In this document: positions 1-20,000 of the stretch, one piece after another | How the letters are laid out: each line of letters begins with the position of its first letter | Numbering within the stretch: position 1 is the first letter of the stretch | Virus record (IMG/VR): IMGVR_UViG_3300044645_001931 | Direction: 5' to 3' (one strand) | DNA length: 20,000 nucleotides | Origin: an uncultured virus (IMG/VR IMGVR_UViG_3300044645_001931) | Lineage: Duplodnaviria > Heunggongvirae > Uroviricota > Caudoviricetes | Translations under genes and position numbers: made by a program | Notes under the pieces: generated by a model | What the model was told of the DNA's origin: nothing | Seen by the model: the letters and a program-made list of their open reading frames with translations, nothing else | Database searches by the model: none

Positions 1-1
1 T

Positions 2-649
2 ACAGCAGAACAAAAAGCAAAAGAATTTGTTGATGCTTTAAATGTTGCAGATCTACCTGCGGACTTAAAAAAACAACTCAATAATTTAGGTATCGATGAA
101 AATACAGATCCAACGGAAGACGTAAAAGAAGGTTTGATGGGTATCTTGCGCACCAACCAGGCTATTGATATTCGAGAACGTATTAAAGAACTGAATGAAC
201 AACGGATCAAGCCCACGCAAGAAAAACTAGGTTTTGGTTATATCCAGAGAGAGGGAGACGAGAAAGTTGAAGCACCTACAGGTGGCAGTGCCCTGTTTAA
301 TATCTTTCAGAAAGCAGGTTATAGCGGAAGTGAATCAGAGTTTTACACAGATTTCTTCCCTGATGCAACTGAAGAAGATAAAAATCTTTCGGCATCGGAT
401 GTAGGTAAAGCAAGTACTGCGAAAGGAGCGCAGAACCTCCTGGGGTTTAGCATGCCAGATTTTTCAGATCCTTTTGCTGCTATTGGCTCTCTTGATAAAA
501 TGATGGCAGATGATTCAACAAAGAAAAAAGAAACATATACGCCCACACGTTCACGTTTCTTTGATTACTTCCCAGATGAAGAAGATGAAGGTGCGCCTTC
601 CTATTTTAATATGGGATCAGGCGGTGGCTTTGGATCTCTCTTTGGTTAG
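2..649 (+). CDS. C-terminal part of a larger phage protein (5'-truncated by the window), possibly virion-associated
   Basis: The frame of the 134..649 ORF is open back to position 2 (TAEQKAKEFVDALNVADLPADLKKQ...). Acidic/Gly-rich C-terminus, no recognisable motif. Confidence 0.75.
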   Translation, partial: TAEQKAKEFVDALNVADLPADLKKQLNNLGIDENTDPTEDVKEGLMGILRTNQAIDIRERIKELNEQRIKPTQEKLGFGYIQREGDEKVEAPTGGSALFNIFQKAGYSGSESEFYTDFFPDATEEDKNLSASDVGKASTAKGAQNLLGFSMPDFSDPFAAIGSLDKMMADDSTKKKETYTPTRSRFFDYFPDEEDEGAPSYFNMGSGGGFGSLFG

Positions 650-654
650 TACAT

Positions 655-927
655 ATGGCAGATAAACGCAAGAAAGCTGCTTCTGCAGCAAAGATACATA
701 AGGACTCAATGGAGTGCAATAAACCAAGACGTGATATACAGGGAGGTAAAAAATCCGTTGTAAAAGCTTGCGAAAACGGACAAGAAAAAATTGTGCGTTT
801 TGGCGATGCCAATATGGAAATTAAACGCGATAATCCAGAGAGGCGTAAAAATTTTCGTGCAAGACACAATTGTGATGAAAAGAAAAGCAAGTTAACCGCT
901 GGCTACTGGTCATGCAAAGCCTGGTAG
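655..927 (+). CDS. Conserved basic phage hypothetical protein (RFGD..M..K...P.RRK.FRARH.C ... YWSCK.W type)
   Basis: 90-aa Lys/Arg-rich ORF 5 nt after the upstream stop; motif pattern I recognise from many uncultured tailed phages. Function unknown. Confidence 0.8.
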   Translation: MADKRKKAASAAKIHKDSMECNKPRRDIQGGKKSVVKACENGQEKIVRFGDANMEIKRDNPERRKNFRARHNCDEKKSKLTAGYWSCKAW

Positions 928-963
928 CTTGCGTTAAAATCTTACTGTTGCTACCACAACACC

Positions 964-1086
964 ATGGCAAAACCCAAATCAACCACAGTCCGACTTGAGT
1001 CCAAACCGAAGCGCACCAGACAAGGGCAGGGCAGAAACTCCTTGCCTAGCCACGGCCGTAAAAAGATGAGAGGCCAAGGTAAATAA
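964..1086 (+). CDS. Small basic protein MAKPKSTTVRLESKPKRTRQGQGRNSLPSHGRKKMRGQGK (40 aa; not in ORF track)
   Basis: Translated by hand, ATG 964 to TAA 1084-1086. The K.TRQG.G ... K.RGQG pattern is typical of a small cyanophage protein family. TAAAAT box at 935-940. Confidence 0.75.
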   Translation: MAKPKSTTVRLESKPKRTRQGQGRNSLPSHGRKKMRGQGK

Positions 1087-1122
1087 AAATTATGTATATT
1101 GGGGATAACAATAGTTATCTCC

Positions 1123-1782
1123 ATGTCGGATTTTTCGCGTGCTATTAACCTAATTCGTAAATACGAAGGGTTTAACGAAAAGGCATACGCAGATCCGCAC
1201 ACTGGCGCAGAGCCATACACCATCGGGTTTGGAACCCAGTTCTATCCCGATGGTTCCCCCGTCAAGCAAGGTCAGCGTTGCAGCCAGGAGAAAGCTCTTG
1301 CGTACCTCTTCCATGAGGTCAGCGTCATTGAGTCCCAGCTCCAGCGGCAGAACCTTGGTCTTGACGACAACATGCGCCAGGCTCTAGTCTCGTTCATTCA
1401 TTCCGTTGGTTGGGAGTCCTTCTTGTACAGCCACATCATTGATCATGTGGAAGCAGAGGATTTTGCTAGTGCCACCACGGAAATGAGCCGCTGGATCTTT
1501 GACCAAAACCATAAGGTTGTTGGTGGTCTCCTGGAACGCAGGAGAGAAGAGATGGGTCTTTTCCTTCGTGACGTAGACACCAGCCCTTGGGCATCAACAG
1601 AAGTCTTGTTGACCGCCTTCCGTAATTACAGTGCTGCTCCCCACGAAGTACGCGCAATCCGTGCTCTGGAGGAACGTATCAATCCTTACATCCTGTCTGA
1701 GTTTGCCAACAGTTTTCGTATTGATGACGACCGATGGCAGGACTTTGCCGATGAGTCCGTCGATCTGATATTTAACGGCTAG
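1123..1782 (+). CDS. Phage lysozyme (GH24 muramidase) with a C-terminal extension
   Basis: LIRKYEGFNEKAYADPHTGAEPYTIGFG gives the GH24 E-x8-D...T catalytic pattern; also ALVSF..VG and GLLERRREE. ATG 1123 preferred over the ORF-track start at 1099. Confidence 0.9.
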   Translation: MSDFSRAINLIRKYEGFNEKAYADPHTGAEPYTIGFGTQFYPDGSPVKQGQRCSQEKALAYLFHEVSVIESQLQRQNLGLDDNMRQALVSFIHSVGWESFLYSHIIDHVEAEDFASATTEMSRWIFDQNHKVVGGLLERRREEMGLFLRDVDTSPWASTEVLLTAFRNYSAAPHEVRAIRALEERINPYILSEFANSFRIDDDRWQDFADESVDLIFNG

Positions 1783-1806
1783 CATTAGAATAATTGCAAC
1801 TAGCAA

Positions 1807-2112
1807 ATGCAGAGTGGAATGGAGCGTTCGGTCGAGCCACGGGAGTTTGAACTTCCTCTTGAGCTTCAATTTGCCATGCGCAAAGCTGAACTCCAGTCCG
1901 AGGAAATGACTTGGGAAGAGTTGCGTTTTGCTTTGTTGAGTCTCTACCACCAACGTTTGATGGAGTGGCATGCCATCAAAGACATCATGGCGTCAGAAAA
2001 CATTGAGATCGACTGGGATCATCCAACCGACCTCGAATTAGCAGAACTCGCCGCTGCCTGTGGATATCGCGACGACGACGAGGATGATGACGATGAACTT
2101 CAGCCCTTCTGA
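1807..2112 (+). CDS. nblA: NblA-like phycobilisome degradation adaptor with an acidic C-terminal extension (start 1807 or 1819)
   Basis: ELPLELQFAMRKAELQSEEMTWEELRFALLSLYHQ matches, without gaps, the NblA pattern as I recall it (EL.LEQQF..R....Q...M.......L..LY.Q). Own -10 box TAGAAT at 1786-1791. Confidence 0.7.
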   Translation: MQSGMERSVEPREFELPLELQFAMRKAELQSEEMTWEELRFALLSLYHQRLMEWHAIKDIMASENIEIDWDHPTDLELAELAAACGYRDDDEDDDDELQPF

Positions 2113-2591
2113 GCTTCGTCAAGTTGAATGAGGCGGTCCAGATACCACTGAGCTTTCTTCAGTGATTCTGTTCCGCCTTTGTGGCGTTCACGCCAGGTGT
2201 ACTTTAAATTGTTTCCCTTACAGTAACCACGGAATTCTTCGGCGGTTAAAGCTGCTTCAATGGCTTCAATGCATTCAATGCCGCCATCTGTGTAGTGAGC
2301 GGGGTGATTCACCACATCTTCTTGGGCCACAGGAGGCTTTTCTTTGGTGGCCCAGGGCACTGGGCAAACACCTCCAGGGCAGTCACTTACTTCATCTACC
2401 GGAGCAAACCACGACGTTTTGCTGACAGCATCCGTTCCTTCTCGTCCGGTTCCTCCAGTTCCAACACCAGCGTCCTTGGTTTCGGAGATGCTCCCATCGC
2501 CAAACCCTGCTCCATTGAGGGGATATAGCCCGTCATTCCAGGCCGTTGTCCCTCGAGATTCAACGGATTCCTTTCTAGCCCCTGCTCGCAT
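2100..2591 (-). CDS. DUF3310 (SaV-like / T7 gp1.7-related) protein with an upstream CPGGVCPVPW motif; start uncertain (ATG 2591 or GTG 2360)
   Basis: DVVNHPAHYTDGGIECIEAIEA...GYCKGNNLKYTWR...KGGTESLKKAQWYLDRL is the DUF3310 signature. Confidence 0.85.
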   Translation of the reverse strand: MRAGARKESVESRGTTAWNDGLYPLNGAGFGDGSISETKDAGVGTGGTGREGTDAVSKTSWFAPVDEVSDCPGGVCPVPWATKEKPPVAQEDVVNHPAHYTDGGIECIEAIEAALTAEEFRGYCKGNNLKYTWRERHKGGTESLKKAQWYLDRLIQLDEAQKG

Positions 2592-2740
2592 GCTACTAGA
2601 CCGCGATTGTACATGTCATACAATGGTACATCATTTTGCTCGTTATCGAGAGGTGCGCCAAAATCTTCTTCATCAAGACAACGACATTTAACTTCGTCTT
2701 GTACAAAGGCGTCTAAGAAACCTGCAGCGGAATTCATCAC
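2396..2740 (-). CDS. Hypothetical protein
   Basis: 114-aa ORF with protein-like composition, divergent from the 2776 gene. Overlaps the long form of the DUF3310 ORF in another frame. Confidence 0.65.
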   Translation of the reverse strand: MMNSAAGFLDAFVQDEVKCRCLDEEDFGAPLDNEQNDVPLYDMYNRGLVACEQGLERNPLNLEGQRPGMTGYIPSMEQGLAMGASPKPRTLVLELEEPDEKERMLSAKRRGLLR

Positions 2741-2775
2741 GGCTTTAATCGATTTAGTCCTTTTACAATGATAAG

Positions 2776-3102
2776 ATGGCTAACCGATTTAGACCTACTT
2801 ACGATCCAGGCGTCGACTCTGGTACTTCTGGAGCTGAGGTATCAGATCTTAATCCGGAACAGGCATATGACACTGACTTGCGACGTATTGATGGAGATGC
2901 CCGTGGCTCTACTGCATCCGTTAATCGTCAGCAAGGTCGTGTAGCTAAATTCATGCGTGCCGCAAAAACCGCTGGTGAATACCAAAAACGCAACTTAGTG
3001 CGTGAACCAACCAGTGCAACGGCAGGTGATTCGGGTGGGCGTGCCGGATCTATTGGCTACGCCCGTAAACCGAAAGAGCAGTTTGGTAAAGCCTTTGGTT
3101 AA
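2776..3102 (+). CDS. Hypothetical protein, probably leaderless
   Basis: 108-aa ORF filling the gap between two minus-strand blocks. TACAAT at 2764-2769 ends 6 nt before the ATG. Confidence 0.75.
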   Translation: MANRFRPTYDPGVDSGTSGAEVSDLNPEQAYDTDLRRIDGDARGSTASVNRQQGRVAKFMRAAKTAGEYQKRNLVREPTSATAGDSGGRAGSIGYARKPKEQFGKAFG

Positions 3103-3686
3103 ACCTGAGAAAAGACCACGTTGTTTGGTTGGTCTTGGTACTTACCCTTCCGATCTTGGTACGTGGTATGACAAGGATTACCACGATAGAAGAGCAGTTG
3201 CGTAATCCCTTCATTTGCATAGATGCGATTGAAGAGCCCAGTGCAATTACTGATTTCAAGCGTCAAGTAACCTTCCCATCCACTTTCGGCTGGCGTAATG
3301 TTGACCAGGATACCTGAACGTGCGTAAGTAGATTTACCAACGGCAACGACGGTGACATCACGAGGAAGCTTCAGACGTTCTTGAGCAACGCCAAGACAAT
3401 AGCCATACGGAGGAAGTAAGAAATACTGACCGCGTTCATCCTCCAGAAGATCTGCAGGTTTCAGGATGTCAGGATCAAAGTTCTTTGGATCACAATCACC
3501 AGCTTGTACCTTGCCAAAGATCAGGCATTGTGCAGGAGACAAACGGATGTCATAGCCGTAAGAGCTAAGACCATAGCTAAGAAGCTTGCGTCCATCTTCT
3601 TTGTTGACCAAATGATCCACAAAGGGTTCGATCATCTGGTCGTCTTCCGCCAGTTGCTTGATCTCCCAGTCGGCCAGGACGCTCAT
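3099..3686 (-). CDS. dcd: dCTP deaminase
   Basis: SYGLSSYGYDIRL, GKSTYARSG, TPAESGWEGYLTLEISN, IYANEGITQLLF and Y.DRKGKYQ.Q motifs of the trimeric dCTP deaminase family. Confidence 0.95.
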   Translation of the reverse strand: MSVLADWEIKQLAEDDQMIEPFVDHLVNKEDGRKLLSYGLSSYGYDIRLSPAQCLIFGKVQAGDCDPKNFDPDILKPADLLEDERGQYFLLPPYGYCLGVAQERLKLPRDVTVVAVGKSTYARSGILVNITPAESGWEGYLTLEISNCTGLFNRIYANEGITQLLFYRGNPCHTTYQDRKGKYQDQPNNVVFSQV

Positions 3687-3719
3687 AAATCCCTGTAATC
3701 GTCCTTCAGTCTACAGAGA

Positions 3720-4316
3720 TTACACAAGAAGGTGTCCGCGCTCCCCATAAATTTTTACGAAAGAATCCACGGCATCACCAGAGGAATCCTGTGGTGGCAG
3801 GTACACAAGAAATGAGGTGCATGTGCGTTTCCTGTTTACCTCTCCGTCTTTGTGGCACATGACATAAGGTGCACTTCGTAAAATGCACATCGGAAACTTA
3901 AAGATCTTGGGCTCGTAACGAATCATGTCAGGGCAGTTGCTGAAATAAAGACCTTGCTTTATTTCTTTTGAAAGCCATGCATGGTACATTCTGCGGAACC
4001 AAACGGCATGGGACGATGTCAGGGTCAACGAAGAAGCCCTTGTCATCTTCCATTTTTCATGCTTTTGATCCCAAAAGTAGGCACCCGCTGGTGGAAACAG
4101 GTAACAACTTCCGTGCCATTGTTGTGCATTCAAGCCATCATCCGTTGGTGTGTAATAGTTCTCTGCTTCGATATACTCATTGGCAACTTTGGAACTAGCC
4201 ACATCAAGAGTGATGCCACCCAACAGCTCGTTGGCAGCAAGTACCAAGTCTTTATTGGTGATTAACTCGACACCTTCATTGCGAGCTGCAACGCCACGTA
4301 CGCCTTTTTCAGCCAT
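3720..4316 (-). CDS. Phage Dam-like DNA N6-adenine methyltransferase homologue with a variant catalytic motif (FPPA instead of NPPY)
   Basis: ITLDVASSKVAN..I.A.NYYT..DDGL..Q.W.GSCYLFPP follows the phage Dam-family layout (LD.AS...AN....YYT..DDGL...W.G.V..NPPY). Confidence 0.7.
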   Translation of the reverse strand: MAEKGVRGVAARNEGVELITNKDLVLAANELLGGITLDVASSKVANEYIEAENYYTPTDDGLNAQQWHGSCYLFPPAGAYFWDQKHEKWKMTRASSLTLTSSHAVWFRRMYHAWLSKEIKQGLYFSNCPDMIRYEPKIFKFPMCILRSAPYVMCHKDGEVNRKRTCTSFLVYLPPQDSSGDAVDSFVKIYGERGHLLV

Positions 4317-4699
4317 TACTCTGCAGTCTTGTTGTAATCAATCTCGAAATAACGCATACCTTCATCATCATTGATGATATAACCTGCTTTTTCCGTTGGA
4401 TCGATCTTTTGTGCTGCTCCAAGGATGCGCCTAAAAGTTTCAGCTAGATCACCGTCGTTATTCCGCTCACAATCTTCTTGCGCCGCATGGAGCTCTTTTA
4501 AAGTCCAAAAGAACATAGAGCGTTTTTTGTTGCGTGGCTGGAACACCATGACACCTGGGCCTTCAATCTCCCACATCTTGCAGTATTGCTCGCCCATATC
4601 ACCAAGAATTAACTTGATTGTTGCATCAAGCATCTTGGCTTTTTTTTCATCAAGCTCTGGTCCAATCACAGAAGCAATTAGTTTTTCACGTCGATCCAT
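4316..4699 (-). CDS. Hypothetical protein
   Basis: 127-aa ORF, TAATG-coupled to the methyltransferase-like gene and overlapping the upstream gene. Confidence 0.8.
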   Translation of the reverse strand: MDRREKLIASVIGPELDEKKAKMLDATIKLILGDMGEQYCKMWEIEGPGVMVFQPRNKKRSMFFWTLKELHAAQEDCERNNDGDLAETFRRILGAAQKIDPTEKAGYIINDDEGMRYFEIDYNKTAE

Positions 4700-5153
4700 C
4701 TTTTAACAATCCTTGTCGGTGTAATGATTCCAGGAGCTTAGGCGTTGGTTGGTACAGTACAACCAATTTGCCTAGTACTCCACGTTTTTTAACAAGTTTT
4801 CCGTTTTCATCCCTTACCTTATCAAATTCTCCAGACCGGATAAGGTATTCAGCCACGCAACGTAACCTTCGTTTCAAAGGCAGTTCTGCTTGGGGGAATT
4901 TGCCGCAGATTGTATCTGCGTTCAGATCATGGAATGCAAGACGTAATCGATTGGCAAGAGTCATACCAGAATTGGCGTCCTCTTCTTCGTAGTTTTTTAG
5001 GTTTTCTAGGTACCTGCGCAGGCAGCCATCATCAAATGATCCAATGGGTGGCAAGAACATCTCCACTTGTCTGATCAACGATTCGGGCAGCATTTCCTCA
5101 TGGTTCTCAACCGTTACAGAACCAAGATCAATTCCCTGGAAACGATGAGCCAT
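4686..5153 (-). CDS. Hypothetical protein; basic C-terminus suggests DNA binding
   Basis: 155-aa ORF, TAATG-coupled to the HTH gene. RRLRCVAEYLIRSGEFDKV followed by a basic beta-hairpin-like segment (weak wHTH resemblance only). Confidence 0.75.
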   Translation of the reverse strand: MAHRFQGIDLGSVTVENHEEMLPESLIRQVEMFLPPIGSFDDGCLRRYLENLKNYEEEDANSGMTLANRLRLAFHDLNADTICGKFPQAELPLKRRLRCVAEYLIRSGEFDKVRDENGKLVKKRGVLGKLVVLYQPTPKLLESLHRQGLLKDGST

Positions 5154-5563
5154 TATTCAAGGAAGCCCCGATTGTTTTTGTATTGGTCATAATGTGCCCG
5201 TAGATTTTTTAAATCCAGGTTTTCGTTCTTGGCAAAGGATTGGATCAGTCGATTCCAAGGGATCCGGAGGACTGCTTTGCGGTGTACATCAGGAGAAACA
5301 TTGACATAATGGATGCCCTCTACCCAGCCTTTATCTGGGGTTTTTCTTCCGATAGAAATCCAGTTACGGATGGTTTGGTCTGAGACGCCCAGGCGTTTAC
5401 CACATTCTTCTGTCGAGATGTACTCATCGGCAAAAGCCTCTGGATTTAATGCGTCCGTTTCCCCAGTTGAATAACGGCTGTGCCACATCGAACCAAGGAT
5501 ATTCTTAATGCCTTTTAGCTCGTACGCAATATCCTCTAAGCTTTTGCGTAGTCCGTACTGCAT
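5153..5563 (-). CDS. Helix-turn-helix DNA-binding protein (MerR/excisionase-like)
   Basis: YISTEECGKRLGVSDQTIRNWI..G is a MerR/Xis-type HTH, followed by W.EG.HY. ATG 5563 chosen because AAGGA and a TAACAT box lie upstream; the ORF-track start at 5656 overlaps the divergent gene. Confidence 0.8.
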   Translation of the reverse strand: MQYGLRKSLEDIAYELKGIKNILGSMWHSRYSTGETDALNPEAFADEYISTEECGKRLGVSDQTIRNWISIGRKTPDKGWVEGIHYVNVSPDVHRKAVLRIPWNRLIQSFAKNENLDLKNLRAHYDQYKNNRGFLE

Positions 5564-5583
5564 ACTGCACATCCTTTGTTTAT

Positions 5584-5593
5584 ATGTTAGTCT
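5584..5593. promoter_or_regulatory. Overlapping divergent -10 boxes
   Basis: TAGTCT (5588-5593, +) lies 21 nt before ATG 5615; TAACAT (5584-5589, -) lies 20 nt before ATG 5563. Confidence 0.5.
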
Positions 5594-5614
5594 TTGGGAA
5601 AACAATTTGCGACC

Positions 5615-5914
5615 ATGGAAGAGCAGATTCCCCCTAGTCAGCCACCAATGCCCCAAACACTAGAAGGGCAGATCACACCTGAGATGCTTGCGCAGATGAA
5701 GACTAGGGCACGTGAGCTTGCCATTCAACAAACCATTGCACAGCAAGCAGTAATTCCACAACAGCAACCTCAGGTTGTTTATGTGCGACGCAATTTAACA
5801 GTCGCTGAAATTCTGTTGGTTATCCTGCTTTCCTGCGGGATTGTCACAGGAATCCAATGGTCCTGGAACATTGTAACGAATGTTTTGCCACGTGTTGAGA
5901 TTAAGGTGCGCTAA
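5615..5914 (+). CDS. Small membrane protein: Pro/Gln-rich N-terminus and a C-terminal hydrophobic helix
   Basis: LTVAEILLVILLSCGIVTGIQWSW is a probable transmembrane segment. TGnTAGTCT box at 5585-5593. Confidence 0.75.
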   Translation: MEEQIPPSQPPMPQTLEGQITPEMLAQMKTRARELAIQQTIAQQAVIPQQQPQVVYVRRNLTVAEILLVILLSCGIVTGIQWSWNIVTNVLPRVEIKVR

Positions 5915-5957
5915 ATAAGCCCATTTATAATGAAGAGAAAGCTTGAGAAATAAGTAG

Positions 5958-7748
5958 GTGTCAAACCGTAGGATCAGTGAATTCCCTGCCATCAGTGGGG
6001 GCGAGATCGATGAACAGGACCTGCTAACGCTCGTCCATGTCTTCGAGGTTGACCCCACTTTACGCAACAAAAAAATTACCTTTACTCAATTCAAAGAATA
6101 TCTTAATGAGTATTACGCACCTGCCAGTGGCGCAACCTTCAGTGGTAACGTCACAATCTCAGGGAACCTAACGGTTTCTGGCACTAGCTCATTCAATTCA
6201 ATTACAGCTTCTGGATCTAGTACATTCAGTGGCATTGTAGTTCAAAATAATGCGGTTATTAGTGGTACCGTCAGTGGTCTGACCATTACCGGAACCAACG
6301 TACAAGGCACCAATGTCAACGCAGTCACTGCCACGGTTACGACCGCAACAGGTACGACAAGTGCTTTTACGTCTGGCGTTTATCAAAACCTATCAGGTGC
6401 CACGATTACAGGTGGTATTGTCCGCTCGCCATCTGGTGTATTCACAAATCTGAGCGGTGTCACAATCACTGGTACTACCGTCGCAGCAACCACAGGTACG
6501 TTCCAGGTCCTTGGTACGCCTGTACTGGATGTAAACGGTAATCTTTCCGTTGCTAGCGGACTGACGGTTACTGGCACTGCTCAATTTAGTAACGGTGTTC
6601 AGGTCACAGGAACATTATCTGGAACAACAGTAACTGGATCTACGGCACAATTCACAAGTGTCACTGGTGTATCGGGTGTTTTCACAACACAGTTATCTGG
6701 CGCAACCATTACCGGAAATACGGTACAAACTGCTAATCTCACAGGTGTTTCCGGTACTTTCACAACCAGGGTTTCTGGTGCAACCGTAACAGGCAATACG
6801 GGTGCCTTTGGTAACGTCTCTGGTATCTCTGGTGTTTTTACACAGTTCCTTTCGGGTGCAGTCATTACTGGTGACACCGGACAATACACAACACTGACTG
6901 GTGTATCCGGTACATTCACCAGAGTTTCTGGTGCAACAGTCACTGGTAACACAGTTGCCGCAACGATTGTTTCTGGTGTATCCGGTGTCTTTACTAGTCA
7001 GTTATCGGCCACCACAATTACCGGTGCCTCAGGTGTTTTTACAAACCTGACGAGTACGTCCGGGACATTTACCACTCAAGTTTCAGGCGCAACCGTTACC
7101 GGTAACATTGGTACTTTTACTTCCCTGACGGGAGCAACCGGTACATTTACCACACATGTTTCCGGTCTGCTTGTCACAGGAGACACTGGCAGTTTCACGA
7201 ATCTGACCGGTATCGCAGGCGTTTTCACCACCAGTGTTTCTGGGGCCACAATCACTGGTAATACGATCCAAGGTACGTCTGGCGTCTTTACCAATCTTAG
7301 TGGTACGACGTACACAGGAACAACAGTCAATGCAACGACAGGTATTTTCCAAACACTTGCGGCAATTAACCTTGCTTTTACTAACACGACAGTATCAGGT
7401 GACCTTAATGTCCTTGGTTCTGGTTTTTTTGCTTCTGGTGTTCAGATTACCGGTACCCTTAGTGGCACAACAATTACAGGTACTACGGTTCAAGCAGTCA
7501 CAACCTCCGCAACAACTGGGACATTTATTTCATTAACAGGAACAACAACCACAGGTGTTACTGCAACATTTACAACTGTTTCTGGTGTAACAGTTACTGG
7601 TGCAACCGGTACGTTTACAAACATCACTGGGAGCACGCTTAGGATAACCACGCCATCTGGCGCAACGCCTGCCATTGTGTGTTCTGGCGTTGTTTCCGGT
7701 AGCGCAAGTGGGTTTGTAATCCAAGGTCCACTAATCATTCTTCCGTAA
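5958..7748 (+). CDS. Thr/Gly/Ser-rich repeat fibre protein (putative tail or virion fibre)
   Basis: GTG start; N-terminus RRISEFPAI...DLL..V...NKKITF is typical of phage fibre anchors. It is followed by ~500 nearly uncharged residues with SG.FT...SGAT.TG repeats. Confidence 0.8.
   Translation: MSNRRISEFPAISGGEIDEQDLLTLVHVFEVDPTLRNKKITFTQFKEYLNEYYAPASGATFSGNVTISGNLTVSGTSSFNSITASGSSTFSGIVVQNNAVISGTVSGLTITGTNVQGTNVNAVTATVTTATGTTSAFTSGVYQNLSGATITGGIVRSPSGVFTNLSGVTITGTTVAATTGTFQVLGTPVLDVNGNLSVASGLTVTGTAQFSNGVQVTGTLSGTTVTGSTAQFTSVTGVSGVFTTQLSGATITGNTVQTANLTGVSGTFTTRVSGATVTGNTGAFGNVSGISGVFTQFLSGAVITGDTGQYTTLTGVSGTFTRVSGATVTGNTVAATIVSGVSGVFTSQLSATTITGASGVFTNLTSTSGTFTTQVSGATVTGNIGTFTSLTGATGTFTTHVSGLLVTGDTGSFTNLTGIAGVFTTSVSGATITGNTIQGTSGVFTNLSGTTYTGTTVNATTGIFQTLAAINLAFTNTTVSGDLNVLGSGFFASGVQITGTLSGTTITGTTVQAVTTSATTGTFISLTGTTTTGVTATFTTVSGVTVTGATGTFTNITGSTLRITTPSGATPAIVCSGVVSGSASGFVIQGPLIILP
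6663..7320 (+). repeat. Coding tandem repeat, ~26 aa (78 nt) unit, about 8 degenerate copies
   Basis: Units such as TGVSGVFTTQLSGATITGNTVQTANL / TGVSGTFTTRVSGATVTGNTGAFGNV / SGISGVFTQFLSGAVITGDTGQYTTL. Boundaries approximate. Confidence 0.85.
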
Positions 7749-7784
7749 TTTTCTCGGCTAAAATAAACAAAAAGAGACAACAAA

Positions 7785-10508
7785 ATGGCTTACGGAATTT
7801 TAAAGTGTGACACTATTACCTTTACTAGCGATGGTGTTGATAAAAGCGTTGCAATTTCTGGTTTAGTTCAGAATCCTACCTTTACAGGAAACGTAACAGT
7901 AACCGGAACTATCTCTGGTAATACCGTACGGGGTCAAACAATTTCAGGTGTTACCGTTACTGGAACAACCGCTCAGTTTACCAGTGGAACTTTTGCTTCA
8001 TTAACAGGGGTTACTGTTACGGGCACTACTGCAAACTTTACTAGCGGTAACTTCACTAACATCAGCGGTGGTACTCACACCATTACATCGGGTGTATTTG
8101 CGTCAGGTACGGCAGCAAATCCATCGATTAGTTTTGTTTCTGACCCAAATTCTGGACTATACTCCCCCGGTGCAGATCAAGTAGCCATCTCGACTAGTGG
8201 CACTGGGAGGTTGTTTATTAATGCAACTGGACAAGTAGGCATTGGAGGTTCGCCAAGCTCTAATTTTGAAATAACTTCTGCTTTGCCTACCGCAAGGTTG
8301 CGCGACACAACAGACAACTCTTACGCCGAAATACTTAACAACAACGGAGCGCTTTCCCTTCGAGCTGATGAAGGCAATGTTGCTAGCGCATCATATATTG
8401 ACATTCGTGTTGATGGTTCCGAGCGTGCTCGGTTTACTTCTGATGGCCGCTTAGGTCTGGGGACTAGTAGCCCTGCAACTCCAATTGAAGTTGTCGGAGC
8501 AAGTACGACAGACACTGAAGAGAATTACGCCTTATTCAGGGGTCCCGGTACATCTCAACCAGGTGTTTATATAGGAGGTAATTCTACAACAGCATCTACA
8601 GGCGCCACGGCTAGATATGGTTATGTACGCTCTCAAAGTCTTGGTGGCACTGCCCGTGCCCTGTATCTACAGACCGGGACGGACACGCGAGTCGTTATTG
8701 ATAACACAGGGAAAGTAGGGATTGGCACTACGAGTCCTGTAAATCTTTTACATGTCCAAGGCGACGCAACGTTTGAACAAAACGCCGGAGGTCAGTTTGC
8801 AATTCGCGGCAGCACAAACACTGCCAATCGTTTGAATTTTGGTTTTGAAACAACAAATAATTACGCCTGGATTCAATCAATTACAGCAGGGACCGCGTTT
8901 CGGCCAATCGCATTAAACCCCTCAGGAGGCAACGTAGGGATTGGCACTACGAGCCCTGGCCATGCGTTGCACGTAAGCAACGGAAACGACTCGGCTTCTG
9001 GCGAATTTGTTGGTATTACGATAGGCGGTACAAATAGCGCAAATGCCCGGACTGGTTCAATCATAAAAGATACGACTACGTTTGATTTAATTTACAAAAA
9101 TCAGAACTTTAGCTCTGCTCTGGGCGCTCATGTGTTTAGAAATGGCCCTAGTGAGCACGCCCGCATCGACAGCTCCGGCAGGCTCTTAGTTGGCACGTCT
9201 AATGCGCGTACAAACTTTAGAAATTCCACAATTAGCGCTCAGTTACAGGTCGAAAGTACAACTACTTCTCTTAGCTCTGCTGCGCTCATTGCTAATGGTA
9301 GTGCCTCAAGCGCTAATCCCTATCCAAATTTATTTTTAGCCAGGAGCCGTGGAGCCCTTGGTACGAATGTTGTTGTTGCCGCTAATGACATATTGGGCGG
9401 CGTTTCATATCAAGGAAATGATGGCTCCGAATTTGTCGAGGCTGGGCTGATTACTTGTGAAGTAGACGGCACCCCCGGCGCTAACGACATGCCGGGCAGG
9501 CTGGTCTTTTCTACCACTCTTGATGGTGCATCAAGTCCGACGGAGCGGATGAGAATTACATCGGCAGGCAACGTAGGGATTGGCACTACTGGGCCTCAGT
9601 CGCTATTGCATGTGCAACAAAGCGCTGATGGCGAGATATTCCGACTTCAGAGAGCAGGTGGAACAAATATCCCTATTCTTCGCGTAAATCTTACCGATTC
9701 CACCAAGACAGCAGAGTTTGAGTACACGGGGTCGGATGCTAACGGCAATATTGCTTTCAAGAGCGGCGGTTCAGAACGCGCCCGCATCGACAGCTCCGGC
9801 AGGCTCTTAGTTGGCACGTCTAGTGCGCTTGCTGCAGGCGGATCAACTCCTCATGTTCAGCTAGTCGGAGATGCAGGAGTAGCCTGGCAGTCAATTATTC
9901 GCACAAACGCAACTACAGCAGGTTCAAACTTAGTCTTAGGCCAGACAAGAGGTTCTATTGCGTCTAGGACGATAGCGCAGAATAATGATGTACTTTCTAA
10001 TATTCTTTTTGTTGCAGATGATGGCATAGACCTTAATACAATTGCTGCATCAATAAAAGCCGAAGTAGACGGCACCCCCGGCGCTAATGATATGCCGGGT
10101 CGTTTAGTGTTCTTCACTACCGCCGACGGAGCGAGCAGCCCGACGGAGCGTTTTCGTATTACCAACGACGGCGTTAAAGCTTACGACCAACCTGCCCCCG
10201 CTGCTGTCAACGCCACTGCAACATTAACTGTTGCCAACCTCAAAACCGGCATTATCACTAGCACGTCGGCACTAGCAACCGACATGACGCTGCCCACTGG
10301 CACCGACACTCAAGCTGGTTTTAATGGCACCTATGACAACTTCACATTTGAGTGGAGCGTCATCAACACAGGTCTTAGCCTGGTACGCGTACTTGCTGGC
10401 ACTGCTCACACCATCGTCGGCTCTGGCTCTGTTGTTACTGGCACCTCTGGTCGCTTTGCTTCACGACGCACGGCTGCCAACACGTTTGTGACCTATCGCC
10501 TGAGCTAG
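7785..10508 (+). CDS. Long modular tail-fibre / receptor-binding protein
   Basis: Recurring GNVGIGTTSP, ERARIDSSGRLLVGTS and VDGTPGANDMPGRLVF junction motifs; GTAANPSISF.SD.NSGLYSPGADQ motif; 907 aa. Confidence 0.9.
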   Translation: MAYGILKCDTITFTSDGVDKSVAISGLVQNPTFTGNVTVTGTISGNTVRGQTISGVTVTGTTAQFTSGTFASLTGVTVTGTTANFTSGNFTNISGGTHTITSGVFASGTAANPSISFVSDPNSGLYSPGADQVAISTSGTGRLFINATGQVGIGGSPSSNFEITSALPTARLRDTTDNSYAEILNNNGALSLRADEGNVASASYIDIRVDGSERARFTSDGRLGLGTSSPATPIEVVGASTTDTEENYALFRGPGTSQPGVYIGGNSTTASTGATARYGYVRSQSLGGTARALYLQTGTDTRVVIDNTGKVGIGTTSPVNLLHVQGDATFEQNAGGQFAIRGSTNTANRLNFGFETTNNYAWIQSITAGTAFRPIALNPSGGNVGIGTTSPGHALHVSNGNDSASGEFVGITIGGTNSANARTGSIIKDTTTFDLIYKNQNFSSALGAHVFRNGPSEHARIDSSGRLLVGTSNARTNFRNSTISAQLQVESTTTSLSSAALIANGSASSANPYPNLFLARSRGALGTNVVVAANDILGGVSYQGNDGSEFVEAGLITCEVDGTPGANDMPGRLVFSTTLDGASSPTERMRITSAGNVGIGTTGPQSLLHVQQSADGEIFRLQRAGGTNIPILRVNLTDSTKTAEFEYTGSDANGNIAFKSGGSERARIDSSGRLLVGTSSALAAGGSTPHVQLVGDAGVAWQSIIRTNATTAGSNLVLGQTRGSIASRTIAQNNDVLSNILFVADDGIDLNTIAASIKAEVDGTPGANDMPGRLVFFTTADGASSPTERFRITNDGVKAYDQPAPAAVNATATLTVANLKTGIITSTSALATDMTLPTGTDTQAGFNGTYDNFTFEWSVINTGLSLVRVLAGTAHTIVGSGSVVTGTSGRFASRRTAANTFVTYRLS
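9158..9822 (+). repeat. Exact 44-nt direct repeat inside the fibre gene (9158-9201 = 9779-9822)
   Basis: cgcccgcatcgacagctccggcaggctcttagttggcacgtcta occurs twice. Other exact pairs: 26 nt at 9459-9484/10062-10087 and 24 nt at 8927-8950/9566-9589. Confidence 0.95.
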
Positions 10509-10628
10509 TAGTCCTACTCACTAATCACACCTGGTAAAATAAAAGAAAACATCATTGATTGTAGAGCTGATGGGAGAAGAGTGGCTTGAAGACTATCGCC
10601 GCCAGTTCCCTTAATCCACGTCTTTTCT

Positions 10629-10784
10629 ATGTCTGAACACGACTGGCTTGAACCGCTTGATCGTCGAATCAAACAGGTGCAAGAAGAAACAGAAGCTATT
10701 AAAAAAGAAACTGCTGCGTTGGCTGCTTTGGATCGCCTCTATAAAGAAAACGGTAATGGTATGAAGAGACTTGCTGATAGCTAG
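10629..10784 (+). CDS. Small coiled-coil-like protein MSEHDWLEPLDRRIKQVQEETEAIKKETAALAALDRLYKENGNGMKRLADS (51 aa; not in ORF track)
   Basis: Translated by hand; helical, charged composition; lies between the two promoter repeats. Confidence 0.65.
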   Translation: MSEHDWLEPLDRRIKQVQEETEAIKKETAALAALDRLYKENGNGMKRLADS

Positions 10785-10807
10785 TAACCGTCTTCATTGA
10801 TCACCCC

Positions 10808-10816
10808 TGGTAAAAT
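10808..10816 (+). promoter_or_regulatory. Extended -10 promoter TGGTAAAAT (second copy at 10532-10540)
   Basis: TGnTAnAAT consensus 20 nt before ATG 10837. Confidence 0.65.
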
Positions 10817-10836
10817 AAAAGAAAATATCATTAACT

Positions 10837-11160
10837 ATGGCCAACACTGTTTGGGATATTGCCAACCTCGAACGTCATCTTCCTGATGGTGACACCTGTC
10901 CTGATGGCGCTGTATACACCATCCATTGGACTGCATCCCTCGAGGAAGACGGTGAAACCGCCAGTTGTTACGGCAGCGTTGGCCTTGGTGAACCCGACCC
11001 TGATAACTTCACTCCTTTTAGTGAACTCACTAAAGAAGAAGCGGTGAACTGGACCTTGGCAGCACTTGGCGTTGATCAAGTTGTTTCGATTGAAGAAGCA
11101 TTGCACAATCAAATCCAAGCCAAACTGCATCCAACTTCTGAATCTGGCGTTCCCTGGTGA
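10837..11160 (+). CDS. Conserved tail-fibre-associated protein (putative fibre assembly factor)
   Basis: W.I.NLER..DG.V..IHW ... YGSVGL ... F.PF.ELT...V.W ... I.....P...GVPW pattern, typically found right after phage fibre genes. Confidence 0.8.
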   Translation: MANTVWDIANLERHLPDGDTCPDGAVYTIHWTASLEEDGETASCYGSVGLGEPDPDNFTPFSELTKEEAVNWTLAALGVDQVVSIEEALHNQIQAKLHPTSESGVPW

Positions 11161-11194
11161 TTTTTGTTATACTCTTTGAAGTTATCTGTTCATT

Positions 11195-11374
11195 ATGGCT
11201 TGCACAAAGTCTCAGCTAGTTAGCGCCATTAATTCCTTTGGTTCTGCACGTGCTACTGGTGACGGCAACCTCATTGCCTTTTCCGCAAACCTCATTGGTC
11301 AATTGATTGATACGATTGAGTTTGCTCCAGAGGAAGAGACCCAAGCTGAAGAAAAGGTTGAAACAGAAGAGTAA
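11195..11374 (+). CDS. Small protein MACTKSQLVSAINSFGSARATGDGNLIAFSANLIGQLIDTIEFAPEEETQAEEKVETEE (59 aa; not in ORF track)
   Basis: Translated by hand; fills the gap exactly. TGnTATACT box at 11165-11173. Confidence 0.75.
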   Translation: MACTKSQLVSAINSFGSARATGDGNLIAFSANLIGQLIDTIEFAPEEETQAEEKVETEE

Positions 11375-11449
11375 TCAACAGCATCGGGTACGTGAATCCC
11401 AAGTAGTTTATTGACCTGATTTAGAGTAATACAAAAGCTCTAGGTCGAT

Positions 11450-12460
11450 ATGTCAATCAAGCTCACGGACGCTGCTAAGTTCTTTGTAGAAGAACCGCAT
11501 CAAATTGACGCATGGAATTGGCTCCAGTCTCAGTTAACACCTGAGACACTGGAGTCTTTTTCTGTTAAATACCGCAATAAACCAAAACCTCAACCAGAAA
11601 CCGCCAACACTTGGGACGGTGTTCTTGCAGCAGCAAAACAAGCGGGTGCTAAATGGCCTGAATGTGTTGCTGCACAGTGGGCCCTTGAGTCGGGCTGGGG
11701 TAAACACACATCAGGTGTTAATAATTACTTTGGTTTAAAAGGATCTGGCTCTAACGTTAGTACTCAAGAATTCATTAACGGTCAATGGGTCACAATCAAA
11801 GCTGGCTTTATTGATTTTCCCAACCTACAAACCTGTGTTTGTTACCTTGTTGATCGCTGGTACAAAGACTTTGGGCGCTTCAAAGGCGTGAACCGTGCCT
11901 CTAGCAGGAATGAATGCGCTCGTTTACTAGTAAAAGAAGGCTACGCAACTGATCCTGACTACGCCACTAAGTTGATTCAGATCATGGATCGACAGCTCCA
12001 GAACATTGGAGAAAAAGAAGAGGTCAACCCACACAACAACAATTTCAATCCTTGGAGCCCTTTCACGTACAAGATCACGCCTAACATCACGTACGGTGAA
12101 TTAACTTTGAACCAGGAAGCTCGACGTTTTACGAAGCAATATCAATGCGACACAGCAAAAGAACTGTGTTTATTCCTTGAGAAAGTACGTAAGCAGTTTG
12201 GTAATAAGCCATTGATCATTACCAGTGCTTCTCGTCCAGAGCCTATTAACACACAAGTAGGAGGTACTAAAAACAGTGAGCACACCTATAGTGCTCCTTC
12301 CAAGGGAGCTATCGACTTTTACGTTGATGGGGTCAGTGTCTACACTGTGCAAGACTGGTGTGACAAAAACTGGCCTTACTCGCTAGGATATGGTGCACCA
12401 AAAGGATTCGTGCATCTTGGTATTAGAGAAGGCAAACCACGCGTACGCTGGGATTACTGA
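11450..12460 (+). CDS. Multidomain endolysin: N-terminal helical module + GH73 (FlgJ-like glucosaminidase) + peptidase M15
   Basis: AQWALESGWGK, NNYFGLKG and GYATDPDYATKL (GH73); ITSASRPEPIN..VGG...SEH, AIDF and FVHLG (M15 zinc ligands H, D, H). Confidence 0.9.
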   Translation: MSIKLTDAAKFFVEEPHQIDAWNWLQSQLTPETLESFSVKYRNKPKPQPETANTWDGVLAAAKQAGAKWPECVAAQWALESGWGKHTSGVNNYFGLKGSGSNVSTQEFINGQWVTIKAGFIDFPNLQTCVCYLVDRWYKDFGRFKGVNRASSRNECARLLVKEGYATDPDYATKLIQIMDRQLQNIGEKEEVNPHNNNFNPWSPFTYKITPNITYGELTLNQEARRFTKQYQCDTAKELCLFLEKVRKQFGNKPLIITSASRPEPINTQVGGTKNSEHTYSAPSKGAIDFYVDGVSVYTVQDWCDKNWPYSLGYGAPKGFVHLGIREGKPRVRWDY

Positions 12461-12461
12461 C

Positions 12462-12623
12462 GTGAAAAAATACAAGGAGCCCCGCATAAGGGTCAATATG
12501 TGCTGGCAAATTGGAGACGATAAAAAATGCGTGACCCTACCAAAGGAGCACGCATATGAAACCAGAGATTGGGTAGAAGAACAAGGCGGGTGCGTATTTT
12601 GGTTTCAGGCATTGCCTGATTAA
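12462..12623 (+). CDS. Small hypothetical protein (53 aa from GTG 12462)
   Basis: MKKYKEPRIRVNMCWQIGDDKKCVTLPKEHAYETRDWVEEQGGCVFWFQALPD starts 1 nt after the endolysin stop. Confidence 0.65.
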   Translation: MKKYKEPRIRVNMCWQIGDDKKCVTLPKEHAYETRDWVEEQGGCVFWFQALPD

Positions 12624-12788
12624 TCAACGCTGTTTAGTACGACCAATAACAAGACCACCAATTTCAATGATCCGATAAAGCTTGCGCACAAGTTTATCGT
12701 CTTTAGGTGTCGGGGTTAAAGCGCAGATAGCAGAACAAGCAGCATGAATAGCCAGTGCTACTTCTAAATACTCATTAAAGGAATGCAT
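12624..12788 (-). CDS. Holin-like small membrane protein MHSFNEYLEVALAIHAACSAICALTPTPKDDKLVRKLYRIIEIGGLVIGRTKQR (54 aa; not in ORF track)
   Basis: Hydrophobic helix + ALTPTPKDD turn + amphipathic basic helix, a common phage holin-like pattern. GGGAG ribosome-binding site and TACAAT box (12809-12814, minus strand) upstream. Confidence 0.7.
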   Translation of the reverse strand: MHSFNEYLEVALAIHAACSAICALTPTPKDDKLVRKLYRIIEIGGLVIGRTKQR

Positions 12789-12806
12789 GGGTATCTCCCG
12801 TTTCTT

Positions 12807-13250
12807 TTATTGTAAGACTGGATTCTTGAAAAAATAAAATGCATCTTTTTCCGATAAGTATTGCCAATTTGGATTACCGTATTTGCTAAAACCTTTGATG
12901 TAAACACGGCGTTGTTTATCTTTTTCTACCGCATCAAACCAAAACCAAAGACTATCCCAATCAGGAATATACTCTTCAATACGTTTTAGTTGATAAAAAG
13001 CCCAATACAAAGGTTGCGGACCTGAATGGCCAGTCATGTTTTTTGATAATGAACGAGACCTTTTATTCTTTTTACAGTTCAGCCAGTCGTTAATTTGACG
13101 CTTTGATTTGCTTACTGCAAGACAAATAAGCCATACGCATGTACTACTTTTTCCATCTGGATTTTGTACATAAACCCAAGGCTTTGCTTGTAGAACAGCA
13201 ACTTCTTTGTTTTTGGTACGTAACGTAAAACGTTTTGCTTTGCGTTTCAT
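12807..13250 (-). CDS. Hypothetical basic, aromatic-rich protein
   Basis: 147-aa AT-rich ORF, ATGA-coupled to the upstream small ORF. Confidence 0.7.
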   Translation of the reverse strand: MKRKAKRFTLRTKNKEVAVLQAKPWVYVQNPDGKSSTCVWLICLAVSKSKRQINDWLNCKKNKRSRSLSKNMTGHSGPQPLYWAFYQLKRIEEYIPDWDSLWFWFDAVEKDKQRRVYIKGFSKYGNPNWQYLSEKDAFYFFKNPVLQ

Positions 13251-13375
13251 CGATCAAATAAATTGTCAAGATCTTCTTGTGCAGCAAAAAAGTCTTCCCA
13301 GTCTTTTTCAGTTGCTTCCGTGTAAACAGGCCTTGGCTTAAGTTCTTTGACCTCAGGTTTCTTCTCTGGTTCCAT
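13247..13375 (-). CDS. Small acidic protein MEPEKKPEVKELKPRPVYTEATEKDWEDFFAAQEDLDNLFDR (42 aa; not in ORF track)
   Basis: Translated by hand; TAATG overlap upstream and ATGA overlap downstream. Confidence 0.75.
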   Translation of the reverse strand: MEPEKKPEVKELKPRPVYTEATEKDWEDFFAAQEDLDNLFDR

Positions 13376-13497
13376 TAGACATCATAAATACGACACCCTG
13401 GTGCGTCAGGGTTTTCCATACAATAACGCAACCACGCAACATGTGGATAATGTTTAGGTGATTTTTTGCGAAACAAAGCAAGTAGTTGTTTGATCAT
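13375..13497 (-). CDS. cp12: CP12-like microprotein MIKQLLALFRKKSPKHYPHVAWLRYCMENPDAPGCRIYDV (40 aa; not in ORF track)
   Basis: YCMENPDAPGCRIYDV matches the CP12 C-terminal motif YC..NP....CR.YD with C-x8-C spacing. Translationally coupled on both sides (ATGA at 13494-13497, TAATG at 13373-13377). Confidence 0.75.
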   Translation of the reverse strand: MIKQLLALFRKKSPKHYPHVAWLRYCMENPDAPGCRIYDV

Positions 13498-14411
13498 GGT
13501 CTGTTAGTCAAAGGTACGAAGAGTTCAGGGAATCGATCAGTGTCTTGGTGTTCCCTCTCCCATGCATCTTGCCATTCTGACAGTGAATGATCGTGGATTG
13601 TGTCGTAATACGCATCATCTCCTACCTCAAGAATGATCTTATAGTTGTCAAAATCACCAACTGGAATGCGCTCACCAATGAGCCATGTAGATCCAGCGGA
13701 AACTGTTACAGTAACACCTGCTTCAATTGTGCAACTTGTTTGAGTAAAGGCATTGGCGCCAGAGGGAATAAGGATATCAGAAGAAACAGGGCTATTAATA
13801 CTTGGGGCATCAATCTCTGTTTCTTGTAAGCAAACAGAACCATCAACGTCTTCTAACTCAAAAAACGTTTCGTCAACAGGAAACTCAATGACAACACCAA
13901 GCTCATACGCGAGTGTTTCGTTGCGTGTGGATGAAACACAAATAAGATAACTGCCGGCACTTAGTGGGTAATAACGATCATCGCCTCGATCCAGGCGATT
14001 GCGCATGTATGTATTGTAAAGATCAGACTGCGCACTCATCACCGTATCTAAATACGGGATGTAAGTTGAACCGTTGGTATCTATCTGAACAGAATCCGCA
14101 TCAAAGATCGGATTGCCTTGGATTGGATTTTTTTCTAAGTCATAGGCAGAAACTTGAATGTACTTGGGACGTGGCGGTCCTTTGGTAAGAATGATCCAAC
14201 CAGGTTCCGCAAGGGTGACAACAAACCAATGATTGAACGTGCCTCCACCAATGCCACCATTAGATGTTTGGTTGGTATCAGCACGCCCAACAACTTTCCA
14301 CTGTGGTCCAAGAGTTCCTTTAAGGTAGCGCAGTGAGGTTTGACTGAACGTACCAAGACTTAAAGGATTATTCTGAGTTCTTTGTGGTTGACTTACCGAA
14401 CTCCTGGACAT
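13494..14411 (-). CDS. Hypothetical beta-rich acidic protein, possibly virion structural
   Basis: Long ORF; likely start is ATG 14411 (MSRSSVSQPQRTQNNPL), whereas the ORF track extends to 14504. Beta-sandwich-like segments (HWFVVTL, YPLSAGSYLICVSS). Confidence 0.75.
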   Translation of the reverse strand: MSRSSVSQPQRTQNNPLSLGTFSQTSLRYLKGTLGPQWKVVGRADTNQTSNGGIGGGTFNHWFVVTLAEPGWIILTKGPPRPKYIQVSAYDLEKNPIQGNPIFDADSVQIDTNGSTYIPYLDTVMSAQSDLYNTYMRNRLDRGDDRYYPLSAGSYLICVSSTRNETLAYELGVVIEFPVDETFFELEDVDGSVCLQETEIDAPSINSPVSSDILIPSGANAFTQTSCTIEAGVTVTVSAGSTWLIGERIPVGDFDNYKIILEVGDDAYYDTIHDHSLSEWQDAWEREHQDTDRFPELFVPLTNRP

Positions 14412-15108
14412 ATGAACCGTAATACAACTCCTGTTCTTCATCATAATCCGGGGTATTTTTGTGTACCAACGGATGTTGAATGGTGTTTTTGTATTGTTGT
14501 TCAACGATAGGGAGAGGTTTATCTCTTAGTTGATTTTGCGCATAATGCATTGACTTCGCTGGATCAAACTCAACGCAAAATGGGTGGATAGTTTTAGGTG
14601 GAAAAGTGCGATTCCAACTTGAGACTAGATGGAGAGGGTTGAGACAGGCTTTGTTTTTGCATGTGCGTGTCACAAACATCTTGCCGACATCACCCCAGGC
14701 GCATTGGTAAATCGCTTTGTGGACACTGATGTTGTCATTAGTCTTGTCGTTATACAACGTGCGGTACGAAGGGAATCGTATGCGTTTGCCTCCTAACCAG
14801 GGGACCTCCCAACACTCATCCCACTCACCAACAGCGATCTGGTTCCAGAGACCCAATAGTCTGGCTTTGTAATTCTTGTTGAGATAGTTAATGTCAAAAC
14901 CACAGGCATTGCCTTGGATCTTGCGCACACATTCATAGCACCACTGCTGTTCTTTATGGCGTATGCGATGGCCGTGGACGCAGTAGTAACCACGATAAAA
15001 ACCGTGTGATGCCAATTCATCAGCATCCATTTCATTGATGTCAGGAATGTACGGAACAATAGAAATTGATTTGGCAGCGTTGATGAGTTGCTTGGTGATG
15101 TCAGCCAT
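14368..15108 (-). CDS. Zn-binding HNH/His-Cys-box-fold protein, probably nuclease-inactive
   Basis: N-terminal FYRGYYCVHGH.IR...CYEC; then ECW..., SVHKAIY and VTRTCKNKACLNPLHL (usual form V.H.C.N..C.NP.HL). Start at ATG 15108. Confidence 0.7.
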   Translation of the reverse strand: MADITKQLINAAKSISIVPYIPDINEMDADELASHGFYRGYYCVHGHRIRHKEQQWCYECVRKIQGNACGFDINYLNKNYKARLLGLWNQIAVGEWDECWEVPWLGGKRIRFPSYRTLYNDKTNDNISVHKAIYQCAWGDVGKMFVTRTCKNKACLNPLHLVSSWNRTFPPKTIHPFCVEFDPAKSMHYAQNQLRDKPLPIVEQQYKNTIQHPLVHKNTPDYDEEQELYYGSYVQEFGKSTTKNSE

Positions 15109-15532
15109 GTTGAGCCTCAGTTGGGTTTTTGGAAACAAAGGAGTAGTTGGTGTATGGATCTCTGAAAACAAGGTTGCCTTCTTCATTCCTGACACGGCGA
15201 CGGTACTTTGGTGCAGGAAGTGTTCTGCGTTGATACAGGGTCAGCTTTAGGCGGTTGTCACGAGCGTTGTTGTCCTTGTCGTGTAGTACGTCTGCATTCT
15301 CCGGATTTGTACCAGTACGCAAGTAGTACACCACTCGATGCGCTGGATATTTTGTACCCAGCAAGGAGATGGTATAGAACCTGCCGTCAGGGCGAAGTAC
15401 CCCAGCTTGATCACCGGGTTCATGAAGGCGGCCGGCTGTCTTCCACTTGAGACCGGAAAGGTAGTCAGAGGTGAGTTCTAGGTGCTCTTGTAGCCACCAC
15501 AGGGGCGGCATTTCGTGATAAGTGCGTGCCAC
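15101..15532 (-). CDS. HNH homing-endonuclease-like protein
   Basis: SGLKWK ... GDQAG ... Y..AHRVVYYLRTG.NP...DVLH....RDNR is the phage HNH layout. Probable GTG start at 15532. Confidence 0.75.
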   Translation of the reverse strand: MARTYHEMPPLWWLQEHLELTSDYLSGLKWKTAGRLHEPGDQAGVLRPDGRFYTISLLGTKYPAHRVVYYLRTGTNPENADVLHDKDNNARDNRLKLTLYQRRTLPAPKYRRRVRNEEGNLVFRDPYTNYSFVSKNPTEAQHG

Positions 15533-15623
15533 TAGGGATAGAGAGGTGCTGAACAAGGAGAGTATACACCGTTACCCAGGTAGAAACCTGTAGTGGCGGG
15601 GTATTTAAAGGTGTCTACATACT

Positions 15624-15773
15624 TATTTACTATATTAGAGTCGTGAGCTGTTTTTCTTGAAAAGTGTCTCACTTCTTAGTTTTGTCTCATTTGCGTCTCA
15701 CTTAATACTGAGAGCCATTCTCATTAGAGACACTTTCCGACAAAAACTGCTCACGACTTCCTTATGGTAAATA
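15624..15773. repeat. Long imperfect inverted repeat (core arms 15639-15670 / 15727-15758) with internal GTCTCA repeats; candidate origin or protein-binding site
   Basis: Left arm agtcgtgagctgtttttcttgaaaagtgtctc vs reverse complement of right arm agtcgtgagcagtttttgtcggaaagtgtctc: 28/32. Extends to 38/47. Confidence 0.85.
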
Positions 15774-15841
15774 CGGGGGTAGTCTCCCTTACGCAAGACG
15801 GTTGACTCCTTCACTTGCCGCGCATACCTTCTTGTGGACAC

Positions 15842-15870
15842 AAAAAAAGCCCCTGCTAGATGCAGAGGCC
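15842..15870 (-). terminator. Rho-independent terminator after the glycosyltransferase gene
   Basis: Minus strand reads ggcctctgc-atcta-gcaggggct-tttttt: a GC-rich stem-loop followed by a T run, about 20 nt past the stop at 15889. Confidence 0.85.
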
Positions 15871-15888
15871 TGGTCCCCTTGGACCTGA

Positions 15889-17166
15889 TTAGCTTACAGC
15901 GGCTGCCATCTCTTTCCGCAGAGTCCGGCTTTTCTTTCGTTTCCGTGGCTTCTCACTGATCTCAACCGGGACTGAATGATCAACCTGGTTCATGACATCC
16001 TCAAAGATGCCGCCAAATTGAGACGCAACTGTGTCCCATGAGAACTGTGTATCCATTACGCGTTGCCGGCAGCGTGTACCAACCCATTCACGAATACCTT
16101 TGTCTTGGTACAGGTACTCCAAGATCTCAGCAAGGTGGTCAGAGGACGGGCATGGCATTTCACGTGCGTAGTTGGTGTCCACATCGATGTGGTCACAACG
16201 GATCAGTTCGCCATAGCCCTCAAAAATCTCTTTGCATGACGTATGGTCAGGCACTACCTGCGGCACATTACAGGCAGCGTGTTCAAAGTTGACAAGACCC
16301 CAGCCCTCACCTTTGCAGGTGTTAACGCCCACGTCACACGCGTTGTAGATGGTGTTAAGCATCTCCACCGATACGTTCGGCGGGCCATCCGTCTGCGTCG
16401 TCATGATGATGCGTCCGTTGGGATCAAGACCCACCCGCGACATCTCCCTGGCAAATACGCCCATCAGATCCCAGCCCTGGTCCTTCAGGCCCATGTGGAG
16501 GTAGAGCTGTGCTTCTGGCTTATTAACGGCAAACTTGGCAAAGGCTTTGATCGTAATGTCTTGCCGTTTGCGGAACTGATTCCTGTTCCCATTGAAGACG
16601 ATGAACAGATCTTCTTTGAGTCCAAGCTTGCGACGGCATTCATTCCGGTCCTGAGGGTAGAACTGCCCTGGTGTTACACCATGGGGAATGACAGCGATGG
16701 GTTTGTTGATGCCACCCTTCACAAATTCGTGCGCACCAAATTCTGTGTAAGAAACAATGGCATCCCAATCATTGGCTGTTTCATTCAGGCAACCAATCCA
16801 GCCATACGAATCCATGGGGGCATACCCCACAAACTTAAACTTTCCTTGCTTATGCAGGTCTTGGATCTGACGGTACTGCTCATTGATGATCCACATGTCA
16901 TTGATCGTGAAAACAATGTCCGGCTCTTCACGTTCAACGATCTCCCTGATGCGTTGCTCACCGAATGGTGCAGTCTGAAATCGATTGGATGAAGGATAAA
17001 TCTTGAAGTCCTTCTGCTGCTCACATGGGTCACCCCACCAGTTGTGACCAAGAACAACAATATCAAAGTCGTCTTTCAAACGATAGATGACGTTTTCAGT
17101 TACACGTGCAAAGCCAGTCATGGCGACGATATCGCCACACCACAACACTTTAGTTTTCTTTGTCAA
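15889..17166 (-). CDS. Glycosyltransferase, GT-B fold, family GT4
   Basis: TGFARVTENV N-terminus, IPHGV, RNQFRKRQD, IYNACDVG and GEGWGLVNFEHAAC (E-x7-E motif). TTG start. Confidence 0.92.
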   Translation of the reverse strand: MTKKTKVLWCGDIVAMTGFARVTENVIYRLKDDFDIVVLGHNWWGDPCEQQKDFKIYPSSNRFQTAPFGEQRIREIVEREEPDIVFTINDMWIINEQYRQIQDLHKQGKFKFVGYAPMDSYGWIGCLNETANDWDAIVSYTEFGAHEFVKGGINKPIAVIPHGVTPGQFYPQDRNECRRKLGLKEDLFIVFNGNRNQFRKRQDITIKAFAKFAVNKPEAQLYLHMGLKDQGWDLMGVFAREMSRVGLDPNGRIIMTTQTDGPPNVSVEMLNTIYNACDVGVNTCKGEGWGLVNFEHAACNVPQVVPDHTSCKEIFEGYGELIRCDHIDVDTNYAREMPCPSSDHLAEILEYLYQDKGIREWVGTRCRQRVMDTQFSWDTVASQFGGIFEDVMNQVDHSVPVEISEKPRKRKKSRTLRKEMAAAVS

Positions 17167-17236
17167 GGCAATCGAGTTACTCTCGCTTTACTATACCGAA
17201 AATTAAAGGAACGTAGACTAGTAAAAAACAAGTGAT

Positions 17237-18130
17237 ATGAACCAGGCTGCTCTTGCTGGTAAATTTATGCAGCTTCAACAAAATGAACTGTTTAATGAAT
17301 TTCAAGAAGGAGTAATGACAGGCGTGCCAGCCGGTCTAAGTCTCCTTGGCACTGACAATACGTTGCCTCAGGTTGCTTTACAGACTTTAGGCGCTGTCGC
17401 AGGTGGCTTTGGTATTGGCATGTTAGGCAAGTCAATAGGAGCAGGAATTGGAAAACGTCTTCACCCTCAGGCTTTAAAAGATCAACAAGGCCTTGCAGCA
17501 GCTTTTGGCAGGGCAGCAGGACAAAAAACCTTAACACAGGGCGGCGCAGAAACTTTGCGTTATACAAAAGGTCAAATTAAACAAGAACTTAAACAGCAAA
17601 CATCTGCGCAACTTTTAAATGAAGCTTTGCAAAACCCTCAAGCATTTGCGGGTAAATATGGCGTTGATGCGGAAACATTTAAGAAGTATCACACAGTTGC
17701 TGGTGCTGCTGGTCAAGCACGTGCAGGATTAGAGACTATTGAAAACATGTCGCCCGAGCAACGCAAACAAATGAGCAACGTTGCGCAACAATTAATGAAT
17801 CAAGGCTTTAATCAAGTTGAAAACTTAATCAATACGCAAGCCGCAGCCACTATGGACAACAACATCATGAAAATGGCAATGCTTCAGAAAGGTAAAACAG
17901 TCCCTGGCACCGATATGGACATCGGTGAAACATTTGAAACTCTTTTGAAAAATGCAAAACCAATAACAGGCGAGCATATTGGGCGTGCAGTAGGTCGCTT
18001 TATTGGTGATGAAGTGGGTGTAGTAACTGGCATTGGTTTAACAGGAGCATTAACAGGAGCTCTTGGAATGAAAACAGAAAAAGATAAAAAAATTGAGGAG
18101 CTAGAGAGCCAGTTGAGTCGGGGTTATTGA
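17237..18130 (+). CDS. Hypothetical Gly/Ala/Gln-rich helical protein with hydrophobic glycine-zipper-like segments
   Basis: 297-aa ORF with LGAVAGGFGIGMLGKSIGAGIG and VGVVTGIGLTGALTGALG segments. TAGACT box at 17214-17219. Confidence 0.75.
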   Translation: MNQAALAGKFMQLQQNELFNEFQEGVMTGVPAGLSLLGTDNTLPQVALQTLGAVAGGFGIGMLGKSIGAGIGKRLHPQALKDQQGLAAAFGRAAGQKTLTQGGAETLRYTKGQIKQELKQQTSAQLLNEALQNPQAFAGKYGVDAETFKKYHTVAGAAGQARAGLETIENMSPEQRKQMSNVAQQLMNQGFNQVENLINTQAAATMDNNIMKMAMLQKGKTVPGTDMDIGETFETLLKNAKPITGEHIGRAVGRFIGDEVGVVTGIGLTGALTGALGMKTEKDKKIEELESQLSRGY

Positions 18131-18463
18131 CCGTACCAACTCTTTCTCTTCCGCTGTTTTTGCTTTGAGTTTTGCTTTTAAAAACTCAGCCGCTCGATGC
18201 GTCTGCGTTGTATCACCACAGGTGTAAAGATCGATAGCGCAATAGCCAATCTCTGGCCACGTATGGATTGATGCGTGTGATTCTGCCAGCAATGCCAATA
18301 GCGTCACGCCCTGGGGCTCAAACTTTTCCCCAAAGATACGCAGGACATTTGCTTTTGCCATAACTAGAGAAGCCTCAAGCAAACGTTGAAGCTCCTCATA
18401 ATCATTCAGGATCTCTTGATCACACTCATAGAGATCCAGGATTAGGTGCCGTCCATTGCTCAC
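18101..18463 (-). CDS. speD: S-adenosylmethionine decarboxylase proenzyme (pyruvoyl-dependent, prokaryotic class)
   Basis: GRHLILDLY, FEPQGVT, LAE/SHASIHTWPE self-cleavage site and AIDLYTCG. GTG start overlaps the helicase stop. Confidence 0.93.
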   Translation of the reverse strand: MSNGRHLILDLYECDQEILNDYEELQRLLEASLVMAKANVLRIFGEKFEPQGVTLLALLAESHASIHTWPEIGYCAIDLYTCGDTTQTHRAAEFLKAKLKAKTAEEKELVRSITPTQLAL

Positions 18464-20000
18464 ATGACTTCCGCAATATTCTCCATTGTCGCATTGGTAG
18501 GCGCACTAATGTCTACTCCGTATAGCTGAATAAATTCCTGCGGGTTAGCTGCTACTTCAACAACGGAAGGATAGTTTTCGTACTTAGCGTTTGAACCTCT
18601 GACGATGACGTTAAACACTTGCAAGCCAACGTTTGTTTTCCTGTTGAAAACATTGAGTTTGAGCTGGTGCTTACAGATATCAAAGAACAGAACTTCAAAT
18701 CGAGCACGTCCCACAAAGCCAACGTTACAGCTACGGCAGAACTCTGCATAGCTTGGGTACAACCATCTTTCCCATTCTTGGTAGAAGTTGCTTGACCCCA
18801 TAGCATTCTTGCAAGTACCAACGTACGAGAACATGCCCGGATCATAAACAAGGTGTTGGCTCATCCAATCCAACAGTGGGTTGGAACGCAGGCTTTGCTC
18901 CTTCTCATACTTCTGGAAGAAGTCCACATGTTGTGCGGTTTCCATGAGGTAGGAACGCATGTCAGCTTCCGGCATATCCAGTAGCCAGTTCACAAGCCCT
19001 GGTAGCAGAGACGCAAACTCACCTTCTGGATTTCCTTTGTTATCAAACTTGATCAGCTCTTTTTGTTCTGCTTGTCCACCCATAAATGGACGGTCAAACG
19101 GAATAGTGAGACGGCGACGAGCCAGACCAGAAGTATAGTCGGTGGACTGAATAGCTTCATTAGCTGTGATGATGACCATTCCATGGTATTGAAATGGATC
19201 TAACGCTTCCCCTTGGTACTTGCGCTCAGAACGGATCCAGTCATTACCGGTGATTGCTTTTAGCCTGGATACGGAACCACCCCAACGATCAGCATCCTGG
19301 AACAGGAGGAGCTTTTTACCCATGTAGGCCGCTGCTTCAAACCTGTTTTTCTCCATGTTCTCGAAGTCTGTGGAGTAGGTATTACTGCGTCCTACCAATG
19401 CCACCGCAAGGTTTGCGTAGGTAGATTTACCCGACTTACCTGGACCCACAATCTCCAGGAACTTCTGGATCTCGTAGTTACCAAGCAGTGTTGCCCTGAG
19501 CCATGCCCTCAGCACTTGAGTGCGATTCCAGGAATTGTGCTGCGTATGCTTCAGCCACTTAATGATTTCTTCACAGGTAGCCGATGGGTCATATTCATAC
19601 GGCATCTGTTGCGTTACATGCAGTTCTCGCTGGAAGGGAAGCAATTCCCTGGCACCAACATCTAACAAACCATTGGTAAAGAGCAGATAATCCGTTTCGT
19701 CATACCAGTCATCAAATGGCACCAACGCCTGGAGCTGCTTGTACATATCCTCCATCAGGTTGTGGTTAAACCCCCTGGGCAACCAACCAGAAGCAGCAAG
19801 ATCTTTCAGGTTATCCCTGATGCTGCCATACATCTCGATCTTGGTTTTTTTCTCCCATAGACCCTTCCTTTTGTCATAGAGAAAGAACTGGTTGTGGGGC
19901 TGACTAAACAACAAATCACCTGCGTATGCAACAAGCAACTGATCAGCTATCTCATGAGATGGTCTGTTGTGCCCCCTGGCATCCTTAGGTTCTTCTTTAT
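18460..20000 (-). CDS. D5/P4-family primase-helicase, SF3 helicase part (5'-truncated by the window)
   Basis: D5_N-like LLFTNGLLD; Walker A GPGKSGKST, Walker B LLLFQD, LKAITGND.I..ERKY, motif C IITAN and RRRL.IPF. The frame stays open to the window edge. Confidence 0.92.
   Translation of the reverse strand, partial: KEEPKDARGHNRPSHEIADQLLVAYAGDLLFSQPHNQFFLYDKRKGLWEKKTKIEMYGSIRDNLKDLAASGWLPRGFNHNLMEDMYKQLQALVPFDDWYDETDYLLFTNGLLDVGARELLPFQRELHVTQQMPYEYDPSATCEEIIKWLKHTQHNSWNRTQVLRAWLRATLLGNYEIQKFLEIVGPGKSGKSTYANLAVALVGRSNTYSTDFENMEKNRFEAAAYMGKKLLLFQDADRWGGSVSRLKAITGNDWIRSERKYQGEALDPFQYHGMVIITANEAIQSTDYTSGLARRRLTIPFDRPFMGGQAEQKELIKFDNKGNPEGEFASLLPGLVNWLLDMPEADMRSYLMETAQHVDFFQKYEKEQSLRSNPLLDWMSQHLVYDPGMFSYVGTCKNAMGSSNFYQEWERWLYPSYAEFCRSCNVGFVGRARFEVLFFDICKHQLKLNVFNRKTNVGLQVFNVIVRGSNAKYENYPSVVEVAANPQEFIQLYGVDISAPTNATMENIAEVM

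What the first reader, a model, noticed from the sequence alone, without database searches (positions are those of the whole stretch)
1606..11575. Two unrelated lysins share an unnamed ~38-aa helical module (C-terminal on GH24, N-terminal on GH73-M15)
Seen: 1606-1719 encodes LLTAFRNYSAAPHEVRAIRALEERINPYILSEFANSFR and 11462-11575 encodes LTDAAKFFVEEPHQIDAWNWLQSQLTPETLESFSVKYR. Ungapped they share 10/38 identities (L..A.......PH...A...L.....P..L..F...R) plus conservative swaps. The catalytic domains are unrelated and 10 kb apart. Inference: a mobile accessory domain of cyanophage lysins, for example a binding module for cyanobacterial cell wall, an export/holin-docking tag, or a heterodimerisation handle joining three hydrolase activities. 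I do not recognise it as LysM, SH3b or PG_binding_1.
Basis: partly seen in the sequence, partly recalled or inferred. Interest (0 to 1): 0.8.

Follow-up and report, generated by a model that had tools for sequence, protein, structure and literature searches.

The report
Unnamed cyanobacterial lysin accessory module
Two unrelated wall-digesting enzymes of this cyanobacterial virus carry the same small, uncatalogued helical piece, which recurs on many wall enzymes of cyanobacteria and their viruses and probably helps them grip the cyanobacterial cell wall.

Summary
The two segments are copies of one 41-residue three-helix module. The pairwise match is weak (p=0.012), but a profile built only from cyanobacterial chromosomal copies finds both (50.6 and 25.7 bits, next 6.5). 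The window is an S-EIV1-like Synechococcus phage.

The module defines 570 protein clusters. It sits N-terminally, internally or C-terminally, in 1-5 copies, on GH24, GH25, GH73, GH19, GH108, amidase, M15, C39 and YkuD domains. Named carriers above chance level were all cyanobacteria or Synechococcus phages. No Pfam, NCBIfam or PDB match covers it; profile tests against SLH, CW_7 and PG_binding_1 were negative.

AlphaFold suggests that a lone module is an open half-domain and two fold into one six-helix unit. Best reading (0.55): a cyanobacterial wall-binding module that works in pairs. An export tag is less likely, because signal-peptide proteins carry it too. A heterodimer of the two lysins (0.15) is unproven but fits fused GH24-module-module-M15 lysins in other phages. 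No binding was shown.

The parts
1123..1782 (+). GH24 lysozyme gene, 219 aa: catalytic domain, linker, module, acidic tail
   Evidence: PF00959 E 7e-22; start at ATG 1123 matches the S-EIV1 orthologue; the Glu, Asp and Thr at the expected catalytic positions are kept in 55 of 55 distinct family sequences
1159..1551 (+). GH24 (Phage_lysozyme) catalytic domain
   Evidence: residues 21-151 of the 227-aa ORF counted from 1099
1597..1719 (+). Module copy B (C-terminal, divergent subtype)
   Evidence: 25.7 bits with host-only HMM; mean pairwise identity 0.87 and pooled dN/dS 0.04 over 55 sequences, against 0.82 and 0.085 for the catalytic domain
1720..1779 (+). Acidic, poorly conserved C-terminal tail
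   Evidence: mean pairwise identity 0.56
11450..12460 (+). Module-GH73-M15 lysin gene, 336 aa, just after tail-fibre genes
   Evidence: phrog_10051 endolysin; upstream ORF 7785-10508 matches tail-fibre PHROGs
11453..11575 (+). Module copy A (N-terminal, close to the family norm)
   Evidence: 50.6 bits with host-only HMM; AlphaFold2 pLDDT 95.9, helices 5-10, 16-28, 31-42
11576..11608 (+). Pro/Lys-rich linker
   Evidence: sequence; variable among relatives
11630..11992 (+). GH73 glucosaminidase domain
   Evidence: PF01832 E 3e-19
12083..12418 (+). Peptidase M15 domain (replaced by a C39-like domain in S-EIV1 and many relatives)
   Evidence: PF08291 E 9e-16

Best explanation
The module is an uncatalogued cell-envelope-binding unit of cyanobacterial peptidoglycan enzymes. 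SHOWN: one homologous 41-residue helical module is shuffled among at least nine unrelated wall-enzyme domains, at any position, in 1-5 copies, in cyanobacteria and Synechococcus phages. MODEL-BASED: two modules fold together into one six-helix unit, so tandem copies pair within a chain and single-copy lysins such as these two would pair between chains. INFERRED: the unit binds cyanobacterial peptidoglycan or its attached polysaccharide through conserved aromatic and polar residues, holding the enzyme on its substrate at lysis.
For: Of the 150 listed representatives, 81 (those of 122 aa or more, except P0099) were scanned: 59 have a Pfam hit, and 53 of these 59 carry a peptidoglycan-acting or peptidoglycan-binding domain (48 if the 5 with only a C39-like domain are set aside; my count). 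Cultured phages show module-GH19, module-C39, GH73-module-C39, GH24-module-C39, YkuD-module-GH19 and GH24-module. Chromosomal carriers: GH25-PG_binding_1-(module)1-5, Amidase_2-PG_binding_1-module-PG_binding_1, module-C39. Tandem arrays mostly have a 46-52 residue period and follow Pro/Thr linkers, the usual anatomy of wall-binding repeats (established knowledge). Copies lie on proteins with hydrophobic N-termini (P0197, P0216, P0232, P0311, P0322) and behind the membrane helix of a RodZ-like protein (P0194), so the module can work outside the cytoplasm. Conserved columns in 210 copies: Q17 97%, A20 98%, L24 98%, F36 95%, W/Y40 97%, R41 94%, Y11 79%, H16 67%, W/Y23 77%. Taxonomic range: 10 of 30 clusters looked up had an organism name, all cyanobacterial; 18 of 20 and 19 of 20 phage records are Synechococcus phages, the others at E 4-9; 4 of 4 plasmids are cyanobacterial; 0 of 121 genomes of another sampled class of the phylum. 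Synechocystis peptidoglycan carries a pyruvylated polysaccharide, a possible lineage-specific ligand (bioRxiv 10.1101/2020.03.24.006684, passages). Pairing: the three-repeat model has pTM 0.64, first-linker block pLDDT 90 against 66 for the second; repeats 1+2 align as one unit to single six-helix domains over 65-87 residues while repeat 3 matches the same open shapes as the monomer.
Against: No binding was measured and no ligand identified. 6 of the 59 annotated carriers have no wall-enzyme or wall-binding domain (trypsin-like proteases, Pilin_GH, HTH_25, Ephrin_rec_like). Many host carriers already have PG_binding_1 and show no signal peptide, which a binding role does not explain. Only 29 of 301 sampled genomes of the phylum carry it, all of 4.7 Mb or more. 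Pairing rests on one AlphaFold model whose coordinates I did not see. Odd copy numbers are common (1 copy in 25 of 61 apparently complete representatives; 3 copies in 15 of 31 host ORFs) and repeats show no period-2 pattern (9 of 17 proteins). Copy B departs from the family at positions 6, 17 and 23, so it may not bind the same thing.
Confidence: 0.55

Rival explanations
1. Pure oligomerisation handle. The module only pairs, without touching the wall. In S-EIV1-like phages the pair is split over two genes, so GH24 and GH73-M15/C39 assemble into one three-activity lysin.
For: Model-based pairing. Fused forms exist: GH24-module-module-M15 (P0206, P0211) and GH24-module-module-C39 (P0196, P0208); the window holds the two halves in matching orientation. 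Exactly two copies in 5 of 5 S-EIV1-like records, 1 of 1 and 2 of 3 (in the third the GH24 gene lies at the contig end). Copy B is under strong purifying selection although it lost family residues.
Against: 5 of 5 unrelated cultured phages have a single copy, so heteropairing is not general. Arrays of 4-5 copies make little sense for a simple handle. Restriction to cyanobacteria is unexplained by a generic dimer. The two genes are 10 kb apart with oppositely oriented genes between them. The tandem copies in the fused lysins do not score as B-like.
Confidence: 0.2
2. Export or holin-docking tag that moves leaderless hydrolases across the cyanobacterial inner membrane.
For: Neither window lysin has a hydrophobic N-terminus, nor have most host GH25, amidase and PG_binding_1 carriers. 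No holin family was found among the window ORFs scanned. A short domain of another fold has been proposed as such a tag (broken-hairpin, PMC12419801 section 31).
Against: Copies on proteins with N-terminal signal-like segments or behind a membrane helix, and copies buried between two domains (S-CRES1, S-CBS2, B23, L257, L258).
Confidence: 0.12
3. Amphipathic membrane-binding segment that helps the enzyme cross or cling to the outer membrane.
For: Three amphipathic helices rich in Trp and Tyr; present on apparently secreted lysozymes that would attack from outside (P0197, P0199, P0204).
Against: Not cationic: copy A has 4 K/R against 6 D/E, copy B 5 against 5. Near-invariant Gln, Ala and Arg suggest a specific fold or ligand rather than bulk lipid binding.
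Confidence: 0.08
4. Chance likeness of two amphipathic helices, or a structural spacer.
For: BLASTP misses it; whole-protein shuffle p is only 0.012.
Against: Independent profile tests with decoys; purifying selection; 570 clusters.
Confidence: 0.03

Closest known systems
CW_7 / Cpl-7 repeats (PF08230)
   Same: About 40 residues, three helices, tandem repeats on lysins (description of CW_7 recalled; model length).
   Different: No profile similarity (0.12%, score 6.2, inside shuffles; only 3 CW_7 rows). Different conserved residues; cyanobacterial range; predicted open shape that pairs.
PG_binding_1 (PF01471)
   Same: Small helical accessory domain of Gram-negative lysins.
   Different: Occurs beside the module as a separate domain in the same proteins; hhalign 0.16%.
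SLH domain (PF00395)
   Same: Short helical repeats that assemble into a larger unit and bind the peptidoglycan-linked polysaccharide, also in cyanobacteria (PMC6081394 seen only as listing and abstract start).
   Different: hhalign 0.5%, score 9.3, inside column shuffles of 4.9-14.1. SLH works as three repeats; this is modelled as two.
Multi-subunit lysins such as PlyC of streptococcal phage C1 (recalled, no call)
   Same: Lysin activities on separate polypeptides joined through a small domain, as in the heterodimer reading.
   Different: Those are Gram-positive systems with other folds; nothing here shows assembly.
Synechococcus phage S-EIV1 (KJ410740) AHV82244 and AHV82130
   Same: Same two genes, similar gene order, both module copies.
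   Different: Annotated only as lysozyme and hypothetical protein; a C39-like domain stands where the window has M15.

Membership tests
PG_binding_1 (PF01471) | Match to the Pfam model or profile similarity | tested here: not met
   0 of 17 and 0 of 31 copies match at E up to 10; hhalign 0.16% against 15 host PG_binding_1 stretches
PG_binding_1 (PF01471) | Fold | tested here: inconclusive
   Not among the listed VIA or Foldseek rows; an unlisted family is not excluded
SLH (PF00395) | Profile similarity and the TRAE-type motif | tested here: not met
   27 cyanobacterial SLH rows, hhalign 0.5%, within shuffles; the motif visible in those rows is absent from the module columns
SLH (PF00395) | Binding to pyruvylated wall polysaccharide | not testable with these tools
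   needs a binding assay
CW_7 (PF08230) | Match to the Pfam model or profile similarity | tested here: not met
   no Pfam match; hhalign 0.12% against 3 rows
CW_7 (PF08230) | Compact three-helix fold | tested here: inconclusive
   three helices predicted; best VIA Z 3.8, CW_7 not listed
LysM / SH3b | Beta strands in the fold and Pfam match | tested here: not met
   all-helical models at pLDDT 96 and 90; no Pfam match
Death-domain superfamily (PYD, DED, CARD) | Six-helix fold at significant structural similarity | tested here: inconclusive
   best Z 4.7, rmsd 3.4, 77 aligned: common arrangement only, below the tool's stated bar for helical bundles
Cell-wall-binding domains of modular lysins (functional class) | Mobile, repeatable accessory domain fused to unrelated catalytic domains | tested here: met
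Cell-wall-binding domains of modular lysins (functional class) | Measured binding to a wall component | not testable with these tools
   needs GFP-fusion or pull-down assay

The most novel reading that the evidence does not exclude
The module is a cyanobacteria-specific half-domain of a fold not yet solved; two halves form the wall-binding unit. S-EIV1-like phages split the pair over two distant genes, so a muramidase and a glucosaminidase-endopeptidase click together into one hetero-lysin, a multi-gene lysin in a phage of a Gram-negative host. The same unit has been borrowed by secreted lysozymes of probably eukaryotic organisms that attack cyanobacteria from outside.
Probability: 0.15. Interest if true: 0.85.

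Novelty: new variant of a known kind. Interest (0 to 1): 0.62.

Why it matters
How cyanophage lysins recognise the cyanobacterial wall is little studied, and the literature searches here found no cyanobacteria-specific lysin binding domain. A 41-residue module shared by podo-, sipho- and myoviruses of Synechococcus and by host wall enzymes gives a direct probe (a GFP fusion) for a lineage-specific wall feature, a marker for assigning unclassified viral contigs to cyanobacterial hosts, and a new domain model that annotates about 570 protein clusters. If it pairs between chains it would also explain why one phage lineage keeps two lysin genes with one copy each.

Tried and rejected
Complex prediction of copy A with copy B: no answer, score 0.27 under the mark of 0.32, controls not folded; it is evidence neither for nor against binding. 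Foldseek on the monomer: 0 PDB matches, 0 significant BFVD matches; on the three-repeat model 0 at E<=0.001. VIA-align wide: best Z 3.8 and 4.7, none at Z 5 or more among 48,161 chains; absence does not show a new fold. PDB sequence search with alignment A1: 4 hits, best E 0.13. NCBIfam, 15 proteins: no model covers a whole module copy; only weak partial overlaps below cut-off. PHROGs: 1 of 31 copies matches an unnamed family at E 0.007; the module is buried inside endolysin family phrog_10051. ESM Atlas: no usable feature hit; structure hits are lysin clusters, one cyanobacterial amidase cluster and short unrelated matches. Test for period-2 repeat structure: negative; first-versus-second repeat identity differs by under 1 point (0.359 vs 0.353), which relatedness can explain. 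P0296 (4834 aa, 11 partial stretches) was dropped as a likely false hit before the profile. Promoter and terminator scan around the second lysin: nothing above shuffles. No whole genome is held for the window. Earlier scan notes: nothing. Literature: 9 searches listed no paper describing such a module; the library lacks most subscription papers, the original S-EIV1 paper did not appear in the listings, and no supplements were read.
Full report
Setting. The window is a stretch of a Synechococcus phage related to S-EIV1. Both module queries hit KJ410740 best, and the order lysozyme, small genes, dCTP deaminase, then a DUF7936 gene and a lysin is shared. ORF 1123-1782 is a GH24 lysozyme whose expected catalytic Glu, Asp and Thr are kept in 55 of 55 family sequences. 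ORF 11450-12460 has a GH73 and an M15 domain.

Observation. The translations and the 10 of 38 identities are right. As a pair the match is borderline: BLASTP misses it and a whole-protein shuffle gives p=0.012. Profiles make it certain. Separate alignments of the two subtypes match at 97.3%, E 1.7e-11. A model without GH24 C-terminal rows finds 57 of 57 such ORFs at 18.8-33.6 bits against 9.0 for the best decoy. A model from 75 copies in cyanobacterial genomes finds both window copies at 50.6 and 25.7 bits; the next window hit is 6.5. The GH24 copy is no relic: identity 0.87 and pooled dN/dS 0.04 in the module against 0.82 and 0.085 in the catalytic domain (rough pooled counts on related sequences).

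A mobile module. In cultured phages it is N-terminal to GH73-C39 (S-EIV1), GH19-like domains (7B11-B by a weak Pfam hit; P60 and S-CBP42 by visible likeness, no Pfam hit), C39 (S-CBP2) and GH73 (S-SRP01); internal in GH73-module-C39 (S-CRES1), GH24-module-C39 (S-CBS2) and YkuD-module-GH19 (B23); and C-terminal on GH24 (S-EIV1, window). A profile search of 1.84 billion representatives gave 570 clusters at E<=0.001 and 157 at E<=1e-10. Of the 150 listed I scanned 81 (122 aa or more, except P0099). 59 have a Pfam hit; 53 of these have a peptidoglycan-acting or -binding domain (GH24, GH25, GH73, GH19, GH108, M15, YkuD, C39-like, PG_binding_1), 48 without the C39-only ones; 6 have others (trypsin-like, Pilin_GH, HTH_25, Ephrin_rec_like) (my count). 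Copies come in 1-5 tandem repeats, mostly 46-52 residues apart.

Not phage-only. 10 of 30 clusters looked up carried an organism name and all are cyanobacteria: Phormidium, Halomicronema, Kamptonema, Tumidithrix, Pseudanabaenaceae, Symploca, Thermosynechococcaceae, Leptolyngbyaceae, Calothrix, Microcoleus/Richelia. 29 of 301 sampled genomes of the phylum match, all of 4.7 Mb or more; 0 of 121 in the class of G040, an unnamed class that I take to be another one. The commonest host form is GH25-PG_binding_1-Pro/Thr linker-(module)1-5 among ordinary chromosomal genes. Among 50,697 phage records, 18 of 20 and 19 of 20 matches are Synechococcus phages and the rest are at E 4-9; 4 of 4 plasmid matches are cyanobacterial.

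Structure. The monomer folds at pLDDT 95.9 into three helices. No solved fold matches well: best Z 3.8, the top rows being open or dimer-forming helical pieces such as liprin H2H3, the beta-TrCP D domain and HMG boxes. A three-repeat host segment folds at pLDDT 89.8 and pTM 0.64, with an ordered first linker. In the structure search repeats 1+2 align together onto single six-helix domains (Z<=4.7, no sign of kinship), and repeat 3 alone gives the monomer's hits. I read this as a half-domain that pairs. It is an inference from one model without access to coordinates. Against it, odd copy numbers are common and no period-2 pattern shows.

How it likely works. Shown: homology, mobility, repetition, association with wall enzymes, cyanobacterial range. 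Modelled: pairing. Inferred: binding. Promiscuous fusion, tandem repeats, Pro/Thr linkers and conserved Tyr, His, Gln, Trp and Arg are the usual marks of lysin wall-binding domains (established knowledge). Copies on signal-peptide proteins and behind the membrane helix of a RodZ-like protein place it outside the cytoplasm and argue against an export tag. A lineage-specific ligand is available: Synechocystis peptidoglycan carries a pyruvylated polysaccharide bound by SLH domains (bioRxiv 10.1101/2020.03.24.006684; I saw passages). I give wall binding 0.55, pure oligomerisation 0.2, export tag 0.12, membrane binding 0.08, artefact 0.03.

The two-lysin question. Other phage-like proteins have GH24-module-module-M15 or -C39 in one chain (P0196, P0206, P0208, P0211). 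The window has what looks like the two halves, and S-EIV1-like records have exactly these two copies (5 of 5, 1 of 1, 2 of 3 with one cut at the contig end). That fits a heterodimer. But 5 of 5 unrelated phages manage with one copy, the fused tandem copies are not B-like, and homodimers would do as well. It stays a bold, testable possibility (0.15).

Comparison with known families. No Pfam model matches 17 or 31 copies at a meaningful level; no NCBIfam model covers it; no PDB sequence. Profile tests against SLH, PG_binding_1 and CW_7 are within shuffle noise; the fold tests are inconclusive. It works like a lysin wall-binding repeat but is not shown to belong to a named family.

Literature. 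Nine searches listed nothing that describes the module. I saw passages of PMC5017753 (cyanophage endolysin survey by known Pfam domains), passages and section 31 of PMC12419801 (the broken-hairpin domain is a beta-hairpin, not this) and the abstract and outline of PMC9096620; all other papers only as listings. PlyC and the general properties of CW_7, LysM and SH3b are recalled. No supplements were read, and subscription papers were not searchable, so a prior mention cannot be excluded.

Verdict. Real feature; an uncatalogued domain family of a known functional kind with a possible twist (pairing half-domain, cyanobacterial range). Interest 0.62.

Noticed in passing
P0197, P0199, P0204, P0209: Lysozyme-like proteins with two modules; the first three begin with a signal-peptide-like segment. 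P0209's GH25 is closest to PDB 6zm8 (281 bits) and 2x8r, which I recall as fungal enzymes. They may be secreted lysozymes of eukaryotes that feed on or parasitise cyanobacteria; origin not established.
   Followed up: partly
P0331: 972-aa protein with three or more diverged modules followed by cysteine-rich Ephrin_rec_like repeats, a eukaryote-type architecture; possibly a receptor for cyanobacterial prey.
   Followed up: no
P0194: RodZ-like HTH, one membrane helix, Pro/Thr linker and three modules in place of the usual periplasmic domain.
   Followed up: partly
L224-L258: Chromosomal GH25, amidase and PG_binding_1 proteins without a signal peptide in large-genome cyanobacteria; how they reach the wall is unexplained.
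   Followed up: no
window 1807-2112 (+): 101-aa ORF directly after the GH24 gene with a weak NblA match (18.6 bits, below the cut-off of 25) and an acidic tail; possible phycobilisome-degradation gene.
   Followed up: no
window 12624-12788 (-): 54-aa ORF with one hydrophobic helix (phrog_9685) near the second lysin on the opposite strand; a holin or spanin candidate at best.
   Followed up: no
window 10837-11160 (+): DUF7936 gene; its S-EIV1 orthologue is annotated 'lysozyme' in GenBank although it has no lysozyme domain.
   Followed up: partly
MW015080 42245-42304 (S-SRP01): A 20-residue fragment of the module in a 27-codon frame upstream of the intact lysin; looks like a remnant of a duplication or swap.
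   Followed up: no
window 12083-12418 and relatives: The C-terminal peptidase swaps between M15 and C39-like domains among close relatives while module and GH73 stay fixed.
   Followed up: partly

Follow-up and report, generated by a model that had tools for sequence, protein, structure and literature searches.

A 40-residue, tail-only CP12 gene in freshwater cyanophages related to S-EIVl

Within the 20,000-nt stretch of uncultured-virus DNA analyzed here (hereafter the window; IMG/VR record IMGVR_UViG_3300044645_001931), a 40-codon open reading frame that we call mini-CP12 is a genuine gene of S-EIVl-like freshwater cyanophages and encodes a "tail-only" CP12. CP12 is a textbook cyanophage gene that shuts down the Calvin cycle of the host. 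Because mini-CP12 copies only the GAPDH-plugging part of that protein, the virus probably has a simpler means of interfering with carbon fixation than known phage CP12 provides, and we lean toward viewing its product as a redox-stapled plug that would dock on GAPDH, would be unable to recruit phosphoribulokinase (PRK) and would act as a brake centered on Gap2, the Calvin-cycle GAPDH. The gene represents a natural dissection in which the GAPDH-binding part of CP12 is separated from the PRK-binding part, and it is an overlooked, mostly unannotated host-metabolism gene of a widespread freshwater cyanophage lineage.

The phage genes recognized in the window comprise those for a tail fiber, an endolysin, a primase, a dCTP deaminase, and an HNH endonuclease. 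Its DNA occurs in lake-water metagenomes, and Synechococcus phage S-EIVl is its sole isolate relative in the phage collection. The features discussed below are compiled in Table 1. Translation of mini-CP12 gives the 40-aa protein MIKQLLALFRKKSPKHYPHVAWLRYCMENPDAPGCRIYDV, and the preliminary description rightly considered this ORF to be coupled to its neighbors on both sides, since it overlaps one of them in an ATGA junction and the other in a TAATG junction. The same 4-nt overlap with the upstream gene is found in 19 of 28 related loci, with a gap of +1 to +5 nt in the remaining nine, and an overlap of 1 to 11 nt with the next gene is found in 24 of the 28. The upstream gene, referred to as gene X, has the homologue AHV82134 in S-EIVl, and its true start is probably Met32 because relatives begin at the equivalent of this residue. 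Gene X matched nothing in Pfam, PHROG, or NCBIfam and no PDB sequence, all of its Atlas matches scored below 0.9, and its model (pLDDT 56) showed a weak fold likeness to PPC/collagen-binding beta-sandwiches, in every case with E > 0.001. On the other side, other loci have a gene encoding 42-249 aa in place of the 42-aa ORF, or none.

Table 1. Position of mini-CP12, its parts, and its neighbors in the window
Feature	Position	Strand	Properties and evidence
Gene X, 336-aa ORF upstream of mini-CP12	13494..14504	-	True start probably Met32 at 14411
42-aa ORF downstream of mini-CP12, ending in ..NLFDR	13247..13375	-	Weak phrog_25333 match; variable partner
mini-CP12 gene	13375..13497	-	40 codons + TAA, ATG start; ORF listing, Pfam, dN/dS, open frame
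N-terminal head, residues 1-18, MIKQLLALFRKKSPKHYP	13444..13497	-	Basic and hydrophobic; no Pfam coverage
CP12 C-terminal (GAPDH-binding type) domain, residues 19-40	13378..13443	-	Helix, then C-x8-C loop, ending in RIYDV; phmmer to CP12 chains, AlphaFold2, dN/dS
Cys26 codon, first Cys of the loop	13420..13422	-	Sequence; invariant in 18/18 and 48/48
Cys35 codon, second Cys of the loop	13393..13395	-	Sequence; invariant in 18/18 and 48/48
ATGA junction, stop (TGA) of the upstream gene over the mini-CP12 start, 4 nt	13494..13497	-	Sequence and ORF listing
TAATG junction, mini-CP12 stop (TAA) over the ATG of the 42-aa ORF, 1 nt	13373..13377	-	Sequence and ORF listing

Using the upstream 336-aa protein as a query, we found 32 loci on viral contigs with copies of gene X that are 40-100% identical, and an equivalent ORF follows gene X in 29 of them (28 complete and one cut by the end of the locus). 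The CP12-loop ORF of the complete 28 loci begins -4 to +5 nt from the stop of gene X, and three of the 32 loci (L023, L027, and L036) have gene X and lack the mini ORF. In S-EIVl, a 45-aa ORF ending in ..YCEENPSSRSCRIYDV lies in an unannotated gap between AHV82134 and a gene annotated as "PurM"; it is missing from the annotation of this isolate because it is so short. The CP12 profile PF02672 has exactly one match, the mini ORF, in the S-EIVl genome (79,178 bp) and likewise in each of four large contigs that are 100, 97, 80, and 76% complete. These five genomes gave no full-length CP12, and neither transaldolase talC (PF00923) nor psbA (PF00124) was matched in any of them (0/5 each), so that, of genes of the CP12, talC, and psbA types, mini-CP12 alone was found in these S-EIVl-like phages.

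The 40-aa form of mini-CP12 is represented by 12 distinct nucleotide versions, of which 26 pairs gave a median dN/dS of 0.114 (range 0.041-0.288; 40 of the 66 pairs were dropped due to a dS <= 0.05 or because the ratio was not computable). Both halves of the gene are constrained, with a dN/dS of 0.216 for codons 1-20 and 0.099 for codons 21-40, and variable sites fall on 18, 16, and 35 of the 40 first, second, and third codon positions, respectively. None of the 12 versions has a stop in the mini-CP12 frame, whereas 10-12 of them have stops in each of the five other frames. Residues M1, C26, P30, C35, Y38, and D39 are invariant in 18 diverse members of the family, and the final residue is always V, L, or I. 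Mini-CP12 is therefore a real gene under purifying selection and not a chance ORF. The preliminary description would have abandoned its interpretation if the ORF or its cysteines had turned out to be unconserved; with 29 of 32 syntenic loci, a low median dN/dS, and both cysteines present in 18 of 18 members, the two are in fact conserved. Contigs of four RNA libraries, searched over 12800-14600, cover positions 12950-13269, 13247-13372, 13541-13691, and 14194-14500 and none of them lies over 13375-13497, run X16 contributing no contig to this stretch at all; this speaks neither for nor against expression of mini-CP12.

Profile and chain comparisons identify mini-CP12 as a homologue of the GAPDH-binding tail of CP12 from which the PRK-binding half is absent. 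The Pfam CP12 profile (PF02672) matches the 40-aa ORF with 26.7 bits (E 9.9e-6), above its gathering cut-off of 22.7, which agrees with the early assignment of this ORF to CP12 and also with the proposal that it keeps nothing but the C-terminal loop: The match is confined to residues 18-39, corresponding to positions 49-70 of the 70 profile positions (22/70), and positions 1-48 are unmatched. All 48 sequences of the family alignment match PF02672 at E <= 0.01. The AW[DE]..[EDQ] motif is absent from the window protein and from all 54 tail-bearing forms of up to 60 aa, and the window protein has no N-terminal Cys pair, as C26 and C35, spaced C-x8-C with the proline P30 between them, are its sole cysteines. 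The 40-aa translation and the Pfam coverage thus confirm that, as first described, both the N-terminal Cys pair and the AWD core are lacking. Of these two, absence of the pair is not decisive, since it is missing also in accepted CP12s such as that of S. elongatus 7942 and those of phages (PMC9406205). The work of McFarlane et al. 2019 (PMC6800369) describes residues 55-75 of CP12 as the domain that binds GAPDH and inserts in that enzyme's active site, and residues 1-52 as the PRK-binding hairpin, with an acidic AWDA(V/L)EEL patch that fits the basic active site of PRK.

The match to the GAPDH-binding domain extends to CP12 chains of known structure. Searching PDB chains with phmmer aligned window residues 21-39 (AWLRYCMENPDAPGCRIYD) with SFQQYCDDNPDAAECRIYD of 3zdf_C and 6gfo_E. 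The best PDB sequence match is the 23-residue CP12 chain of 3zdf (E 0.0012, residues 21-39), the 77-residue CP12 chain of 6gfo/6gve is matched by the same stretch, and the CP12 of 3b1j is matched by residues 24-39. Like these chains, the tail of mini-CP12 ends one residue past Tyr-Asp. The conserved tail consensus reads aromatic-x-x-Y-C-x3-P-x4-C-R-I-Y-D-x, and the loop has a length of eight residues in all 76 tail-bearing matches of the family search described below. An AlphaFold2 model built with 48 family sequences (mean pLDDT 83.7) predicts helices at residues 2-9 and 18-28 followed by the C-terminal loop, and the predicted second helix and loop agree with the published picture of a two-turn helix with an inserting C-terminus (PMC6800369). 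Foldseek returned no PDB match for the 40-aa model, and the wide matches obtained with VIA-align were helical look-alikes with Z values of 2.0-2.3 that we regard as meaningless. The mini ORF has no family among the PHROGs, and a VapC hit in NCBIfam (13.7 bits compared to a cut-off of 73.6) was taken as chance.

Short forms of this kind make up much of a broader family. A search of 1.8 billion cluster representatives with the family profile gave 85 proteins at E <= 0.001, of which 76 have the tail motif and only 12 have the AWD motif and are thus full-length CP12. Proteins of up to 60 aa account for 57 of the 85, each a distinct 50%-identity cluster, and 54 of these are tailed. Each of ten short representatives that we looked up came from a metagenome, with contigs reaching 147 kb, and one of the ten had been named "CP12 domain-containing protein" by NCBI.

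As a controlled comparison of viral and cellular sequences, a single DNA pattern encoding C-x2-N-P-x4-C-R-I-Y-D-V-stop was run against 185,579 cellular genomes and 2.9 million viral contigs. The cellular genomes gave 22 loci, 20 of which encode cyanobacterial CP12 of full length, AWD motif included, the other two being 70- and 85-aa proteins without it; accordingly, the terminal ..YDV is a normal ending of host CP12, and the mini form is found at none of the 22. The viral contigs gave 52 loci, and the AWD motif occurs in none of them. The assumption that phage CP12 retains the AWD_VEEL core, on which the preliminary description had relied, hence needs a caveat for viral loci with this tail pattern, the 70-aa myovirus-type among them. 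By the first-start rule, 30 of the 52 viral loci encode proteins of up to 60 aa, five are 64-aa open frames with an internal MIK.. start, and the rest consist of eight 70-aa myovirus-type, six 80-aa S-CBS4-type, and three 65-aa forms with a Cys-rich head. A basic head of the type MI(K/T/S).. is present in 28 of the 30 short viral forms, and every one of these 28 follows a gene with a C-terminus of the ..FPxxxxPLxNRx type. Since all of them follow the same upstream gene, the basic-head minis are one lineage-specific family, and we rejected convergence as the origin of their recurrent "MIKxLLxLFKK" heads. By this single-pattern comparison of viral and cellular DNA, the tail-only architecture is virus-specific.

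In the mechanism that we favor, residues 19-40 would form the stapled helix-plus-loop that canonical CP12 places in the active-site cleft of Gap2. Upon formation of the Cys26-Cys35 disulfide, this tail would dock, like canonical CP12, on host Gap2 that has NAD bound, would block the Gap2 sites that it occupies, and would compete with NADP(H). In place of the acidic PRK-binding hairpin, the protein has a basic head of 18-25 residues and, because the PRK-binding domain is missing, would not nucleate a GAPDH-CP12-PRK complex. Overall, we expect mini-CP12 to slow the reductive step of the Calvin cycle at the level of GAPDH, which would spare NADPH for the phage. The preliminary description had proposed a minimal GAPDH-only inhibitor or a dominant-negative CP12, and what the sequence comparisons support of this is a CP12 tail without the PRK half, with conserved cysteines and under purifying selection; beyond this, binding to Gap2, its redox dependence, and the sense in which metabolism would shift are inferred. 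In Thermosynechococcus, the binary complex of GAPDH and CP12 does not have a lowered Vmax with NADP+, CP12 being a competitor, and full inhibition is described as needing the ternary complex through avidity (PMC6800369). As the binary complex is merely competitive, a tail-only protein may on its own be a weak or modest NADP-competitive inhibitor.

One residue of the loop speaks against the favored mechanism. In T. elongatus CP12, it is Glu69 that clashes with the NADP(H) 2'-phosphate and makes the binding of NADP(H) and of CP12 mutually exclusive, and this residue is required for complex formation in Chlamydomonas (both PMC6800369). By alignment, the window protein has Gly34, immediately ahead of the second Cys, at the place of this canonical Glu. 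Judged from the alignment, this exchange would remove the clash with NADP(H), so that binding of the window protein is predicted to be less sensitive to NADPH. This position is occupied by G, A, E, or D among close relatives, and because some of them carry Glu or Asp there, Gly34 is not a trait of the family. More broadly, the position is E in 43 of 65 tailed forms without AWD and in nine of 11 with it, and it is non-acidic in 22 of the 65.

A simple plug leaves the purifying selection on the head (dN/dS 0.216) unexplained, and the conserved basic head may contribute avidity, localization, or another partner. Over the 25 residues that precede Cys26, the window protein has a net charge of +6; the median is +4 among 54 minis and -4 among 11 full-length CP12 proteins. 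Docking to PRK is therefore unlikely, as the head of mini-CP12 is basic where full-length CP12 is acidic. The head had initially been described as a basic amphipathic N-terminus that might act as a membrane tether. Its basic nature is borne out by the charge, but its amphipathicity is not, given that the hydrophobic moment of 0.66 is reached by 7.8% of shuffled sequences (p = 0.078) and that only 14 of 55 short forms attain 0.6 or more. For the tether, the helix that AlphaFold2 predicts at residues 2-9 would be favorable and the failure of amphipathicity to reach significance by shuffling is not, so that the case for membrane tethering by the head is weak.

Among the alternatives to a Gap2-centered brake, the one that fares best would turn the direction of the effect around, and we consider it possible though rather unlikely. 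Here, mini-CP12 would be a dominant-negative antagonist of the host's CP12 switch: The tail would fill the docking sites of Gap2 so that host CP12 could not bridge Gap2 and PRK, and PRK, possibly together with most of the Gap2 activity, would stay on in the dark or under stress, uncoupled from the dark/redox shutdown. The basic head might either repel PRK or capture the acidic PRK-binding helix of host CP12 or, in a variant of the same idea, pin Gap2 to the membrane or to the product of gene X. If this were true, the Calvin-cycle switch would be rewired by a viral peptide of 40 residues, and in the direction opposite to that of textbook phage CP12. The presence of the tail and the absence of the PRK-binding half are just what such an antagonist would need, and its head is of opposite charge to that of full-length CP12. 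Given that the binary complex is competitive with NADP+ and leaves Vmax intact (PMC6800369), occupancy of the sites without recruitment of PRK is the most certain consequence of binding. Furthermore, talC and psbA accompany cp12 in T4-like cyanophages (PMC3037559), and since neither was matched in the five genomes of the S-EIVl type, this lineage appears to be without these two genes of the pentose-phosphate/photosynthesis toolkit. Against an antagonist stands that active PRK consumes ATP and ribulose-5-phosphate, which in the usual phage model are wanted for nucleotides (PMC5083919), and that contact of the head with host CP12 is purely conjectural.

Selection on the head and its predicted helix would also suit a targeting tag or adaptor, a reading that we hold to be improbable. 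The tail would in this case bring the basic amphipathic head to Gap2 and may tether or cluster the enzyme, with a membrane, nucleic acid, or the gene X product as the anchor, supplying the avidity that PRK normally provides. A net charge of at least +3 in the first 15 residues is seen in 31 of 55 short forms, the mini ORF comes after gene X for all 28 basic-head minis and at 29 of 32 gene-X loci, and the tails of GapB and ADK3 act as GAPDH-docking tags (PMC9406205). However, amphipathicity is not significant in the window protein, most short forms have a moment below 0.6, and the hydrophobic run is, by reading of the sequence, too short for a transmembrane segment. As to gene X as the anchor, three loci have this gene without the mini ORF, and its product has no recognized domain in Pfam, PHROG, NCBIfam, or the PDB.

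It is very unlikely that the protein acts on a target other than GAPDH, in which case the disulfide loop would decoy thioredoxin, bind metal, or be the ligand of some different host protein. Metal-ion binding and roles outside the Calvin cycle have been reported for CP12 (PMC9406205), and some relatives have extra cysteines in the head, e.g., a C-x5-C in the S-EIVl type, but the conserved positions are exactly those of the tail that inserts in GAPDH, and the window protein has no cysteines other than the two of the loop. That mini-CP12 might be a decaying, functionless remnant of a once full-length phage cp12, for which its size of about half the shortest cp12 of T4-like cyanophages (213-285 nt; PMC3037559) could be cited, is hardly credible in light of the strong purifying selection, the frame that stays intact while the neighboring protein varies between 40 and 100% identity, the conserved translational coupling, and the 57 distinct clusters of proteins of up to 60 aa.

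Returning to the GAPDH-docking plug, a close counterpart is canonical cyanobacterial CP12 as known from Thermosynechococcus (6gfo/6gve) and Synechococcus elongatus PCC 7942 (3b1j). Mini-CP12 shares with it the aromatic residue, the Tyr-Cys pair, the C-x8-C loop with its central Pro, and the C-R/L-I-Y-D ending followed by one residue, and the CLIYD variant of 3b1j recurs in two relatives of the window protein (L015 and L016). Canonical CP12 differs by its 50-residue acidic hairpin with AWDA(V/L)EEL and its N-terminal Cys pair, in place of which mini-CP12 has the basic head of 18-25 residues.

To our knowledge, work on phage CP12 has so far dealt exclusively with the 70-94-aa forms of T4-like phages. 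T4-like cyanomyovirus CP12 (S-MS29, S-CREM1) has in common with mini-CP12 that the tail is borne by a phage and that the N-terminal Cys pair is absent (L003), but with 70-94 aa it covers nearly the whole Pfam profile as opposed to the 22 of 70 positions covered by the 40 aa of mini-CP12. A cp12 gene of 213-285 nt is described for 15 of 16 T4-like cyanomyovirus genomes (PMC3037559), and CP12 of phage P-HM2 aligns over 95.7% of its residues according to section 5 of a 2026 preprint on viral CP12 (bioRxiv 10.64898/2026.09.10.750766). T4-like cp12 travels with talC, whereas the mini-CP12 lineage is without talC or psbA. The similarity of phage CP12 to the C-terminal region of CP12 has been noted in reviews (PMC3906501). 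Neither a stand-alone, tail-only phage CP12 of 34-50 aa nor its conservation in the S-EIVl lineage or its annotation gap has a prior description in the literature searched, from which the description of S-EIV1 fell outside, and "truncat" and "AWD" have no occurrence in the main text of the preprint named above, whose supplements might list short forms.

Outside of phages, the GapB subunit of land-plant A2B2 GAPDH and adenylate kinase 3 of Chlamydomonas likewise carry a CxxxPxxxxC tail as a GAPDH-docking module without the PRK half (PMC9406205; PMC3906501). Their tails are fused to full enzymes, while the tail of mini-CP12 makes up nearly the whole viral protein and comes with no catalytic domain. 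Among viral proteins, the 80-aa type of S-CBS4 gp008 and the 65-aa and 50-aa types with a Cys-rich head have the same tail and no AWD, but they belong to other phage lineages and neighborhoods and have different, longer heads; the S-EIVl type is the shortest with 34-50 aa. The 23-residue CP12 chain of 3zdf, reportedly bound to GAPDH in that entry, comes close to the tail domain of mini-CP12 in length but is a laboratory fragment of full-length CP12. The CP12 tail thus appears as a portable module onto which phages graft different heads.

The mini-CP12, a 40-aa ORF holding only the tail of CP12, is followed by a gene whose length is highly variable among loci. It has 42 to 46 aa in the window and loci like it, L024 and L027 have versions of 74 to 87 aa, L012 and L013 one of 249 aa, and Synechococcus phage S-EIVl one of 296 aa, which is annotated as "PurM". 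Despite these length changes, the next gene retains a C-terminal ..[FL]FDR, FDFDR or FEFDK ending, and the 42-aa ORF of the window may be a shortened version of the longer gene of relatives. In half of the 28 viral loci with a complete mini-CP12, the start codon of the next gene lies 11 nt within it (L010, L011, L021, L022, L024-L026, L028-L033 and L035), and this ATG arises out of frame from conserved Tyr-Asp codons (TAT GAY). The S-EIVl counterpart, a 45-aa CP12-tail ORF, lies within a gap of 137 nt that separates AHV82134 from the "PurM" gene, and the GenBank record of this phage carries no feature at this ORF.

Features of the window and of the S-EIVl locus, with coordinates
Feature	Sequence	Position	Strand	Remark
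HNH-endonuclease-like ORF	window	14368..15195	-	directly upstream of gene X
HNH-endonuclease-like ORF	window	15101..15556	-	second of the pair upstream of gene X
ORF after mini-CP12	window	13247..13375	-	42 aa
147-aa ORF	window	12807..13250		absent from X19 strain
Lysis-type gene	window	11450..12460	+	
Lysis-type gene	window	1099..1782	+	
45-aa CP12-tail ORF	L001 (S-EIVl locus)	2935..3072	+	
Same ORF	KJ410740.1	about 5931-6068	-	

Gene X, the minus-strand ORF listed at 13494..14504 directly upstream of mini-CP12, probably starts at Met32 (14411), matching its relatives and the Atlas record. AlphaFold2 models it poorly (pLDDT 56), and in this low-confidence model residues 17 to 176 form a predicted beta-sandwich with weak likeness to PPC/collagen-binding domains (for example 5sv5, TM 0.66 on target, E 0.011). 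The listed coordinates of the two HNH-like ORFs overlap by 95 nt, which makes one start call, if not both, doubtful. Elsewhere, the window carries two distinct lysis-type genes, one with both glucosaminidase and peptidase M15 domains and the other matching endolysin PHROGs.

An RNA-library contig (run X19) connects 12823 with 13247, with 423 nt missing and one additional G at the join. This contig is from a related strain without the 147-aa ORF, and the gap looks like a strain-to-strain indel rather than splicing.

The same CP12 tail is found in further viral proteins that have N-terminal heads of another kind, all without the AWD motif of full-length CP12. The form of 65 aa has four cysteines in its head (L078, L079, L097), that of 50 aa has a CGC..C head (L092), that of 54 aa is proline-rich (L107) and that of 80 aa is of the S-CBS4 gp008 type (L073, L076, L080, L082, L104, L109). 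Among the mini-CP12s, those of the S-EIVl type reach four cysteines through an additional C-x5-C pair, which lies in the head (..ICKLFKRC..; loci L001 and L024; cluster representatives P0014, P0024 and P0072), and a 49-aa subfamily (L025-L033) has a third cysteine. The window mini-CP12 lacks the extra cysteines of both the S-EIVl-type and the 49-aa minis.
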